DNA of 64,000 nt from an uncultured Candidatus Binatia bacterium (lineage in GTDB: Bacteria > Desulfobacterota > Binatia > UBA9968 > CAXXLF01), in the NCBI GenBank assembly GCA_965218425.1, contig OZ244621.1, positions 1,984,001 to 2,048,000 of the forward strand, read 5' to 3'. Made by a program: the position numbers and the translations under genes. Positions 1 through 64,000 of the stretch are shown piece by piece. The notes beneath the pieces are model-generated. The model ran no database searches and was not told the origin of the DNA. It worked only from the letters and a program-made list of their open reading frames with translations. Each line of letters begins with the position of its first letter. Positions within the stretch are counted from its first letter, which is position 1.

Positions 1-346
1 CTCCCACCATGATGATGTCCACCTTGAATCGGCGGGCCCCGCGTTCAGCAAGGATGCGGTCCACTTGCTTGCCACCGCCTCCGGTAGAAACCACTGTTCG
101 GATTCCAAATTTGTTTTCAAAATGCTTGAAGACCGGTCGGTAATTGCGCGACGCCGCGCCACCCAGCACCACCACAAGCTTGCCTTCTTTCCGCGCGGCT
201 GCCAGAGTTTCGTCCCAGGTGTCGGCTCTCGAGAACCCTTGCATGGCGAGGACCAACGACGCTCCTAAAAGAATAATCCGCAGGCCCATGCCCTTCAGAC
301 TTGTCGTCAGTTGCGCCACTTTTCGTGAGCTATTTATTCCAATCAT
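1..346 (-). CDS. ABC transporter extracellular solute-binding protein (N-terminal part; runs off the window)
   Basis: Manual translation from ATG at 346 (RBS AGGGAG upstream): signal-like segment, then DTWDETLAAARKEGKLVV...FENKFGI...VDRILAE...VDIIM, typical of AfuA/FutA-like binding proteins. Confidence 0.75.
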   Translation of the reverse strand, partial: MIGINSSRKVAQLTTSLKGMGLRIILLGASLVLAMQGFSRADTWDETLAAARKEGKLVVVLGGAASRNYRPVFKHFENKFGIRTVVSTGGGGKQVDRILAERGARRFKVDIIMVG

Positions 347-589
347 CTTGAATACTCCCTTTTTCATGGTGGAGGACTTTGCCAAGGCACCAATACCATC
401 TGGGAATGGGTTGTCAAGAAAGCTCTTTAATATGTGAGAATGCGACTTATCGACCTTTGAATATCTCACTTAGGACGGTAAGTTATTGATGAATTTGGCC
501 CTAGTGATGTATGGGCCTTGTCGTGGCGACAGTCCCGGGGTAAATTGAAAGTTGTCAAGGCCATCTCAATCGTCACCAGGAGGAGACGT

Positions 590-1222
590 ATGGACAACTC
601 GGCACGTTCGAAGAGTCGTAGATTCAGAAGCTTAGTGACCATCTCGGCAATTCTCAGTTTCGGGTTTGCTTCAACCACATTCTCCGTAGGCTACGGGGAG
701 TCCCTCTCAAATTCGCGACCGGATAGCGGGTTAACCAAGCAGGCGACCTTCTCAATGTACTGATACTGGACAGGCGAAGCCACACTGGGCAGGTTGCCCG
801 GTATCAAGAGCACAAAGATCGGACACCTGGACGGTCAAGAGGTCGTAACTGTAGAGTACGATCCGGAGCAAACCAATTTGAAGAATATGTCGGATGCGCT
901 AAAACGAGAGCGGTCCTTCGGTTCGCTCGTGGTAGAGGATGAGGAATCGGGCGTGGATGCCAGAGGTTACCTGAGACGTTCTGAGATTCAAATCAATTCC
1001 GAAAAGCCCCGATTCATAGAATCCAAGCATTCATTGCGCTCCGGGCACCCCGAACTGTATCGGCTCGACCTAAGCGAGGATCAAAAGCGGATTCTCAATA
1101 GCTGGAGTTATTTTGGCGGGCCAATGCCTGATGTATTGACAGATCAACAAAAACGGATGTTGGCCGAACAGGAAGAGGAATCCATGCCATCGCGGTTTCT
1201 GAGATGGCTGCGAGGTCAATGA
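590..1222 (+). CDS. MsrA-like selenoprotein with N-terminal signal peptide (Sec at codon 58, TGA 761-763)
   Basis: ORFs 518-763 and 794-1222 are in the same frame and separated by one TGA. Read-through gives ATFSMY-U-YWTGEATLGRLPGIKSTKIG...EVVTVEYDP, which aligns with Msr[13 protein letters not shown]...[10 protein letters not shown]...[18 protein letters not shown] precedes ATG 590. Confidence 0.8.
784..802 (+). promoter_or_regulatory. Putative bacterial SECIS hairpin
   Basis: ACTGGGCA-GGT-TGCCCGGT stem-loop with a G-initiated apical loop 28 nt after the TGA. Confidence 0.65.
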
Positions 1223-1334
1223 GCCACAGATGCGTCGGTGAGAGCAACCAGGAAACGGGTGTATCCAATCCGCAGGACACCAATGAAACACGAATTGATA
1301 GTGTCCCGTTGCCGTGAGCTATTACGGTAGCGCC

Positions 1335-2354
1335 CTACACATTAGCCGTGAAACCGTAGAAGCGCTGGGCGTTTTCACACATGATTAGACGTTTGTCTCC
1401 CTCTGAAATGTCCTCCCGTCCCATGACGATCTTAACCGTGTTGGGCCAGCTACTGTCCCAGTGCGGATAGTCCGAGGCGTAAAGCAATTTGTCCGCCCCG
1501 ACCCGCTTGACCACGTACGGCAACGTGGACTCTTCTATTTCAAAAGAATAGTAAAACCGGTCGCTGAGCAAATACTCGCTGGGTTTGTGTTTGAGGAGCG
1601 GGGCCTCTCTTTTCCCGCGTAGCTCAAACTCCTCGTCCATGCGATCCATGAGGAAGGGTATCCAACCGCAACCTGACTCCATGGCGGCAATCTTGAGCTT
1701 GGGAAATTGTTCCGGAACACCGGCAAAAATAAGCCCTGTCAAGGCTGCCATGCATTCAAAGGGGAACGACACCGTGTGCACGGATATAAAGGCATCAAAC
1801 CTCCCGTGCATTCGTTCGGAGGCGCGGATTCCACCGTGAATCGCGATGGGAACCCCCAGTTCCTCCACCTGCTCGTAAAAGGGCCAGAACTGCCGCCTTC
1901 CTATATCCTGATCACGGACATTTGTGGGCATCATGATTGCCACATGGCCCAGTTCCTTCACGGCACGCCGAGCCTCTTTGATAGAGGCCTCCACGTCTTG
2001 GAGGGGAACGACGGCCACCCCTTTGAGACGCCTGGAATCCGTTGCGCAAAAAGCGGCAAGCCAATCGTTGTAAGCATGGGCTAAGTCGGTCACAAGGTCT
2101 GTTTCTTTCTCCGAGCTGAGGGAAAGGCGTGAGCTTGGATAGATCACCTGGACGTCGATTCCCTCGGCATCCATATCGGCAAGCTGAACATGGGGATCTT
2201 CATTCTGCTTGCCCAAAGTTCCATCGAGGCTTCGATTCCATGCCTCCGAGGCTTGAAGAGGTCGGTAACGATTTTCCTCCTTCATGTACTTTTTCATGCT
2301 CGCGCTGGATTCGCTCACATGGCCATCGGCATCAATAATCAGCATGTCTTTCAT
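1335..2354 (-). CDS. Amidohydrolase family protein (Amidohydro_2)
   Basis: IDADGH N-terminal metal motif; C-terminal YASDYPHWD. Confidence 0.9.
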   Translation of the reverse strand: MKDMLIIDADGHVSESSASMKKYMKEENRYRPLQASEAWNRSLDGTLGKQNEDPHVQLADMDAEGIDVQVIYPSSRLSLSSEKETDLVTDLAHAYNDWLAAFCATDSRRLKGVAVVPLQDVEASIKEARRAVKELGHVAIMMPTNVRDQDIGRRQFWPFYEQVEELGVPIAIHGGIRASERMHGRFDAFISVHTVSFPFECMAALTGLIFAGVPEQFPKLKIAAMESGCGWIPFLMDRMDEEFELRGKREAPLLKHKPSEYLLSDRFYYSFEIEESTLPYVVKRVGADKLLYASDYPHWDSSWPNTVKIVMGREDISEGDKRLIMCENAQRFYGFTANV

Positions 2355-2530
2355 AAATACCTCCCTGGAGGATTTCGCACGGCACTTGGTGAGCGTTTGT
2401 TATTGGCCGGTTGCCTCCTCCATGTCGGGGAAATAAGTATCCCATGACGCACCACTGTGTCAACTTGACTTGAAACAGAGGTAGGCTTCCACACGAAGGA
2501 TGGACGGAAAGGCGTGCGATGGCGGACCGC

Positions 2531-3283
2531 CTAGCTATCGGCGATCAATGAGCGGAGCTGGGTGCAAAATTCCCCTATGGGACCTTGGTACTGAAAGTCC
2601 GCTATCTCATCCAGGGGTGTGGGCTCCCGATTGATAATGGCGAGGAATGCGCCGTTGCGTTTTGCCAGGACCGGGAACGATGCGGCCGGTTGGACCTGCA
2701 AAGAGGAACCGAACACGACAAAGAGATTGGCTCCCTCGGTCAGGAGTTGGGCTCGTCTCATGGGCTGCACCGGCATTGCCTGGCCAAAGGAAACTGTGGC
2801 TGACTTGAGCAGCCCGCCGCATTCGTCGCACCTGGGGGATTTGAAGCCTCCCACCAGGTTTTTCATTACTTCCTCCGGGTCGAAGGTCTTTTCGCAACTC
2901 AGACAGACGACCTTTCGATCCGTGCCGTGCAGCTCCACGATTTTTTCATCGGGAAGCCCCGCCAGACTGTGCAGGCCATCGATGTTTTGCGTGATGAGAC
3001 CGAGAAGCTTTCCTCTCTCCTCTAGAGAGGAGATGAAATAGTAACCCAGGTTCGGACGGACGTTCTTATAGAGTTGATGGATCTCGCGCTTCATGGACCA
3101 GGCGCGAACCCGAGCTTCTTCGCTGTTTATAAAATCAGAGAAGTATACGGGAGCGTACTTTGTCCAAATGCCTCCCGGACTTCGAAAGTCCGGGACACCT
3201 GATTCCGTACTGATCCCTGCGCCAGTGAAGCATACAATATTGCCCGTCTGCTTAATTTTTTGGGCAAGGTCCTTTAGCGTCAC
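2531..3283 (-). CDS. cobB: NAD-dependent protein deacylase (Sir2 family)
   Basis: TGAGISTESGVPDFRS, TQNIDGLH, ELHG, CxxC...CxxC zinc site, GSSLQV. Confidence 0.92.
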   Translation of the reverse strand: MTLKDLAQKIKQTGNIVCFTGAGISTESGVPDFRSPGGIWTKYAPVYFSDFINSEEARVRAWSMKREIHQLYKNVRPNLGYYFISSLEERGKLLGLITQNIDGLHSLAGLPDEKIVELHGTDRKVVCLSCEKTFDPEEVMKNLVGGFKSPRCDECGGLLKSATVSFGQAMPVQPMRRAQLLTEGANLFVVFGSSLQVQPAASFPVLAKRNGAFLAIINREPTPLDEIADFQYQGPIGEFCTQLRSLIADS

Positions 3284-3362
3284 GGCCAGGGATCAGCGGT
3301 TACGAGTTCACCGAGTCGAAAGCAACTTCTGCACTGCGCAGGAGTTTTGAGAGAGTGCAGGC

Positions 3363-3677
3363 CTATTTCAGATGCTGACTAACGAGCTTCGTCATTTCGA
3401 ACATGCTGACCTGTTTCTTCCCACGGAAGACAGGTTTCAGCTTGACGTCGGCGTTGATCATGGTCCTCTTCTTCTTGTCCTGGAGTCCACGACGTTTGAT
3501 GTAGGACCAGATCTTCTTGGTGACCTCGGTGCGCGGCATCGCCTTGTCACCGATCACCTCGGCCAGCATTGCATCCGGCTTCACGGGTTTCATGAACGCC
3601 GCATTCGGTTTGCGTTTCTTCTTGGCCTTTGCCTTCTTTTTCACTGCCTTTTTCACTTTACGTTTTTTCGCTGCCAT
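3363..3677 (-). CDS. SWIB/MDM2 domain protein with Lys-rich N-terminal tail
   Basis: NAAFMKP...RTEVTKKIWSYIK..LQD..KR..INAD..L..VF...QVSMFEMTK. Confidence 0.9.
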   Translation of the reverse strand: MAAKKRKVKKAVKKKAKAKKKRKPNAAFMKPVKPDAMLAEVIGDKAMPRTEVTKKIWSYIKRRGLQDKKKRTMINADVKLKPVFRGKKQVSMFEMTKLVSQHLK

Positions 3678-3884
3678 TCGCCCTCCTAAAAAAAGGAATT
3701 TAATGAGTGTATTTTACATCAAATGATAGGCGTTTGGCCAGCTTTTTTTTAGCTTTTTGGCCAGGCGAGACGCACCCGCCCGACTCGGCTGGAGAGGGGT
3801 TTTCCAGCCATCCAGGCTTGCATTCGCAGGAGAAGGAATTATAAGCTCGCTTATCGGATGGAGTGAATTTCAGGAGGGGGGCAC

Positions 3885-4568
3885 ATGAAGAAAAAAATAT
3901 TTCAGTGGCAGGGAAAAGAGTTCATCGCCCTCTCCTGTGAGGGAAAACGGAGGGAAACTGCGGCGGAAGAAGCTCGTGAAATCTTTGGTCACCTCGATGA
4001 AGAGCTGCAGAGCCAGGGGCTTTCTCTAGACCACACGGTTCGCACGAGGCTATGGGCCGGGGATAGAGAGAGCCGAGGCCTGGCAAGCAATGAAAGATTC
4101 AAGTTGCTCTCGGGAAAGGCAAGATCGGCGAGTTCCAGTTACATTGCGCCCGGCCATTTTGACTCGAATGCACGGGTAGCCATGGATCTGCTTGCCATGA
4201 GGCCCGAACAGCCGAAGAGTGAAAAAGTCCTGGTGGAGTACGACCCGCCCATCGTGCCTCTGCGCTACCTCACCTATGAATCCATGGTCTTCCTCTCGGG
4301 AGTAACCGTTGTTCTGCCCGAACTCGGCAATCAGCTAAAGGATATTTTCCCTCGTATTACGGGTTCTCTGACCGATGCCGGGGCTTCGTGGAATCAGGTG
4401 GTCAAGGTCTCTTCGTTCGTCCATCGCTCCCAGAGTCTGGAAACTTACAGGGAATTATTTGCTAAAGAGGCAAAGACGGAGATTCCCTTAACCGGGTACT
4501 CCTTTGTGGATGGTTACTCTTCAGAGGGGAAATTGGTGGAGGTGGAAGTTACGGCTCAACTGACTTAA
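3885..4568 (+). CDS. RidA/YjgF-like protein, probably two tandem domains
   Basis: C-terminal VFLSG...LTDAGASWNQVVKVSSF...LVEVEVTA; similar N-terminal half; AGGAGG RBS. Confidence 0.65.
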   Translation: MKKKIFQWQGKEFIALSCEGKRRETAAEEAREIFGHLDEELQSQGLSLDHTVRTRLWAGDRESRGLASNERFKLLSGKARSASSSYIAPGHFDSNARVAMDLLAMRPEQPKSEKVLVEYDPPIVPLRYLTYESMVFLSGVTVVLPELGNQLKDIFPRITGSLTDAGASWNQVVKVSSFVHRSQSLETYRELFAKEAKTEIPLTGYSFVDGYSSEGKLVEVEVTAQLT

Positions 4569-4607
4569 GCCGGAAAGGAAGGGTTCTTAGGAAGGAGGCC
4601 TAGCCCC

Positions 4608-5876
4608 ATGTCACAATCCGAATACGAATTGCTCACTCAAACCGATGCAGGCACACCATGCGGGAACCTTATGCGACGCTACTGGCAGCCTGCGGCCCTC
4701 TCGAGGGAGCTACCCCCGGGCGGAGCCCCGTTACCTGTGCGGTTGCTGGGAGAGGACTTGGCGCTGTTTTGCGACGATGAGGGACAACCGGGCTTACTGG
4801 GCCTTCACTGTGCGCATCGTGGGGCCGACCTGAGTTACGGTCGGGTGGAGGACGGCGGATTGAGGTGCATCTATCACGGATGGCTCTATGACATCAAAGG
4901 TCGTTGCCTGGATCAACCGGGAGAGCCAGGCGGAGGAGAACACCGGGATTCCATCCATCAAACGGCCTATCCCTGCCGGGAGCCCGCAGGAGTAATCTTC
5001 GCATACTTGGGTCCAGGAGAGCCGCCCTGCCTACCCGCATACGAGTTCCTACAGGTGCCCGACGATCATCGGCTGGTTATAAAGATTTTCCAAGGGTGCA
5101 ACTATTTGCAGGGCAGTGAGGGAAACATCGACCCGGTGCACACTTCGTTCCTGCACCGTATCGCTCAAGACGGCGATGAGGATCAGTACGTGGGAGTCCG
5201 CGGAAGCGACGCCTCATTCCTGACGTTATGGGGAAGGGATGTGGCTCCGCAAGTAGAAGTGGATGTTGCAGATTTCGGACTACGGATTTTTACCGTGAGG
5301 GACGCCGGAGCTGACAAACATTACCTCCGGGTGACTAATTTTGTTTACCCCACTTTGACCGCCTTTCCCGCGCAGACGGGGGCCGAGGGGTATAATGTCA
5401 ATTGGCATGCTCCGATCGACAACACTCACCATTGGAAGTACGTCTTTGTTTTTAGCAGAGAAAGGCCACTGAGAAAAGAAATTATCAGCAGGGGCCGCGC
5501 CGAGCATCGCAACGAGTCCAACCGATACCTGCAAGACAGAGAATCCATGAAAACAAAATTTTACAGCGGTATGGGGAGGGACATTCCTGGTCAGGATACC
5601 TGTATGGTCGAAGGTCAGGGTCCCATCCAAAACCGTGAGCGGGAGCACCTTGTTTCCTCTGACAAGCCCATCGTCGCTGCCCGCAAACTCTTGCTGAAGG
5701 CCGTCCAGGAGGTACAGGAGAGACGGGAAGCCCCCCATGTGGTGCGAGAACCGAAGCTGAACCGGTTTCCCCAACTGGTGGTTGTATCGGACGTCATCCC
5801 CAGCGGGACGGATTGGAAGGACTACACAAAAAAGATCGCAGCCGATCTGCAGAGACGATCCGCCGCCGTTAGCTGA
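4608..5876 (+). CDS. Rieske non-heme iron oxygenase alpha subunit (phthalate 4,5-dioxygenase-like)
   Basis: CAHR...CIYHGW Rieske motif; EGNIDPVHTSFLH Fe ligands; ELLTQT..GTPCG.LMRRYWQP N-terminus. Confidence 0.9.
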   Translation: MSQSEYELLTQTDAGTPCGNLMRRYWQPAALSRELPPGGAPLPVRLLGEDLALFCDDEGQPGLLGLHCAHRGADLSYGRVEDGGLRCIYHGWLYDIKGRCLDQPGEPGGGEHRDSIHQTAYPCREPAGVIFAYLGPGEPPCLPAYEFLQVPDDHRLVIKIFQGCNYLQGSEGNIDPVHTSFLHRIAQDGDEDQYVGVRGSDASFLTLWGRDVAPQVEVDVADFGLRIFTVRDAGADKHYLRVTNFVYPTLTAFPAQTGAEGYNVNWHAPIDNTHHWKYVFVFSRERPLRKEIISRGRAEHRNESNRYLQDRESMKTKFYSGMGRDIPGQDTCMVEGQGPIQNREREHLVSSDKPIVAARKLLLKAVQEVQERREAPHVVREPKLNRFPQLVVVSDVIPSGTDWKDYTKKIAADLQRRSAAVS

Positions 5877-5887
5877 ACGAATGAATT

Positions 5888-6063
5888 ATTAACCGCAGAC
5901 CCACGCAGACCAGCGCGGACAAGAATTCGGAGATTTCACCGCACAGAGGTGGGGTTCGCGGAGAATTTCCTTTCCTGTCTGTCGGGAGACGACGACAAAC
6001 AGAACCATGGCTCTCTATAAAGACTGAGTCTTTCGCCCGATTGTCATTTCCCGATTGGGCGAA
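5888..6063. repeat. Dispersed palindromic repeat, copy 1 (twin-hairpin element)
   Basis: Hairpin with loop GGAGACGA (5985-5992) followed by hairpin with loop TCATTTCC (6044-6051); homologous to 36099-36411 and 46421-46512. Confidence 0.8.
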
Positions 6064-6233
6064 CATTCTTTCCTCAACCTCTCTGTCATGAATAAATGAT
6101 ATTGTCTTGTGTACTCCCTGCCTCTTCTGGGTCAGTTGTCCGTCGTCCTGTCGTCCGTGGTCCGACCTGCTCAGTACTAAGTTGCGCTTAGCGCTTTGCC
6201 GCCCACCGCCGACCGCTTGCTGCCAGCTAGTCG

Positions 6234-6653
6234 CTATTCTCCGATGATCTTCACCAGCACCCGTTTGCGGCGACGCCCGTCGAACTCGCCGTAAAAGATC
6301 TGTTCCCAGGGGCCGAAGTCCAGTTTCCCATCGGTGACGGCCACCACCACTTCACGCCCCATGACCTGCCGTTTCATATGAGCGTCGGCGTTGTCCTCGC
6401 CGGTATCGTTATGCCGATACTGGCGGATGGGTTCATGGGGGGCCAGTTTTTCCAGCCACTGGGCGTAGTCTTGGTGCAAACCTGATTCATTGTCGTTGAT
6501 GAATACCGAAGCGGTTATGTGCATCGCGTTTACCAGCAGCAACCCTTCCCGCACCCCACTCTCCGCGAGGCACCCTTCAATCTGGAGTGTAATATTCACG
6601 AAGGCAACCCGAGCGGGCGTCTTGAACCAGAGTTCCTTGCGGTAGTTTTTCAC
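6234..6653 (-). CDS. yjbQ: YjbQ/UPF0047 family (secondary thiamine-phosphate synthase-like)
   Basis: [35 protein letters not shown]; probable GTG start at 6653. Confidence 0.88.
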
Positions 6654-6721
6654 GGCTATATTCTCAAGAGATCCTGTTACCTCGAGAAAAACCGGGGCCC
6701 ATCCTCGCATGAGGGCCGCTG

Positions 6722-7351
6722 CTAGCCGTGGCTCTCCCCCCAGAGTTCCTTGAGACGCCGGTCGCGGCCGCAGGAATAACGGTAAATGGCGTACCGGATA
6801 GGATTTTTCTCGTAATAGTCTTGGTGATAATCCTCGGCGGGGTAAAACTCCGTTACGGCGGTAATCTCGGTCACAATGGGCTGGGAAAATCGACCGGACT
6901 CCTCAAGCGCGTTCTTGGACTCTTCGGCCAGCCGTTTCTGTTTCTCGTTGTGATAAAAAATCCCGGTACGGTACTGGCTTCCCGAGTCGCAAAACTGCCT
7001 GTTGGGTGTGAGGGGATCGACGTTGCGCCAGAAAACCTTTAGCAAATCCTGATAGCTAAGTTCTTTCGGATCGTAGATGATTTCCACCGCCTCCGTATGA
7101 CCCGTGCCTCCAGAGGAGACTTGTCGATAGGTGGGGTTTTTTAGCTGACCACCCGTGTATCCCGAGGTGGTGGATTTGACACCCTTCAGCTCGTCGAAGG
7201 GGTGCTCCATGCACCAAAAGCAACCGCCGGCAAAGGTCGCTTTGGCCAATCCCTCAGTACTGGACGTCTGTTTGGACTCGCTTTTCGCCGGTCCGGTCAT
7301 CCCGAAGATGAGCAGTGCATTTATGAGGATCAGTCCATATAAAGTAGGCAT
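6722..7351 (-). CDS. msrA: Peptide-methionine (S)-S-oxide reductase MsrA with signal peptide
   Basis: [35 protein letters not shown]. Confidence 0.95.
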
Positions 7352-7369
7352 TCTTATTCACCCTCCTAT

Positions 7370-8158
7370 CTATGGGGTACCACGGCGATGGCCGCCGTCC
7401 ATGTAAATGGAACTGCCAAACATGTAGGAATTTGCCTCGGAGCATAGGAAACAGGCTGCCCGACCTATTTCTTCGGGCTCTGCTATCCGGCCGGCGGGGA
7501 GTGTCCTTCCCAGCTCCCTCAACACCTCTTCCACATCCTTCCCTTCTTCGTCAGCGCGCCGTTGCATCAGGTTGCGCGCACGCTGGGTGTTCGCGAAGCC
7601 CGGACAAATAGCATTAACCAGGATCCCATTTTCTGAAACGGCGTCCGAGAAGGCACGAATCGCGTTCAGTACCGTAACGTTGGCGAAGCTAGTGGGCAGA
7701 TTCCCCCTCCCCGGACTGGCACCGGCCCGTCCGGCAATGTTGACAATGCGCCCCCAGCCGTTTTTCATCATATGGGGGATCACAAGCTGTGTCATGCGCA
7801 GATATCCGTAGGTCTTGAGGTTCAACGCGGCTTTGAGAAGTTCCACGTCCATATCGAGGACGTCGCCTGCCCCCGCGGCACCCGCGCTGTTGATCAGAAT
7901 ATCGAGCCCCCCAAAGGTTTCCACCGCGGTATCCACCACTTTTCGGCACTCGTCGAGGGAGACGAGATCAGCGGACACAAATATTCCTTCTCCCCCTGCA
8001 AGGTTCAGCTCATCCAAAACGGATCGGAGCAGCCGTTCATCCCTAGCGGTGATACAAACCCTCACGCCTTCACGCGCAAGTTCTATCGCGCACGCACGTC
8101 CGATACCACGATTTGCGCCGGTGACAACGGCTCGCTTTCCTTTCAATCCAAGATCCAT
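7370..8158 (-). CDS. SDR family oxidoreductase
   Basis: TGANRGIG Rossmann motif, LINSAG, GRIVNI, VNAICPG. Confidence 0.9.
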   Translation of the reverse strand: MDLGLKGKRAVVTGANRGIGRACAIELAREGVRVCITARDERLLRSVLDELNLAGGEGIFVSADLVSLDECRKVVDTAVETFGGLDILINSAGAAGAGDVLDMDVELLKAALNLKTYGYLRMTQLVIPHMMKNGWGRIVNIAGRAGASPGRGNLPTSFANVTVLNAIRAFSDAVSENGILVNAICPGFANTQRARNLMQRRADEEGKDVEEVLRELGRTLPAGRIAEPEEIGRAACFLCSEANSYMFGSSIYMDGGHRRGTP

Positions 8159-8209
8159 GGAATCTATTCAATCGGTTAAGATAAAGACGAATTCTTTGGC
8201 CCCCGCCGG

Positions 8210-9091
8210 TCACATAAGCACATCTCCAGAGGCCGCACACCGCAAGCCAAAGTAGGCATGACCTGACTCTGCACGCCATGGGGTGACAATTTCACGGGCA
8301 GTGGCCGTGAGTCCCTCCAAATCGCTGGATGTGTTTCCTCCGCGTGCGACACGGGATCCTCCAGAGTTCAACTCCTCCCGACCGTCCTTAGGATTGTAGG
8401 GATACGGCTCATGAACCGAGCGAGTCCACTCCCAAAGCTGGCCAGACATGTCAAGGACACCATAGGGGCTCGCACCGGCGGGAAACTGGCCCACGGGAAC
8501 TGTTTCCCCACGGAATCCACCCACGTAGGCAAGGTCTGGTCCGGGTGGCTCATTGCCCCAGGGAAAAAGGCGCCGGTCTTTTCCCCGTGCAGCCTTCTCC
8601 CATTCCGCCTCACTGGGGAGACGCTTCCCCAGCCGCTGACAGTAGGCAACGGCACCGTACCAGCTCAGCTCCGCGGCCGGATAGTTTTCGTATCCTTTAA
8701 TTGGAACCCAACCTTCACTTTGCTGAAAAATGAGAGCATCGGGGTCTTCCACATCCAGATACATTTCGCCTTGGGGGCCACTGGGGCCTTTTTCCTGAAT
8801 GAATTTAGCGTACTCCCCCACAGTCACCAGGTTCTTGTCGATATAGAAATTAGCCAAGAAAACCTCATGGGCAGGCGCCTCGTCGGGGGGACCATTGTCC
8901 CTGCCCATGGTAAACGGACCCGCCGGGATAAGGATCATGCCGACAAACTTGCCTTTCCCCTCTAACGATACGGCCTTGACCCCGGGAGCAAGGGCGAAAA
9001 TCCCGATCCACACGCCCACAACGAGCGCTTGTGCAAGACGTGCGTACGAAACTTCCCCCCGTGGCCGAGGGAGCTTGGCTTGGAAAAGCAT
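8210..9091 (-). CDS. Formylglycine-generating enzyme (SUMF1/EgtB/PvdO) family protein
   Basis: GPFTMG, RLPSEAEWEKAARG, DMSGQLWEW, RGG, GLRC; start uncertain (ORF is open to 9259). Confidence 0.85.
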   Translation of the reverse strand: MLFQAKLPRPRGEVSYARLAQALVVGVWIGIFALAPGVKAVSLEGKGKFVGMILIPAGPFTMGRDNGPPDEAPAHEVFLANFYIDKNLVTVGEYAKFIQEKGPSGPQGEMYLDVEDPDALIFQQSEGWVPIKGYENYPAAELSWYGAVAYCQRLGKRLPSEAEWEKAARGKDRRLFPWGNEPPGPDLAYVGGFRGETVPVGQFPAGASPYGVLDMSGQLWEWTRSVHEPYPYNPKDGREELNSGGSRVARGGNTSSDLEGLTATAREIVTPWRAESGHAYFGLRCAASGDVLM

Positions 9092-9265
9092 AAACCTGTT
9101 TTGTCCTATCAGGGGGCAAAGGTCAAGATACCCTCCCCGTGAAATAACCTTCCATGCGAAGACATCAGGCCCGCCTATAATAGCTATTTCACGGGGTTCA
9201 AAGCCGCCTTTTACCGCGCCCCTGTCCCCGACTCTATTTTGTTCCAAATAAACGTCCAAAGAAGA

Positions 9266-9293
9266 TTGACAATGACGGTTTAGGTAATATAGT
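9266..9293 (+). promoter_or_regulatory. Putative sigma70 promoter
   Basis: TTGACA-16 nt-TATAGT upstream of the gene at 9337. Confidence 0.45.
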
Positions 9294-9336
9294 TATCCCT
9301 ACCGATCGCTATGAGTTCATATTATAAGGAGGAGCT

Positions 9337-10470
9337 ATGAGCCAATGGCAATTTCCAGTTATCGATTGTGATGGGCATTTGGTGGAGTCTATCCCTGAGT
9401 TGACTGAGTTCATGGACTCAGACATGCGCCAGGCCGTCTTAAGCGCTGGTCGCCAGCGCGAAGGAGCCTTTCCATCCTTGGACGGTTTCCACGGACCGCG
9501 GATACGAGGGGCCGGCGCGGCCAACGGCGAAGAACGACCCTACGTCACAGCAAGCTCCCATCGCAAGGGCTCCGCCGAAGACTACATGGCCTTTTTAGAA
9601 AAGGCCGAAGTCGATGAGGCCATTATCTTTACCAGCGAGGGTCTTTCCGTTGGCTTTATTCAAAACTCGGATTATGCCGTTGGTATCTGCCGTGCGTACA
9701 ATGACTACGTTTATGATCGATACGCTCGCGTGAGCGACAAATTGCATCCCATGGCTCTCATTGCCATGCAGGATCCTAAACAGGCCAGGTTGGAACTCCG
9801 GCGCGCGGTTAAAGAGCTGGGGTTCCCCGGCGCGATGATCCCATCCACCGGACTCTCCCTTCATGTCGCCCACGAGTACTATCGGCCCATCTATGAAGAG
9901 GCTGCCGACCTGGACTGTGTCCTTGGCGTTCATGGCGGCTCCATTGCCGGCATTGGCATGGATACCTTCACCGCCCGCCGCGCCATATCTGGAACCCATC
10001 ACTCCATCGCCCTTCTGTTGGCGTTGACCACCCTCATCGGGCATGGGGTAATGGAACGCTATCCCTCCCTACGCGTGGGCTTCTTTGAAGGCGGATGTTC
10101 GTGGTTGGTGATGTTGCTGGACCGTATGGAACGGCACGAGAGAGTCACGGGCAGGATCGACGTAGGCACTTTGACCGAATGCCTGGAAAGCGGAAGAATC
10201 CTCGTTGGCTGTGAAGGCAACGACGGAAGCCTTCCCCATCTAGTGCAGCGTATCGGACCGGATGTTTTTTCATGGGCCTCCGATTATCCGCACGAGGTGG
10301 ACCTCGAGGCGGCAAAGGACATGATTCGTGACACCGTCGGCAGCAAGGTTTTTTCGGCCGCAGAGAAAGCGGCGGTGCTGGGAAGCAACGCGCAACGTTT
10401 TTTTAAATTGGCGCCCAGACAGAGCCAGAGTGTTCAGGCAAGTTCCATGGGCCAAACCGAACACGCCTAA
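9337..10470 (+). CDS. Amidohydrolase family protein
   Basis: IDCDGH, RAYND, FFEGG, WASDYPH; AGGAGG RBS. Confidence 0.9.
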   Translation: MSQWQFPVIDCDGHLVESIPELTEFMDSDMRQAVLSAGRQREGAFPSLDGFHGPRIRGAGAANGEERPYVTASSHRKGSAEDYMAFLEKAEVDEAIIFTSEGLSVGFIQNSDYAVGICRAYNDYVYDRYARVSDKLHPMALIAMQDPKQARLELRRAVKELGFPGAMIPSTGLSLHVAHEYYRPIYEEAADLDCVLGVHGGSIAGIGMDTFTARRAISGTHHSIALLLALTTLIGHGVMERYPSLRVGFFEGGCSWLVMLLDRMERHERVTGRIDVGTLTECLESGRILVGCEGNDGSLPHLVQRIGPDVFSWASDYPHEVDLEAAKDMIRDTVGSKVFSAAEKAAVLGSNAQRFFKLAPRQSQSVQASSMGQTEHA

Positions 10471-10754
10471 CTTTGGGATACGGTCGCCAGAGGTTTCAGC
10501 GTTGAGAGCCGACTGATTCACCCATCGGGAGGTGAATCCTTGTTGACCCGTCGCGCAAGAGAGCCTAGCAGCGACACGAAACGAACCTTTCCCAATATCA
10601 CCCAAAAGATGTCGAGCAAAAATGATCTTCCGTAAACCGGATGAAGCAGAGAAGTTTTGCGAGCTATGCACCCATTGTAAGTGCCATCGGAAGGCTCCGG
10701 ATAAGAATTTGATTCGCAACGTCTAATCCAGAAGGAACCGTCAGGAGGTGAGAA

Positions 10755-13001
10755 TTGGCCTATCAAACCCTGGGTAAACCCCTACCGAGAGTAGAAGGAT
10801 TAGAAAAGGTAACCGGCACAACCCAGTACGCCGCGGACCTTGCCGTACCCAATGCATTGTGGAGCAAGGTTCTTCGTAGCCCTTTTCCCCACGCCCGTTT
10901 GGTTCGGGTCGACACTTCCAAAGCCAAGGAACTGAGGGGTATTCATGCGGTCCTGTGCGGATCCGATTTGCCTCCCATTCTCACCGGGCTACGTATGAAA
11001 GATATGCCCATACTGGCCCAGGAGCGAGTTCGTTTTGTGGGGGAGCCGGTGGCGGCTGTGGCCGCCGAGAGCCCTGATATCGCCGAGGAGGCCCTTGGAC
11101 TCATCGACGTTCAGTATGAAGAGATAAATGCCGTATACGACCCCCTGGAGGCCATGAAACCGGGAGCTCCTGTGCTCCACGATGATCCGTCACGTTTTAA
11201 AAACGCCCCTCCAGTCACCGTTGACCTGCCAAACATTCAATCAATCAAGGTCTGGAAACATGGAGACCTGGAGGCCGCTTTTTCGGAAGCGACTTATATA
11301 TTCGAGCATACCTTCCGAACACCCCTCACCCATCATGGTTACCTCGAGCCCCATGCCTGCACCGTTTGGGTTGATCCCATGGGGAATGTGGAGATTTGGG
11401 CCTCCAACAAGGCCCCCTACAATTTGCGCGATAGGTTGGCCGCGGAGCTGTCCATTGAGAAAGAACGCATCAAAGTACACATTCTATCCGTGGGGGGAGA
11501 CTTCGGCGGAAAGACTTCCATCGTCGATGTTCCCATTTGTTACTTCCTATCCAAACGCGCAGGCAAACCAGTCAAGATGGTTCTCAGCTACGCGGAGGAG
11601 CTTGCGGCCGCGGCACACCGCCACCCATCGGTGATCACGTTGCGCACCGGAGTAAAACAGGACGGAACTCTCCTTGCCATGGAGGCAAAAGCCATCTTTG
11701 GCGGAGGCGCCTATGCCGCTTTGAAGGCCAACCCCGACGTAACGGTCATGGGTCCCAGGCGATTGGCGAGCTACTACCGTATCCCCGCCATTCATGTAGA
11801 AACCACCTGCGTCTATACAAACCAGGTCCCCTGCACCCAGTCCCGGACTCCGGGGAGCCCCCAGGTGGTCTTCGCCGTGGAATCCCAGATGGAAATCATA
11901 GCCCGTGAGTTGAGTCTGGACCCAATTCAGTTTCGGATGCAGAACCTATTACAGGACGGTGAAGCCTCACCCCTAGGACAGAAGTGGGAACATATTCGTG
12001 CCCGCGAGACCCTGGACAAGGCCATTAAGGCGTCCAGATGGCGCCGCCGCAAGCCCTCGAAATATCACGGTCGTGGGGTGGCCCTATACGAACGCGGGGC
12101 AAACGGCAGCAAGGCCAATGTGGCCATCACCATCGAGAACGACAGAAACATTACCGTATTAACCGGGGTGCCCGAGACGGGTCCGGGTATCTATACGGTG
12201 ATGCAGCAGATTGTCAGCGAAACCCTTGCCGTTAGTTCCCAGAAGGTCAGTGTCAAGTTTGAAAACACCCACAGCTTACCCTACGACCCAGGCACCGGCG
12301 GCAGCAAATCCACGGTTTCTACGGGCTATGCGGCTTACCAGGCGGCACAGGAGCTATTGGAAAAACTAAAAGTATTTGCCGGGCGAGAGCTTGGGTGCGA
12401 CTCTCAAGAGGTCCGTCATGTGGACGGGCGATTTATGGGTCAAGGACGAAAAAGCCTTTCCTTTGAGGAAGTAGCCACATGCGCTGTGAGCGAGAATCAC
12501 GGTCCCATCACCCATCTAACGTTTTTTGAGCCTTCCAAGGGGCCTTCGGTTACTTCCTTTGCCGCCCAGGTGGCCGAAGTGGAAGTGGAACCTGAAACGG
12601 GTCAAGTCACGGTGAAGAGCATTACTACCGCGCATGACTCCGGTGTTGTGTTGAACTCTCTCACCTACCAGGGTCAGGTGGACGGAGGTGTCATCACGGG
12701 GCTAGGATTTGCCACCATGGAAGAAACTCCATTGGCCGATGGGCATGTGTCCACCGCAAACCTCGGCGAATTCAAAATACCGACTACAATGGAGGTCCCC
12801 AGTTTGACCACCGTCTTGTTGGAAAGCGCCACTGGACCGACCCCCTTTCATGGCAAGGCCATCGCGGAAATCCCTAATGCGCCAACGGCCGCTGCCATAG
12901 CTAACGCCGTGGCCGATGCGGTGGGGATTCGGCTCTTCGAGTTACCGCTGACAGCGGAGAGAGTGTACAAGAGCTTGAAGCAGCTGCAGCCCCTGGGCTG
13001 A
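10755..13001 (+). CDS. Xanthine dehydrogenase/CoxL family molybdopterin-binding subunit
   Basis: KVTG...YAAD, VLRSP.PHA, YLEPH, VGGDFGGK, GQVDGG...GLG, KAIAE; TTG start after AGGAGG. Confidence 0.92.
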   Translation: MAYQTLGKPLPRVEGLEKVTGTTQYAADLAVPNALWSKVLRSPFPHARLVRVDTSKAKELRGIHAVLCGSDLPPILTGLRMKDMPILAQERVRFVGEPVAAVAAESPDIAEEALGLIDVQYEEINAVYDPLEAMKPGAPVLHDDPSRFKNAPPVTVDLPNIQSIKVWKHGDLEAAFSEATYIFEHTFRTPLTHHGYLEPHACTVWVDPMGNVEIWASNKAPYNLRDRLAAELSIEKERIKVHILSVGGDFGGKTSIVDVPICYFLSKRAGKPVKMVLSYAEELAAAAHRHPSVITLRTGVKQDGTLLAMEAKAIFGGGAYAALKANPDVTVMGPRRLASYYRIPAIHVETTCVYTNQVPCTQSRTPGSPQVVFAVESQMEIIARELSLDPIQFRMQNLLQDGEASPLGQKWEHIRARETLDKAIKASRWRRRKPSKYHGRGVALYERGANGSKANVAITIENDRNITVLTGVPETGPGIYTVMQQIVSETLAVSSQKVSVKFENTHSLPYDPGTGGSKSTVSTGYAAYQAAQELLEKLKVFAGRELGCDSQEVRHVDGRFMGQGRKSLSFEEVATCAVSENHGPITHLTFFEPSKGPSVTSFAAQVAEVEVEPETGQVTVKSITTAHDSGVVLNSLTYQGQVDGGVITGLGFATMEETPLADGHVSTANLGEFKIPTTMEVPSLTTVLLESATGPTPFHGKAIAEIPNAPTAAAIANAVADAVGIRLFELPLTAERVYKSLKQLQPLG

Positions 13002-13149
13002 TAGAACCACCTTCAGCCGGTGGAAACGGCAAGCATCTCCAGTAAAAGTCTCTCTACGCAGCCCTAAAGCGTCGCGAACCCAAGGACTACCACCAATGGC
13101 AGTGAGCAGCTGGCGGCAAATCGCCGGTCAGTACTGAGTCGCGATTGCT

Positions 13150-13240
13150 GAGTACTGAGCGAAAACCGTAAAGAGACTACAGACTTCGGGTCGTCAATCC
13201 TTAGCTCCAGGTCAAAGGTCAGTAGTCGATAGTCGGTGGC
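13150..13240. repeat. Intergenic dispersed repeat homologous to about 39695-39800
   Basis: ACTGAGCGA-AAC-GTAAAGAGAC...GGTCGTCAATCC shared by both loci. Confidence 0.6.
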
Positions 13241-13340
13241 CCCGATCCCCAAGGACGCTATGCGCCTTGTTCCTTGCTGCCTTAGAGAGGTCAGATTGCA
13301 ATGCCAGGCTCCTTCACTGTAAGCTGCCCATAGAACGCCA

Positions 13341-14060
13341 GTGATACAACCCGTAACCCCCAAGAAGGCATCCACGGTGATACTTATCCGACCGGACAAC
13401 CGTGGAAAGTTTGAGGTCTTCATGACCCTGCGTCCCGCCGAGATGAAATTCCTCGGTGGATTTTATGTTTTTCCCGGCGGAAGCATCAGAAAAAGGGACT
13501 ACTCAGAGGCCATGCTCAATCGATGCCAAGGTCTTTCTGGAAGCGAAGCTCAAAGGATTCTTGGCGACCAACTCAGCCAGGAACTCGCAATGGGGCACTG
13601 GGTGGCGGGGATCAGAGAACTCTTTGAAGAAGTGGGGATACTTCTCTGCGTCACAGAGTCCGGTGAACCCTTGGACATGACAAAAGACAACATAAAAGAT
13701 CGGTTGGCTCGTAAGCGCGAAGCCCTGGTCCGGGGATCCCTGGATTTTCCGACCCTGCTGGAATCGGAATGCCTGCGTTGCGATCTGGGTCGTGTGGTTT
13801 TTTTCTATCATCGGGTGACACCGGAAATGTATTCCATGCGGTTCGATGCCCGCTTCTATCTAGCCCGGTTACCGTCGGGCCAGTCTCCATTGTCTTGCTC
13901 CGAAGAGGTCGCAGATGGCCTTTGGATCACACCTGAACAAGTCCTGGAGGCGTCCGAAAGGGGTGACTTCCCGGTCATTCCCCCCACCACTACTTCCTTA
14001 AAGACCCTAACGGCATTCGATTCTTGGCAGAGTCTCTGCGCCAAGTACAAGCTAGGTTAA
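13341..14060 (+). CDS. NUDIX hydrolase
   Basis: YVFPGG...GIRELFEEVG Nudix box, RFDARFY, PPT. Confidence 0.88.
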   Translation: MIQPVTPKKASTVILIRPDNRGKFEVFMTLRPAEMKFLGGFYVFPGGSIRKRDYSEAMLNRCQGLSGSEAQRILGDQLSQELAMGHWVAGIRELFEEVGILLCVTESGEPLDMTKDNIKDRLARKREALVRGSLDFPTLLESECLRCDLGRVVFFYHRVTPEMYSMRFDARFYLARLPSGQSPLSCSEEVADGLWITPEQVLEASERGDFPVIPPTTTSLKTLTAFDSWQSLCAKYKLG

Positions 14061-14141
14061 GACTTATTCGCTACCGAATGCACCTACCGTTTATCTCTAC
14101 GCCGTGTAACCGAGATGCTGTTTAAGCTAGAGTGATCCCCC

Positions 14142-15020
14142 ATGAAGGATGATCCAGATATCCCCCTTCGGGTCACCGAGGATCTCGCGACCACTGAAGA
14201 GTGGACGCTTGTGCTGGTTGCCGAGGGGTTGTCACCGGCTGTGCGGCGCACGAGTTATGGGTTTGCCCTGGTGGTTCCGGCCAGCGAGACGGAGCGGGCA
14301 AACGCAGCCCTTGCCGCCTACGAGAGTGAAAACCCACCCGTGCCACAGGTAGAGGATAAGCTCCAGGGTGCTGGGTATCTGACAGCCGGCATTACCGTTG
14401 CAACTGCGCTTCTGGCATTTTTTCTTATCACCGGAGAGCCGGACCCAGGGAACTCATGGTTCAAGCGTGGCAGCTCGGATGCGGCCTACCTCTTGAGTGG
14501 TGAGTGGTGGCGGAGCGTCACTGCGCTCACCCTGCACGTGGATCTTGGACATGTGCTTTCCAACGCCATTGCCATGGTCCTGTTCCTGAGCGCAGTGTGT
14601 CGCTCGCTGGGTCCAGGACTCGGCATCGCCACTGTTTTGTTGGCCGGTGCAGCAGGCAACCTCGCCAACGCTTTCTTACAGGGTCCCGCCCATGTCTCGG
14701 TGGGGGCATCCACGGCGGTATTCGCCGCTGTTGGCGTTATTGTGAGCTTGGCCGTGGTGAGACGTCGCCGTATGCGATCCTTTGGGCGCCGTGCCTGGTT
14801 GCCCATTGCCGCCGGATTCGCCCTCCTGGCGATGTTGGGGACAGGACAGTACCGGGTGGACCTCTGGGCTCACTTCCTGGGCTTGCTCGCCGGGGGACTC
14901 CTGGGAGCGGCCGTCGCGCTTTATTGTTACCGCCCGCCACGCTCTACCGTTCAGTGGACCCTGGTGGGCGCCTCCCTTGCGCTGGTTATCGGCTGTTGGG
15001 CCTATGCGCTCCGGTATTGA
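14142..15020 (+). CDS. Rhomboid family intramembrane serine protease
   Basis: WWR..TALTLH...H..SN, GAS catalytic Ser, AHFLG catalytic His, multiple TM segments. Confidence 0.9.
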   Translation: MKDDPDIPLRVTEDLATTEEWTLVLVAEGLSPAVRRTSYGFALVVPASETERANAALAAYESENPPVPQVEDKLQGAGYLTAGITVATALLAFFLITGEPDPGNSWFKRGSSDAAYLLSGEWWRSVTALTLHVDLGHVLSNAIAMVLFLSAVCRSLGPGLGIATVLLAGAAGNLANAFLQGPAHVSVGASTAVFAAVGVIVSLAVVRRRRMRSFGRRAWLPIAAGFALLAMLGTGQYRVDLWAHFLGLLAGGLLGAAVALYCYRPPRSTVQWTLVGASLALVIGCWAYALRY

Positions 15021-15071
15021 TCGAGAACTCGGTTAATTGTTATTGTTAATCGTTTCGCCACGGGCCACTGA

Positions 15072-16151
15072 ATGGGTGTTTTGGGGATCATGAAAAAGGG
15101 GAAAGCTGACACTCCTGACTTAGTTCCTGCGCCTGTCCCAGAGTCTGAATGGGCTGCTTGGTCTGATGAGAAGCTCCTGGACATGAGGATATGCGATTTG
15201 CAACTAGAGATCCTGGGAACCGATATCGAGGAGCAGATTGAGCATCTCTACCAAGAGTTAGAGGACCGGGGTCTTGGCTTTCGCCCATTTTTCTGGCTCT
15301 CCGACGACTGGTTTACTCCAGACGGTGTCTCCGGAATCGCTATCCCTTTTTACCTGGCCCATCCGCGCCTGGCGCGCCTTGAGCTCAACCAGATGTTCGA
15401 GGTTGAGGGTGGGACTTCCGAGTGGTGCATGCGAATCCTTCGCCATGAGACCGGGCATGCCATAGAAAATGCCTACCTGTTACGGCGACGGCGACAGCGA
15501 CAGAAATTGTTCGGCAAATCCTCAAAGGCCTACCCTGAACACTACACGCCCAAGCCCTACAGCAAGAGATTCGTGCTCCACCTCGACTCCTGGTACGCCC
15601 AGAGCCACCCAGACGAGGACTTTGCGGAAACTTTCGCGGTCTGGCTTGACCCCAAATCCATGTGGCAAGAGCGCTATGCGGGCTGGCCCGTACTCAAAAA
15701 ACTCCAGTACATAGACCAGCTCATGCATGAGATTGGAAAGCGTGACCCGCTGGCGGAGCCACAAAGGCGTATGGAACCTGTCTCCCGATTGACCAAGACA
15801 CTGCGAGCACACTACTTGGAAAAACGCCGACACTACGGCGTCGAACACCCCGATTTCTACGATCGGGATCTCAGAAGGCTGTTCTCCGACGCCAAGGAAT
15901 TCCGGGGTAATATGACAGCGGCGTCTTTTTTGGGTCGGATTCGCAAGGAGGTACGCCGCAAGGTGGCAAGATGGACGGGTGAATACCAATACACCATTGA
16001 CCAGGTTCTACAGGATATGATCGACAGGTCCCGGGAACTCAACCTTAGACTGGCAAATAGCGAGGATCAAACAAAGTTAGACTTTACTGTTCTCCTTACG
16101 GTTCAGACGATGAACTATCTCCATAGTGGTCGTCACCGGCTGGCGTTATGA
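15072..16151 (+). CDS. Putative zinc-binding metallopeptidase
   Basis: LRHETGH (HExxH) and HPDEDFAETF motif. Confidence 0.85.
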   Translation: MGVLGIMKKGKADTPDLVPAPVPESEWAAWSDEKLLDMRICDLQLEILGTDIEEQIEHLYQELEDRGLGFRPFFWLSDDWFTPDGVSGIAIPFYLAHPRLARLELNQMFEVEGGTSEWCMRILRHETGHAIENAYLLRRRRQRQKLFGKSSKAYPEHYTPKPYSKRFVLHLDSWYAQSHPDEDFAETFAVWLDPKSMWQERYAGWPVLKKLQYIDQLMHEIGKRDPLAEPQRRMEPVSRLTKTLRAHYLEKRRHYGVEHPDFYDRDLRRLFSDAKEFRGNMTAASFLGRIRKEVRRKVARWTGEYQYTIDQVLQDMIDRSRELNLRLANSEDQTKLDFTVLLTVQTMNYLHSGRHRLAL

Positions 16152-17170
16152 AAAAACTCAGAATCTTAGCGTTGATGCACGAGGATCTTGTTCCTCCCGA
16201 GGACATCTCCGGTATCGAGATCGAATCGGCGGAGTGGAAGACGGAGTATAGCGTCGTGACGACGTTACGCAAGATAGGGCACGAGGTCCTTCCCCTTGGG
16301 GTGCGAAGTGATCTGGAGGTAATTCACAAGACCATCGATGAGTGGAAGCCTCACATCGCCTTTAATCTACTCGAAGAGTTCGACGGTGTGGCAGTCTATG
16401 ATCAAAACGTGATCGGCTACCTCGAACTGTTGGGGATGCCCTACACCGGATGTAATCCGCGGGGTCTGATGCTGGCTCGTGACAAAAGCCTGTCCAAAAA
16501 GATTCTCGCCTATCATCGGATTCTTCACCCCGACTTTGCATTTTTCCCCATGGGACGCGCCGTGAGAAGGCACAAGCGTCTGGGGTTTCCGTTGATCGTC
16601 AAATCCGTCTCCCAGGAAGCCTCCCTGGGGATTTCCCAAGCCTCTATTGTGGATGACGATGACAAACTCCGAGAGCGCGTGTCCTTCGTTCATAAGAACG
16701 TTGGAACCGATGCCATTGCCGAAAGGTATATCGAAGGGCGCGAGCTATACGTAGGAGTCCTGGGCAACATGAGACTGCAAGTATTTCCCGTCTGGGAGTT
16801 GTTTTTAGACGGCTTGCCCGACGAGGTACAGCGCATCGCCACTGCAAGGGTGAAATGGAACCCAAACTATCAGAAAAAATACGGTATCACATCCGGGCCG
16901 GCGGAAGGGTTACCCAATGGGGTGAAGGAAAGGATTCAATATCTAGCCAAACGGATATACCGCGCCCTAAATCTAAGCGGATACGCCCGCGTCGATCTCA
17001 GGCTTGACACTGAAGGGAGGGTCTATGTCTTGGAAGCCAACCCTAACCCTGAAGTGGCTGAGCAGGAAGATTTCGCCGAATCCGCCCGTGAGGCTGGGAC
17101 CCTCTACAATGACCTGCTGCAGAAGATTCTCAATCTCGGTTCCCATTGGCGACCCGACCGGTTGGGATAG
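16148..17170 (+). CDS. ATP-grasp ligase (D-Ala-D-Ala ligase-like)
   Basis: PYTG, DK.LSK, PLIVK, ERYIEGRE, YARVD, LEANPNP; ATGA overlap with the peptidase. Confidence 0.85.
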   Translation: MKKLRILALMHEDLVPPEDISGIEIESAEWKTEYSVVTTLRKIGHEVLPLGVRSDLEVIHKTIDEWKPHIAFNLLEEFDGVAVYDQNVIGYLELLGMPYTGCNPRGLMLARDKSLSKKILAYHRILHPDFAFFPMGRAVRRHKRLGFPLIVKSVSQEASLGISQASIVDDDDKLRERVSFVHKNVGTDAIAERYIEGRELYVGVLGNMRLQVFPVWELFLDGLPDEVQRIATARVKWNPNYQKKYGITSGPAEGLPNGVKERIQYLAKRIYRALNLSGYARVDLRLDTEGRVYVLEANPNPEVAEQEDFAESAREAGTLYNDLLQKILNLGSHWRPDRLG

Positions 17171-17265
17171 CAAGAGGGGCAGGAACGACCCAATCACGGC
17201 AGTTTGACAATCAGCCAAAAGAAAAGCTACAGATAGGTATCGCTTCGAGTGCTGCGGAGGAACAA

Positions 17266-18402
17266 ATGCTCGTTAAAATGGCCAAAGGCGCCACCCCGGA
17301 ACAGATCACTGCAGTTGAGGAGAAACTGCACGGTTGGGGGTATAAAACCGGCAAGATGGCGGGCGAGGAGATCACCCTCATCGGGGCCTATGGGGACATA
17401 ACCCGCCTGCCGCAGGGTGAAATCCAGGAAATGGGTGGGGTCGAAAGCCTCATCCCCATCTCTAGGGCCTATAAACGAGCCTCTCAGAAAGGCTCTCCAG
17501 ACAGCCTTATACACAATACCGTAAACATTGGGAAAATTGAGGTTGGGGGCGACAAATTGACCGTTGTGGCAGGTCCCTGTTCTGTGGAAAGCGAGCCCCA
17601 GATCATGGAGGCCGCCAAATTTGTCAAAGAGTCCGGGGCCACGGCACTGCGCGGAGGAGTGGTTAAGTACCGCTCCAGTCCCTACAGCGGCTGGGAGGGT
17701 ATCGGCTCCAACTCGGAAGAGGCTCTGCGTAACGGGCTCAAACTCATTGTCAAAGCCGGTAAGGAATTTGACTTACCCACCGTGGTGGAGGTGCTCGATC
17801 CCAACGATGTCACCGTCTATGAAGACATGGGGATCGATTGTATCCAGGTGGGCGAGCCAAACTCAAAAAACCAAGCCCTGTTGAACCGTTTGCGCGATAC
17901 ACCACTGCCGGTCATCCATAAACGCGGCAACTCACTGGACATTGAAGCTTATCTGTTATGGGTGGAGCGCGTGATGGCCAATGGAAAAGAGAACGTCATC
18001 CTGTGCGAACGGGGCATCATGAGCGCCAACAAATATACCCGCAACACCTTGGACCTGGGCGCCATTGCCGCCCTGCACTATCAACTCTCGTGCCTGCCAG
18101 TTGGAGTGGACGCTTCTCATGGTACCGGGATCCGTGACCTCGTTCACAGTATGACTCTGGCCGGCATCATGGCCGGTGCCTCACTGGTCTTAATCGAGGC
18201 TCATCCCAACCCGCTCATCGCAAAATCGGACGGATTTCAAGGACTGTTTCCCGAGCAACTCATTCGGTTGGTGGCTGCCTGTTATCAGGTTTGGGACCTA
18301 CGCAAGCGCCTCGACTGTCTCTACATCCCAACCACAAACTTGGAACGCGACTACGACGCTCGGTCCACTACGGACAAGAAACGTTTCTTCGGCGCCTCTT
18401 AA
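17266..18402 (+). CDS. Divergent class I-beta DAHP synthase-like protein with N-terminal regulatory domain
   Basis: AGPCSVE, LRGG, HKRG, LCERG, TRNTLD, DASH, EAHP, SDG retained; KPRTS is KYRSS and GARN is GEPN; GGAGG RBS before ATG 17266. Confidence 0.85.
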   Translation: MLVKMAKGATPEQITAVEEKLHGWGYKTGKMAGEEITLIGAYGDITRLPQGEIQEMGGVESLIPISRAYKRASQKGSPDSLIHNTVNIGKIEVGGDKLTVVAGPCSVESEPQIMEAAKFVKESGATALRGGVVKYRSSPYSGWEGIGSNSEEALRNGLKLIVKAGKEFDLPTVVEVLDPNDVTVYEDMGIDCIQVGEPNSKNQALLNRLRDTPLPVIHKRGNSLDIEAYLLWVERVMANGKENVILCERGIMSANKYTRNTLDLGAIAALHYQLSCLPVGVDASHGTGIRDLVHSMTLAGIMAGASLVLIEAHPNPLIAKSDGFQGLFPEQLIRLVAACYQVWDLRKRLDCLYIPTTNLERDYDARSTTDKKRFFGAS

Positions 18403-18520
18403 GAGTTGTGAGAGTCCTTTATTCCTCCCACGACCCAACAACCACTAAATCATGTCAGAAATAGAGACAGGCAAACACAAAGACAGCTAGAGCCCGAGTT
18501 CAGGCCAAGACGGATTGTCC

Positions 18521-19255
18521 ATGAAGGTCCACTTTTTAGGGTGTGGTGACGCCTTCGGTAGCGGAGGAAGAAATCACAGCGCTTATCTGGTGGAGGCCTC
18601 AGACCGTCTCTTTTTACTGGATTGCGGTCCCACTACCCTTCTATCCATGAAGAGGGCGGGATTTGATCCACAACGGCTTGACGCTATCATCCTGAGCCAT
18701 CTCCACGGGGACCACTTCGGCGGACTGCCTTTTTTTTTCCTGGAGTACCTCTACGGGACCCCACCCTCCAAGTCCTTGCCCATCATGGGTCCCGCCACCA
18801 CCGAGGAGCGCGTTCGCACATTGACCCATTGCATGTATCCGGGCATTTCAGAGCGCAATCAATCTCTTCCAACGCGGTTTCATATCCTCGAGCCGGGAAA
18901 ACAGGAATCCATCGAAGGCATCGACATCCTTCCCTTCCGTGTGCCGCACCAGGTCCAGGAGATTTCCCTGGGGCTCAAGATAGGTTATCAAGGAAAACAA
19001 ATTCTCTATTCAGGAGACTCGGCGTGGACGGATCAGTTCATCACCCATTCTAAGGGGGTAGACCTCTTTATCTGTGAGTGTTCTTTTTTTGCACGGGATT
19101 CCGAAGCTCATCTGAGCTACAGGAAGATTCAAGAGAATCTCCCTCAGCTAAAGTGTAAAAACCTGGTGCTCACCCACATGGACGAAGAAACGTTAAGTCA
19201 GAGACTAGACTTGTCCGTGAAGTCAGCCGAAGACGGGATGGTGGTTGAAATTTAA
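18521..19255 (+). CDS. MBL-fold metallo-hydrolase (RNase Z-like)
   Basis: LGCGDAFGSGGR, LDCG, SHLHGDHFGG, YSGDS, LTH. Confidence 0.9.
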   Translation: MKVHFLGCGDAFGSGGRNHSAYLVEASDRLFLLDCGPTTLLSMKRAGFDPQRLDAIILSHLHGDHFGGLPFFFLEYLYGTPPSKSLPIMGPATTEERVRTLTHCMYPGISERNQSLPTRFHILEPGKQESIEGIDILPFRVPHQVQEISLGLKIGYQGKQILYSGDSAWTDQFITHSKGVDLFICECSFFARDSEAHLSYRKIQENLPQLKCKNLVLTHMDEETLSQRLDLSVKSAEDGMVVEI

Positions 19256-19288
19256 TGCGAATCCTAGCATAAATCGGAGGGACGCCCC

Positions 19289-20176
19289 ATGGAAGTGATC
19301 AAAGGCCAGTTCAAAGAAACCAAAGGCATTCCACCCAGTGGTCTGTGCGTGGGGGTTCATCGTGCCGGGGCCATCCATATGAAAATGGTCGAGAAATATG
19401 GAGACGGACTATCAGTCTGGTCGCTCAGACCCGACCTGGATTTCGTGGCCTTCAAAAAGGAAGGCCTTGGGGAAAAAGGCATCCGCGCTACGAACGATAT
19501 GGAATCCATCACGGATGAAAAGCTCATCTATGGAGTCCGGGGGGCCCCACCGGAAATCCGGCAGAAGGCCCGGGATCAGGGGCTTGAGCTGCTGGCGGAC
19601 GCCACCTGCCCTTTCGTGCTTGAGCAGGAAAAAGCCGAGGTGGAGATGCTGCAGCAGGGGTTCAACCTGGTGGTATTGAGCAGCGCTACCCATCACGGTA
19701 TCCCACGCTTGTTGGGTATCGCAAAGGAAGCGGGACGCGAGGTTTTTATCGTGGAGAAAGAAGAGGACGTGGACAAGATACGCCTTACCCGCTTCGAGCC
19801 CGTCGGGGTCATCGTTCAAACCACTTTCTGGATGGAATCTTACAAAAAGATCATGGCTCTAATCCTGGAGCGGTTCTCCAATGTTCGCGTCCGAAACACC
19901 GCGTGCATCGATTCTTTCCAGCGGCTCCCCGAGGTGGAAAAACTGGCCAAACAGGTGGAGGCGGTCGTCATCGTGGGATGGACCGAGGGGATGACCACAC
20001 GCATGTTAGAGGTGGCTAAAGCTTCCAACCCGTGCGTCTACAAGCTTGAAAAGGTGGAAGAGCTTGAAACCATCTGGTTTCGGGGCAAGGAAAAAGTCGG
20101 TGTCATCGGGGCCAACGAAACCCCCGACTGGATGGTGGATGAGGTCATCGAGCGGATCAAATCCATGGCGGCATAG
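19289..20176 (+). CDS. Divergent IspH/LytB-like Fe-S protein
   Basis: GLCVGV.RA, DATCP.V, QTT, NTAC and ETP.W.V.EV give the IspH fold with all three Cys; the His, Glu and SSN motifs are altered. Confidence 0.8.
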   Translation: MEVIKGQFKETKGIPPSGLCVGVHRAGAIHMKMVEKYGDGLSVWSLRPDLDFVAFKKEGLGEKGIRATNDMESITDEKLIYGVRGAPPEIRQKARDQGLELLADATCPFVLEQEKAEVEMLQQGFNLVVLSSATHHGIPRLLGIAKEAGREVFIVEKEEDVDKIRLTRFEPVGVIVQTTFWMESYKKIMALILERFSNVRVRNTACIDSFQRLPEVEKLAKQVEAVVIVGWTEGMTTRMLEVAKASNPCVYKLEKVEELETIWFRGKEKVGVIGANETPDWMVDEVIERIKSMAA

Positions 20177-20188
20177 GCAACACGTCAG

Positions 20189-20476
20189 ATGCCAAAGATT
20201 ACCTTCATGCCTTCCGGACAGAGCTTTGACGTGGATGAAGGCACCACAATATTAGCGGCGGCCATCCATAATGGCCTCCACCTCCCCCATGATTGCACCG
20301 AGGCCATCTGCGGAACCGATCGGGTGAAGGTCTTGTCCGGTCACAAAAACCTGAGCGAGAGGGGCGACAACGAGGAATTGACCTTGAGCATGTTAAATTC
20401 CGGCGCTGATGATCGTCTGGGCTGCGTCGCGCAGGTCCTTGGGGAAGTGGTGGTAGAAATCCCTTCTCCGTCTTAG
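20189..20476 (+). CDS. 2Fe-2S ferredoxin (C-x4-C-x2-D ... C)
   Basis: HDCTEAICGTDRV...RLGC; 12 bp after the IspH-like gene. Confidence 0.85.
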   Translation: MPKITFMPSGQSFDVDEGTTILAAAIHNGLHLPHDCTEAICGTDRVKVLSGHKNLSERGDNEELTLSMLNSGADDRLGCVAQVLGEVVVEIPSPS

Positions 20477-20572
20477 CTCCCTCCTTTCGGTGCTCCCTAA
20501 GAAAAAGATTTTTCTGAAAAAACTCGACTGATCTGTTGTCGAACTGCGCCATGCAACCCTTTGCAGAACTGA

Positions 20573-21380
20573 TCAACCGGAATTTTCCATAAAGCTTATG
20601 ATCTCTCTCGCTGCGTTGACCGCACCGTCGATTGGGTCCTGTAGCCGTTTGAGCCGCTGCATATTTTCCCGATAACTCTTGTCAGTCGTGATGAGCTCAA
20701 TTGCAGCGGCAAGTCTGCGACTGCTCAAGGTCTTCGGGTGCAATGCCTAGTATCTCCGGAGCATCCATTACGAGTGTCAGGTCACCGGCCATCAGGTCGA
20801 GGGCGCTCTTGAACTCCGATGGTTTTAGCTCTGAGGCAAGCTGATTAAACGGCCTGATCCACAGCCGTAGCCGAGGCATGATCCAGTTGACAAACCAGTT
20901 CATAGGCAGGTAGTGAAGCCAACCGAATTAAGGCGGGTACAAATACGCCATCTTTCGATCGAAGAAGGGGGCGGTGAATGGGGTCAGGCCGCTGCGCCAC
21001 AATGGGGATACCAACAAGCCGGACTGACAAATAAGACGGGAGATTCCATCCAATGATCACTACATCGGCTTTCGCATCACGGAGCATTCCCGCTTCACAT
21101 GGGACATACTCCTTTAGCTCTTCGTAGGTGAGGAAACTATCGCGGAACGGGTTGCCGACCTCTCCCCCGTTGAATGCCATGTACTGCTTGGCCCGTTCCC
21201 GTGACATCATGGGTGGGACAGGGAGCACCTCGAAACCTGCGTCTTGAGCTACCCACTCGTATGAACCGCCATGGCTGAAAAACGGAATGTCGTGTCCCAT
21301 CTCACGGAGGGCTTTGCCAGGTTCTACAAGGCGTGACACCTCTGAAAGGTAATAGAAATGAGAAAGCAGACGATGTTCAT
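20573..21380 (-). pseudogene. Glycosyltransferase (MGT/UDP-GT family) pseudogene with frameshifts and an internal deletion
   Basis: Fragments in different frames: MNIVCF/YYLSEVSRLVE..GH....FSHGG.YE; DLTLVMDAPE; C-terminal SYRENMQRLK...DGAVNAA. Confidence 0.7.
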
Positions 21381-21676
21381 GGGTGATATAGACGACCGGA
21401 CTGAAACCAGTGCTTATAACTACTACGTTTCTGATTGGAGACGCAATTTAAGCTATGACAGGCCGTATCTTGAGGAATCCGTCGACCACAAAAGCAAACC
21501 CGGGGATGAGCTGGCTCAAATTTTAACACTCGCTCCTTGACGGCCAGGTTATCCCCTTTACCTCTCTTTCGCTGGGTTCGTCCGAGTCTTCTAAGAAGAG
21601 TGAGCCCGCTGCATTGACAAGAACAAGAAGAGGGTCGTAAGGTACGGAAACTGAAGCCAGAACGTTCGGGAGGCAT

Positions 21677-23785
21677 GTGCCAACGAGCTACATCATTGGG
21701 GTTGATATCGGCGGGACATTCACCGACTGCGTCGTGGTGGACGGCGAGGGGGCGATCACTCTCGGAAAGGCCCCTTCAACGCCCCACGACTTCTCCCATG
21801 GAGTCATCGATGCCCTACTGGACGCGGCGCGCAACCTGGACCTACGTAATGAGGAGGAGTTGCTTCGCTCCACGCGACTCTTCTTCCATGCCTGCACCGT
21901 AGGAGAAAACACTTTGATCACGCGGGCGGGTGCGAGAACCGCCCTGATCACCACGCGGGGATTTGCGGATGCCGCGCTCATGATGCGAGGCTCCACCACC
22001 ACCGGGTTGACGGAGCACGAGGCATTTCACGAATCCGAACTGCGCAAACCGGACCCTCTGGTGCCTCGGAGCCTTATCGCCGAGATCACTGAGCGGGTGG
22101 ACTACAAGGGTGCGGTCTTGGCCCCATTGAATGCTGAGGAGGCACGACAGGTGGCGAAAAGTCTTGCCTCTAAAGGCGTGGAATCAGTGGCCATCTGTCT
22201 CCTGTGGTCCATCGCAAACAATGCTCACGAGCACGCCATCGAAAAAATATTGAAGCAGGAATACCCAAGCATTTTTGTCAGCTGCTCGAGCGAGGCTGCT
22301 CCCTTCCTAGGAGAGTACGAGCGAGGTATCACTACCATCTTCAATGCGTATATGGGCCCCAAGGTCGCGGCTTACCTCAGATCGCTTCAGACCGGCCTGA
22401 AGGCGCTGGGTCTCGCTAAGGAACCTCTCATTATGCAGTCTTACGGCGGCGTTTTGGGCATCGACGCCACCTGCAAAAGTGCCGTATCCACCATTGAGTC
22501 TGGTCCCGCATCCGGGGTAGTGGGCACACACTTTCTTGGAAAGCTTATCGGCGAAGAGAACGTTTTGGCCACGGACATGGGCGGGACCACTTTTAAGGTT
22601 AGCGTTATCCGTAACGGGGCTTTGGAACGGGACTACGCTCCCGTGTTCATGCGCTACCGGCTGCTGAGCCCCAAGATCTGGGTAGAGTCCATCGGGGCAG
22701 GCGGCGGGAGTATTGCGTGGATCGATCCCGAGACGACGCTCCTTAAGGTGGGTCCTCAGGGTGCCGGCGCACGTCCCGGTCCCGTCTGCTACGCCGTAGG
22801 CGGTACGGAGCCCACAGTTTCCGACGCCGACCTTATCCTTGGATACCTGAATCCGGACTACTTCCTTGGCGGGCGAATGAAACTGGACAGGGAGAATGCG
22901 GTCAAGGCGATCCAAGACAAGATCGCTACCCCCATGGGCATGAGTGTTGTGGAAGCCGCGGCCGGTATCTATCGCATCGCGAACTCGCACATGACTGACT
23001 TGATCCGCAAGGCAACAGTGGAGCGCGGCTACGACCCCCGTATTTTCACCCTGTTCGCCTACGGTGGAGCTGCCCCGGTCCACGCCGCAAGGTACTCCTC
23101 GGAACTGGGAGTGCGGCAGGTGGTGATCCCGCCCACCGCCTCGGTTCATGGGGCCACCGGACTTATTGCATCCGACGTGGTTTACGAGTACGGAATGTCC
23201 GATCACCTTGTGATCCCTGCTTCAGTGGACCATATCAATAGCAACTTTAACAGTCTGATGGAGAACGCGTTTGGCGATCTCCACTCCGCCGGCTTCAGCG
23301 ATGAGGGCATCGAGATTGTCCGTAGCATGGACGTGCGCTATCGCTACCAGGTCCACGAGCTAAACGTCCCCCTGTCCTCGGGAACGAAGGAGTTGGTGGC
23401 AAAAGACCTGGAGAGGTTGTATGAGGATTTCGACATCTCCTATGAACAGTCCTATGGACAGGGATCGGGGTACCGCGAGGCAGGAAAGGAGGTCATCACC
23501 TTTCGCGTAACTGGCATCGGGAAGCTCCCCAAGCGGCATATCAAGCGCTTGACCCGAGGAGAAAATATGAAAACCCGGGCCATGAAGGCTACAAGAGAGG
23601 TTTACTTCGAGGCTGCTGGCGGATTTGTGGAAACCGCGATCTATGACTTCACAAAAATTGGACCCGACGTCGAAGTAGAGGGTCCCTCGGTTATCGAGAG
23701 CCCCGTGACCACCATCGTAGTCAACCCGAAGGACGGAGCCGTCATGGACGAGTTCCGCAATATCCGCATTCGCATTGGAAGCTAG
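21677..23785 (+). CDS. Hydantoinase/oxoprolinase A subunit (acetone carboxylase beta-like)
   Basis: GVDIGGTFTD, SGPASG, DMGGTT, IGAGGGS, GPQGAGARPGP, PTVSDA. Confidence 0.92.
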   Translation: MPTSYIIGVDIGGTFTDCVVVDGEGAITLGKAPSTPHDFSHGVIDALLDAARNLDLRNEEELLRSTRLFFHACTVGENTLITRAGARTALITTRGFADAALMMRGSTTTGLTEHEAFHESELRKPDPLVPRSLIAEITERVDYKGAVLAPLNAEEARQVAKSLASKGVESVAICLLWSIANNAHEHAIEKILKQEYPSIFVSCSSEAAPFLGEYERGITTIFNAYMGPKVAAYLRSLQTGLKALGLAKEPLIMQSYGGVLGIDATCKSAVSTIESGPASGVVGTHFLGKLIGEENVLATDMGGTTFKVSVIRNGALERDYAPVFMRYRLLSPKIWVESIGAGGGSIAWIDPETTLLKVGPQGAGARPGPVCYAVGGTEPTVSDADLILGYLNPDYFLGGRMKLDRENAVKAIQDKIATPMGMSVVEAAAGIYRIANSHMTDLIRKATVERGYDPRIFTLFAYGGAAPVHAARYSSELGVRQVVIPPTASVHGATGLIASDVVYEYGMSDHLVIPASVDHINSNFNSLMENAFGDLHSAGFSDEGIEIVRSMDVRYRYQVHELNVPLSSGTKELVAKDLERLYEDFDISYEQSYGQGSGYREAGKEVITFRVTGIGKLPKRHIKRLTRGENMKTRAMKATREVYFEAAGGFVETAIYDFTKIGPDVEVEGPSVIESPVTTIVVNPKDGAVMDEFRNIRIRIGS

Positions 23786-23832
23786 CCGTGGCCAGGCTGG
23801 ACATGGGGAGATCCTGTATATGAAAGGAAACT

Positions 23833-25677
23833 ATGACAACGGTCACCACGGAAAACATTGACCCGGTAACCTTTGAGATCCTCTCTCACCGGCTCCACCA
23901 GATCGCCAAGGAGATGGGCACCACACTGGAGCGGGTGGGTGGAACGGTCAATACCACACAGCAGCACGATTATATGGCCTCGCTATACCGTCCCAACGGC
24001 GACATCCTGGCCACGGGCGAGTCGATGCCATGGCACGTGGCCTGCGGCGGTTTTACCGTGAAGCGGATCTTAGAGCGTTTCGAGAACGAGGAGGGAATCT
24101 ACCCGGACGATGTCTTTCTCCTCAACGATCCTTACCTTTCAGCTATCCATCAGTCGGACTTGTACATGGTGGCGCCGCATCACCATGAAGGAAAGTTGAC
24201 CAGCTGGAGTGCATCATTCGTCCACGTGATGGATATCGGCGCCATGTCACCCGGGGGCAACTCCCCGGGAGCAACGGAGATCTGCCAGGAGGGGGTGAGG
24301 ATTCCCGGCCTCAAGCTGGTGGAGCAGGGCCGGTTCCGCCGTGACGTCTTCGAGATGATTACATGCATGACCCGCCAGCCCATGATGGTAGGCCTGGACC
24401 TAAAGTCCGAGCTGGCCGGCAACAATGTCGCCAAGCAACGGATGCAGGAGATGGTAGGCCAATACGGCTGGGAGCTTATAGACACGGTTTCTCAGGAGAT
24501 GATCCGTTATTCGGAGGCCGCCCTGCGCCGTCGCATCACCGAACTTCCGCAGGGCGAGTGGAGAGCGGAGACGACTATTCAAACGGGTTCGAAGCTCGTT
24601 TCTCGGATCATGGTTACCCTGAAAAAACGCGGCGACGCCTTGATCTTCGATTTTACCGGGACGGACGAGCAGGCGAAGGTAGGCATCAATCTTCCATTCC
24701 ACGCCACCTTCGGCTCCTGTTACGATGCCGTCATCATGACCATGGCATACGACCTCCCAAAGAATCACGGCCTGTTCCGCCCCATCGAACTCGTGGCTCT
24801 GCCGGGAACCCTAGTTAACGTTCAGCACCCCGCCCCGGTATCTCTGAACACTACGTCCGGCGGCGCCGCTGCGAAGTTCGTCGCCCGTGCGGCCATGATC
24901 CAGATGCTGGCCACAGACAAGAGCTGGCGAAAGGAGGTCATGGGGTTGAACTCTGGCTCCCGTCTCGTGAGGACGGCTGGACTCAACCAGCGGGGCGTTC
25001 CCTATGTCTCCGGCTTAGCACAGGGAGCCATCAGCGGTGACGGCGCCCGTGCAACGCGCGACGGCAACGATACCGGTAGCGGCGGTTACATGAGCTGTCC
25101 CAACGTAGAGTGGGCCGAGCGCAACTTCCCGCTCCTCTTCCTGTTTCGCCGCCATATCAAGGATGGCGGCGGCGCGGGCAAATTCCGCGGCGGCGCAGGT
25201 GCCGAGATGGCCATAACGGCACATGATTCCCCGGAGGGAAAGATCCGCGCCGTGGCCTACGGAGTGGCCGGCTTTGGCAACACGGGCCGAGGGGTCGGCG
25301 GCGGCTACCCCGGTGCACCCAGCCTGCTCATCCATTTCGAAGGAACCGATCTAGAAGAACAACTAGCCGCCGGTAAGTATCCGCACAACGTCACGGAACT
25401 GGGCGGCACCTCCAGGCTTCTGCCCTACTGCGACTTCGAAATCAAGAGAAACGATGTGCTCTTTTATCGTCTGGGGAACGGCGGCGGGTACGGAGATCCT
25501 CTGGAGCGAGAGCCGGAAGCGGTGCTGAACGACGTCCTGAGCGAGGTTGTCTCTCAAGAGAGCGCCCGCGACCTTTACGGAGTAGTGCTGAAAGATGACG
25601 CTGTGCAAGTGGACCACAAAGCGACCCGGCAGCTCCGTGCTCGCTTGAAGGCCAAGCGACAGGGGGAACCGGAGTGA
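23833..25677 (+). CDS. Hydantoinase B/oxoprolinase subunit (acetone carboxylase alpha-like)
   Basis: IDPVTFEIL, NDPY...HQSD, HVMDIG, DGGGAGKFRGG, GGGYGDPLER. Confidence 0.92.
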   Translation: MTTVTTENIDPVTFEILSHRLHQIAKEMGTTLERVGGTVNTTQQHDYMASLYRPNGDILATGESMPWHVACGGFTVKRILERFENEEGIYPDDVFLLNDPYLSAIHQSDLYMVAPHHHEGKLTSWSASFVHVMDIGAMSPGGNSPGATEICQEGVRIPGLKLVEQGRFRRDVFEMITCMTRQPMMVGLDLKSELAGNNVAKQRMQEMVGQYGWELIDTVSQEMIRYSEAALRRRITELPQGEWRAETTIQTGSKLVSRIMVTLKKRGDALIFDFTGTDEQAKVGINLPFHATFGSCYDAVIMTMAYDLPKNHGLFRPIELVALPGTLVNVQHPAPVSLNTTSGGAAAKFVARAAMIQMLATDKSWRKEVMGLNSGSRLVRTAGLNQRGVPYVSGLAQGAISGDGARATRDGNDTGSGGYMSCPNVEWAERNFPLLFLFRRHIKDGGGAGKFRGGAGAEMAITAHDSPEGKIRAVAYGVAGFGNTGRGVGGGYPGAPSLLIHFEGTDLEEQLAAGKYPHNVTELGGTSRLLPYCDFEIKRNDVLFYRLGNGGGYGDPLEREPEAVLNDVLSEVVSQESARDLYGVVLKDDAVQVDHKATRQLRARLKAKRQGEPE

Positions 25678-25937
25678 CCAGGTTCATCAATGAGCATTTG
25701 GAAGTTTACACGGACGACCGTGGAGAGTGGTACCGTTGTGTCCACTGCGAGCACCTACTCTGCCCTGCCAGCGAGGACTGGAGGAAAGGATGCCTCGTGC
25801 GGCAGGTGCCGCCCAAGCAGGAGCCCATCGTGAGCGATCTTTTAGGCCCCTACTGGTACCGGCAGCACTGCTGCTCCTCCTGCGGCTCATTGCTGGAAAC
25901 GAACCTCATCACCCAGGAAGGCGAGGTGGTACGATGA
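25674..25937 (+). CDS. Acetone carboxylase gamma-subunit-like Zn protein
   Basis: INEHL...CVHC.H.L....DWR...CSSCG.LLE; GTGA overlap with the B subunit. Confidence 0.7.
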   Translation: MTRFINEHLEVYTDDRGEWYRCVHCEHLLCPASEDWRKGCLVRQVPPKQEPIVSDLLGPYWYRQHCCSSCGSLLETNLITQEGEVVR

Positions 25938-26491
25938 TAAAGCATGGCACGCCTAATGTCCCTAAGCCCACGGCCGTAACCTTGGACCGGACAGCTACCG
26001 CGGTGGTTGTGTTAGATCTGAGCACTCGCTGTGATGACCCAAACGCACCTTGCGCGGAACTGCTGCCGGTAGTGGGAGCGTTTCTGGAGCGAGCGCGCGC
26101 CAGCCAGGTGTCCATCGTGTTCAGTGTGTCGCTGCGGGACCGGGGCACGGAACTGGGGGTTGTGGCCTCTGCTCTGAAGCGCCGCGAATCTGAACCCATA
26201 GTCTTTCCCGACTCATTCGACAAGTTCTTCGGCGGTGAGCTCCATGACGTTCTACAACGGATGGGGGCAAAGAACCTAGTGATTGTCGGTGCCGCCACCA
26301 ATGTGGCTGTGATGTATACCACCACGACGGCAGTACGAGTGCACAAGTACAATGCGGTCATCCCCACGGACGGCGTTACCGCGGCATCTGACTACGAACA
26401 CCAATACGCTCTGCACCAGCTCCACGCTCTCCCCGCCGGCTCCATCACGCCGGTCGGCTTCTCCACCCTACCCTCCATCATCTTCCAGTAG
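25934..26491 (+). CDS. Isochorismatase-family protein (catalytic Cys replaced by Ala)
   Basis: TAVVVLD, L..LQ..G..NLVIVG, GAATNVAV in place of G..T..CV; ATGA overlap. Confidence 0.75.
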   Translation: MIKHGTPNVPKPTAVTLDRTATAVVVLDLSTRCDDPNAPCAELLPVVGAFLERARASQVSIVFSVSLRDRGTELGVVASALKRRESEPIVFPDSFDKFFGGELHDVLQRMGAKNLVIVGAATNVAVMYTTTTAVRVHKYNAVIPTDGVTAASDYEHQYALHQLHALPAGSITPVGFSTLPSIIFQ

Positions 26492-27288
26492 GAAAGTTGG
26501 GTTGCAGGCGCCCGCGAGTCTTACTATGGGACCTCCAGCGTCCTCACCTTTTTATTGAGTATCAACGACCTAATCTAATAATAAAATATTTGATGAAAGT
26601 GTGAAAGAATAAGACCGATTCTATGGAGAGAGGGATAAAGGGGCCGGGCCTAGCGCTCGGCCTTTGTATGTTTCCGGGCAGCCATTTTCCTCTAACGGAA
26701 AGCGCTGAGGGGAAAATAGGATGGATAGGGGGGCGAGGTAAGAACGTAATGGACTGAGTTTGGCTCAAGCGAATGTAAGACGACCTCAGCCGCTCCTCTA
26801 TTTACCTTGCCGCAAGCTCATTCATTCTCACTAAAAACCGACTAGGCAAGTGTGCCATGCTTCCGAGCCGCCCACTGGATTGGCTCTGGAAGTAGGGCCT
26901 TGTATAAACTGGGGAACCCCACTTTCCGGCTCTTTATTCGCTGCGTTGTACCCGCCGACGCAAACTTAAAGGCCTTGAAGCGATCATGAACGTCCTCGAC
27001 ATCTTTTGTTAAGACGTCAAATGGCGTCGATTGGATAGGCTCGTGGTGCAGGGGGCCCGACATTCCTATGTTGAAACTCGGCTTTCATTTAAGCGTCTTA
27101 TCCTCTAACCAGGTTAGAATGTCGGAGATGGAATATTGCTCAGGCATAATTGGGTTAGTCAGGCAGCTCAAATCGCTCGAAATTTCAATTGATTTGTCGA
27201 ATTCCTTAGGTCCTACGGGCCGTTGGGTTGCCGGGCCAGCATGCTTTCGAGGGCCAGGCGGAGCTTGGTGACTTCGCGGCTGTATCTA

Positions 27289-27316
27289 GGGGTCAGGCCT
27301 GGATATATTGATAATC
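27289..27316 (+). repeat. REP-like GGGGTCAG repeat upstream of the RAYT remnant
   Basis: GGGGTCAGGCCTGGATATATTGATAATC; related to 55739-55763 and 57055-57079. Confidence 0.6.
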
Positions 27317-27348
27317 TTTTTAAATCGGTGATGTTAAACCCACAGGGC

Positions 27349-27540
27349 GCGCGCTCCCTGGTTCTTTGGTAGGGGCGCTTTGTAGCACGCATCGCGCGTG
27401 AAAACCACAAGCGAAAATCCTTCCCGATCTCTCTGGACTACGAAGTGCATAGCTAGCGCCTTGTGCGGTATCGAAACGAACTCCACGTTAGTCTCTATGC
27501 CTTTTCTCTTATGCCCATCCACGTTTATCTGCTGCTGGAG
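27349..27540 (+). pseudogene. REP-associated tyrosine (Y1 HUH) transposase N-terminal remnant
   Basis: Translation with two stops: ARENHKRKSF...DYEVHS*RLVRYRNELHVSLYAFSLMPIHVYLLLE, resembling RAYT RGN.R..IF...Y.YCLM.NH.HLL.E. Confidence 0.6.
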
Positions 27541-27695
27541 TGTGCTGAAAAGCAAATCGGAGCCAAAGAGAGCGGGCATTACGAGAGGAAACTGAAGTGA
27601 AGTGCTAGCTAAGATTGTTTAGATATACAGGCCTGAGGTAGCCCAGGTTTGACGGACACCTAAAAAGGGGACAAGATCCCCGCAGGAGGTGTTCG

Positions 27696-27986
27696 ATGGG
27701 CAAGCGAAGGCGTTTCACCCAAGAGTTTAAGTTGGAAGCTGTTCGACTGCTGGAGGCGGGCGCTCGGCCAGCAGCGGAGATTGCACGGGAACTGGGAGTA
27801 CCTCGCAATCGACTGTACAAGTGGCAGGAGCAAGTGACGAGGAAAGGGGCGGCTGCGTTTCCCGGCACAGGTCGAGGTAGAGACAACGATGAGGTAGCAC
27901 GGTTAAGGCGAGAGCTGGAGCGGGTAACGCAACAACGAGATATATTAAAAAAGGCCGCAGCGTACTTTGCCAAGGAGCTCAAGTAA
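27696..27986 (+). CDS. IS3 transposase OrfA (HTH)
   Basis: RRRFTQEFKLEAVRL...IARELG....LYKW...RDILKKAAAYF. Confidence 0.92.
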   Translation: MGKRRRFTQEFKLEAVRLLEAGARPAAEIARELGVPRNRLYKWQEQVTRKGAAAFPGTGRGRDNDEVARLRRELERVTQQRDILKKAAAYFAKELK

Positions 27987-28846
27987 AGTACGCGTTTATA
28001 CGAGCTCACAGGACAGAGTTTAGGGTAGTGAGGATGTGCGAGGTATTAGAGGTCAGTCGTAGTGGGTACTACGACTGGAGCGGTCGAGGGGAGTCTCGGC
28101 GTAGAGCACAGGATAAGGTTGTGATCAAAGAGATCCGCAAGGTGCACGAGAGCTACAAGGAAGCGTACGGGGCAGTCAAGACATGGCTGACGCTGAAGGA
28201 GGCGGGGGTGACATGTGGGAAGCATGGGGTGGCGAGGCTGAGGAGTTTAGTGGGGATAGAGACGCGTCGGGTGCAAAGGTTTCGATTGGCCTACAAGGCT
28301 CGTCACAGTGCGCCACCGGCACCGAACTTGTTGCGTCAACGCTTCGAAGCGTCAGGCCCCGACCAGGTATGGATGGCCGATATTACCTTCATTGGTACCC
28401 GATCTGGGTGGTTATACCTGGCGGTAGTGGTGGACCTTTACTCTCGGCTGGTGGTGGGATGGTCAATGAAGCAACGTCCCACACAGGAGTTGGTCAGTGA
28501 AGCTTTACTGATGGCTATCGAACAGCGCCAGCCTATGGCGGGGCTGATTCACCATAGCGACCAAGGAATCCAATACGCTAGCAATCACTACGTTGAGTTG
28601 CTCAAACGCCATGGGGTGGTGCGCAGCATGAGCCGCAAAGGGAATTGCTACGACAATGCAGTGGTCGAGAGTTTGTTCAGCTCACTAAAGAATGAACTTG
28701 TACACCATCAGGATTATAAGACGAGGCAGGACGCTAGGTCGGATATCTTCGACTACATTGAACTGTTTTATAACCGAAGAAGAAAGCATGAGTCGTTGGG
28801 ATACCACACCCCAATGGCATATGACTCGATCAAACGTGTGGCTTAA
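27947..28846 (+). CDS. IS3 transposase OrfB (DDE), reached by -1 frameshift
   Basis: WMADIT, DLYSR, HSDQG.QY, GNCYDNAVVES, YNRRR.H. Confidence 0.92.
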   Translation, partial: KKGRSVLCQGAQVKYAFIRAHRTEFRVVRMCEVLEVSRSGYYDWSGRGESRRRAQDKVVIKEIRKVHESYKEAYGAVKTWLTLKEAGVTCGKHGVARLRSLVGIETRRVQRFRLAYKARHSAPPAPNLLRQRFEASGPDQVWMADITFIGTRSGWLYLAVVVDLYSRLVVGWSMKQRPTQELVSEALLMAIEQRQPMAGLIHHSDQGIQYASNHYVELLKRHGVVRSMSRKGNCYDNAVVESLFSSLKNELVHHQDYKTRQDARSDIFDYIELFYNRRRKHESLGYHTPMAYDSIKRVA

Positions 28847-28908
28847 TTAACTGTCCGTGAAACCCGGGTCGCTTCAGCCCGACCCCACTGCCCTGTTTTA
28901 AGTTAAGT

Positions 28909-29472
28909 TTAGAAGAACCACTGCAAAGGCGCTGCCAAAACCTCCTGGAAAGAGATCCCCAAGGTCTTCTCGAGGAGGCTTTCTGGCCAGGCCGTATTGA
29001 TCACGTAACCGTAGAGAAGCACAATGGGAAGCTCTGCCCCAAAGGCGATGACCGAGGCCACCCACCACTGAGTCTTTCCCACCAATCTCAGGTACATAAG
29101 GAGAAAAAGCGGGATCATGACATGAAAGCTGAGTAGCCACACGCCCACCAGCAGAGTCCCCATCATGCCGAACATCCATAAGGTTCGCAGCCATACAGTG
29201 GCGGTGGACACGCCGACAGTTTCAAAGGCGATATCATAGATCCTGGATTGGGACTTTCCAGCCAGCATCATGACTATTTCCTGAACGGTCTGGATGGTCC
29301 ATAGTGCAAGCCCGATGCTGCCAACGAAAACAGGATAGAGCCCAGGGTTACCCATACCGGTTTCAGGCATTGCCAAACCAACCACGATCATATAGGCGAA
29401 ACCGGCACCTAGCGCAGCCCGAAACACCAGATCAAGATTCAGAGCGCGAGTTCCTTTGTTTATGGATTCCAT
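28909..29472 (-). CDS. Tripartite tricarboxylate transporter TctB-like small membrane subunit
   Basis: 4-5 TM segments, directly downstream of tctA. Confidence 0.75.
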   Translation of the reverse strand: MESINKGTRALNLDLVFRAALGAGFAYMIVVGLAMPETGMGNPGLYPVFVGSIGLALWTIQTVQEIVMMLAGKSQSRIYDIAFETVGVSTATVWLRTLWMFGMMGTLLVGVWLLSFHVMIPLFLLMYLRLVGKTQWWVASVIAFGAELPIVLLYGYVINTAWPESLLEKTLGISFQEVLAAPLQWFF

Positions 29473-29510
29473 GGCTTTTCCGACACCCCACTATTCAGAG
29501 GCGCTCACAG

Positions 29511-31127
29511 TTAATCCGTGCGCGCCTCGCCCTGGGCCGACGGCACCTTCAGGGCGTCGGTGCCCTCGCTGGATTCCACGCCTTGCCGGCTCGCGGGGTT
29601 CGGCTGTGAAGACCTCGCGGCGGACCAGGCCTGCGTGGCCTTCCTGGATAGGTGCATCCCGTAAAGGCCGATGAGCACACCCGCCATGACAATGGCCAGG
29701 GACCACGGCCGCATCAGCAGTTGAGGCACGGTATAGGTGCTAAGGCTTATGGTTAAATACCTTTCGAGAATTGGGCCTAGAACGAAACCGATGATCAGCG
29801 GGGGGCGGGCCCAACCGTGCCGCTTCATGTGCCAGCCTATCAGCGAAAAGACTCCAAGGAACGTCAGATCCCACAGGCTGTTCTTTGACGTGAAGGCCGC
29901 TAGAACAAGGATACTCAAGATCAATGGAACGAGAACATGAGGCCGAATGAAGGCCAAGCGAGCAAAATAATTGCTCATGAACAACAAGACAATGGTGCCA
30001 AAGACATTGGCGAGGATAAGGCTAAACACGATTAGAAACATGATGTCCAAGTGGTGGTTGAGCATGGCGGGTCCGGGTTGAAGTCCAAGGATAATGAAAA
30101 ATCCCAGGTAGATAGCCATGTAAGCGCCCCCGGGAATCCCGACAGCGAGGGTAGGGATGAGCTGCGCGGCACTGGTGGCGTTATTTGCACTCTCAGGAGC
30201 GATCACGCCTCGGATATCTCCGGTGCCGAAGGTCTTGTCGGCTCCTTTCTCCGTCACCCGTGCCTGAGCGTAAGTGAGCCAGTCCACCACGGAGCCCCCG
30301 ATTCCTGGCATAATTCCCACCAGCACCCCTAAGAATACGGAACGAACCACGAGAAACTTGTGGCGGAGCACTGCCCGCATCCCTTCCCAACGTCCGAGGT
30401 TGATGTCCTGCTCAATGATTGCTGCGTCAGCCTTGGCAATGGATCTGTCTTCAATGATCAGGCCCATGAGCTCAGGGATTGCAAATATGCCGATCACCAC
30501 GGTGATGATGTTCACGCCATCCATCAGGTAGGGAAAACTGAATGGAACAAAACGGGGGTAGCCCAACGCGGGGTCGGTTCCAATGGCGGCGACGCCCATG
30601 CCAACGGCCCCTGCGAGCAGGCCCTTGAACACGGCCCCGCTACTCACCACGGCAACCACAGCTATGCCCATGAGCCCCATGACCAGGAATTCGGGGGATG
30701 CGAAGGCATTCACCAGTGCCCTGGCAAAGGGAATACTCGCAGCGATAACGAGAGCGCCGATCAATCCGCCGATTAGGGACCCCAGGTACGCCGCCCCCAG
30801 TGCCTCACCGGCTCTACCCTGGCGAGCCATGGGGTACCCGTCTAGGATGGTGGCCTGAGAAGACACGCTCCCGGGCACACCTAGCAGCACGGAAGGTAGG
30901 GTGTCGCTTGAATGCACCGGCGCGGCCATCCCCATGGCCAGAGCGATGGCGATTACCGGGTCCATGTAGTAGGCGACGCTTATGAGGACGATTATGCCAG
31001 GGAGCCCTGTTGCCGGAAGCGCCCCGCTGGCGAGACCCACCATCGCTCCGCTTAGCACGGCAAGGATGGCCAGCGGGTTCAAGAAAAGGGCCGAAAGGCC
31101 TCCGCTCAATCCTTCAATTAGACCCAT
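29511..31127 (-). CDS. tctA: Tripartite tricarboxylate transporter permease TctA
   Basis: GVPG....AT..DGYPMARQG.A..ALG, APESANNA, GIPG, GLQPGP, IGFVLG..LE. Confidence 0.92.
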   Translation of the reverse strand: MGLIEGLSGGLSALFLNPLAILAVLSGAMVGLASGALPATGLPGIIVLISVAYYMDPVIAIALAMGMAAPVHSSDTLPSVLLGVPGSVSSQATILDGYPMARQGRAGEALGAAYLGSLIGGLIGALVIAASIPFARALVNAFASPEFLVMGLMGIAVVAVVSSGAVFKGLLAGAVGMGVAAIGTDPALGYPRFVPFSFPYLMDGVNIITVVIGIFAIPELMGLIIEDRSIAKADAAIIEQDINLGRWEGMRAVLRHKFLVVRSVFLGVLVGIMPGIGGSVVDWLTYAQARVTEKGADKTFGTGDIRGVIAPESANNATSAAQLIPTLAVGIPGGAYMAIYLGFFIILGLQPGPAMLNHHLDIMFLIVFSLILANVFGTIVLLFMSNYFARLAFIRPHVLVPLILSILVLAAFTSKNSLWDLTFLGVFSLIGWHMKRHGWARPPLIIGFVLGPILERYLTISLSTYTVPQLLMRPWSLAIVMAGVLIGLYGMHLSRKATQAWSAARSSQPNPASRQGVESSEGTDALKVPSAQGEARTD

Positions 31128-31198
31128 GGCCTGACTGCTTCGGAGCAATAACAGTCAATAACACAGCAGGTTATTGCATCCTCGGTGAACCTTGCTAA

Positions 31199-32326
31199 CT
31201 ACCTCACGTAGACTCCCGCCAATCTCTGAAGATCTTTCAACAGAGGACCGCTGGCACTTTTCATCGTGTCGTACCATTTGCGGTAGGCACTGGCCGGTGT
31301 CCAACCCGTATCGCGGAAACGCTTGTTCATATCCGCCTTCATGGCCGGATCAAGCGCAATACTCTTGATGCCAGCTCGTAACCCTTCAATGATAAATTCT
31401 GGCGTGTCCGGATGAACCATCCAGACGTGGGTCTGAAGGCCCTGAACCTTGTCCCAGGCCGCCACCACCTTTTTCTGATGATTGGTGAACTTTGCCACCT
31501 CGTTCAGGCAGGGAGGCGGTTCCCATCCACCCTTTTTCAGAAAGGCCTTGTAGTGTGGCGTGTTGGGATCGACGCAGTTCCTGTTGATAACCGGAGTGAT
31601 GGTCTTCTTTTCAATCCAGTGTTGGTATCCGTCCTGCACCTGGTTGGTGGTGCATGCATCAATAAGCGCTTCCAGCTCCCCCTGGTCCATGGCACGCAGG
31701 ATGCTGCCCGACCCTCTGTAACCGGGAACGGGCTTGAAGGGCAGCTTGAGAACCTCAGGAATGAGATATCCAAAACTACCGGCCCGGAAGACGCCCGTGT
31801 TCAAAGGCCTCCCCCGGGACTTTGCCACCTTGATCACTTCACCAATGGAAGTGGCAATCTCAGACTGGACGCAGACGAAGTTAGATCCCGACGGCGCGGT
31901 GAAATTTCCCATAAAGTGTGCCTTGTCAAAGTCTACTCCCGGGTGGGGTCTTTTACCCAACGCGGCCTGCTGGTGCAGCACCAGGTTGACGGGCGCAACG
32001 TACAAGCCGTTGGGCTTCTTGCGCATTGCAAACTGCAACGCGATGAGGCCATCGGCACCCGTTATGTTCTGGACGAGAAAGCGGGGGTTTCCCGGGAGAT
32101 ACTTGCGTATGTGCACCGCCGCCAAGCGAGAGCTAATGTCCTGCCCCCCTCCAGGTCCATATCCCACAACGATGGTGATGGTCTTTCCCTTGTAGTGCTT
32201 CGCGAGCTTGTCTTGATTTTGGGCCTCCGCCGTTGCACCGGTGAGGGTCAGTCCGCCGGTGTTCAAGGGAAACATGACGGCCACCACCAGTGAAATAAGC
32301 AGCTGTTTACCTGTTATACGCTTCAT
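31199..32326 (-). CDS. Tripartite tricarboxylate transporter substrate-binding protein (TctC/Bug)
   Basis: Signal peptide; YKGKTITIVVGYGPGGG.D...R, PGNP...VQN..GA, GYRG; AGGAGG RBS before ATG 32326. Confidence 0.85.
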   Translation of the reverse strand: MKRITGKQLLISLVVAVMFPLNTGGLTLTGATAEAQNQDKLAKHYKGKTITIVVGYGPGGGQDISSRLAAVHIRKYLPGNPRFLVQNITGADGLIALQFAMRKKPNGLYVAPVNLVLHQQAALGKRPHPGVDFDKAHFMGNFTAPSGSNFVCVQSEIATSIGEVIKVAKSRGRPLNTGVFRAGSFGYLIPEVLKLPFKPVPGYRGSGSILRAMDQGELEALIDACTTNQVQDGYQHWIEKKTITPVINRNCVDPNTPHYKAFLKKGGWEPPPCLNEVAKFTNHQKKVVAAWDKVQGLQTHVWMVHPDTPEFIIEGLRAGIKSIALDPAMKADMNKRFRDTGWTPASAYRKWYDTMKSASGPLLKDLQRLAGVYVR

Positions 32327-32541
32327 TGATCTCTCCTCCTTTTTAGGTTGAGATGGCACACGTGGTGCAACCGCGGAGCCGGGCATTCATTCGTAACTCC
32401 GAATGCACCAACGTTGGAGGACTGACTGCTATCACATTCTCGTTTAATCCGTCAAGATTCCTTGACACCCCATATCGCCTATGGTAACGCGATGCTAAAT
32501 TCTCTATATACCAGTCAAAAATATCCGCGAAGGAGTAGTCC

Positions 32542-33555
32542 ATGGCCGGTCTAAGACTCAGCTTTATCACGGGAGACCACGAGCGAGTTAAGCCTCTTTT
32601 GGATGGGAGGGTAAAGGTGGAAGGCGTCGAGGAGATCACCACCACTATTTCGGATCCCTCCGTAACCTTCTGGCGCCAACTCACGTTCGAAGAGTTCGAG
32701 ATCTCCGAGATGTCCATTTCCTCGTATTTGATCGCCCGGTCCAAAGGTATGGACATGATTGCCCTCCCTGCCTTCCCCGCGCGCCGTTTCATGCATACGG
32801 GGTTGTCCGTCCACACGGACTCGGCGAAAGAACCGGGCGACCTCGTTGGGAAACGAATCGGCGTGGGCGACTACCAGCAGACCTCATCTCTCTGGACCCG
32901 TGGCGTCCTGGAGCATGACTTTGGCGTCTCCCAATACAAAGTGGAGTGGTGGATGGAAAGATCTGAAGGCCTTAGTCACGGTGGTGCCACGGGTTTCACG
33001 CCTCCGCCGGGCATAAACTTCCACCGCATCCCAGAGAACAAGAGCCTGGCTACTATGCTCGTTAACCACGAGTTGGACGCTGCCCCGGTGGGCAGAGCCT
33101 TCCAACGAGGAGGTAACATTGTTGACCGTTCCACCCAAATTCGCGCAACGGGCGCGGATTGGAGCAAGGTGAAGCCCCTGTTCCCCGATCAGATGGCCGA
33201 AGGCAAGAGGTTCTTTCAGAAGCATGGCTATATCCCTGCCAACCACACCATTATCATCAGGGGAGATATTCACAAGAAGCATCCTTGGCTGGCGTTCAAC
33301 CTGTACTCGGCACTGATAGAGGCTAAAAAATTGGCAGAGGAAACCTTGGCGGAGCGTATACCGGCGAGCCTTGTGTTCGGCCGCGAATACTTGAAAATGA
33401 CCCGGGACATCTTCGGCAACGACCCGTTTCCTTACGGGATCGAGGCAAACCGGAAATTCCTCCAGACCACCATCGACTGCTCTCACGAACAGGGCTTGAC
33501 CCCAAGGAAGGAGAGGATCGAGGATCTATTTGCTCCCAGCACCTTGACCGTTTAA
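32542..33555 (+). CDS. 4,5-dihydroxyphthalate decarboxylase-like protein
   Basis: L.DGRVK.EG, EMSISSY, PAFP.R.F.H, GKRIGV.DY.QT..LW.RG, PYGIEANR. Confidence 0.8.
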   Translation: MAGLRLSFITGDHERVKPLLDGRVKVEGVEEITTTISDPSVTFWRQLTFEEFEISEMSISSYLIARSKGMDMIALPAFPARRFMHTGLSVHTDSAKEPGDLVGKRIGVGDYQQTSSLWTRGVLEHDFGVSQYKVEWWMERSEGLSHGGATGFTPPPGINFHRIPENKSLATMLVNHELDAAPVGRAFQRGGNIVDRSTQIRATGADWSKVKPLFPDQMAEGKRFFQKHGYIPANHTIIIRGDIHKKHPWLAFNLYSALIEAKKLAEETLAERIPASLVFGREYLKMTRDIFGNDPFPYGIEANRKFLQTTIDCSHEQGLTPRKERIEDLFAPSTLTV

Positions 33556-33576
33556 GCTAGTAGTGAGGAGAAACCC

Positions 33577-34839
33577 ATGCTAAGCGCACAAGAGAACGAG
33601 GAGTTGACCCGCGTTGGTCCCGGCACTCCCATGGGAGAGCTGCTGCGCCGCTATTGGTTCCCTGTTGCCACCTGCCAGCAACTTAACGAGAACCCGGTCA
33701 GGTCAGTCCGCCTGCTCGGCGAGTCACTCACACTCTTCCGCGACCGTCAGGGACGCCTGGGTCTCATCGCTCAGCGCTGCGCCCACCGTAGCGTTGACCT
33801 GAAGTACGGTATCCCCGAGCAAGAAGGACTCCGTTGTCCCTACCATGGGTGGATGTATGACACCACCGGCCAGTGCGTCGATCAACCGGCAGAAACCCCT
33901 GAGACGACTTTCAAACAGCGGGTCAAGCTAAAATCCTACCCTGCGCAGGAGATGGGAGGCTTGATTTGGACCTACCTGGGCCCCAAACCTGAACCGCTGC
34001 TGCCGCGGTGGGACCTGTTCGTAATGGACAATGTCTTTCGTCAGATTGGCACCACCGTCGTACCCTGCAATTGGCTCCAGTGTCAGGAGAACTCCGTGGA
34101 CACCGTCCACACCTCCTACGCCCACGGCAGGTTCGGTCTCTACGCGGTAGAGCGCCTCGGCATCACCGATCCTCGCAAGGTCAATCAGTTTCAAAGAATC
34201 AGTCGGCCCCATAAAAAGATTGCCTTTGATCGGGTGGAGGTGGGGATTCAGAAGCGTAGGTTAGTGGAAGGGGAAACGGAGGAATCCCAGCAGTGGAAGA
34301 CCGGCCATCCTCTGGTTTTTCCGAACTATGTGCGCATCGGACAACCCGGCTATTCAGAGTTCCAAATTCGAATCCCCATAGATGATACCCACACCTGGCA
34401 CCTGGGCTACCATGTTCACTTTCCTGGTCCCGAGGTGGATGTGCCACCGCAGGATCCTGTCCCGTCCTTCGAGGTTCCCATCAGGGACCTCCCCGACTAC
34501 ATCGTCGGCCAGGACATGGTGGTCTGGCAGGCGCAGGGTGATATCGTGGACCGGTCAAAGGAAAGGCTCGCGGAAACGGACAAGGGCCTCGTCATGTTCC
34601 GTAAGATGCTGATGGAGCAGATCAAGATCGTCCAGGAAGGCGGCGACCCCATTAATACCATCCGCGACCCGGCCCAAAACGAGCGCATCGACCTCGAGAT
34701 GGAAGACTATAGGGGCGTGCGGAAATACCAGAAGGGCGGAGTATTTTACGGGAACCAGGGAACGTTCAGTCCTGTACTGGAACAGCTGGACGAATTAATG
34801 ACCAAGGGCGCAGAGGGTTTAAAACGCGCCGGACGTTAA
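33577..34839 (+). CDS. Rieske non-heme iron oxygenase alpha subunit (phthalate 4,5-dioxygenase-like)
   Basis: LTRVGPGTPMGELLRRYW, CAHR...CPYHGW, ENSVDTVHTSYAH. Confidence 0.9.
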   Translation: MLSAQENEELTRVGPGTPMGELLRRYWFPVATCQQLNENPVRSVRLLGESLTLFRDRQGRLGLIAQRCAHRSVDLKYGIPEQEGLRCPYHGWMYDTTGQCVDQPAETPETTFKQRVKLKSYPAQEMGGLIWTYLGPKPEPLLPRWDLFVMDNVFRQIGTTVVPCNWLQCQENSVDTVHTSYAHGRFGLYAVERLGITDPRKVNQFQRISRPHKKIAFDRVEVGIQKRRLVEGETEESQQWKTGHPLVFPNYVRIGQPGYSEFQIRIPIDDTHTWHLGYHVHFPGPEVDVPPQDPVPSFEVPIRDLPDYIVGQDMVVWQAQGDIVDRSKERLAETDKGLVMFRKMLMEQIKIVQEGGDPINTIRDPAQNERIDLEMEDYRGVRKYQKGGVFYGNQGTFSPVLEQLDELMTKGAEGLKRAGR

Positions 34840-35101
34840 TCGGCAGGCAGTGGGCACTTGGCGGCAATCAGGAATAGAGAAAGACAACAAGCAGCTGGCA
34901 AATAACAGCAAAAAAATTCAGTTGGCAATCAGCGCTCTCGCGCTGGTTTTTGCATATCGGAGCAGGATTTCCCGGGTGAAGTGATCATAGAACCAAGCAT
35001 TCTACCGATTTCGTCGTGCTGTGAACCTGCTGCTTTCTGTCTTACCGGGCATCGTGACTCAGTACTTTCTACTCCCACGCTGAGAGCTGATGGCTTATTG
35101 A

Positions 35102-36055
35102 TCACTTCCCGAGGACAGCGCGGATTGCCTCTGCAATACGTGATCGTGAAGGGCTGATATAGTCTTCCAATGGTTCACTGTAGGGGACCGGCACATCCAG
35201 GGTGTTAACCCGCTGGATCCCTGCTTTGAGCTTGTGGAAACCGGTCTCCACGATCCTCGCTGAGAGCTCCGCCGCTACTCCACAACTCTGGTGACATTCG
35301 TCCACGATCACCACCCGTGCGGTCTTTTCCACCGATGCCATGATGGCTTGAAAATCCAACGGAACCAATGTCCGCGGATCCACCACCTCCACATCCGTGC
35401 CTTCTCGGGCAAGACCCTCGGCAACCGTAAGGGAGCGCTGCACCATATATGAGGTGGCGATGACCGTGACATCCTTTCCCACGCGCTTCACATCCGCTTT
35501 ACCGAGGGGTATCGCCTCGTCCTCCTCGGGGACCGGTCCCCGGATTGAACCGAGGGCCCTGTGATCAATGAAGACGGTAGGGTTATTCGAGTTCACCGCG
35601 GATTTCAGCAGTCCCTTCACATCCCGCGGAGATGCAGGTAGGACAATTTCCAGGCCGGGAGAATTCCAGAACATGGCCTGCGGGCTGTGCGAGTGTTGCG
35701 CGCCGCCTCCACCTCGCAGCCCATGGGACATGTGAAAGACCACCGGCGTCTGCGTCTGTCCACCTGACATATAAAGGGCGTTGGCCGCCTCATTGACTAT
35801 CTGAGGCCAGGCCTCGAAGACGAAGCTACCGTTACCAAGGTCCACAATGGGTCGAAGCCCGGCCATGGCTGCACCGATACCAAGACCAGCGGCCCCCAGC
35901 TCCGAGATGGGCATGGAGGCGACCCTGTCGGGATACCGTTGTTGGATCTCTCTATAGGATCTGAGACCCCGGGCCATCAGATGAACCTTGTCCTCGGCGG
36001 CAAAGATCTCACGCAGTGCCTCTTGCTTCGCCTCGCTATACGTCAATTCACGCAT
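35102..36055 (-). CDS. 2-oxoacid/acetoin dehydrogenase E1 beta-like subunit
   Basis: PISE, GLRPIV, AQHS, EVVDPRTLVPLD, LDVPVPY. Confidence 0.9.
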   Translation of the reverse strand: MRELTYSEAKQEALREIFAAEDKVHLMARGLRSYREIQQRYPDRVASMPISELGAAGLGIGAAMAGLRPIVDLGNGSFVFEAWPQIVNEAANALYMSGGQTQTPVVFHMSHGLRGGGGAQHSHSPQAMFWNSPGLEIVLPASPRDVKGLLKSAVNSNNPTVFIDHRALGSIRGPVPEEDEAIPLGKADVKRVGKDVTVIATSYMVQRSLTVAEGLAREGTDVEVVDPRTLVPLDFQAIMASVEKTARVVIVDECHQSCGVAAELSARIVETGFHKLKAGIQRVNTLDVPVPYSEPLEDYISPSRSRIAEAIRAVLGK

Positions 36056-36098
36056 CGTCTTTAATTCTTAGCTATCAAAGGACCTTAGGAAACCAGCT

Positions 36099-36411
36099 AT
36101 TAACCGCGGATCTTCGCCGATAATGATTCACCGCAGAGGCGCAGAGAAATTCATTTTTTGTCCGTCGGGAGACGACGACAAACAAAAACATGCCTCTTCT
36201 AAAGACGAGGTGTTTTGCCCAATTGTGGTCTCCCGATCGGGCAAAAATTTTTGCCTCAGCATACTTTGCGTCTTTGCGGTGAGAGTCTTAAAAAATCCGT
36301 CGTCCATAATCCTTCCCAGCCTGATCGCCACCTACCGCCCTGTGCATGCTGTTTGCGCTATGCGCTTTGCTGTTCTAAATCTATGTCCATCCGCGTGAGC
36401 CTGCGGTTAAT
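36099..36411. repeat. Nested palindromic dispersed element, copy 2, between E1 alpha and beta
   Basis: Outer ATTAACCGC/GCGGTTAAT; inner TCACCGCAGAGGCGCAGAG/CTTTGCGTCTTTGCGGTGA; core twin hairpins at 36155-36188 and 36213-36246. Confidence 0.8.
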
Positions 36412-36466
36412 AACTTTTTTCGGTCTTGGCGTCTTGGCGCGAAAAACAAATCCCTGCGCCTGAGAC

Positions 36467-37480
36467 TTAGATAAATACATCCTCCAGTGCCACCTCCGGC
36501 GCGGGACCGGGGCTAGCCAAGGCAAATTTGATTGCCCGGTCAATGGCCGCCCGTGCATCAAGCTCCAACTGAACGATCTCTTCTTTGGTCGCCTGTTTTG
36601 CCTCCACGAGCTCGCGGATGAGTATCAAAAGCGGGTCTTCGTCGCGGTACCAGTCCCGTTCGGCCTCGGGGACCGGAGCGAGATTCCAGGCCAGGGAGGC
36701 GTCGGTAGGAAAGGGTACCCTAGGTGAATTTGTCGCGCTGCCCGGAAAACGAATGGTTTCAGCCTCGATGAACTGAGGTCCTTCCCCGGCGCGGATTTTA
36801 CGGATGGCTTGCGATGCCACGTTGTGGACCGCGCCAAAATCCCTACCCTCCACCCGTACGGAGGGGATTCCATAGGCTGACGAAATGTTGGTCAGCGGAT
36901 TTGCCGCCATGCTCGTCGGTCCTTGTGGTTGGCTACGGCTCAGCATTGCGTTGTTCTCGCATAGATAAAGCACCGGTAACTTCTGAAGGGAGGCCAGGTT
37001 AAAGGCCTCCACTGCCGCGCCTTCCTCCAAGGCCCCGTCACCGAACAGGCACAGAGCCACGGCGTTGTTTTTTTGTGCCCTCATGGCATAAGCCGCGCCT
37101 GCCGCCAGAGGGATCATTCCCGCCACGATGGCAGAGGTGTGGAGTATTCCCAGTGAAGCGACAGTGGTATGAAAGGTCCCGCCCTTGCCCTTGTTGTAAC
37201 CGTCACGCCGTCCAAGGATCTCGGCCATCAGGCGTCCTGGCTCCGCTCCCCGTGCCAGGAGGTGACCATGGTTGCGGTGGGTACTGAACACATAGTCTCG
37301 TGCCTCCAGACAGAAGAGCACCGGGACTCCTATGGCCTCCTGTCCAATATAGAGGTGGTATTCGCCCCTGAATCGTCCTTCCCCATAAAGGCCCACAAGG
37401 GCCTCCTCAAAATGACGAATCAGGAACATCTTACGACAAGACTGTATGAGAACATTTTTTGGCAGATTCGCTAGCATCAC
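36467..37480 (-). CDS. 2-oxoacid/acetoin dehydrogenase E1 alpha-like subunit (ThDP)
   Basis: H.YIGQEA, STHRNHGH, GKGGTFH, FGDGA..EG...E..N.A...LPV..CENN. Confidence 0.9.
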   Translation of the reverse strand: MMLANLPKNVLIQSCRKMFLIRHFEEALVGLYGEGRFRGEYHLYIGQEAIGVPVLFCLEARDYVFSTHRNHGHLLARGAEPGRLMAEILGRRDGYNKGKGGTFHTTVASLGILHTSAIVAGMIPLAAGAAYAMRAQKNNAVALCLFGDGALEEGAAVEAFNLASLQKLPVLYLCENNAMLSRSQPQGPTSMAANPLTNISSAYGIPSVRVEGRDFGAVHNVASQAIRKIRAGEGPQFIEAETIRFPGSATNSPRVPFPTDASLAWNLAPVPEAERDWYRDEDPLLILIRELVEAKQATKEEIVQLELDARAAIDRAIKFALASPGPAPEVALEDVFI

Positions 37481-37861
37481 CCTGCCCTTTTACCCCCAAC
37501 TGATAGGCCCAAGGACCGAACCTTGTCAAGGTCTCTGTCCACTGTCGGAAATGAGTTATCCCCCTTTTCGCTCCTGTTGTAAAGCCCTGCAGGAGAAACC
37601 TCACTGCAAATACACTAGTGGTTTTACGAGTTGACCGGATGGGGAGAGGTTGCTATCACAATAAGCACAATCAGCGTAGAACCCAATGCTGACGGCGCTC
37701 TTGCAATAATTTATTGGGTCTTGCTGCACTTGCCTAGGGAATCCGCGATTTAGGGACTATGCGGCATGGGGGTAACAGGTATCGGGCGCCTGAAAGAACG
37801 AGCCGACGATCTCAGGACTCTTTTGCAGGTAGCGAAGCCTTCCCACCACAGCCCGATGCAA

Positions 37862-38273
37862 GATAAGGTACGCTTTAAGGCCTACCCGGGGAGGAACTGG
37901 GGGGCTTGATATTCGTATAATGGCTCCCCGACCGGCGCCGCTCCTTCCACGATGGGACATTCTGGTTTGGAAAAACGTCACCAGGGAAATTAAAAAGGTC
38001 ATGCTGCCCGCCAACGGGCTCCAGTGTATGGACAACTCACTGGACCCCGTTCACTTCCAGTGGCTCCATCGCTTGTTCCGCAAGATGGTGGAGGAGCAGA
38101 TCAAGACGGTGGAAAAAGGTGGCGATCCGATTAACGTGCACCGGGACCCCGCCAAAAACCGGTGCATCACCCTTGCCACCGAGCACACTTACTATCCGGG
38201 ATACACGAAAACGGGCGGGCCCTTTGCGGACAAACCCTTGGTTCCACCAGAGGTGGAGGCCGATCTAAAGTAG
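37862..38273 (+). pseudogene. Rieske oxygenase remnant (no Rieske domain; frameshift; internal deletion)
   Basis: KVRFKAYP/EELGGLIF*..PAPLLPRWD...NSLDPVHFQWLH joined directly to LFRKM.EEQIK.VE.GGDPIN; paralogous to 33577-34839. Confidence 0.75.
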
Positions 38274-38280
38274 AGCCAGG

Positions 38281-39540
38281 TCAGGCGCTGTACTCCACCG
38301 GCATGGGCACCTGATGCGTAAGGCGCACGTCTTTTCCGGTGCGAGACGATTCCATAAGGCCAGTGATGAGTTCGAGGGTGGCCATACCCCAGGCTCCGTC
38401 ATGGTACACGGGAGTGCCGTTTACCACCGCATTGTAGAGTTCTAGCAAGTCCTCAGTGCCGGCCCGGTACTGAGTCTCGCCCATATCGAGGTCCTCCTTA
38501 CCGCTATCGCGGTAGATGTATAACCCAAACTTGGACTGCCGCAGCTCACCCCGCTCGCAGGTGGCAATGAGGATCCCCAGGTTCGCCGGCACCCAGGGCT
38601 TGCGCTCCTTCGGGCGCTCGCGCCAGGTGCGGCGCTCGTGTTCCGATCCGATGCGGAGGTCCTGCTTTGCCGCAAACTCGTTTCGGGTGCCCGCCTTTAT
38701 CTGCTTTCGCACCTCGATCCTCTGCTCCGGGGTATAGCGCTCCAGGATTCCTCGCTCATCACCCCAGGGCACCAGCTCAGCGGTCATGGTATACCCGTAT
38801 CCGCCGTTCACCACGATGGAACTCACTCCGCTTTCAAACTCGATAAACGCAGAGTAGTAGCCTGGCGCCGCGCGCTCGGGCCACCAATTACCCACGGTGC
38901 CGCGGATGGTTTTGGCCATCCCACCGCCCAGGAGTCGCACCGAGTCGAGCTGGTGAGGTCCCTGCCGGTAGAGGAGTCCCCCACCGCGCGACTCATCCAG
39001 CTCTTCAGGTTGGCGCGCCTGAAGCATCCAGTCCGTGTAGGTAAAAATATTGACGGCCTTGAGAGGCCCTAGCTCGCCCGACTGGATGATGCGCCGCATT
39101 TGCATCACCGGCGGGCTGAACCCAATGGTGTGACCGCACAGGAGCTTGACGTTGTTTTTCGCCGCGGCCTCCACCATCTGCTCGGCTTCCACCATGTTCA
39201 ATGCCATGGGTTTCTCCGAAACCACGTGCTTTCCCGAGTTTGCCGCAAGCACCGTGTGGGGGAAGTGGAGGTAGTTGGGTGTCGACACCCAGACTGCGTC
39301 CACATTGGGGTCCGCGCATAGACCCTCGGGGCTGTCATACACTTTGGCTTCCGGATACCGCTTGGCAAAAGCTTCCCGGACCTCGGAGCTAATATCCGCT
39401 CCCGCCACCAGATGGATCTCCGGTATGGACTCCATCTGGGGCATGATCTGGGTCGCACCCACGCCGATCCCAATGATACCCATTCTGAGGGGCTTCGTCG
39501 GCCCTCCAACCTTCGAGCCGGACTGTTGGGCTGCCGTCAT
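38281..39540 (-). CDS. Gfo/Idh/MocA oxidoreductase (phthalate cis-dihydrodiol dehydrogenase-like)
   Basis: GIIGIG, STPN..H, GKHV.SEKPMA, YTDW....R..EEL....GGG....QGPHQ.D.VRLLGGG. Confidence 0.85.
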   Translation of the reverse strand: MTAAQQSGSKVGGPTKPLRMGIIGIGVGATQIMPQMESIPEIHLVAGADISSEVREAFAKRYPEAKVYDSPEGLCADPNVDAVWVSTPNYLHFPHTVLAANSGKHVVSEKPMALNMVEAEQMVEAAAKNNVKLLCGHTIGFSPPVMQMRRIIQSGELGPLKAVNIFTYTDWMLQARQPEELDESRGGGLLYRQGPHQLDSVRLLGGGMAKTIRGTVGNWWPERAAPGYYSAFIEFESGVSSIVVNGGYGYTMTAELVPWGDERGILERYTPEQRIEVRKQIKAGTRNEFAAKQDLRIGSEHERRTWRERPKERKPWVPANLGILIATCERGELRQSKFGLYIYRDSGKEDLDMGETQYRAGTEDLLELYNAVVNGTPVYHDGAWGMATLELITGLMESSRTGKDVRLTHQVPMPVEYSA

Positions 39541-39974
39541 GTCGTCTCCTTATTCCTATCCCACATTCCCTCGAAGCTACCTGTTACGCCCAACCCCGGA
39601 ACCTTGTCAAGACTGACCGGGCTATTCAATCGTTGCCGACAGATTGCTCAACCGAAAGACCTCAGAAAACCGGCTATCAGCTCGCTAGTGCTGAGGACTG
39701 AGCGAGAACAGTAAAGAGACAGCAGACTATGGACAACGAACTTCAGACTCCCGGTCGTCAATCCCCCAACCCCAGTAAGAGGTGACCAGTCGGTAGCCGC
39801 CCGTCCCGTAGTCGGTTTGCGCTTTGCGCCTTGCTATTCCCATCGTCTGCTTAAATCTCCGGTTAATTGCTCCTGCTCGTTTCCCAATTACTCAGTACTT
39901 GCTCCTCAGCACTGAATTGTGCTTTGCGGGCTTGGCGTCTTAGCGCGATAAACTTCCTTAATTTGGAGTGGAAA

Positions 39975-40047
<73 letters not shown>

Positions 40048-40183
40048 GCGCTAGCAAGGTTGGCTACTCGGTCATTTCAACCGAGTTGGGGCTTTCTTGT
40101 TAGCATGCAGCCGACCGATTTTGCAATATCTTTTCACCGGTGGCGCCGTTAAACTATCTGGATTGGCCACCGCAACAACCCTG

Positions 40184-40395
40184 CTATTTTACCCCCGCCA
40201 ATTTCTTGTACATCTTAAGGGTCTTGGGAGAGGTTTGCGACAGCTGCTTCATGTCCGCCTCGATTTTCTGCCACGATGAACGAGACACGATTATCCCCCG
40301 ACGCTCCGCGTCTTTTTCAAACTCTGGGCTATTGAAGGTCTTTTTGAACGCCTCCCGAAGGATTGCCAGTCGCTGCGGTGGCACTCCCGGCGTGG
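40184..40395 (-). pseudogene. C-terminal remnant of a TctC/Bug-type binding protein
   Basis: PGVPPQRLAILREAFKKTFNSPEF..DA.R...; no homologous N-terminal part. Confidence 0.55.
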
Positions 40396-40536
40396 GCACG
40401 GAATGAGATGGGGCTGGAGAAACGGCTATGAGCCCAAGGGGGTGCAAAGCGAGGCGAAACTGGCGCGATGAATAGTAATCAGGTCCTCCGAAAAAGAGAA
40501 ACAGAGTACCGATTATTAACAGAGCATAGCTGATGG

Positions 40537-41496
40537 CTAACGTTTCAGATCGTTGGCTTTCTTTTCGATGAAGTCAATGATTTGGCCTTCGAGGTGGGCG
40601 CTGTCGAGGGCGTTGATTTCCTGGACGCAGGTGGGGCTTGTTACATTGATTTCCGTTACATAATCGCCGATAACATCAAGACCGACAAAATAGAGACCCA
40701 ATTTTTTAAATGGCTCGGACAGGACACGGCAGATCTCACGATCTCTCGACATGATCTTGGCCCGGACGGAGTCGCCCCCTACGTGGAGGTTGGCCCGGGT
40801 TTCGTCCTCCTTCGGCACTCGCAACACCGCTCCGATGGGCTCGCCGTTGAGCACGAGAACCCGCTTGTCCCCTATACGTATCTCAGGAAGGTAGCGCTGG
40901 CCCATCACCGGAGTCTTCCCCTCCACCGTAGCGAGTTCCAACACAGCGTTCAGGTTCCGATCCTTGAGATTAAGGTGGAAAACCCCTTGTCCACCACAGC
41001 CCTCCAAGGGCTTCACGATCATCTCGCCGTCTTGTTCCTCCATAAATTCTTTCAGGCGCGGGATGCTGCTGGTAATAATGGACGGCGGAATGATCTCAGG
41101 AAAGTTGAGAGCGTAGAGTTTTTCCGTGGCTTCCCTGAGGCCCATTGGATTGTTCACCACAAGACATTTCCGATGGTCAACAAGGCTTAATAGGTGGGTT
41201 GCGAAAAAGTAGTTGAGGTCAAAGGGTGGGTCTTTACGCATCAATACGACGTCAAACCATTCGAGAGGTTGTGTGCCGGCCGTCCCGAACTGGAAGTGAG
41301 GGTTGGCCCGGGCGACGTTGATCCTGCGAAACTGTGCTACGGGCGTCGCGTTCCTAACATATAGATCCTGTTGGCCCATGTAATAGATCTCATGCCCCCT
41401 GGCCTGTGCCTCGAGCATCAGGACAAAGGTGGTGTCCTTTTCGATGTCGATCTTCTCGATCGGATCCATTATGATGCCAAATCTTAAATTAGACAT
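40537..41496 (-). CDS. gshB: Glutathione synthase
   Basis: IMDPI, KDTT..L..EAQ.RG, MRKDPP, EKL, KPLEG.GG.G, GDKR, R.NL..GG, GLD.IG...TEINVTSPT. Confidence 0.95.
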   Translation of the reverse strand: MSNLRFGIIMDPIEKIDIEKDTTFVLMLEAQARGHEIYYMGQQDLYVRNATPVAQFRRINVARANPHFQFGTAGTQPLEWFDVVLMRKDPPFDLNYFFATHLLSLVDHRKCLVVNNPMGLREATEKLYALNFPEIIPPSIITSSIPRLKEFMEEQDGEMIVKPLEGCGGQGVFHLNLKDRNLNAVLELATVEGKTPVMGQRYLPEIRIGDKRVLVLNGEPIGAVLRVPKEDETRANLHVGGDSVRAKIMSRDREICRVLSEPFKKLGLYFVGLDVIGDYVTEINVTSPTCVQEINALDSAHLEGQIIDFIEKKANDLKR

Positions 41497-41731
41497 ATCA
41501 AGTCAGCCCTCAGCTATCAGCTAAGAAGTGTTGAGTGTTAAGTCTAGGATGCAGGGGGTTGGGTATGAGGTGCTGGAAGCCGGACATTTCGGTCGAGCAT
41601 TATCCGGGTTAAAGGTTCGATCGGCCCTATCTCATGTGTCTCCCTGCGCCCGACGTCCCATCTCCTTTCACTTTCTTCCCTACCCTCCACACCTATTACT
41701 CAGTCCTCAGCACTCGCTACCCAGTGCTAAT

Positions 41732-42490
41732 TCAGAGCTGGCCTTCGAAAGAAGGGCTACCTCTCCAGTCTCTTACGACCCAGGTGCGCGCAAGCAGATC
41801 ATGCCATGCTCGCTTTTCACGGCTCAGGAGAATCCACAAAAACCCAACCCCGAAAAAGAAGAACAACACACAACCAAACCATCGCACCACGGCCTGAGGG
41901 TAGGAGACGGGGGATTTGTTAGCGCCCACAACCCTTAATCCCAGGATCCACTTCCCAACGGTGGTTCCCGCCATCCCGTGCAACAGGACAAAGTATCCGC
42001 TCACTAGAAAAAACCAAGACAGAACAAAGAATTGCAAAAAGGAGACGAATCGGTCAAACGTAACCGTCTGGTCATGCGCCGTGAGCCCGACGCTATAGCC
42101 GACATAGAGCATATAATAGAGAAGGTATGAAAAAAGAGCCACAACTACCATGTCAATGTAAAAGGCTATGACCCTGCGGTGAAATCCTCCCCAACGGACC
42201 TCTCCGGCTTTTACTTCTTCGCTCTTAAGTATCCCATGGAGTCGATCAAACTCCTCATCGATTTGAAGCTTCACTCCCAACGGGCCTTGAGGACGAATCG
42301 TCGGTTGTACCGGGACGGGCACTGGCTTTTCCACCGAAGCGCTTTCAAGAGAAGCGCTCTCAGCGTCTTTCTTTTCACGGGTTTGGGACACACCACTGGA
42401 CCTCGCACGCTCCGTGGCCCAATCGGCCCCGCAGCGCTTGCAGCTGTCTAAATTGTCAAAGGTTAAAAATCCGCACTTAGGACACTTCAT
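41732..42490 (-). CDS. RDD family membrane protein with N-terminal zinc ribbon
   Basis: CPKC...CKRC; GGFHRR..A..ID, TVGK..LGLRVV, RAWHD..A.T.V. Confidence 0.88.
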   Translation of the reverse strand: MKCPKCGFLTFDNLDSCKRCGADWATERARSSGVSQTREKKDAESASLESASVEKPVPVPVQPTIRPQGPLGVKLQIDEEFDRLHGILKSEEVKAGEVRWGGFHRRVIAFYIDMVVVALFSYLLYYMLYVGYSVGLTAHDQTVTFDRFVSFLQFFVLSWFFLVSGYFVLLHGMAGTTVGKWILGLRVVGANKSPVSYPQAVVRWFGCVLFFFFGVGFLWILLSREKRAWHDLLARTWVVRDWRGSPSFEGQL

Positions 42491-42645
42491 GACATTGAAC
42501 CTATGCTAATGTAACTGACGCCACACAGCAAGCCCGGGTATTTTACTCTCAGCTTCCAGCTGTTCGCTAAATAGGACAGAGTATATAGGAGAAAATCAAG
42601 GGGAATTACCGCAGACTCACGCAGAACAACACGGACAAAGATTTT

Positions 42646-42755
42646 TTCACCGCGGATTAACGCGGATAGTTTATCGCGCCAAGACACCAAGCGCGCAAAG
42701 AAAGGCGATCTTCTATTTTTTCCGGACCTGGCGGCCCGTGCGGCTTTGCGCCAGT
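42646..42755 (-). repeat. Dispersed CGCAAAG/CGCCAAG palindromic repeat, homologous to 49889-50008
   Basis: Reverse complement aligns over about 110 bp with the 49.9 kb copy; shorter units at about 39925, 44450, 46258 and 61216. Confidence 0.65.
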
Positions 42756-42790
42756 CGCCTTTTCTGTCATCCCTTCTTGCTGTTTCCTGC

Positions 42791-43561
42791 TCACTGCCTA
42801 CTGCCAACTGGATTCACCGCGTTCCCCAGGTCGCCCCAGAGATACTGCACGATGGCGAGAACCGCAACAGCGACGGTCTCGGTCCTCAGAATTCTTTTTC
42901 CTAACTGGACGGTGTGGAAGCCGTGATGGGAGGCCCGTTTCACCTCCTCCGTGGTAAACCCTCCCTCGGGACCAATCACCAGCAGGAGCGAAGATAAATG
43001 TTCTCGCTCCGCTTGCAATTGACTCAAGCCCAATACCGACTCCTGCGGACAAAAGAGGATTTTCAAGTCACAGGACCAGTCTTTTTGAATCACCTCATCA
43101 AAGTCGCAAAACTCCAGGATCTGTGGGATCCTGGTTCGCCCGGATTGTTTCGCGGCACTGACGGCGATCTTTTCCCAGCGGGAACGTCGCTTGTGCATCT
43201 TATCCCCAGTAAGCCGAGGTACCGTGTAAGAAGAAAAAAAAGGAAGGACTGCCTGCACCCCCAGCTCCGTTGCCTTCTCCACCACCCAATCCATCTTCTC
43301 ACCCTTGCCCATGGCCTGTGCTAACGTGACATCCAGGGGCGACTCTCGCCTTGGCTGGTAGGAACGCAGGATTTCCAACTCTGCGACCCGGGTGCCGTAG
43401 GCTTGGATGATCGCCTCGTGCTCCCGTCCGTCGTCGTCAAAAAGGGTCACGCTGTCGCCTGGCTTTAAGCGCAGCACTTTCTTCATGTGTTCAAATTCGG
43501 GTCCGGTGAGCGTCTCCTTCTTGCCTTGGATATTTTCTTTGGCGAGGTAGAAGCGGGCCAC
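42791..43561 (-). CDS. rsmE: 16S rRNA (uracil(1498)-N3)-methyltransferase
   Basis: H..KVLRL..GD, K..KMD..VEKATELGV, AAKQS.R, IGPEGGF, LG.RILRTET. Confidence 0.93.
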   Translation of the reverse strand: MARFYLAKENIQGKKETLTGPEFEHMKKVLRLKPGDSVTLFDDDGREHEAIIQAYGTRVAELEILRSYQPRRESPLDVTLAQAMGKGEKMDWVVEKATELGVQAVLPFFSSYTVPRLTGDKMHKRRSRWEKIAVSAAKQSGRTRIPQILEFCDFDEVIQKDWSCDLKILFCPQESVLGLSQLQAEREHLSSLLLVIGPEGGFTTEEVKRASHHGFHTVQLGKRILRTETVAVAVLAIVQYLWGDLGNAVNPVGSRQ

Positions 43562-43563
43562 CT

Positions 43564-44430
43564 TTAAGCCTCTCGATTAAACACCAATGTCACCCACCCC
43601 TTGCTACTCTTTTGACGAAGGAGGACGAATGGTTTTTTGAAGCAGCCCATCACTTCGTCCAACTGCGGTGTCAGGATACCTGAAATAATTAGATAACCTC
43701 CACGGGCCACTCTCTTTTTGAGCACGGAGGCGAGACCGACAATCACGTCTGCCGTTAGATTCGCAACCACGAGCGTGAAGGGACGGCTAATACGCTCCGG
43801 TCCCGAGTTGGTCAGGGAAACCGCCTTCCCTACCCCATTTCGGCGCACATTTGTCCGTGCAACCTTGAGGGCAATGGGATCGTTGTCCAGAGCAAGAATC
43901 TCTTTAACTCCCATCTTGGCCATGGCAATAGCCAGTATCCCCGATCCGGTTCCCACATCAAGGGCGTTCGTAATTCGAGGGCAGGCGCGTACGACGCCTT
44001 CTAGAAATTCCAGACAACCACGCGTGGTGGCATGGGTACCTGTGCCGAAGGCCATGCCCGGTTCGATCTGGATCACTTTGCGCCGCGTGGTCTGTACTGG
44101 AATAAGCCAGGGAGGAGCAATCAAAAACCCCCTGGCGACCTTTTGCGGCGTGAAGAACCTGCGCCAGGAGTTGTTCCAGTTCTTATCTTTCAATACCGTC
44201 CAACGCAGCGAGTATCTGGTGTCTTCGGGATAAATCTCATTGATACCTCTCAGGAAGCGGCGGATATCGCCTTTAAGCGTGGAACCGCCGCCTGCGGAAG
44301 GGAAAAATGCACGCACTTCGTTTTCCTTGAGGACGACTCCAGGAGATCCCCTCTCGATGAGGAAGTTGGCAATGGTGTCCAGGGCCGCCGGCGCCGCCTT
44401 GAGGGAGAGCTGCAACCACGAGGTTGTCAC
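43564..44430 (-). CDS. prmA: 50S ribosomal protein L11 methyltransferase
   Basis: NW...WR..F.P, IEPGMAFGTGTH.TT, LDVGTGSGIL, VANL, ISGIL; probable GTG start at 44430. Confidence 0.93.
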   Translation of the reverse strand: MTTSWLQLSLKAAPAALDTIANFLIERGSPGVVLKENEVRAFFPSAGGGSTLKGDIRRFLRGINEIYPEDTRYSLRWTVLKDKNWNNSWRRFFTPQKVARGFLIAPPWLIPVQTTRRKVIQIEPGMAFGTGTHATTRGCLEFLEGVVRACPRITNALDVGTGSGILAIAMAKMGVKEILALDNDPIALKVARTNVRRNGVGKAVSLTNSGPERISRPFTLVVANLTADVIVGLASVLKKRVARGGYLIISGILTPQLDEVMGCFKKPFVLLRQKSSKGWVTLVFNREA

Positions 44431-44688
44431 AGAAGAGTTATGACATAGGCGGCGCGAAGGCGCAAAGGACGCCAAGACAGAATAGCGCGCAGAGGGCAAG
44501 GCGAGGACGGGGGAAGTAAGACAGTAGGCACTAGGCAGTGGGCAAAACACTAAGAATTATTAACCGCAGATTTACGCCGACTGGAATACAGCAAAGGGCA
44601 TGGCACATAGCGTTTTTTTTGTATTACTGAACGAAAAAAAGGGGTGGGGAGTCTATTTAAGCCCACGGAGCGGCGGCTGGCCTTTGAA

Positions 44689-45831
44689 TCAATCGAGCAG
44701 CTTGCCAGTCCAAAGCTCGTTTAGGAATTGGATCGGCGGAATGATCTCCGTTCCGTCATCGGCCCTGCGACGCCTCCTTTCCCGACATATCACGATCTTT
44801 CTCTTCAGTTTCCGTTCCTCGCTCAAGGCATACAATCCCTTGTAGTCGCGCGGAGACACTCGGGCTTTAGATTTCACTTCAATACCGACCTCGTCTCCCA
44901 CCAAAAAATCCACTTCGAATTGGGAACGACTACGCCAGTACGTAAGCTCATGGTTGAGTCTGTGATAATCCAGAAAACTTCTGAGTTCCAAAAATATGAG
45001 ATGCTTTAAGGCTCGGCCGTAGGCATCTGAGCCCTCTTCGATTACGGTAGTCCGTTTTAATATGTTAGCGACGCCAACATCGAAAATGTAGAACTTGGCG
45101 GTGACGACCGGCTTGCGCTTGGAAGTCTTCCGATAAGCCGGAAGCTGATGTCCGACCAATGTGTCTTCCAAAATCTGATAATGCTCTCGAACGGTTCTAG
45201 GCGGAAACCCCGCGTCGCTCGCAACTGCAGTAAAGTTAACCTGTTCTCCGCTGGTGAGACCAGCTACTTCAAGGAAGCGGGAAAAATTCTCAATCGACCG
45301 GGTCAAACCCTCAGCTCTGATCTCCTCCGTGAGATAGGTGCCAACGTAGGCTTTTAAGTCTTCCTGGTAATGCCTGGAATCAACTATAGCTGGTAGGCTG
45401 CCGCGATTGAGCCGATCCACTAACCTTGGTCTGCTCAGCTCGGCTGACACTAGCGGATGGAGGCGGCAGATCCATGCGCGCCCGCCGAGAAGATTTGCGG
45501 CGCCTCGTTTAAGCTTTCTTGCACTGCTCCCGGTGAGAATAACCCGCAGTTTCTTATTCCGCTCAATTAACAGCTGGATCTCATCAAGGAGAGCGGGAAG
45601 TTTTTGAATTTCGTCGACAACGACTAGTAGCTGTTGGGGATTGAGTGTTTGTCGCAGGTATTCCGGACGAGCGCTAAGTTCACGGAATGTATCGGCTTCC
45701 AGAAGGTCGTAAAAGGCAGCTTCTGGGAAGGTCTCGCGCACCAAAGTACTCTTGCCAGTCTGGCGGGGACCGAAAAGGAACACGGATTTGTGCTTGATGA
45801 TTTCCCTAAGGTTGAGAATCCGTTTGTACAT
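44689..45831 (-). CDS. AAA+ ATPase (AAA_14 + DUF4143 type)
   Basis: GPRQTGKST Walker A, VVDEIQK, LTGSS, KFY.FD.G, YWR....EVDF, EVK. Confidence 0.88.
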   Translation of the reverse strand: MYKRILNLREIIKHKSVFLFGPRQTGKSTLVRETFPEAAFYDLLEADTFRELSARPEYLRQTLNPQQLLVVVDEIQKLPALLDEIQLLIERNKKLRVILTGSSARKLKRGAANLLGGRAWICRLHPLVSAELSRPRLVDRLNRGSLPAIVDSRHYQEDLKAYVGTYLTEEIRAEGLTRSIENFSRFLEVAGLTSGEQVNFTAVASDAGFPPRTVREHYQILEDTLVGHQLPAYRKTSKRKPVVTAKFYIFDVGVANILKRTTVIEEGSDAYGRALKHLIFLELRSFLDYHRLNHELTYWRSRSQFEVDFLVGDEVGIEVKSKARVSPRDYKGLYALSEERKLKRKIVICRERRRRRADDGTEIIPPIQFLNELWTGKLLD

Positions 45832-45960
45832 TCCGGCAGCTACATTGCCAGATTTCATGAAAATCCGCAAGTATATTGCCGAATTGTATAGATATGTTTT
45901 TCGAGACACCGCTTGATGAGCTTGTTGGAAAGCAATCAGCAAAAATAGTGGAAAGGGTAA

Positions 45961-46185
45961 TTAACAACTGGCGATTTTTCGGCAAACTTCAGACCAGGGA
46001 ATAGGCTTGACCTTTCCTGAGTCGAGATTCTTCAATTGGCGATCAATTTCGGCGTGCCAAGCTGTTTCGGCGTCTTCGTCAACTTCCCGGTCGAGGCTGT
46101 CGAAAAGAAACCCTGCAAGTGCCACTCTAGCTTCAGGAGGTAATTTTAATGTCACTTTTAGAAGATCATGTGGGTCCTGTTTCAT
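45961..46185 (-). CDS. Addiction-module (putative antitoxin) protein
   Basis: LKLPPEAR..LA..L.DSL......E.AW..EI.R......SG.VK.IPWSEV. Confidence 0.8.
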   Translation of the reverse strand: MKQDPHDLLKVTLKLPPEARVALAGFLFDSLDREVDEDAETAWHAEIDRQLKNLDSGKVKPIPWSEVCRKIASC

Positions 46186-46257
46186 ATTCCGCATCATACA
46201 CATGGGGTCAATTCGATTCAATCTTTCAAAAAAAGGCAAAGAGCATATAGCGGAACG

Positions 46258-46604
46258 TCTCGCGCAAAGACGCAAAGGACACCAAGTCTGGAGAACAAAT
46301 ATTCACCGCAGAGACGTCCCTCGACTGGGCTCGGGACCCTGAGCTTGTCGAAGGGCAGAGGGCACCGAGAGAAACCCGAGATCAGTCCTCAGAGGTCAGA
46401 GATTAACTAGGAAAATCAACTTTCTGTTTGTCGGGAGACGGCGACAAACAGAAACATCTATCATATGAAAGATAACGCTTTTGCCCAATCGTCGTCTCTC
46501 GATTGGGCAAAATTTCTTTCTTTGGCGCCCTTTGCGCCTTCGCGCATGTGCTCTTTTCTGCGCCATGCGCTTTGCTTCTTGCTGTCCGCAGTCCCGTGGT
46601 TAAT
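46258..46604. repeat. Composite palindromic dispersed element, copy 3
   Basis: Two perfect 13-bp stems (46421-46454 and 46479-46512) with complementary loops, flanked by CGCAAAG units. Confidence 0.8.
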
Positions 46605-46755
46605 AGTCTGTAGTCCTATCTTCGCTCCGATACTCAGTACTGTTGGACGCTTCGCGCTCTCCCAATACCCCTTTATTTTAAGAACGTTTTGGAATAGATT
46701 ACACGGGCGTATCCGTACCGTCGGGGGATACAACCTATTGTATCGGGAGGGTCCC

Positions 46756-47667
46756 ATGCTTCCTGAGCATGATAATTTCTACGATGTTTTCTCCAAGGCC
46801 AAAAGGATTAAGTTCCGTTGGCCCGAGGGTAAAAGGCTGTGCGTCAACCTGACGGGAAACCTTGAGGCCTGGACCGAAACGCCAGATCCCAAGCTCAGGA
46901 GGACCCGCCATGTGGGTGGGACATCACCCCTAACCGCAGAGGATCTTAGGTGTCGCTACGATTTCAGGACAGCTAGCGAGAACGACTATGGAGGAAGGAC
47001 TGGAGTGTGGAGGATCTTGAGAATACTAAAAAAGCATGGACTGCGGGGATCTTTCAACGTTAATGGATTGGCCACCATTAGATACCCCGATGCAGTAAAG
47101 AACGTGCATGCCGACGGACATGAGATCGTTGGACATAGCTACGCCGAAGACATCCAGCTGGTCCAATTGTCGAAGGAGCAAGAAAAAGAAGAGATCCGGA
47201 CCTGTATCAAGATTTTCCAGGACATGGTGGGAGAACGCCCCTACGGGTGGCTGACTTCCGGTATGAGACATACCGAATATACCTTGGAGATCCTGGCTCA
47301 GGAGGGTTTCCTGTGGCACGGGGACGCGGTCAACGACGATGTCCCTTATCCCATTGATATCCACGGGAAAACTATTATGGAGCTACCGTACCGCAACTCC
47401 ATCAGCGGTCTCAACGATACCGGCATGTATCGAAGCGGTAGGACGGCGAGGGATATACTCCAGGCCTTCAAAGATGAATTCGACGTGCTCTACGAGGAAT
47501 CCCAAACCGAGCCGAAGATGCTGACCCTGGCCATGCACTGCCAGATGGCTTTTCCGGCCACGGGGAAACTCTACGATGAGGCCATCCAATACGCCAAGTC
47601 TTTCCCCGATGTCTGGTTTGCCCGAAGGATTGACATTGCCCGCTGGATCTTGGAAAACAGGCGATGA
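46756..47667 (+). CDS. Polysaccharide deacetylase family protein (PuuE-like)
   Basis: WPEGKR, YGGRTGVWRIL, GHEIVGHSY, RPYGW, D...DDVPY, DEFD.LY.E; GGAGG RBS before ATG 46756. Confidence 0.88.
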   Translation: MLPEHDNFYDVFSKAKRIKFRWPEGKRLCVNLTGNLEAWTETPDPKLRRTRHVGGTSPLTAEDLRCRYDFRTASENDYGGRTGVWRILRILKKHGLRGSFNVNGLATIRYPDAVKNVHADGHEIVGHSYAEDIQLVQLSKEQEKEEIRTCIKIFQDMVGERPYGWLTSGMRHTEYTLEILAQEGFLWHGDAVNDDVPYPIDIHGKTIMELPYRNSISGLNDTGMYRSGRTARDILQAFKDEFDVLYEESQTEPKMLTLAMHCQMAFPATGKLYDEAIQYAKSFPDVWFARRIDIARWILENRR

Positions 47668-47694
47668 AACCTCCTCGCATAGAAAGGTAGACCA

Positions 47695-48750
47695 ATGGCG
47701 GAAGAGAAATCCATCGAGCGTAAATCTTGCTATGAGCTTTTCCTGGAAAATGAGGGGTTGCCCGTCATCCGGGATTTCTTCATTAAAGACGTTCGCAGGG
47801 TTCCGCTGGAACGGTGGGAGCGAAAGGGCGGTTACGGAGTTTACTTAAATCTTATTGGAACCGGCAATATCAATGACGCCTACATTTGTGAGATCCCGCC
47901 GGGGAAAAACCTCAATCCGGAGCGGTGCCTTTTTGAGGAGATGATCTATGTGGCAAGCGGCCGGGGAGCAACCACGGTTTGGCAGGACAACGGACAAAAG
48001 CAGACCTTTGAATGGCAGCAGGGTAGTCTCTTCTCCCCGCCCATAAATACCTGGCGCCAGCATTTCAACGGCAGCGGCGACACCCCTACCCGGTTTCTAT
48101 CGGTCACCAGCGCGCCCGTGGTGATGAACCTCTTTCACAATCTCGACTTCGTCTTTAATACCCCCTTCTCCTTTAATGATCGCTTCGATGCCCAAGAAGG
48201 CTATTTTTCCGGAAAGGGAGAGTCCTATACACAGAGGGTTTGGGAAACCAATTTTGTCCCCAACGTTGCCACTTTTCCTCTCAAAGAGTGGAAGGAAAGG
48301 GGTGCGGGAGGGACCAATATTAGGTTTGAATTATCGGATAATACCATGGCCGCCCATATCTCCGAGTTTCCTGTGGGCACCTACAAGAAGGCCCACCGTC
48401 ACGGGGCGGGAGCCCACGTGATTATTATCGGGGGCAAAGGGTATTCACTCCTATGGCCAGAGGGGTTCCCCATCGAGAGATACGACTGGCAGGAGGGAAG
48501 CATCGTTGTACCTCCGGAATTATGGTTCCATCAGCACTTCAATGCCGGTGCAACTCCGGCCCGCTATCTCGCGCTGCGTTGGGGAAGCAGGAAAAACCCA
48601 TTTCTCACAGAGTTCAAGACCGATGAGAGCGTCAAGGAGGGCGGAGACCAGATCGAGTATGAAGACGAAAACCTTCAAGTTCGTACCATGTTCGAAGAGG
48701 CCGTCCACAAAGCAGGTATCGAAAGCAAAATGGCAAAATTCTATGTTTAG
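47695..48750 (+). CDS. Bicupin protein (gentisate-dioxygenase-like cupin)
   Basis: EEMIYV..G.G.T.VW, QHFN, KAHRH..GAH, WFHQHFN. Confidence 0.82.
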   Translation: MAEEKSIERKSCYELFLENEGLPVIRDFFIKDVRRVPLERWERKGGYGVYLNLIGTGNINDAYICEIPPGKNLNPERCLFEEMIYVASGRGATTVWQDNGQKQTFEWQQGSLFSPPINTWRQHFNGSGDTPTRFLSVTSAPVVMNLFHNLDFVFNTPFSFNDRFDAQEGYFSGKGESYTQRVWETNFVPNVATFPLKEWKERGAGGTNIRFELSDNTMAAHISEFPVGTYKKAHRHGAGAHVIIIGGKGYSLLWPEGFPIERYDWQEGSIVVPPELWFHQHFNAGATPARYLALRWGSRKNPFLTEFKTDESVKEGGDQIEYEDENLQVRTMFEEAVHKAGIESKMAKFYV

Positions 48751-48811
48751 AAAATGACTCGCGGTTAATTGATCTTAACGATCGAGGCTATGCAGAACAA
48801 AGGAGGGATCT

Positions 48812-49834
48812 ATGGCCAGATCTTTTGAAGTTATTGATGCCGATGGGCACATCACTGAGGGGGACGATGCGGTCAAAGAGTACATGGAGGCTCCCTACCG
48901 CAACCGTCGCGTGACCATCTACCCAAGGGACAACTGGGACCGCTCCATAGCCGGGACGCTGGGAACCAGTGCAAAAGATGCCCGGAGTTGGCTCGACGCA
49001 ATGGACCAAGCGGAGTTGTCCACTTCGGTTCTCTTCCCCACCAGCGGTCTAGGCTTCGGTTGGATTCGTGAGCCGGATTTTGCCGTCGCCTTAGCCCAAG
49101 CCTATAACAACTTCGTCGCAGAAAAATTTCAGAAGGAAAGCCCAAGGTTAAAGGGGGTGGCCCTGGTGCCGTTCCAGGACGTGCCCGAGGGAGTCAAAGA
49201 ATTACGCCGGGCCGTTAAAGAATTGGGATTGGCGGGCGTGATGCTTCCCGCAGTGGGACTACGAAAGCCCTTAGGTGACCAAGACTATTGGCCCATTTAC
49301 GAAGAGGCGGAAAAACTGGACTGCATGTTGGCCGTGCACGCTACTGTCCGTGGTCCTCACTACTTCGGTGCCGACCTGTTCGATCAGTTCATCGACGTGC
49401 ACACCCTATCCCACCCATTTGCCCAGATGATGCAGATGACGAGCATCATCATGCGAGGGGTCATGGAAAGGTTTCAAAAGATTCGTATCGCCTTTATGGA
49501 AGCGGGCTGCACCTGGGTCCCATACTGGATGGGTAGAATGGATGAAGAATGGGAAAAACGCGGTGCGGCGGAAGCGCCCCTGTGTAAGAACAAACCCAGC
49601 GAATACATCAAGAGCGGCCGGGTCTACCTCCATGCGGAGGACTACGAACCCCTCGTGGGCGCCACGGCAGAAATACTGAATCCAAACACACTCTATTACG
49701 CCTCGGATTGGCCCCACTGGGACAGCGAGTTTCCTGAAAACATCGATCACCTGGCAAACCGTAAAGATCTGGACCCTGACGCCATAAAATGGCTACTGGC
49801 AGACACGGCAAAGAGGCTATACAAGCTGCAATAG
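48812..49834 (+). CDS. Amidohydrolase family protein
   Basis: IDADGH, AYNN, MEAG..W.P, YASDWPHWD; close paralog of 1335-2354. Confidence 0.9.
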   Translation: MARSFEVIDADGHITEGDDAVKEYMEAPYRNRRVTIYPRDNWDRSIAGTLGTSAKDARSWLDAMDQAELSTSVLFPTSGLGFGWIREPDFAVALAQAYNNFVAEKFQKESPRLKGVALVPFQDVPEGVKELRRAVKELGLAGVMLPAVGLRKPLGDQDYWPIYEEAEKLDCMLAVHATVRGPHYFGADLFDQFIDVHTLSHPFAQMMQMTSIIMRGVMERFQKIRIAFMEAGCTWVPYWMGRMDEEWEKRGAAEAPLCKNKPSEYIKSGRVYLHAEDYEPLVGATAEILNPNTLYYASDWPHWDSEFPENIDHLANRKDLDPDAIKWLLADTAKRLYKLQ

Positions 49835-50048
49835 TTATTACGGAGTAGAGAGTGGTGGAGGACTGAGCATCGGAGCAGAGGGCGAGAGGACTCGCGCAAA
49901 GACGCAAAGGACGCCAAGTCCGGAAAAGATCGAAAACTGTCTTTCTTTGCGGCCTCGGCGTTCTGGCGCGAAAAGCAATCTGCGGTAATCGGTGAAATTC
50001 GGCGGTTAGGTAATATATTACAGGATTTAAAGAGAAGGGAGTAGGAAC

Positions 50049-51836
50049 ATGGCTGAGACACGCAGTGAAGCTTTCGATCAAAGGTGGGGAACTTATCATG
50101 CGGAGGCCTGGTCCGATGCGATTGTCGCGTCCATGAAGCTGGGTGGTATTGACAACCTATACTTCGTTTCCGGGTCTGAGACCGCCTTCTATCAGGAAAG
50201 CATAGCAAAGGCCCATGAACGGGGGTGGCCGGCGCCGCGACTCATAACCGTGCTGCACGAAGGGGTGGCGTTGAATGCGGCCCTGGGCAACTCAATGGTC
50301 ACAGGCCAGCCGGCAGCCACCTCAGTACACGTGGACGTTGGAACCTTCAATTACGGGGGGGGCATACACACGGCATGGCGCGGGTCGTATCCAGTGCTCA
50401 TGACCGCCGGCAATGGGCCCCGTGCCTATCCGGGTTCCATGCCGGGCGCGCGTAATAGCGCAGTCCAATGGATCCAGGAGCCGCGGGATCAGGGAGAAAT
50501 CTTGCGACAGTACACAAAGATGGACCACCGCATGGAGCACGAGGACAATCCCGGATACATGGTAAGCAGGCTGTTGCAGGTGGCCATGAGCGAACCGACG
50601 GGGCCCGTCTACCTGACGTTGCCTCGGGAGTCGGCCATGCTGCCTATGCCGGGGACCACACGATTTCCTACCCGGGACGAGTTGGGTCTCGCCCGCCCCG
50701 CATGGCCGGACCCGAGCGATGCGCGAAAAGTGGCTGAGTGGCTCATCAAGGCGGACAACCCGCTGGTCATCACTTCGAACTCCGGTCGAAACCCGGAGTC
50801 GGTGCAAGACCTGGTGCGACTGGCCGAGCTTTTGGGACTCCCCATGCAGGAGGTAGGTCGATCGGCCGATCAGATGAATTTTCCCACGACCCACCCCCTT
50901 TACAAAACAGGTCCCAATCCCCAGGACGCCGACGTGATTTTAATATTGGAATCGCCTGTCCCCTACATCCCTCCGGCGGGGAACCCCAGGCCCGGCACAA
51001 AGATTGTATGGGTCGATGCGGACCCGGTCCTCTCACGTTACAAGACTTTGGATACTCAGGCTGACCTATGGCTGCCTGTCACTGCGGCTGCGGCGGCCCG
51101 TGCGATTTGCGAAGCCGCAACCGGCATGCTCTCGCAGAGTGACATGACCCGAATCTCAGACCGACGCGCCCGGATGGAAGAAAAAAAGCGTGAGATGAAC
51201 GCCGCAATAGAAAAGCAGGCCCAGGAGGCCGGCAAGCGCAAGCCCTTACATCCTCGTTGGGTCGCCTACCAGATGGGTAAGATCCTGGAACCGGACAGCA
51301 TCCTGCTCGACGACTCACTGAGCAACTCGCGTTCCGTGCAAACCCATCATCATCGGGACAAGCCCGGAACCTATTTTAAGAGTGGCGGGTCTTCCGGCGG
51401 TTGGGGAAGCGGCGCCGCGTTCGGCGCAAAACTGGGCAAGCCCGATAGCGACGTGGTGCTCGCCACCGGAGACGGGTACCTGATGTTTGGCAGCCCCATC
51501 TCGGCCTTCTGGTGCGGGGCCCATTATAAGATGCCGTTTTTAACTGTGGTTTTCGTCAACCGCTCCTACACCACGGGTACGAGCAACGTGTCGCTTACCT
51601 ACCCGGACGGAGTAGTGGCAAAGTCCGGCAATTTCGAGGGTGGCGTCTTCGACCCGCCGCCTGATTTTGCCAAGCTGGCCGAGGCGGCAAATTGCTTTGG
51701 AGAGACGGTGCGTGAGCCGGAAGAAGTGGCGCCCGCTCTGCAGCGTGGATTGAAGCATGTACACGACGGTACGCCCGCGCTGGTTGCCATGATGCTGCCC
51801 ACGCCCATGGAGGAAAGTCAACTCGCGAAGAAGTGA
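50049..51836 (+). CDS. Thiamine diphosphate-requiring enzyme (acetolactate synthase-like family)
   Basis: HE..A, HVDVGT.N, GPVYL.LPRE, GDG.LMFG...N ThDP motif. Confidence 0.88.
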   Translation: MAETRSEAFDQRWGTYHAEAWSDAIVASMKLGGIDNLYFVSGSETAFYQESIAKAHERGWPAPRLITVLHEGVALNAALGNSMVTGQPAATSVHVDVGTFNYGGGIHTAWRGSYPVLMTAGNGPRAYPGSMPGARNSAVQWIQEPRDQGEILRQYTKMDHRMEHEDNPGYMVSRLLQVAMSEPTGPVYLTLPRESAMLPMPGTTRFPTRDELGLARPAWPDPSDARKVAEWLIKADNPLVITSNSGRNPESVQDLVRLAELLGLPMQEVGRSADQMNFPTTHPLYKTGPNPQDADVILILESPVPYIPPAGNPRPGTKIVWVDADPVLSRYKTLDTQADLWLPVTAAAAARAICEAATGMLSQSDMTRISDRRARMEEKKREMNAAIEKQAQEAGKRKPLHPRWVAYQMGKILEPDSILLDDSLSNSRSVQTHHHRDKPGTYFKSGGSSGGWGSGAAFGAKLGKPDSDVVLATGDGYLMFGSPISAFWCGAHYKMPFLTVVFVNRSYTTGTSNVSLTYPDGVVAKSGNFEGGVFDPPPDFAKLAEAANCFGETVREPEEVAPALQRGLKHVHDGTPALVAMMLPTPMEESQLAKK

Positions 51837-52008
51837 TTTATCGAACGGCGCGAGATGTGACCGGGTGGTTCCGCGCGGCGCACAGGGCGTAGGTAAAAGC
51901 GGACGCCGGGAACCGGTGATCCTGGCGCTTTGCACTTGGCCATCTGCGATAACCTACGGTTAGGTATCCCGGAACTGAATCAGGTTATTCTCCGCAATAG
52001 AAAAGTTT

Positions 52009-52036
52009 TTGTTTGTTGTCGTCTCCCGACAAACAA
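52009..52036 (-). repeat. Solo hairpin of the twin-hairpin family
   Basis: TTGTTTGTTG-TCGTCTCC-CGACAAACAA is the reverse complement of hairpin 1. Confidence 0.7.
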
Positions 52037-52067
52037 TAAAGACAAGAAAAGAATTCAGCATCAGCCA

Positions 52068-52203
52068 TGTGGTAGCCCGGGTTTTACGGACACCCAAAAA
52101 GGGGACAGGATCCCCGAAGGAGGTGTTCGATGGGCAGGCAAAGGCGGTTCACCCGGGAGTTTAAGTCGGAGGCCGTGCGGCTTTTAGAGGCTGGAGCGCG
52201 GCC
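52068..52203 (+). mobile_element. Left-end remnant of an IS3 related to 27634-28876
   Basis: TGTGGTAGCCCGGGTTTTACGGACAC IR plus orfA start MGRQRRFTREFKSEAVRLLEAGAR, then truncated. Confidence 0.85.
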
Positions 52204-52755
52204 CCTTTTTCATGTTACCTGACCCCGGTTTTAAGTGAGATGTGGCGGGATGAGCTGGGATGATGTGGGATGAGACCCTTGTTTTCAGGGGTTTGAACGC
52301 CCGCCCCGATTTAACGGCCCTTTCAGGCTCAGTTTCCGAGCCCTAAACGGCCCGGAAAATCCGGCCGGTTTATGGCCCATTTCCAATTATTTCCATCCGC
52401 CCACGGAGACTCTGCGGGAGCAGAGACTGGAAATCAACGACTTAGAGTGGATAGAGTGGACCGGGATCGGGACCAAACAGCTTGAGTCGGCAATACCTCC
52501 AAGGGTTGTGACGGCATCCGAAAGGTTCGAGATGATCTTCCGGTGGCGGCATGCGCCGAGGGCGACTGAGGGTCCGGCGAGAGGCGCAAAAGACGACATG
52601 GCCGAGCCGCTCCACGTCATGCGACGGCGGCCTGGATGCGTCGGGCAATCTGCGATCCGGACAACCCAAACACCGGGGCGTCCTGGCGGATGGCGGTCCG
52701 AGCCGTCCGGTAATATGGAGTTGCAATCATATGTATTATCTACCATATTATAAGG

Positions 52756-53117
52756 GTGAGCTGGGTTGTTGTGATTGCCGACGAGTTCGAGCCGGAGTTC
52801 GACGAGCTGCCCGAGGACGTGCAGACAGAGATTCTGGCGTCGTCGCGTCTCTTGCAGCAGTTAGGTCCACAGCTTGGGCGGCCTCGGGTGGACACGCTCA
52901 ACGACTCGGGCCACGCGAACATGAAGGAACTGCGGTTCAGTGCGACGACGGCCAGTGGCGGGTGGCCTTCGCCTTCGATACAAAACGGAAGGCCGTGCTG
53001 CTTGTGGCGGGAGACAAGTCCGGAGGGAGCGAAAAGCGGTTCTACCGGAGGTTGATCCACAAAGCGGATGAACGTTTCGACGCGCATCTAGCCCGTTTGA
53101 AGAAGGAAGGAAAATAA
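52756..53117 (+). pseudogene. RelE/HigB-like (Gp49-type) toxin, frameshifted near 52944
   Basis: GPQLGRP.VDTL..S...NMKELRF in one frame continues as WRVAFAFD..R.A.LLVAGDKSG in another. Confidence 0.8.
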
Positions 53118-53119
53118 CC

Positions 53120-53413
53120 ATGGCTGTGAACGTCGAGGAGAAAATCAAGAAGCTGAGCCCCGCTCGGCGCAAGAAGGTCGTGTCCCGCGCGGCGGAGCTG
53201 CTGGCCGAGGAAATGACACTGCGCGAGCTGCGCAAGGCGCGCAAGCTCACGCAGGTCCGCGTCTCGCGGCTGGAGAAGCGCAGCGACTTGCTGCTTTCCA
53301 CGCTCCGGAAGACGGTTAAGGCGATGGGCGGCAACCTGTCGCTCGTGGCCGAATTCCCGGACCGTGCCCCGGTCGTGCTCTCGGGCATCGCCGAGGACGA
53401 TCCGCGCGCTTAA
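53120..53413 (+). CDS. XRE/HigA-type antitoxin with an apparent deletion in the HTH
   Basis: MTLRELRKARKLTQ-VRVSRLEKRSDLLLSTLR...AMGG.L; the second HTH helix appears absent. Confidence 0.75.
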   Translation: MAVNVEEKIKKLSPARRKKVVSRAAELLAEEMTLRELRKARKLTQVRVSRLEKRSDLLLSTLRKTVKAMGGNLSLVAEFPDRAPVVLSGIAEDDPRA

Positions 53414-53469
53414 ATCAATATGAAGAGGCTAAGCGAACATTGACCTGCCCCCAGGAGTGGTACCACCCT

Positions 53470-54375
53470 TTAAGTTAGAGCCGGAATTATCTGGAGTCCA
53501 GCCCATGGGGATGAATTCCCAGCCTGCGCTCTGGGCAGAAAGGCCTCCGGTGCCGGAGAACGATAGCCCAGGGCGCTGTGAGGCCGCCGCTGGTTATACT
53601 CTCTTCTCCATCTTTCGATCAGCACCTGAGCTTCCCTCAGGGTTTCAAACACCTCCCGGTTGAGCAGCTCATCCCTGAGTTTTCCGTTAAAACTCTCCAC
53701 GTAGCCATTCTCCCAAGGACTGCCAGGCTCGATGTAGAGTGTCCTGACACCAATGGCCTTGAGCCAGTCCCGGATAGCCTGAGCCGTAAACTCGGGGCCA
53801 TTGTCGGACCGAAGGGACTGCGGCACGCCCCGTTCCACGAATAGCTCCGCTAACCGTTCCAGCACATCCCGGTGATTCATCCGTCTGGCCACATCAATCG
53901 CCAAGCACTCCCGGGTGTATTCATCCAGGATGCTCAACAGCCGAAAGGCCCGACCGTCTTCGGTTCGCTCGTGCACGAAGTCATAACTCCACACATGGTT
54001 TCGATGCGCCGGTCTCAGGCGAATGCAGGAGCCATCAGTCAACCGGAGCCTCCCTCGCTTAGGCTGACGGCTGAGGACTTTCAGCCCTTCCTGCCTCCAG
54101 AGCCTCTCCACTCGCTTGTGGTTGACCTTCCACCCCTCCCCACGCAGCATGGCCGTAATCCTCCGGTAGCCGTATCGCCCGTATTCGCTGGCCAGCTCCA
54201 TCATCCGAGCCACTAGTCTTGCTTCCTCTTCCGGGATCTCTCGGACTCTTCGTTGCGTCGATCGCGGCTGTCCCAACACTTGGCAAGCCCGGCGTTCGGA
54301 GACTCGATCAGGTCCCAATCTTTCTCTGGCCCATATCACCGCTCGTCTCCTCTTCGCCGGGCCTAGAAGTTTCCC
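53470..54375 (-). CDS. IS3 transposase OrfB (DDE)
   Basis: [51 protein letters not shown]. Confidence 0.92.
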
Positions 54376-54641
54376 GAGGACACTTCCTTCAGGATCTGGT
54401 TGTCCAGCGATAGATCCGCCACCAGCTTCTTCAACCGCGCATTCTCCTTGTCCAAGGCCTTGAGCCTCTTGGCCTGATCCATCTTCAGGCCTCCATATTC
54501 CTTCCTCCACCGGTAGTAGGTCTGCACGGTTACCCCCACCTGCTTGCACACCTGGCCCACCGCCTTCCCTTGGGCCAAGCTCACCTCCGCCTCACGCAGC
54601 TTGAGGATAATCTGCTCGGCCGTAAATCGCTTTCTTGCCAT
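54363..54641 (-). CDS. IS3 transposase OrfA
   Basis: [16 protein letters not shown]...[12 protein letters not shown]...[14 protein letters not shown]. Confidence 0.92.
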
Positions 54642-54797
54642 CCTTGCCTCCTTCCTAAAATCAAAATCCCTAACATTTCACCTGGACTCGTTTTAGGGGG
54701 CAAGGTCAGATGTTTATCGACAACGTTGATCTTACCGTAGGCAAAGAGGTCTTGGAGACGCGGCAAGGATGTCTAAGATTGGGCGCTGTCCTGCCTC

Positions 54798-54845
54798 CGA
54801 CCCGGGTTTCACGGACAGTTAATTAAGCCACACGTTTGATCGAGT
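54798..54845 (-). mobile_element. 48-bp right-end fragment identical to the IS3 at 27634-28876
   Basis: Exact reverse complement of about 28824-28871; lacks the terminal bases. Confidence 0.85.
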
Positions 54846-54871
54846 GGAGGCGATGATGGGACTTCGGCTTG

Positions 54872-55150
54872 TCAGGCGACCCTGCGCGTGATGGCCTCGC
54901 GCAAGCCTTCCAGCAACCCCTCGAGATGGGCCATGCGCTGGCGGAGCTCGTTGGTTTCCTGGCGAAGCTGCTTGATGTCGTCGCGCACTTCCTGGCGAAG
55001 CTGCTTGATGTCGTCGCGCACTTCCTGGTGAAGCCGCTCGATATCGTTGCGCACTTCCTGGCGCAAGCTATCGATATCGCGCCGCAGCCAGACGAACAAG
55101 CCGATTATCAACGCGGCGAGTCCGATGAAGCCGCCGATCTCAATGCTCAT
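54872..55150 (-). CDS. Small membrane-anchored coiled-coil protein with 11-aa repeats
   Basis: N-terminal TM segment, then (LRQEVRDDIKQ)-like repeats, then RMAHLEGLLEG. Confidence 0.75.
   Translation of the reverse strand: MSIEIGGFIGLAALIIGLFVWLRRDIDSLRQEVRNDIERLHQEVRDDIKQLRQEVRDDIKQLRQETNELRQRMAHLEGLLEGLREAITRRVA
54956..55078. repeat. 33-bp tandem repeat (about 3.7 copies)
   Basis: TTCCTGGCGAAGCTGCTTGATGTCGTCGCGCAC twice exactly, then degenerate copies. Confidence 0.9.
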
Positions 55151-55287
55151 GCCGTCACTGTTTAACACGCAGCGCGCTAAAATGCCAGATGTCCCCAAAG
55201 GATCGCGGATATGACGTTCATGGCGGTTCGGCCTCTATTCAGACCGCCGCTGGCGCAGACGCCCCCCATTGTCCCATCCCCTAACCT

Positions 55288-55720
55288 CTATCCGTTCGGG
55301 GGCGTTCCCCAACACGACCCGCTGGCCCGTAACCACTCTCGCGCCATCCGCTCGGCCTCAACGATCTGGTTGCGGGTCATCTTTACCTTCACTTCATCAA
55401 GGGTCGTGCGAGCGGGCTCATACCCACTGGAAGCGGCGAGGGTCAACCACATGTAGCCGCGCACATAGTCCTGGGGAACTCCTTTGCCCAGGCCGTGCAT
55501 AAAGCTGAGATTGTACTGTGCCTGGGCTAATCCCTGATCAGCCGCCAAGCGGTACCAGCGCAGCGCTTTGGCGTAGTCCTGAGGCGCCTCGTTACCGTGG
55601 TAATACATGAAGCCGAGGCCGAGCTCCGACGGGGTGAGTCCCAGCTCGGCTTGCGTTTTACAGGCTTCGAGCCGCGCCGCCGGCTCAAGAGTCTCGTCAA
55701 AGCATTTAAAAAGTCGGCCT
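55288..55720 (-). pseudogene. Sel1-repeat protein, probably N-terminally truncated
   Basis: LGFMY..G...PQDYAKA..WY..AA.QG...AQYNL..M...G.GVPQDY; the 5' end abuts an inverted repeat. Confidence 0.7.
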
Positions 55721-55738
55721 GCCTCACTCTGAGCCCTT

Positions 55739-57079
55739 GGGGTCAGACCTTGACATTTGACATGACCCGACTGCAAGGAAGGTAAAGATGCCCTGGGACG
55801 GACATGGAAACTTCAACCGCACCGACGGCGTGCACACCGCCGGCGACGTGTGGGAGCAGGGGCGCGCGGCGGGCCGTAACGTGCGCTCCGACGATCAGGA
55901 CATCCATGACCAAGACCTGGCGGGGGGCCTGGAAAACCGCCTTGCCCGCGACGGCCGGAACCAGCCGACGAACAATCTGCCCATGGGCGGGAACAGGCGC
56001 CTGAACGTCGGTAACGGCGGGAGCCGGGCCCAATACCCCTCCATAGCCCAGATCCAGGACCGGTCCTTGACCTTCGTAATGGCCAATGGGGTGAGCGGCG
56101 ACGGCGACACGATAGGGCTTTCCCCCACTCCTGCCATAGCTCTTCTTTGCCGAGAGACGTGGGCGAGGGTCCAGCGCTAGAGCACCGGGCACGGCGAGCT
56201 TCGGGAGGAATTGTTTATGACTGCTTGCGATGCTGAACGGCCCCGCCCTTTCGATCCAGCGCGGATAGAGCAGCCGGCTAACGCAAGAGTTGATATCGAT
56301 ATCGGGGAAATTCAGATAATGGAACAAGCAGTCCAGGGCAACTTGCAGGCGCTATTACAGACGGGCGAGACAACGTCAACGTTCAGTGTCGCGACAAGCA
56401 TGGGGAAAAACTCATGTTGCTCGATGAAGAGCGCGCTCTCCTCCAGTTATTTCGCCCGGCTGGCGCGCTCGAGAAGATCTCTTCCCGAGTTTGCGCCCCG
56501 GCTAACCTGACCTCTCGGCTGAACGTCACTTGCCTCAGGCAGTTAACGCGAACCAACAACAAAGAGGATGGATCAATCACCCTATACAAACGGCGCCTGC
56601 AGAAAGAGGGAAAGCTCGACGCCGTCATCGCCGACACCATGCGCGACATTATGATTAAGTTAAGGCAGGGGTATCCTGTGCATAGTGACAGGGCGCAAAG
56701 GGCACTTCAGGCACATGCTTATTTTCAGCTCCAATACCCGGCGGCAGAGCACCCAAGCGCCGGTGTCAAACCGTTAAGCCGCTATAATGGACGCTCTCAA
56801 CGGGATTTTGAGTATCCCAAAGGAACAACTTTTTTTGAGCCTGTGGACAACTCCCAAAATAAAACGCGCCCCCACCCACTAAAAAATAATCCAGGCAAAA
56901 GTATTCAACTATCGCAGCCCATCTATTCTCCTTTTGCAACATCTCCCACCGCCAGCACGGCCCATGTCTTCCAAGCCACGATGAACTCCAAGTTGCCCCA
57001 CAGGCCCCTGAACGATTTCGCTCTGCTCATTTTCGTCGCCTCCCTGTCGCAGGAATGTCAAATATCAAGGTCTGACCCC
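55739..57079. mobile_element. 1.34-kb segment bracketed by 25-bp inverted repeats (REP-like)
   Basis: GGGGTCAGACCTTGACATTTGACAT (55739-55763) matches the reverse complement of 57055-57079 at 24/25. Confidence 0.6.
55788..56180 (+). pseudogene. Phage tail-fibre/virion protein N-terminal domain-like fragment
   Basis: MPWDG.G.F.RT.G......W...........D.HDQDLA.GL...L.RDG...PT.NLPMGG resembles N-termini of phage tail proteins (from memory); ends prematurely. Confidence 0.5.
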
Positions 57080-57445
57080 GTAGCCATCGCCTAACAACGC
57101 GGGGCTCTGAGGGGAGCGAGACGTAAGGCCGTGGGCATCGAACGTTCAGCTTCAGATATTCACCGGCTTATTGCTTGCGGCCGGAGGTTCGCTCCACGAG
57201 GAGCCCTGAAGCTTTGGAGGTTCATGAGAGCGAATGCCCAATGGGTCGCTGCGGGAGTCCCGCGGAGCGAAGGAAGTCGCCGAAGCCCAAAGTAACAGGG
57301 ATGGAGAATATGTAAATTTTAGCTTCCACAGTCGGACACGATCGAGGAGATGATTCTGAACAAGACCTGAATTCGGCTTGACTGCCTGGATGGGGGTGTG
57401 GGAGGATCCGGGTGCTCAAATTTATGGCGCAAAGGAGACGGATAA

Positions 57446-58447
57446 ATGGAACGGTGTGCAATTGACATTCATCATCATTATCTCCCCCCGGGCACCCTGG
57501 AGAAAGCAAAACGCAACAAAGAAGCTTTAGGAATGACCTTCAGTGAGACCAAAGAAGGTCTGACCACGCTTCAATTCGCGAATGCCAAAGCTTTTACTGC
57601 TCCTGCCGATCTCGTGGGGTTGGAAAATAGGCTTGCGATGATGGACAGAGAGGAAATTGCGGTCGCCGCTCTCGAACCCCATACGGCAAGTCTCGGATAT
57701 CCCCTGGATGGTCAGAAAGGAGAGGCCTGGTGTCGTCTCTATAACGAAGGTCTGCACGAACTCGTCAAGCGATACCCGGATCGGTTTGTTGCATTGGCCG
57801 CCGTTCCCTTGCAGGACGCCACCCGGGCAGGGGCGGTCCTGGAACATGCCATGAAGGAGCTAAATTTCAAAGGTGGTTACATAGGTTCAAACGTGAACGG
57901 TAACTATTATAATGGCAAAGAGTTCGACCCCTTTTGGAAGAAGGCGGAGGAGCTGGATGCCCTGATCGTGATGCATCCGGAGGACGTGGCCGGGGCTGAG
58001 CGCATGCGCGCCTATGGCATGTCTTTGATTTGCGGCAATCCGGCGGATAGCGCCCTTTCCATAGGACTCATGTGCTTTAGCGGGGTATTCGATCGGTTTC
58101 CTAATCTAAAACTGTGTGTCCTGCATGGTGGAGGTTTTTTCCCCTATCACCTGGGTCGCTTTGATCAGGGGCATGCCGTTCGTAGCGGTTCACGCACCGC
58201 CGAGGCCTCTTTACCTCCGAGCGCTTACATGAAGAAAAACCTTTATTTTGATACCCTCGTCTACCGTCTGGACACCCTTGATTATCTGCGACGATTGGCA
58301 GGAAATGACCGCCTAATGGTCGGGACCGATTACCCCTATACCCTGGGAGATTGGACGGCGGTGAAGAAGGTTCTGGAACTGGATTGCTCGGAGGCAGAGA
58401 AACGGGAGATCTTGGAGGGGAATGCTAAACGATTGTTGAAACTCTGA
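57446..58447 (+). CDS. Amidohydrolase family protein (ACMSD-like decarboxylase)
   Basis: IDIHHH, MHP, GVFDRFP.LK....HGGG..P...GR, GTDYPY. Confidence 0.88.
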   Translation: MERCAIDIHHHYLPPGTLEKAKRNKEALGMTFSETKEGLTTLQFANAKAFTAPADLVGLENRLAMMDREEIAVAALEPHTASLGYPLDGQKGEAWCRLYNEGLHELVKRYPDRFVALAAVPLQDATRAGAVLEHAMKELNFKGGYIGSNVNGNYYNGKEFDPFWKKAEELDALIVMHPEDVAGAERMRAYGMSLICGNPADSALSIGLMCFSGVFDRFPNLKLCVLHGGGFFPYHLGRFDQGHAVRSGSRTAEASLPPSAYMKKNLYFDTLVYRLDTLDYLRRLAGNDRLMVGTDYPYTLGDWTAVKKVLELDCSEAEKREILEGNAKRLLKL

Positions 58448-58540
58448 GCGAGCTTTGAGGGGCATTGACAGATAAAATTCTATATCTAGGTATTTTCTGC
58501 GGGAAAAGCCAGAAATGCGCGGAACCGAAAGGAGAATGAA

Positions 58541-59041
58541 ATGAGCCAAACGACTCCCGTACAGGTAAAAAAAATAGGTCACGTAGTCTTCAATGTCAGT
58601 GACATCGAGCGTACCACAAAGTTCTGGACGGAGATAATGGGCTTTCATGTCTCTGATCGAAACGAGCGGGGCATGGTGTTTCTCCGCAATGCTTCCGATC
58701 ACCACACCATTGCGTTGGCACCGGCCCGTGAGAAAGAACTGCCAAAAGATGGGCATGTCGGGTTTAGTCATTGCGCCCTGGAGGTGGAAAGTGTCTCTCA
58801 GCTTTTCAAAATTCGCGAGTTTCTACGCGCCCGAGGGGTTACGATAAAGTATGAGGGGCGAAAGGGACCAGGATGCAATACTGGTGTGGAGTTCTTGGAT
58901 CCGGACGGGTTTACTATTGAACTCTACGCCGCCATGGACCAGATCGGTTGGGACGGTAAGAGCCGTCCGGCCAACGAGTGGCGCCGGGCAAAGACCCTCG
59001 AGGAGGCGGTTGAAAATCCCGTACCTGGCGTTCAGTACTGA
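58541..59041 (+). CDS. VOC (glyoxalase/extradiol dioxygenase) family protein
   Basis: IGHVV.NV.D, FLR...DHH, H.A.EV, F.DPDG..IELY. Confidence 0.88.
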   Translation: MSQTTPVQVKKIGHVVFNVSDIERTTKFWTEIMGFHVSDRNERGMVFLRNASDHHTIALAPAREKELPKDGHVGFSHCALEVESVSQLFKIREFLRARGVTIKYEGRKGPGCNTGVEFLDPDGFTIELYAAMDQIGWDGKSRPANEWRRAKTLEEAVENPVPGVQY

Positions 59042-59108
59042 TTCCTAGACCAAAGTCTGCTACCCGTCTCGTGGATTGAGGGGGCGGGCGGCTTTTTCTT
59101 GGCGGATA

Positions 59109-60122
59109 TTATTGTTTCCCTCCTCTCCGACTCAACCTGCCGGTAATAAGCCCTACGACCACAACCGCTAAAAATAGAACCAGGGCGCGAAGCGAAATGG
59201 CTTTAGGGGGCTCTACCCCCGTTACTGAGACGACTTTTTCCGCCCTAATGGGATCCCTTCCCTTCAACTCGGCAATGCCACTGACCCTGTGGGGGGAACC
59301 GTCAACAAAGTGAAACTTGAAATTAAGATTCCCCTTAGTTTGGAGTCTCTTCAAGGAGAAAATCTGTTCCCCCTTTTCCAACTGTGTGATTGCCAGGGTA
59401 AGGTGAGTTGGGTAGGGCAATCCCGTCTTCGCTTCCGATAGCCGCCACCGAATTTGACTCAACTCTCCCACAGTGGCTGGACTTACCTCCAGTCGAACGA
59501 CAAATTCCTTATCTCCTGCCACCTTCGTCGTTGATTCTTGAGCCGTGGCGGAACAGATAATCGGCACTGACCCTACCAGAAATAGGAGGCCACCCGTTAT
59601 ACGAGATTCTCCACTCCGGAGAGTAAACAACCGTCCAACCATAACTCCGAATAAGAAGAGACCTGTGAGAAAAATCCCCAAGTAAAAAAGCTTGGTTCGG
59701 CTTTCTTTGATGGGCAGCGAAAAGACTCGCTTAGCCGTGTTTCCTACACTGTCAACTACTCCCGCCTCCAATCGGTAATCTCCGCGGATAGGAAATACGT
59801 ATTCCCATTCCACGTTCCCCGTAACAGCCGGCATTTCCATCTCCAGTAGGGGAGTCCCCTCCACCTGAGGAAAGTCTGTGGAAAAGAGCCAACCTCGAGG
59901 CGGCGCATATAGACGAATCTGAAGCTGAGACCCATCCATTGCCTTTCCAGCGCTATTGTGGAAAGTCAGAGTCAGTTTTGTCGGTTTGGTGAGGGGACGA
60001 ATGTTATCGAGACCGGGCTGGATCTGTAGATCGATCGTGTTGGCTCCCGCCTCAGTATGGGGAAAACTGAGGGGTGAGACTGCCAGAAGAAAAATTAAGA
60101 CAAGGAACCTAGTTAATGACAA
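59109..60122 (-). CDS. Hypothetical membrane protein with an internal duplication (two beta-rich extracytoplasmic domains)
   Basis: Signal-domain-TM(…VGRLF)-TM-domain-TM(…TGRLS); overlaps the cbtB-like stop. Confidence 0.7.
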   Translation of the reverse strand: MSLTRFLVLIFLLAVSPLSFPHTEAGANTIDLQIQPGLDNIRPLTKPTKLTLTFHNSAGKAMDGSQLQIRLYAPPRGWLFSTDFPQVEGTPLLEMEMPAVTGNVEWEYVFPIRGDYRLEAGVVDSVGNTAKRVFSLPIKESRTKLFYLGIFLTGLFLFGVMVGRLFTLRSGESRITGGLLFLVGSVPIICSATAQESTTKVAGDKEFVVRLEVSPATVGELSQIRWRLSEAKTGLPYPTHLTLAITQLEKGEQIFSLKRLQTKGNLNFKFHFVDGSPHRVSGIAELKGRDPIRAEKVVSVTGVEPPKAISLRALVLFLAVVVVGLITGRLSRRGGKQ

Positions 60123-60301
60123 GGAACCACTGCCAGTGCATGGCGAAAGTCATGAAGGGCATCGTGAATGGGCGGATAGGTTGCGACTATGAGGAGATAG
60201 AGGATCCCTCCAGTTAGGGCGAGAAAAAACATCGATTCCAGCAAAAATGCTAGACGTTCAGGAAACGCAATTCCAAATACTGCATCAATTGCTTTCTCCA
60301 T
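60113..60301 (-). CDS. CbtB-domain (cobalt transporter subunit) peptide
   Basis: Single TM plus the C-terminal signature HDALHDFRHALAVVPCH. Confidence 0.8.
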   Translation of the reverse strand: MEKAIDAVFGIAFPERLAFLLESMFFLALTGGILYLLIVATYPPIHDALHDFRHALAVVPCH

Positions 60302-60415
60302 GGGGCATTTCCCTCCCTTACGACGAGGCTATTTTTGCCCTAATAGGCGCTGGCTGTCAAGCAGGGGATGGGTAAATTCTTAACCCCACGGCCTTTGCTA
60401 ATAGGTATGATATTT

Positions 60416-61198
60416 TCAGTGCATCTGAAGTTTTCTAACGATTTTTCCTGCCACCGACGCATTGATCCGCCGCAAGTTGAGGCGAATCAGAAACACCTTG
60501 ACCCGATTCCGCCATCCATTAATAAGGGAAGCCTTTTTCCCCAGGCTTTTGAGCGCCTGTGTGACCACTGGTTCCACGGGCATGTCCATCACGCCCCTGA
60601 TTCCAGCAATCTGATGAAACTCTGTTCTGGTCCCTCCCGGGCACAGGGCCATTACATCCACCCCATGTTCCTTGAGTTCGTACCAAAGGCCTTCCCCCAG
60701 AGATAGATCGAAGGCCTTGGTGGCAGCGTAGTGCGTCATGTACGGTGTGGCAAGGAAGCTGGAAGTGGAGGAGACAATGATGATTCCTCCTCTTTTTCTT
60801 TTCACCATTTCCCTTCCCAGTTCGTGGGTCAAGATCAATGGGGCCCGGCAGTTCACTGCCAACATTTCGATCTCTTTTTCAAGATCGGTTTGTAGAAACG
60901 CTCCCGTTATTCCAAACCCGGCGTTGTTAATCAGAAGCCCCACATCGAGGGATTGAACGGCAGGACGAATGGCGGTCATAAAGTCCGGTCGGGCGAGGTC
61001 CACTGATAGGGTCTTTACCTCCACAGGGTGTTTTGCTTTCAACTCTGCCGCTAATTTATCCAACCTGTCTTGTCGCCGTGCGACCAGAATCAGATTGAGT
61101 CCTTCTCTGGAGAGTTGGCGGGCAAATTCGGCCCCTATGCCTGCAGAGGCACCGGTAATGAGAGCCCAGGGTCCATATTTTTCTCTAATTGAATTCAT
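60416..61198 (-). CDS. SDR family oxidoreductase
   Basis: YGPWALITGASAGIG, NNAG, YAATK. Confidence 0.92.
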   Translation of the reverse strand: MNSIREKYGPWALITGASAGIGAEFARQLSREGLNLILVARRQDRLDKLAAELKAKHPVEVKTLSVDLARPDFMTAIRPAVQSLDVGLLINNAGFGITGAFLQTDLEKEIEMLAVNCRAPLILTHELGREMVKRKRGGIIIVSSTSSFLATPYMTHYAATKAFDLSLGEGLWYELKEHGVDVMALCPGGTRTEFHQIAGIRGVMDMPVEPVVTQALKSLGKKASLINGWRNRVKVFLIRLNLRRINASVAGKIVRKLQMH

Positions 61199-61339
61199 GG
61201 AAAGCGAAGATATTGCCCGCCAAGACGCGAAGCTCGCAAAGAGAGTTCTTCTTTAAAAAATTGGCGTTCTTTGCGTGTTTGCGCGAGTTGTCTTTTTCTG
61301 ATTTCATAAATTGCATTCAACGGACGATTTCGAATATGG

Positions 61340-61906
61340 TTACGTTTTGAACCCAGCGAACAGAGGTAACGGGTAAAGGACATGGTCGCCGTCTATTCGG
61401 GCCTCTGCTGTGAGCTTATGGGACTGGAGTCTCCCAGGGTCCATGATGTGTTGAGAGGTGATGTCCCGGGCGAGGAGATGATCGCACAAGAGGCGCCGGT
61501 GGCATTTCCAGAAGAGCTTCTCTGCGCACATGATCGTTGTCCGCTGACTTCTAACGAATCCAAGTAGGTCTTCGATGCCCTGGCGAAATTCTTGGGTTAA
61601 CATGTGATCGGCGTAGTTACGAAAGGCAGTATTCTCAAGTGCCTGATTAGGGGAGGGTGTTTTACCCACAGTAGGTCGGCGTCCCCCCAGAGGCTCTAAC
61701 CAAGAATATCCGATGTTGTTACGGTCTAGTTCTTCTTCCAGGCTACCACCATTGAAATGAGAGAACTCCCTTGAGATGGGGAAACGTCGGATATCTACCA
61801 GGGCCCGGATCTCGAATTCCTTCAACAGGGCGAGAAAATCCGCCAGGGACCGGTTGGAGTGTCCAATGGTGAAAATCTCAATGCTTGTGGGATCGGTGGT
61901 TTTCAA
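61340..61906 (-). CDS. DUF488 family protein
   Basis: FTIGHS, LVDIRRFP.S, LGGRR, MCAE...WKCHR. Confidence 0.88.
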   Translation of the reverse strand: MKTTDPTSIEIFTIGHSNRSLADFLALLKEFEIRALVDIRRFPISREFSHFNGGSLEEELDRNNIGYSWLEPLGGRRPTVGKTPSPNQALENTAFRNYADHMLTQEFRQGIEDLLGFVRSQRTTIMCAEKLFWKCHRRLLCDHLLARDITSQHIMDPGRLQSHKLTAEARIDGDHVLYPLPLFAGFKT

Positions 61907-62207
61907 AAATTTAGGGGTGAACTAATATTAGCCCGCAGGGGTGAAATCTGTCAATTGACCGCTGTAGGCAAAACCCTCATCCTACACCAGGGGGTGATGA
62001 GCCATAGACGTATACAGCCACTCCTACCAGGAGCGGTGCCCAGAGTCTGCCGCCAGATCAGGTGGGTTGGTATTTTTTCTCGGGTGTATCCGCCATGTTA
62101 AGCCTCTATCCCTTGGAACAGGTGGCGTCAGATGAAGGTTCCCATGCGGTTCGATCCTGATCACTATTGCTCCAAAGCTCTCACAATCATGCGGGTTGAG
62201 ACATGGG

Positions 62208-62498
62208 CTAGCGGGTCCGGTTGTACTCGTAATCCTCGCGCTCGGCTCTGCCCACCCGAAGCTCGGGTAACAGCGAAGGACGGGTTTGGTTCAGTTTTGC
62301 GTGGGCGTCCAGAGCTGCCTGATCAGTCCAGCGCTCCAGCAGAACCAATTTGTCGGGATTCACCACGTTCTGCAAGGCCTCGAATTGTTCACAGCCGGGC
62401 TCTTTCATAATCTCTGCGCAGCGAGCACGATACGCTTGCGCCAGCTCTGAACCTTTCCCCGGTGCCGCTGTGATCGTTACAATAAGTCGAACCGCCAT
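62208..62498 (-). CDS. Antibiotic biosynthesis monooxygenase (ABM) family protein
   Basis: A.PGK, EPGC, LLERW....AL.AH. Confidence 0.85.
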   Translation of the reverse strand: MAVRLIVTITAAPGKGSELAQAYRARCAEIMKEPGCEQFEALQNVVNPDKLVLLERWTDQAALDAHAKLNQTRPSLLPELRVGRAEREDYEYNRTR

Positions 62499-62596
62499 AA
62501 AGTCTCCTCCGTGTGCTGATGGTCGGCGAGATTTTCTGCAAGGGAGCGGGTTTGAACAGGTGAATTAAGCCTCTCTGCTGAAATTTGTCAAGACGT

Positions 62597-63355
62597 CTAA
62601 GCCTGATCCTGCACACCAACGCTCCCGCGATATGATAGCAAAAAACACCAGACGGCGAGCGATGCCAACAGATGCTTCATGGAATGACCGCTTATGGTTC
62701 CCGTTGCTTCGAAAATCCACACGTCAAAGTGTTCGGCGATTTTTGACAATACGTAGGTAACCAACATCCACCACAAGAACGACGATCGCAAGCTCCCCGA
62801 GGGGTATAAGATAAGAATCAGCGGTATGAGCACCATGGGGAGAAATTGGACAAGACCGTAAGCTCGCAGATCACCGTTGCCTTGTAATTCCGAGAGATGC
62901 CAATATCCCACGGACGCTGCACCTACGACGATCAGCGGCCAAAGAAGAATTTTTCCGGCACGACTCGATACGCGATTTTCAATGATTGTTGAGAACAGGG
63001 CCATGAAGACAATGGTCATAGGCAGGCGGTCCCAGGTCAGGGTTGGCGTTGACGGTGCCAGGTGATAGTAAGCCGAGCCCATCCCCACCAAAACTACACC
63101 AAGGCAAACGATCAAATATCCCGTCCGTAGCGCAGCTGCTTGAGAACGTCTCGGCAGCCCAAATAAGCCTACCAGGACAAAGGGTATGTTGGTGACGACA
63201 TTGCAAAAGTTTGAAACGGCAAAGAGGATGCGATCATCGGCAAACCGATGGTAAGCAGGGTCTTGGGGTATCCGTGGTATAAATAGCAAACCGATCACCG
63301 CCACCGCCGCAATGGTCAAAACGATCCACAGTCTCCATCCGTCGCGTGGGTCCAT
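62597..63355 (-). CDS. Ceramidase-domain (CREST) membrane protein
   Basis: PQD..YH.FAD.R, N...N, GS.YYH, WDRLPM, GDLR.Y..VQF, SGH.MKH. Confidence 0.85.
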   Translation of the reverse strand: MDPRDGWRLWIVLTIAAVAVIGLLFIPRIPQDPAYHRFADDRILFAVSNFCNVVTNIPFVLVGLFGLPRRSQAAALRTGYLIVCLGVVLVGMGSAYYHLAPSTPTLTWDRLPMTIVFMALFSTIIENRVSSRAGKILLWPLIVVGAASVGYWHLSELQGNGDLRAYGLVQFLPMVLIPLILILYPSGSLRSSFLWWMLVTYVLSKIAEHFDVWIFEATGTISGHSMKHLLASLAVWCFLLSYRGSVGVQDQA

Positions 63356-63357
63356 CT

Positions 63358-63876
63358 CTACTCTAAAATCAGATTACGTCCGCCCAAGAAGATTACCCCA
63401 ATAACCACGGTGAGCCGGTGAATAATGACCGGTGACCAAAGGGAAATCGAGTAAATATAGGACAAACTGCGGGCCATGCCCAGACAAGACCCCACAACAA
63501 GAAAATACGGATCTAAAAAGAGTTCCCGGGCGCCTTTGTTGATGGTAAGCGCATTGAGGGGATGCCATGCAACGAATAATGTTGAGCTTATGAGTGACAT
63601 CACCAGGACATATTTAGATCCTCTTCTTTTGGCATTATTGGGAATTAATAGTCCGCGAAAGAAGGATTCTTCGAAGAATGCGGGAAATACAAAAGCGTGA
63701 AAGGCAAGAAGAAGGCAAAGCTCGAATCGATCACATGTAGCTTGAACAAACCAGAGTTCAGGCCCACGATGGCTGCTATCAAACCGTGTATGATTAAGGT
63801 AGCAACCATAGAAAACTTTACCGAACGCAGGGGGGGTAATCCCGGCCACGTAATTGTTTCTCTGGTATTCTCTCAT
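63358..63876 (-). CDS. CPBP (CAAX/Abi) intramembrane protease; may carry two compensating frameshifts
   Basis: FEE.FFRG, F..WH, IH motifs; ATG 63876 overlaps the upstream stop. Confidence 0.7.
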   Translation of the reverse strand: MREYQRNNYVAGITPPAFGKVFYGCYLNHTRFDSSHRGPELWFVQATCDRFELCLLLAFHAFVFPAFFEESFFRGLLIPNNAKRRGSKYVLVMSLISSTLFVAWHPLNALTINKGARELFLDPYFLVVGSCLGMARSLSYIYSISLWSPVIIHRLTVVIGVIFLGGRNLILE

Positions 63877-64000
63877 GGTGAGCGGGTTGCTAACCAAAAT
63901 GCCCATGGGCATATAAGTGCCGCGACAATCATGCCCAACCATGAAGCCCACATGGCAAACCACCAGGGCCTAAGTTGAAAGGCCCAGCTGTTCACAACGC
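63873..64000 (-). CDS. C-terminal end of a membrane protein (partial)
   Basis: VVNSWAFQLRPWWFAMWASWLGMIVAALICPWAFWLATRSP*; stop overlaps the next start (ATGA). Confidence 0.5.
   Translation of the reverse strand, partial: VVNSWAFQLRPWWFAMWASWLGMIVAALICPWAFWLATRSP

Follow-up and report, generated by a model that had tools for sequence, protein, structure and literature searches.

A mis-annotated selenoprotein gene in a Candidatus Binatia genome encodes a stand-alone, leader-bearing MsrA-like protein

The window analysed here, a stretch of 64,000 nucleotides from the genome of an uncultured Candidatus Binatia bacterium, carries near its start a gene (positions 590-1222) that a plain ORF caller breaks into an 81-residue upstream piece and a 142-residue piece starting at TTG 794. 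Read as one frame, it contains a single internal TGA (761-763, residue U58) and encodes no Cys residue, in agreement with a preliminary description of this DNA, which had noted both a 210-aa ORF split by one in-frame TGA and the lack of Cys. The features of the gene, and the canonical MsrA used as a comparator, are as follows.

578-585, plus strand: Shine-Dalgarno-like AGGAGGAG, 4 nt before the ATG (from the sequence)
590-1222, plus strand: whole gene, 210 residues with Sec at 58 and a TGA stop (1220-1222), recognised by homology on either side of the internal TGA
590-700, plus strand: signal-like leader with a basic N-region and a hydrophobic stretch at residues 15-25 (hydropathy; probable export)
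737-1039, plus strand: MsrA-like catalytic domain (about residues 50-150), without the Tyr47 loop and with little left of the second loop of the active site (model and alignments)
761-763, plus strand: in-frame TGA, Sec58, at the MsrA catalytic Cys/Sec column (homologue alignments, hhalign)
784-802, plus strand: SECIS-like hairpin with an 8-bp stem and a GGT loop at 792-794, 28 nt after the TGA (folding, family comparison, published criteria)
794-1222, plus strand: 142-residue downstream fragment with a TTG start, an annotation artefact of gene callers (ORF calls and database relatives such as P0003)
839-841, plus strand: Glu84, the invariant counterpart of Glu55, which is the catalytic acid in C. 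oremlandii MsrA (profile alignments)
914-916, plus strand: Ser109, aligned with MsrA Tyr90; Cys in most two-domain NF041383-like proteins (profile alignments)
1019-1030, plus strand: E144-S-K-H147, at the place of the pocket motif H137-Q-K-Y140 in C. oremlandii-type MsrAs (profile alignments)
1040-1165, plus strand: helical domain, a homologue of the one that ends C. oremlandii MsrA, with invariant Q165 and N170 (model and alignments)
6722-7351, minus strand: canonical MsrA of the same window, comparator only (TIGR00401 219.8 bits, PF01625 230.8 bits)

A strong ribosome-binding site lies ahead of the ATG, and a consensus scan of positions 300-1500 for promoters and terminators found none. The signal-like N-terminus of the earlier description corresponds to a hydrophobic leader with an 11-residue Kyte-Doolittle peak of 2.06; on this hydropathy the product is probably exported, as had been proposed. 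A hydrophobic leader was found, again by hydropathy, in 85 of 87 stand-alone sequences tested. At the other end (window 1166-1219), the C-terminal tail is first acidic and then basic, with a Trp, and is seen in Binatia-type TGA forms. As for a sequencing error at the TGA, against which the claim was to be checked, contigs from three of four runs (X2, X4 and X5, two studies; X2 and X4 may be source reads of the assembly itself) cover positions 761-763 without a single discrepancy, and the TGA recurs in homologues from other genomes; it is no sequencing error. The contig of the fourth run, X10 (RNA), is 152 nt long, covers 579-730 and ends before the TGA; it does not show transcription of the gene. 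Runs X10 and X11 hold small shares and we therefore claim no habitat.

The preliminary description interpreted the TGA as selenocysteine and called for homologues to be inspected at position 58. Among the best 120 of 247 homologues, 84 have Cys at this column, 2 have Trp and 34 lack the site; 33 of the latter are 122-148-residue pieces that start after the column, so that at least 33 database proteins attest to the splitting of the gene by gene callers that had been predicted. A further 148 representatives (150 of 402 listed) comprised 126 with Cys, 1 with Tyr and 21 off-pattern, one of which shows Trp at the column. At the DNA level, the fetched loci include 7 distinct TGA genes, 5 of them close kin, and 47 distinct genes with TGC or TGT at the column, counted after merging duplicates (window/L051/L077, L016/L052/L085, L055/L056 and L061/L069). 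The gene thus presents what is expected of a bacterial selenoprotein, an in-frame UGA aligned with Cys in homologues and conservation on both sides. An eighth TGA gene, L104, was found in a selA-bearing genome that belongs to the same phylum as an acidobacterial genome. Beyond the TGA, the reading frame is unbroken in every TGA gene but L061/L069 (second TGA) and L056 (assembly N). A TGG row at L045 proved to be a chance motif in another gene, the true L045 homologue having TGC, and P0138, a stand-alone homologue of full length that lacks Cys and carries Tyr at the catalytic column, is possibly inactive.

The genome encodes selA, selB and selD above cut-offs and a tRNA-SeC found by ARAGORN, so all four components (selA/selB/selC/selD) whose presence was to be confirmed were recovered; one of them, selD, is also interrupted by an in-frame TGA. 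The two other TGA-bearing genomes that were tested have selA. As selB is also present in 3 of the 5 Cys-form genomes tested, Sec capacity does not predict the TGA form. A genome-wide script screen left 157 TGA candidates, from which 11 other TGA genes were chosen by their motifs; each is similar to a redox or selenoprotein family with E below 1e-5, and 6 score above a curated cut-off. These in-frame-TGA genes (G000:C1, L090-L100) are GrdA-like, GrdB-like, OsmC-like (three), AhpD-like (two), deiodinase-like, Prx/Trx-like (two) and Grx-like (one, leaderless, G000:3003897-3004133). The genome has a rich selenoproteome. One of these genes, L099 (G000:C1:3706857-3707465, minus strand), encodes a leader-bearing thioredoxin-fold, peroxiredoxin-like protein with its TGA in a UxxC motif. 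These data bear on the alternative that TGA 761-763 is a true stop, making the gene a nonsense pseudogene, or is read as Trp. In its favour could be counted three database proteins with Trp at the column (P0036, P0048 and P0135, known as protein entries; one more has Tyr) and the one TGA lineage (L061, L069) with a second in-frame TGA. Against this, the TGA hits one invariant Cys column in several lineages with the downstream frame open and conserved, the Sec machinery is complete and each of the 11 further genes split by a TGA in this genome resembles a known redox or selenoprotein family; moreover, since the same gene terminates at a TGA stop, TGA is not read as Trp in it. We consider this alternative highly improbable. 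The second TGA (L061:2519-2610 and L069:2519-2610) lies 29 codons past the first in two assemblies; because L104 has Arg (AGA) at this position and the hairpin that follows has no G at its loop start, it is likelier nonsense than Sec.

The hairpin with a GGT loop reported 28 nt downstream of the TGA was located at 784-802, with an energy of -11.4 kcal/mol. The bSECIS criteria given in PMC13188914 are a loop of 3-9 nt, a stem of 4-16 bp, a G in the first two loop positions, a spacing of 16-37 nt and an energy of at most -7.5, and the hairpin falls within all of them. At least 6 of its 7 core pairs form in 7/7 TGA genes versus 12/47 Cys genes, the hairpin being partly dictated by the L-G-R-x-P-G codons. 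In L058 one pair is altered on both sides by two synonymous, compensatory changes; covariation by itself is not significant (88/500 shuffles). A second small hairpin, GGC-GAA-GCC, occurs in 7/7 TGA genes versus 4/47 Cys genes and is not claimed as a SECIS, its loop lying 12 nt from the UGA with 3 pairs only. In the other TGA genes of the genome the script screen placed hairpin loops mostly 16-23 nt from the UGA, versus 28 nt here. The Cys/TGA column, the Sec machinery and the SECIS-type hairpin together support the recoding: TGA 761-763 almost certainly encodes selenocysteine, and gene 590-1222 is a real, mis-annotated selenoprotein gene whose function is predicted below.

Among protein families, the product best fits the C-terminal half of NCBIfam NF041383 (VPGUxxT thioredoxin-like (seleno)protein type 2). 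Its residues 45-190 align to positions 141-286 of the 287-position profile (E 1.6e-21), with a score of 77.3 bits that does not reach the curated cut-off of 275. The C-terminal MsrA-like domain of this family, which the family table of PMC13188914 gives as hypothetical protein OS_HP5, is present, and the shared motifs are M-x-C-[FY]-W-x-G-E, E-V-V, K-[YH]-x-L, Q-x4-N and L-[ST]-x-x-Q. In contrast to NF041383, the product has neither the thioredoxin domain nor a VPGU/VPG[UC] motif; its Sec lies in the MsrA-like domain, whereas the catalogued Sec of NF041383 is that of VPGU in the thioredoxin domain, and the second Cys at +51 of the two-domain proteins is lacking. The product corresponds to the C-terminal half of NF041383 standing alone and equipped with a leader. 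The idea of a split gene, with a separate thioredoxin half elsewhere in the genome, found no support with the NF041383 model, which matched only this gene and two MsrAs, all three on its C-terminal half. Three Thioredoxin_7 hits were noted beside this search. Pfam PF01625 (PMSR) is borderline, with 23.4 bits at full length and 24.8 when trimmed for a cut-off of 23.7, and TIGR00401 (21.4 bits, cut-off 108) is not reached. The comparator MsrA of the window has a leader-like N-terminus, and a second canonical MsrA, leaderless, is encoded about 9 kb from selA (G000:C1:1291916-1292422, minus strand).

The AlphaFold model of residues 46-192 has a pLDDT of 96.8 and adopts the MsrA fold. Its top VIA-align match is the C. 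oremlandii MsrA 4lwj (Z 13.8, rmsd 3.1, 142 of 147 residues aligned), the alignment spanning chain residues 6-202, and the top six VIA-align rows are all MsrAs. Canonical MsrAs align with Z 7-10 and end by model residue 132, and the helix-deleted entry 4w8c aligns only up to model residue 110. Foldseek gave TM scores of 0.71-0.75 to C. oremlandii MsrA, and hhalign against four C. oremlandii-type Sec-MsrAs a probability of 99.4 (E 2.8e-21, 134 columns). C. oremlandii MsrA consists of a catalytic domain (1-144) and a helical domain (145-209), the latter described as essential for activity and absent from other MsrA structures (PMC4479559, PMC4333827); this enzyme is Cys-free, requires Glu55, is recycled by glutaredoxin and dimerises via its catalytic residue (PMC4479559). 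With a C-terminal helical domain and no resolving Cys, the product has the architecture of this one-Sec type. It shares with C. oremlandii Sec-MsrA (4LWJ, 4U66) and the Sec-bearing relatives L078-L081 the fold including the extra helical domain, the Sec position, the absence of Cys and the conserved Trp and Glu. It differs by its low identity (about 13-16%), its motif Y-U-Y-W-T-G-E instead of G-U-F-W-G, a shorter helical domain and its leader, the catalytic residue of C. oremlandii MsrA being at position 16. With canonical MsrAs (PF01625, TIGR00401, including the periplasmic Neisseria PilB) it has the catalytic-domain fold in common (Z 8-10), but it lacks GCFWG, the NPTY..GHAE segment, a resolving Cys and a fused thioredoxin or MsrB. 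Two statements of the preliminary description need correction: the C-terminal half, called unrelated, is the rest of the MsrA fold plus the C. oremlandii helical domain (Foldseek, VIA-align, hhalign), and what had been termed a truncated MsrA spans the whole MsrA-type fold and has lost two loops of the active site. L078-L081 (G316, G284, G187 and G185) are Sec-MsrAs of the C. oremlandii type; they have the helical domain and a long leader at the N-terminus, and two of them contain what we take to be twin-arginine-like motifs. Exported Sec-MsrAs, to judge from these leaders, may be common in the phylum of their hosts, where 4/300 genomes passed the threshold.

The active-site residues of C. oremlandii MsrA listed in PMC4333827 were mapped onto the product through profile alignments, not coordinates. 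Cys/Sec16 corresponds to Sec58, Phe17 to Tyr59, Trp18 to Trp60 and Glu55 to Glu84; the Tyr47 loop is deleted, Gln89 is replaced by Arg108, Tyr90 by Ser109, His137 by Glu144 and Tyr140 by His147. The MsrA motif G-[CU]-F-W-G reads Y-U-Y-W-T here, with the nucleophile, an aromatic residue and the Trp kept. Glu84 provides the catalytic Glu of MsrAs (Glu55/Glu94); the oxygen-binding Tyr (47/90; 82/134) and the pocket His/Tyr (137/140) are not retained. Several earlier observations withstood comparison with the MsrA of the same window (hhalign probability 96): the TGA falls at the catalytic-Cys column and the EVVTVEYDP likeness holds as an E-x-V-x-x-x-YDP match. The alignments also bear out the deletion of the NPTY..V...TGH segment, and the loss of loops and change of pocket residues support the suggestion of an altered active site. 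Cys, Trp and Glu are invariant in 82 aligned homologues (55/55 stand-alone and 27/27 two-domain rows), and the Tyr90 column has Cys in 20/27 two-domain rows and Ser in 44/55 stand-alone rows. In the two-domain proteins this Cys is plausibly, from its position, the resolving residue for the fused thioredoxin domain; no later Cys exists in 83 of 84 stand-alone Cys homologues. As inferred from the alignments, the nucleophile, the acid and half of the methyl pocket would survive in the product, but both proton-donor Tyr and the resolving Cys would not. Tyr82 or Tyr134 is named as the proton donor of Neisseria MsrA (PMC6210582), and the loss of both may impair normal MsrA chemistry.

Such a site could also belong to an exported selenol redox carrier, or a peroxide or sulfenate scavenger, rather than to a sulfoxide reductase: deletion of the loops would expose the Sec for electron exchange with protein thiols, as the relay half of two-domain NF041383 proteins might do. 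The loss of both oxygen-binding Tyr and of the pocket His fits this proposal, as do the fusion of two-domain relatives to a thioredoxin-like domain and the Cys at the Tyr90 column in 20/27 of their rows, which suggests disulfide chemistry there. Yet the general-acid Glu and the Trp, not obviously needed for plain thiol exchange, are invariant in 82 homologues and the stand-alone forms have no second Cys, and we regard a carrier or scavenger as unlikely. We favour instead, with a probability of about 0.55, an exported one-Sec MsrA-fold reductase of a sulfoxide-type (S=O) group, with Sec58 as nucleophile and Glu84 as acid, recycled in trans. SelB would read the hairpin 784-802 and insert Sec58, and the leader would carry the protein to the periplasm. 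The Sec58 selenolate would then attack the substrate sulfur and Glu84 protonate the oxygen, with Tyr59, Trp60 and His147 holding the methyl side, leaving a selenenic acid; selenium may compensate for the weaker activation that follows the loss of both oxygen-binding Tyr. As the product has no resolving Cys, regeneration of Sec58 would depend on a second molecule, either a distinct protein with a thioredoxin or glutaredoxin fold or, if C. oremlandii MsrA is a guide, the partner subunit in a diselenide dimer. A candidate partner is the leader-bearing UxxC thioredoxin-fold selenoprotein mentioned above (G000:3706857-3707465), which could be fed by a CcdA/DsbD-type membrane protein encoded at G000:1833837-1834490. 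We count against a sulfoxide reductase that the genome already has two canonical MsrAs.

Because both oxygen-binding Tyr are gone, the substrate of the proposed reductase may not be methionine sulfoxide; given sulfoxide reduction, a different substrate has roughly even odds. An ordinary periplasmic methionine-S-sulfoxide reductase, in which other residues would replace the lost Tyr, is a sub-case of the sulfoxide reductase that we find somewhat unlikely. It would be consistent with the whole-length fold match, the conservation of U, W and E, the Tyr found at position 111 in 47/55 stand-alone rows and the precedent of periplasmic MsrA activity in PilB (PMC6210582). The product itself, however, has Gly at position 111, where Gly, Asp, Glu or Asn is found in its close relatives, so that Tyr111 is dispensable in Sec forms.

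The closest homologues are stand-alone proteins of 160-230 residues from Acidobacteriota, Myxococcota and Methylococcales, the nearest named one (L016, 76% identity) being from a Candidatus Binatia genome. In a tree of 40 rows with the trait column masked, a single TGA clade was rejected (AU p=0.008) and the TGA forms, found in two phyla, required at least 3 changes. Stand-alone forms make up one clade (support 100/98), separate from the two-domain proteins. Their distribution is patchy: the stand-alone gene was found in 1/40 relatives and 1/400 same-class genomes, in 3/401 genomes of the G693 phylum and in 0/300 same-phylum genomes, where the 4 matches were C. oremlandii-type MsrAs. The other same-class matches were three two-domain Cys forms and one more (L089). 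A broader proposal, which we think rather unlikely, is that the product represents, in selenium form, a widespread and as yet unnamed exported MsrA-fold family whose periplasmic substrate is an oxide other than that of methionine, be it an organic sulfoxide or a methylated metalloid oxide, the family having shed its thioredoxin domain, both active-site loops and the resolving Cys and undergone several Cys/Sec switches; if true, it would mean a new activity on the MsrA scaffold. L105 and L107 are two-domain relatives whose thioredoxin-like half lacks VPGC and whose MsrA-like half keeps both Cys, a possible intermediate state. The two-domain homologue L088, from another same-class genome, has stop codons in the stretch that separates its domains, consistent with a frameshift.

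PMC13188914 tabulates 119 prokaryotic selenoprotein families, treats a different Sec position as a distinct subfamily and lists MsrA (motif GUFWG/H) and NF041383 (motif VPGU); its family table (2026) contains neither a stand-alone MsrA-like domain with Y-U-Y-W nor its Sec site. Among the publications searched, none describes a stand-alone Sec form, and BSepDB may file such sequences under MsrA. As Cys-free Sec-MsrAs are already known (PMC4479559), the result is moderate rather than startling; what would be new is the Sec site and the stand-alone, putatively exported architecture within the MsrA/NF041383 kind. The Cys/Sec exchange points to this residue as the one that probably carries out catalysis in the C-terminal domain of NF041383, so far unstudied, and the link to C. 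oremlandii MsrA indicates that a helical domain called absent from other MsrA structures is common to a large hidden family. The product offers a minimal natural test of two questions: which residues an MsrA still requires when its nucleophile is selenium, and by what route an enzyme with a single Sec is regenerated outside the cytoplasm. Since the Cys homologues need no recoding for expression, the function can be tested directly.

Judged by its layout in the window, the gene is monocistronic: a substrate-binding-like gene on one side points away from it, and an amidohydrolase gene on the other runs towards it. L016, L055 and L056 have similar neighbours; L053 and L054 do not. No conserved partner or reductant gene was found across 28 loci, neighbour ORFs having been chosen by length and 83 of 106 scanned, so that shadow ORFs and short genes may hide partners. 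L039 and L040 (Methylococcales, Cys forms) have a rhodanese gene on one side and an ArsS-like radical SAM gene on the other; L039 in addition has an ArsM-like methyltransferase as a neighbour, and L040 has nearby an ORF that we take, from its motifs, to be flavoprotein disulfide-reductase-like. Such neighbours would agree with a role in metal or metalloid handling (binding, or As=O/Se=O reduction) through an exposed Sec with nearby Met, Glu and His, as would the motif M-x-U and a weak resemblance to heavy-metal-associated domains (E 0.0017 for CopZ; Z 5-6.7 across some 70 residues). This likeness is nevertheless limited to a shared small core and far below the MsrA scores, the MxCxxC site of CopZ and MerP is replaced by M-Y-U-Y-W-T with no second Cys or Sec, and the arsenic-type neighbourhood is confined to 2 of the 28 loci and absent from this window. 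We judge metal handling quite improbable beside the exported sulfoxide-type reductase. An OPT-family oligopeptide transporter adjoins the gene in eight loci (L017, L018, L026, L030, L031, L034, L038 and L041); as all eight are acidobacterial kin, we read this adjacency as inherited synteny. In L021 and L037 (Multivoradales) the homologue adjoins a 760-residue fusion of a thioredoxin-reductase-like FAD protein and a NapH-like ferredoxin membrane protein, a possible electron source.

Follow-up and report, generated by a model that had tools for sequence, protein, structure and literature searches.

A four-gene run in a Candidatus Binatia genome may join a divergent DAHP synthase, a bystander hydrolase and a remodelled IspH with its ferredoxin

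The type I-beta DAHP synthase of Thermotoga maritima (PDB 1RZM, 1VR6 and 3PG9) combines an FXD domain with a barrel that carries the metal ligands C, H, E and D. KDO8P synthase KdsA (TIGR01362; PDB 1T8X, an R106G mutant) has no Arg at the position of the GAR motif, yet uses PEP. The HMBPP reductase IspH/LytB (TIGR00216; PDB 3DNF and 3KE8) has a trefoil fold, three cluster cysteines and a ferredoxin partner; PMC9745026 assigns substrate binding to its residues H41, H74 and H124 and the role of proton donor to E126. RNase Z-like and cyclic-nucleotide phosphodiesterases (B. anthracis BA1088, 1ZKP; 6KNS; Apyc1) have the metal motif HxHxDH, and ISC and plant-type [2Fe-2S] ferredoxins (PDB 9I2A and 1I7H) have the Fer2 fold with C-x4-C-x2-X...C spacing.

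Relatives of all these proteins lie side by side, on the + strand, in the window analysed here (the whole stretch of 64,000 nucleotides; the genome carrying it is called G000). They are DAHP*, a divergent type I-beta DAHP synthase of 378 residues (17266..18402, from its ORF and profile matches), a metallo-beta-lactamase-fold hydrolase of the RNase Z/cyclic-nucleotide phosphodiesterase type (244 residues, 18521..19255, profile matches), IspH*, a remodelled IspH-fold protein (295 residues, 19289..20176, LytB family match) and Fd*, an Asp-ligated [2Fe-2S] ferredoxin (95 residues, 20189..20476, Fer2 match). Their co-orientation and the gaps of 118, 33 and 12 bp given in an earlier note are borne out by the ORF coordinates. 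The stretch 14000-22000 of the window was found unbroken and with zero differences on contigs X1 and X2 of public runs, both of which may be the source of this DNA. The same family-limited syntenic block holds NUDIX-like and rhomboid genes (13341..15020, +), which are conserved in it, and a Peptidase_Mx-like zinc protein paired with a D-Ala-D-Ala-ligase-like ATP-grasp protein (15072..17170, +); this pair was absent from the earlier four-gene description. Promoter and terminator scans of 13000-21700 gave 4 and 11 sites against 4.6 and 9.2 in shuffles, thus no excess, and are uninformative on operon structure.

DAHP* consists of an N-terminal FXD/ACT domain and a barrel with a 7-residue loop insertion and a helical C-terminal extension, and stays below the curated cut-offs (NF006421, 307 versus 335 bits; TIGR01361, 231 versus 268 bits). 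It is ~35% identical to the T. maritima enzyme (Foldseek E 1e-31), with which it shares both domains, and differs from it by the loop insertion, the extension of ~35 residues and altered regulatory-site residues, among them by alignment those that bind tyrosine in T. maritima. The metal ligands C105, H285, E311 and D322 are kept and invariant among homologs, as the earlier note had claimed for the metal ligands and also for the cluster ligands of IspH* (C20, C107 and C206). Its further claim that residues binding substrate phosphate were lost applies to one residue of DAHP* only: the G-A-R-N motif with its phosphate-binding Arg is absent (GARN to GEPN, in the form GEPNxK), but the phosphate ligands K134, R136, S137, K219 and R249 are retained, as are the equivalents of T. 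maritima R126, K131, R133, K207 and R237. The K-P-R-(T/S) loop has kept its E4P-type length, K, R and S, but its Pro is Tyr (KPRT to KYRS); relative to T. maritima, the changes are P132 to Y, A185 to E, R186 to P and Q189 to K. Y135, E197 and K201 are fixed in 120 of the 120 best homologs and P198 in 114, the remaining six being of GEVN type; in locus L137 the position of K201 holds Arg. DAHP* forms a separate long-branch clade with 100% SH-aLRT support in a quick tree, which has long branches and is taken solely as evidence for its monophyly, and shows no recent origin from Binatia aroF. DAHP* and KdsA both lack Arg at the GAR position and carry a basic residue three positions on (PAFLCR in KdsA versus GEPNSK in DAHP*, in the register set against the KdsA that G000 itself encodes), whereas DAHP* has neither the KANR(S/T) loop of KdsA nor its long beta7-alpha7 loop, and reaches 67 bits where the KdsA cut-off is 314.

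In the earlier note DAHP* had been taken for a paralog of a primary-metabolism enzyme. This reading fails in G000, where no intact canonical aroF or aroG was found elsewhere and DAHP* is the sole DAHP synthase candidate found. Of the aroF of G000, ~52 codons remain; over 37 residues this remnant shares 65% identity with aroF of its relative G001, while the flanking genes are 85-91% identical. Contigs from runs X1 and X2 extend across the deletion with zero differences. The genome has aroB, aroK, aroC, aroQ, aroE, aroA, pheA and tyrA. Alternative shikimate entries were rejected, as neither a class II DAHP synthase (also found in 0 of 100 genomes of the order) nor DHQ synthase II was found in G000. 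The aroF of G002 carries two frameshifts as well as E164K and S308R, and that of G001 a single frameshift, which may be a sequencing error, with otherwise conservative changes; G000, G001 and G002 are kin. In G242, a 100% complete genome of another order, kdsA and DAHP* are the only such enzymes, class II DAHP synthase and DHQ synthase II having been looked for there and found absent, and hisC directly adjoins tyrA, aroK, aroB and aroE. DAHP* is thus likely to stand in for the deleted aroF of G000, and judged by its retained metal and phosphate ligands it would fairly probably condense PEP with erythrose 4-phosphate. Because DAHP* falls below the curated cut-offs, annotation by them would record genomes such as G000 and G242 as missing the entry step of the shikimate pathway.

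For IspH*, the paralog status stands, since a canonical ispH (TIGR00216, 333 bits) and ispG exist elsewhere in the genome. IspH* is 25% identical to this canonical IspH and below all IspH cut-offs (TIGR00216, 136 versus 188 bits). H124 alone is kept among H41, H74, H124 and E126, and the S225-N227 loop and S269 of canonical IspH are missing as well. Besides the losses claimed in the earlier note, basic residues (R84 and R140) have been gained: the rebuilt pocket has R84 in place of H74 and G137 in place of E126, together with the invariant R140, E233 and E277 and the likewise invariant acidic D208. R84, H135, H136, G137, E233 and E277 occur in all 120 best homologs. The gained arginines suggest that the substrate is anionic and probably catabolic; it is likely not an isoprenoid.

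The ferredoxin has the pattern C-x4-C-x2-D...C, with Asp44 at the position of the third Cys, hence not four Cys ligands, and Asp takes this position in 120/120 Fd* homologs; this Asp-for-Cys change was missing from the earlier note. A Cys3Asp cluster also occurs in E. coli SdhB. In a set of 100 genomes from the order, which hit names place in Candidatus Binatia, Fd* is present in 51 of the 55 with IspH* and in none of the 45 without, so that all 51 carriers of Fd* have IspH*. In families f1 and f3, each of the 25 genomes with both genes has them within 1.2 kb of each other; in family f2, Fd* is retained in 26 of the 27 genomes where IspH* is located elsewhere. Since Fd* tracks IspH* even when moved away, the two are predicted, with good probability, to form a redox pair, and this strict co-occurrence agrees with the electron donor of its own that the earlier note had proposed for IspH*.

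The distributions of the other genes are different. The hydrolase occurs in 93 of the 100 genomes, including 41 of the 45 without IspH*, and DAHP* in seven; all four genes are found in four genomes and are adjacent in two of them, being unlinked in the others (G046 and G090). Outside the order, IspH* was sought in 35 genomes with DAHP* and found in none. DAHP* usually stands at the head of an ldcA-serine hydrolase-mpl run (ldcA in 48, the serine hydrolase in 41 and mpl in 35 of 75 loci), and IspH* follows it in 5 of the 51 loci whose downstream sequence is 3 kb or longer. The synteny, whose conservation the earlier note proposed to check, is limited to one family, where L152, L153 and L164 share the order DAHP*-hydrolase-IspH*-Fd* and this order is long-lived (dS 1.5-2.4 for L164); in G001, purU lies between hydrolase and IspH*. 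Across carriers, the four members do not co-occur and co-localise as one cluster. The best PDB and NCBIfam matches of the hydrolase, which has the HxHxDH motif, fall in the RNase Z-like/phosphodiesterase group and none reaches a curated cut-off; the less phosphorylated substrate proposed earlier fits poorly with a member of a phosphodiesterase-type clade. The hydrolase is likely a bystander that gained the IspH*-Fd* unit as a neighbor by insertion, although a link between hydrolase and Fd* may exist, as they lie within 1.2 kb of each other in 19 of 26 f2 genomes. Altogether, we somewhat favor three likely independent units that were joined in one family: an aroF-replacing DAHP*, a near-core hydrolase and an IspH*-Fd* reductase of a probably anionic substrate.

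The four-gene pathway of the earlier note, in which condensation, hydrolysis and ferredoxin-driven reduction act on a less phosphorylated substrate, is hence highly improbable. Co-orientation, short gaps, a gene order kept in three loci to dS ~2 and purifying selection on all four genes (dN/dS 0.03-0.14) are in its favor, but it is already largely refuted by the differing distributions of the four genes across relatives. Furthermore, two genomes have all four unlinked, the hydrolase of G002 is truncated while its DAHP* and IspH* are intact, and the conserved block also includes peptidase and ATP-grasp genes next to NUDIX and rhomboid genes, whose conservation there means that the block mixes unrelated functions. 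That the sequence changes reflect decay or pseudo-enzymes is hardly credible: the scores under curated family cut-offs would fit, yet the new residues are invariant in 120 homologs, the predicted folds of the two remodelled enzymes are confident (mean pLDDT 93 and 87), and decay of the genes is ruled out by the same dN/dS values, relaxed selection not being seen.

Each remodelled enzyme also has a reading of its own. DAHP* could mainly be something other than a DAHP synthase, namely an aldolase-type synthase whose specificity has changed, perhaps towards a sugar acid of the cell envelope, with aroF-less genomes importing shikimate intermediates or using a side activity. The long, fully supported branch, the invariant Y135 and E197, the unusual regulatory domain and the usual place as first gene of a peptidoglycan-recycling operon are consistent with this, and most carriers also have an intact DAHP synthase: a full-length type I-alpha enzyme accompanies DAHP* in 27 of 37 outside genomes (motifs intact in all five of these checked), and G046, G076 and G090 have an intact I-beta aroF, so that DAHP* may serve a separate function. 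We nevertheless consider a changed specificity rather unlikely, given a K-x-R-S loop as short as in enzymes that use E4P, where KDO8P synthase has KANRT and a long beta7-alpha7 loop, the lack of any other candidate beside an intact aroB in G000, G002 and G242, and a kdsA-like match in every DAHP* carrier checked. Similarly doubtful is that IspH* acts as a non-redox hydratase, dehydratase or isomerase with an aconitase-like open iron and Fd* reactivating the cluster, or that IspH* oxidises its substrate and Fd* accepts the electrons. A UbiD decarboxylase adjoins IspH* in f2, resembling the pairing of an Fe-S dehydratase with UbiD in the mevalonate route of archaea, and Asp ligation may raise the potential of a cluster. 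The missing E126 points the same way, as does hydration of alkynes by E. coli IspH, described in PMC9745026. Against these readings, one specific ferredoxin is strictly kept in nearly all IspH* genomes, as better befits an electron partner in catalysis, and E233, E277 and D208, all acidic and newly gained, are invariant.

Within the favored three-unit reading, the Arg lost from DAHP* (T. maritima R186) would likely be offset by K201, which aligns with the Arg in KDO8P synthase's PAFLxR motif; that enzyme uses PEP without an Arg at the GAR position. This scheme does not account for E197, which puts a Glu beside the site of the PEP phosphate. In IspH*, the open-site [4Fe-4S] cluster would bind the substrate, held by R84, R140 and R212, with electrons delivered by Fd* and E233, E277 or D208 serving as proton donor in place of E126. 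An unsaturated or hydroxylated acid is a possible substrate class, short of a probable one, and is weakly constrained, since the neighbors of IspH* in relatives (among them UbiD in f2 and a cyclodeaminase-like gene in f3, along with VOC, cupin and GST genes) differ between families; the same neighbors make a catabolic reaction likely.

In summary, our analysis shows how four genes in neat succession can be a patchwork. With DAHP*, nature provides a test of which active-site residues set DAHP synthases apart from KDO8P synthases. IspH* and Fd* make up a defined system of two proteins for the search for new Fe-S chemistry in a fold known for isoprenoid diphosphates. A literature search returned no paper on either subfamily among the matches listed, most subscription journals being outside its scope. 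Only tentatively do we propose that IspH*-Fd* represents a new class of Fe-S reductase, in which arginines have turned the diphosphate pocket into a clamp that holds carboxylic acids, and ring-derived acids are dehydroxylated in Binatia catabolism, and that DAHP* runs without the canonical phosphate-binding Arg by the KDO8P-synthase solution. Fd* has the spacing and fold of ISC and plant-type ferredoxins, with Asp as third ligand where the four solved relatives among the alignments listed have Cys. IspH was the sole relative of IspH* at E <= 0.001 in a fold search, and an Atlas search gave LytB clusters and nothing else. IspH* shares with IspH the trefoil fold (TM-score ~0.82 to the E. coli enzyme), the three cluster cysteines, the equivalents of H124 and T167 and a ferredoxin partner; unlike IspH, it occurs in a single order across the genomes searched, and distant IspH*-like proteins (P0244-P0261) exist besides.

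The four open reading frames on the forward strand, a divergent type I-beta DAHP synthase (17266–18402), an MBL-fold hydrolase (18521–19255), a remodelled IspH-fold protein, here the IspH variant (19289–20176), and a Cys3Asp [2Fe-2S] ferredoxin (20189–20476), are separated by 118, 33 and 12 bp, as the earlier note had described. Their family matches are, in order, a type I-beta DAHP synthase carrying an FXD domain, an RNase Z-type MBL hydrolase, LytB and Fer2, all scoring under the curated NCBIfam cut-offs, and their named homologs are mostly from Candidatus Binatia. The identical sequence occurs in contigs of two public sequencing runs, possibly its own source. Compared with five related loci, each tested gene of the surrounding syntenic block has a dN/dS of 0.03–0.14, and these are therefore working genes, as the earlier note's reading presupposed. 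The locus comprises two uncharacterised enzyme variants; no description of either subfamily was found in the literature searched, which covered few subscription journals. New are the division of the locus into units, the loss of aroF and the strict pairing of IspH variant and ferredoxin.

Within this genome's family, the conserved block also holds NUDIX, rhomboid, peptidase-like and ATP-grasp genes; purU is inserted in it in G001, and the hydrolase is truncated in G002. In the window, a Peptidase_Mx-like protein overlaps the D-Ala-D-Ala-ligase-like ATP-grasp gene (15072–17170), which falls under all Ddl cut-offs; the genome has another, more distant ddl-like match outside this locus. A hydantoinase/oxoprolinase A and B pair (21677–25677), nearest to caprolactamase CapAB though under cut-offs, follows the block both here and in locus L153. 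IS3-type transposase frames lie at 27696–28846 and 53470–54549, the integrase core of the latter being confirmed by Pfam.

The proposal that the four genes form one pathway is very improbable, given their unlike distributions and an adjacency limited to one family. Among 100 genomes of the order, the IspH variant is carried by 55, the ferredoxin by 51, the hydrolase by 93 and the divergent DAHP synthase by 7; the unpublished genomes G045 (divergent DAHP synthase), G047 and G078 (IspH variant and ferredoxin) and G060 are among those counted, and no test statistic is attached since related genomes are not independent. Four genomes carry all four genes, which are adjacent in G000 (the present genome) and G001 and unlinked in G046 and G090. 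The IspH variant lies downstream in 5 of 51 loci of the divergent DAHP synthase with at least 3 kb of downstream sequence, two of these being family genomes already counted. It is absent from all 35 outside genomes with the divergent DAHP synthase, where the best match is 33% identical. With the variant rather than the LytB family as query, 21 of these 35 gave no match; one of them, G407, has ispG. A sample of 251 genomes from the class likewise yielded no IspH variant beyond the order. What follows the divergent DAHP synthase, in 75 loci longer than 3 kb, many ending at contig ends, is ldcA (48), a serine hydrolase (41) and mpl (35). The gene is usually the first in a peptidoglycan-recycling run of ldcA, PBP4B-like serine hydrolase and mpl (L108–L144, L156–L194).

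The IspH variant and the ferredoxin, by comparison, travel together. The variant is present in 51/51 genomes with the ferredoxin, which is absent from all 45 genomes lacking the variant, and the four genomes with the variant only are fragmented assemblies. The two genes adjoin in 25/25 genomes of families f1 and f3, and in f2 the ferredoxin is retained, though far away, in 26 of 27. There is thus a good probability that they form a redox pair. An Asp occupies the third Cys position in all 120 ferredoxin homologs listed of 466 found. The hydrolase may also be functionally linked to the ferredoxin, as the two lie within 1.2 kb in 19 of the 26 f2 genomes; however, this holds for 0/21 in f3, and we read the proximity as a common insertion site in f1 and f2. 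The hydrolase also occurs in 41 of the 45 genomes without the IspH variant, and the gene that faces it in 22 of 28 f3 loci looks, by sequence, like a D-Ala-D-Ala carboxypeptidase.

The predicted model of the IspH variant (mean pLDDT 93) matches IspH structures only, with E up to 0.001, and canonical ispH, which the earlier note's reading called for, is located elsewhere in the genome, as is ispG. According to PMC9745026, IspH has cluster ligands C12, C96 and C197, substrate-binding H41, H74 and H124, the proton donor E126 and the relay T167, and alkyne hydration is noted. By alignment, the variant retains the three cluster cysteines, H124 and T167, and carries F52 for H41, R84 for H74, G137 for E126 and E277 for S269, with E233-G-M235 replacing the S225–N227 loop. 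An invariant R140 lies one turn past G137 and opposite E126 in one alignment. In canonical IspH, the replaced Ser and Asn residues bind phosphate. The pocket is rebuilt, not emptied, which suggests an anionic substrate. R84 and an HG-x-x-R motif recur in distant relatives of 33–45% identity in the 50% library, among them P0244, P0249, P0258 and P0261. The variant neighbours UbiD and SLOG in f2; in f3 the genes around it encode cyclodeaminase-like, VOC, cupin, GST, CMD and Fe-S proteins. This company points to a catabolic role with no one substrate singled out. The f2 ferredoxin has a PEP-mutase/isocitrate-lyase family gene nearby in 11 of 17 loci (e.g. L314:8963–9988, in G019), a lead on the substrate class.

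The earlier note had treated the divergent DAHP synthase as a repurposed paralog; in this genome, a single contig of 97% completeness, it is no spare copy, as PF00793 matches only it and kdsA. Searches of this genome for a class II DAHP synthase and a DHQ synthase II found neither; aroB, aroC, aroE, aroA, pheA and tyrA are present, as are aroK and aroQ, identified by sequence and position. Relatives have the order pheA-hisC-aroF-tyrA-aroA; here an internally deleted aroF remnant of ~52 codons lies between hisC and tyrA in an otherwise intact operon (genome ~3145942–3146100, L211:3943–4101, outside the window), 65% identical to the G001 gene over 37 residues next to neighbours 85–91% identical. 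Contigs from runs X1 and X2 cross the deletion with zero differences. The aroF of G002 has two frameshifts plus E164K and S308R, while that of G001 has one frameshift, which may be an error, and otherwise conservative changes; G003, assembled in 500 contigs, has an intact aroF and is the only member of the family where the divergent enzyme was not found. In G242, a 100% complete genome of another order, again only kdsA and the divergent enzyme match, aroK, aroB and aroE are present, and hisC immediately adjoins tyrA. We therefore lean towards the divergent enzyme being the acting DAHP synthase of G000. In most carriers it is either an isoenzyme or an enzyme with a role of its own, and in a minority it is the sole candidate, since a full-length type I-alpha enzyme also occurs in 27 of 37 outside genomes reached via its loci (motifs intact in 5/5 checked) and aroF is still intact in G046, G076 and G090. 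In the further carrier G428 (L222), the type I-alpha gene is split by a frameshift, which may be a fifth loss or an error.

The divergent DAHP synthase forms a separate long-branch clade, apart from Binatia aroF, in a quick 47-row tree. Another very divergent type I-beta-like protein on a long branch, with motifs KPRTR and GTRNAQ, is found in G427 (L221:846–2036), also a carrier. Aligned with T. maritima 1RZM, the enzyme retains C102, H272, E298, D309, R126, K131, R133, K207 and R237, and carries the substitutions P132Y, T134S, A185E, R186P and Q189K. Of the best 120 of 7365 homologs, all have Y135, E197 and K201, and 114 have P198. The corresponding motif reads GEPNSK here, PAFLCR in the genome's own KdsA and GARNMQ in canonical aroF. 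Like the divergent enzyme, KDO8P synthase thus has no Arg at the GAR position and a basic residue three places later. We take the PAFLxR Arg to extend into the neighbouring subunit's site. A PDB title records only that an R106G mutant of KDO8P synthase was studied. Since KDO8P synthase also lacks the Arg, its loss does not imply an unphosphorylated substrate. In length, the K-x-R-S loop matches that of E4P-using enzymes and not the KANRT loop of KDO8P synthase.
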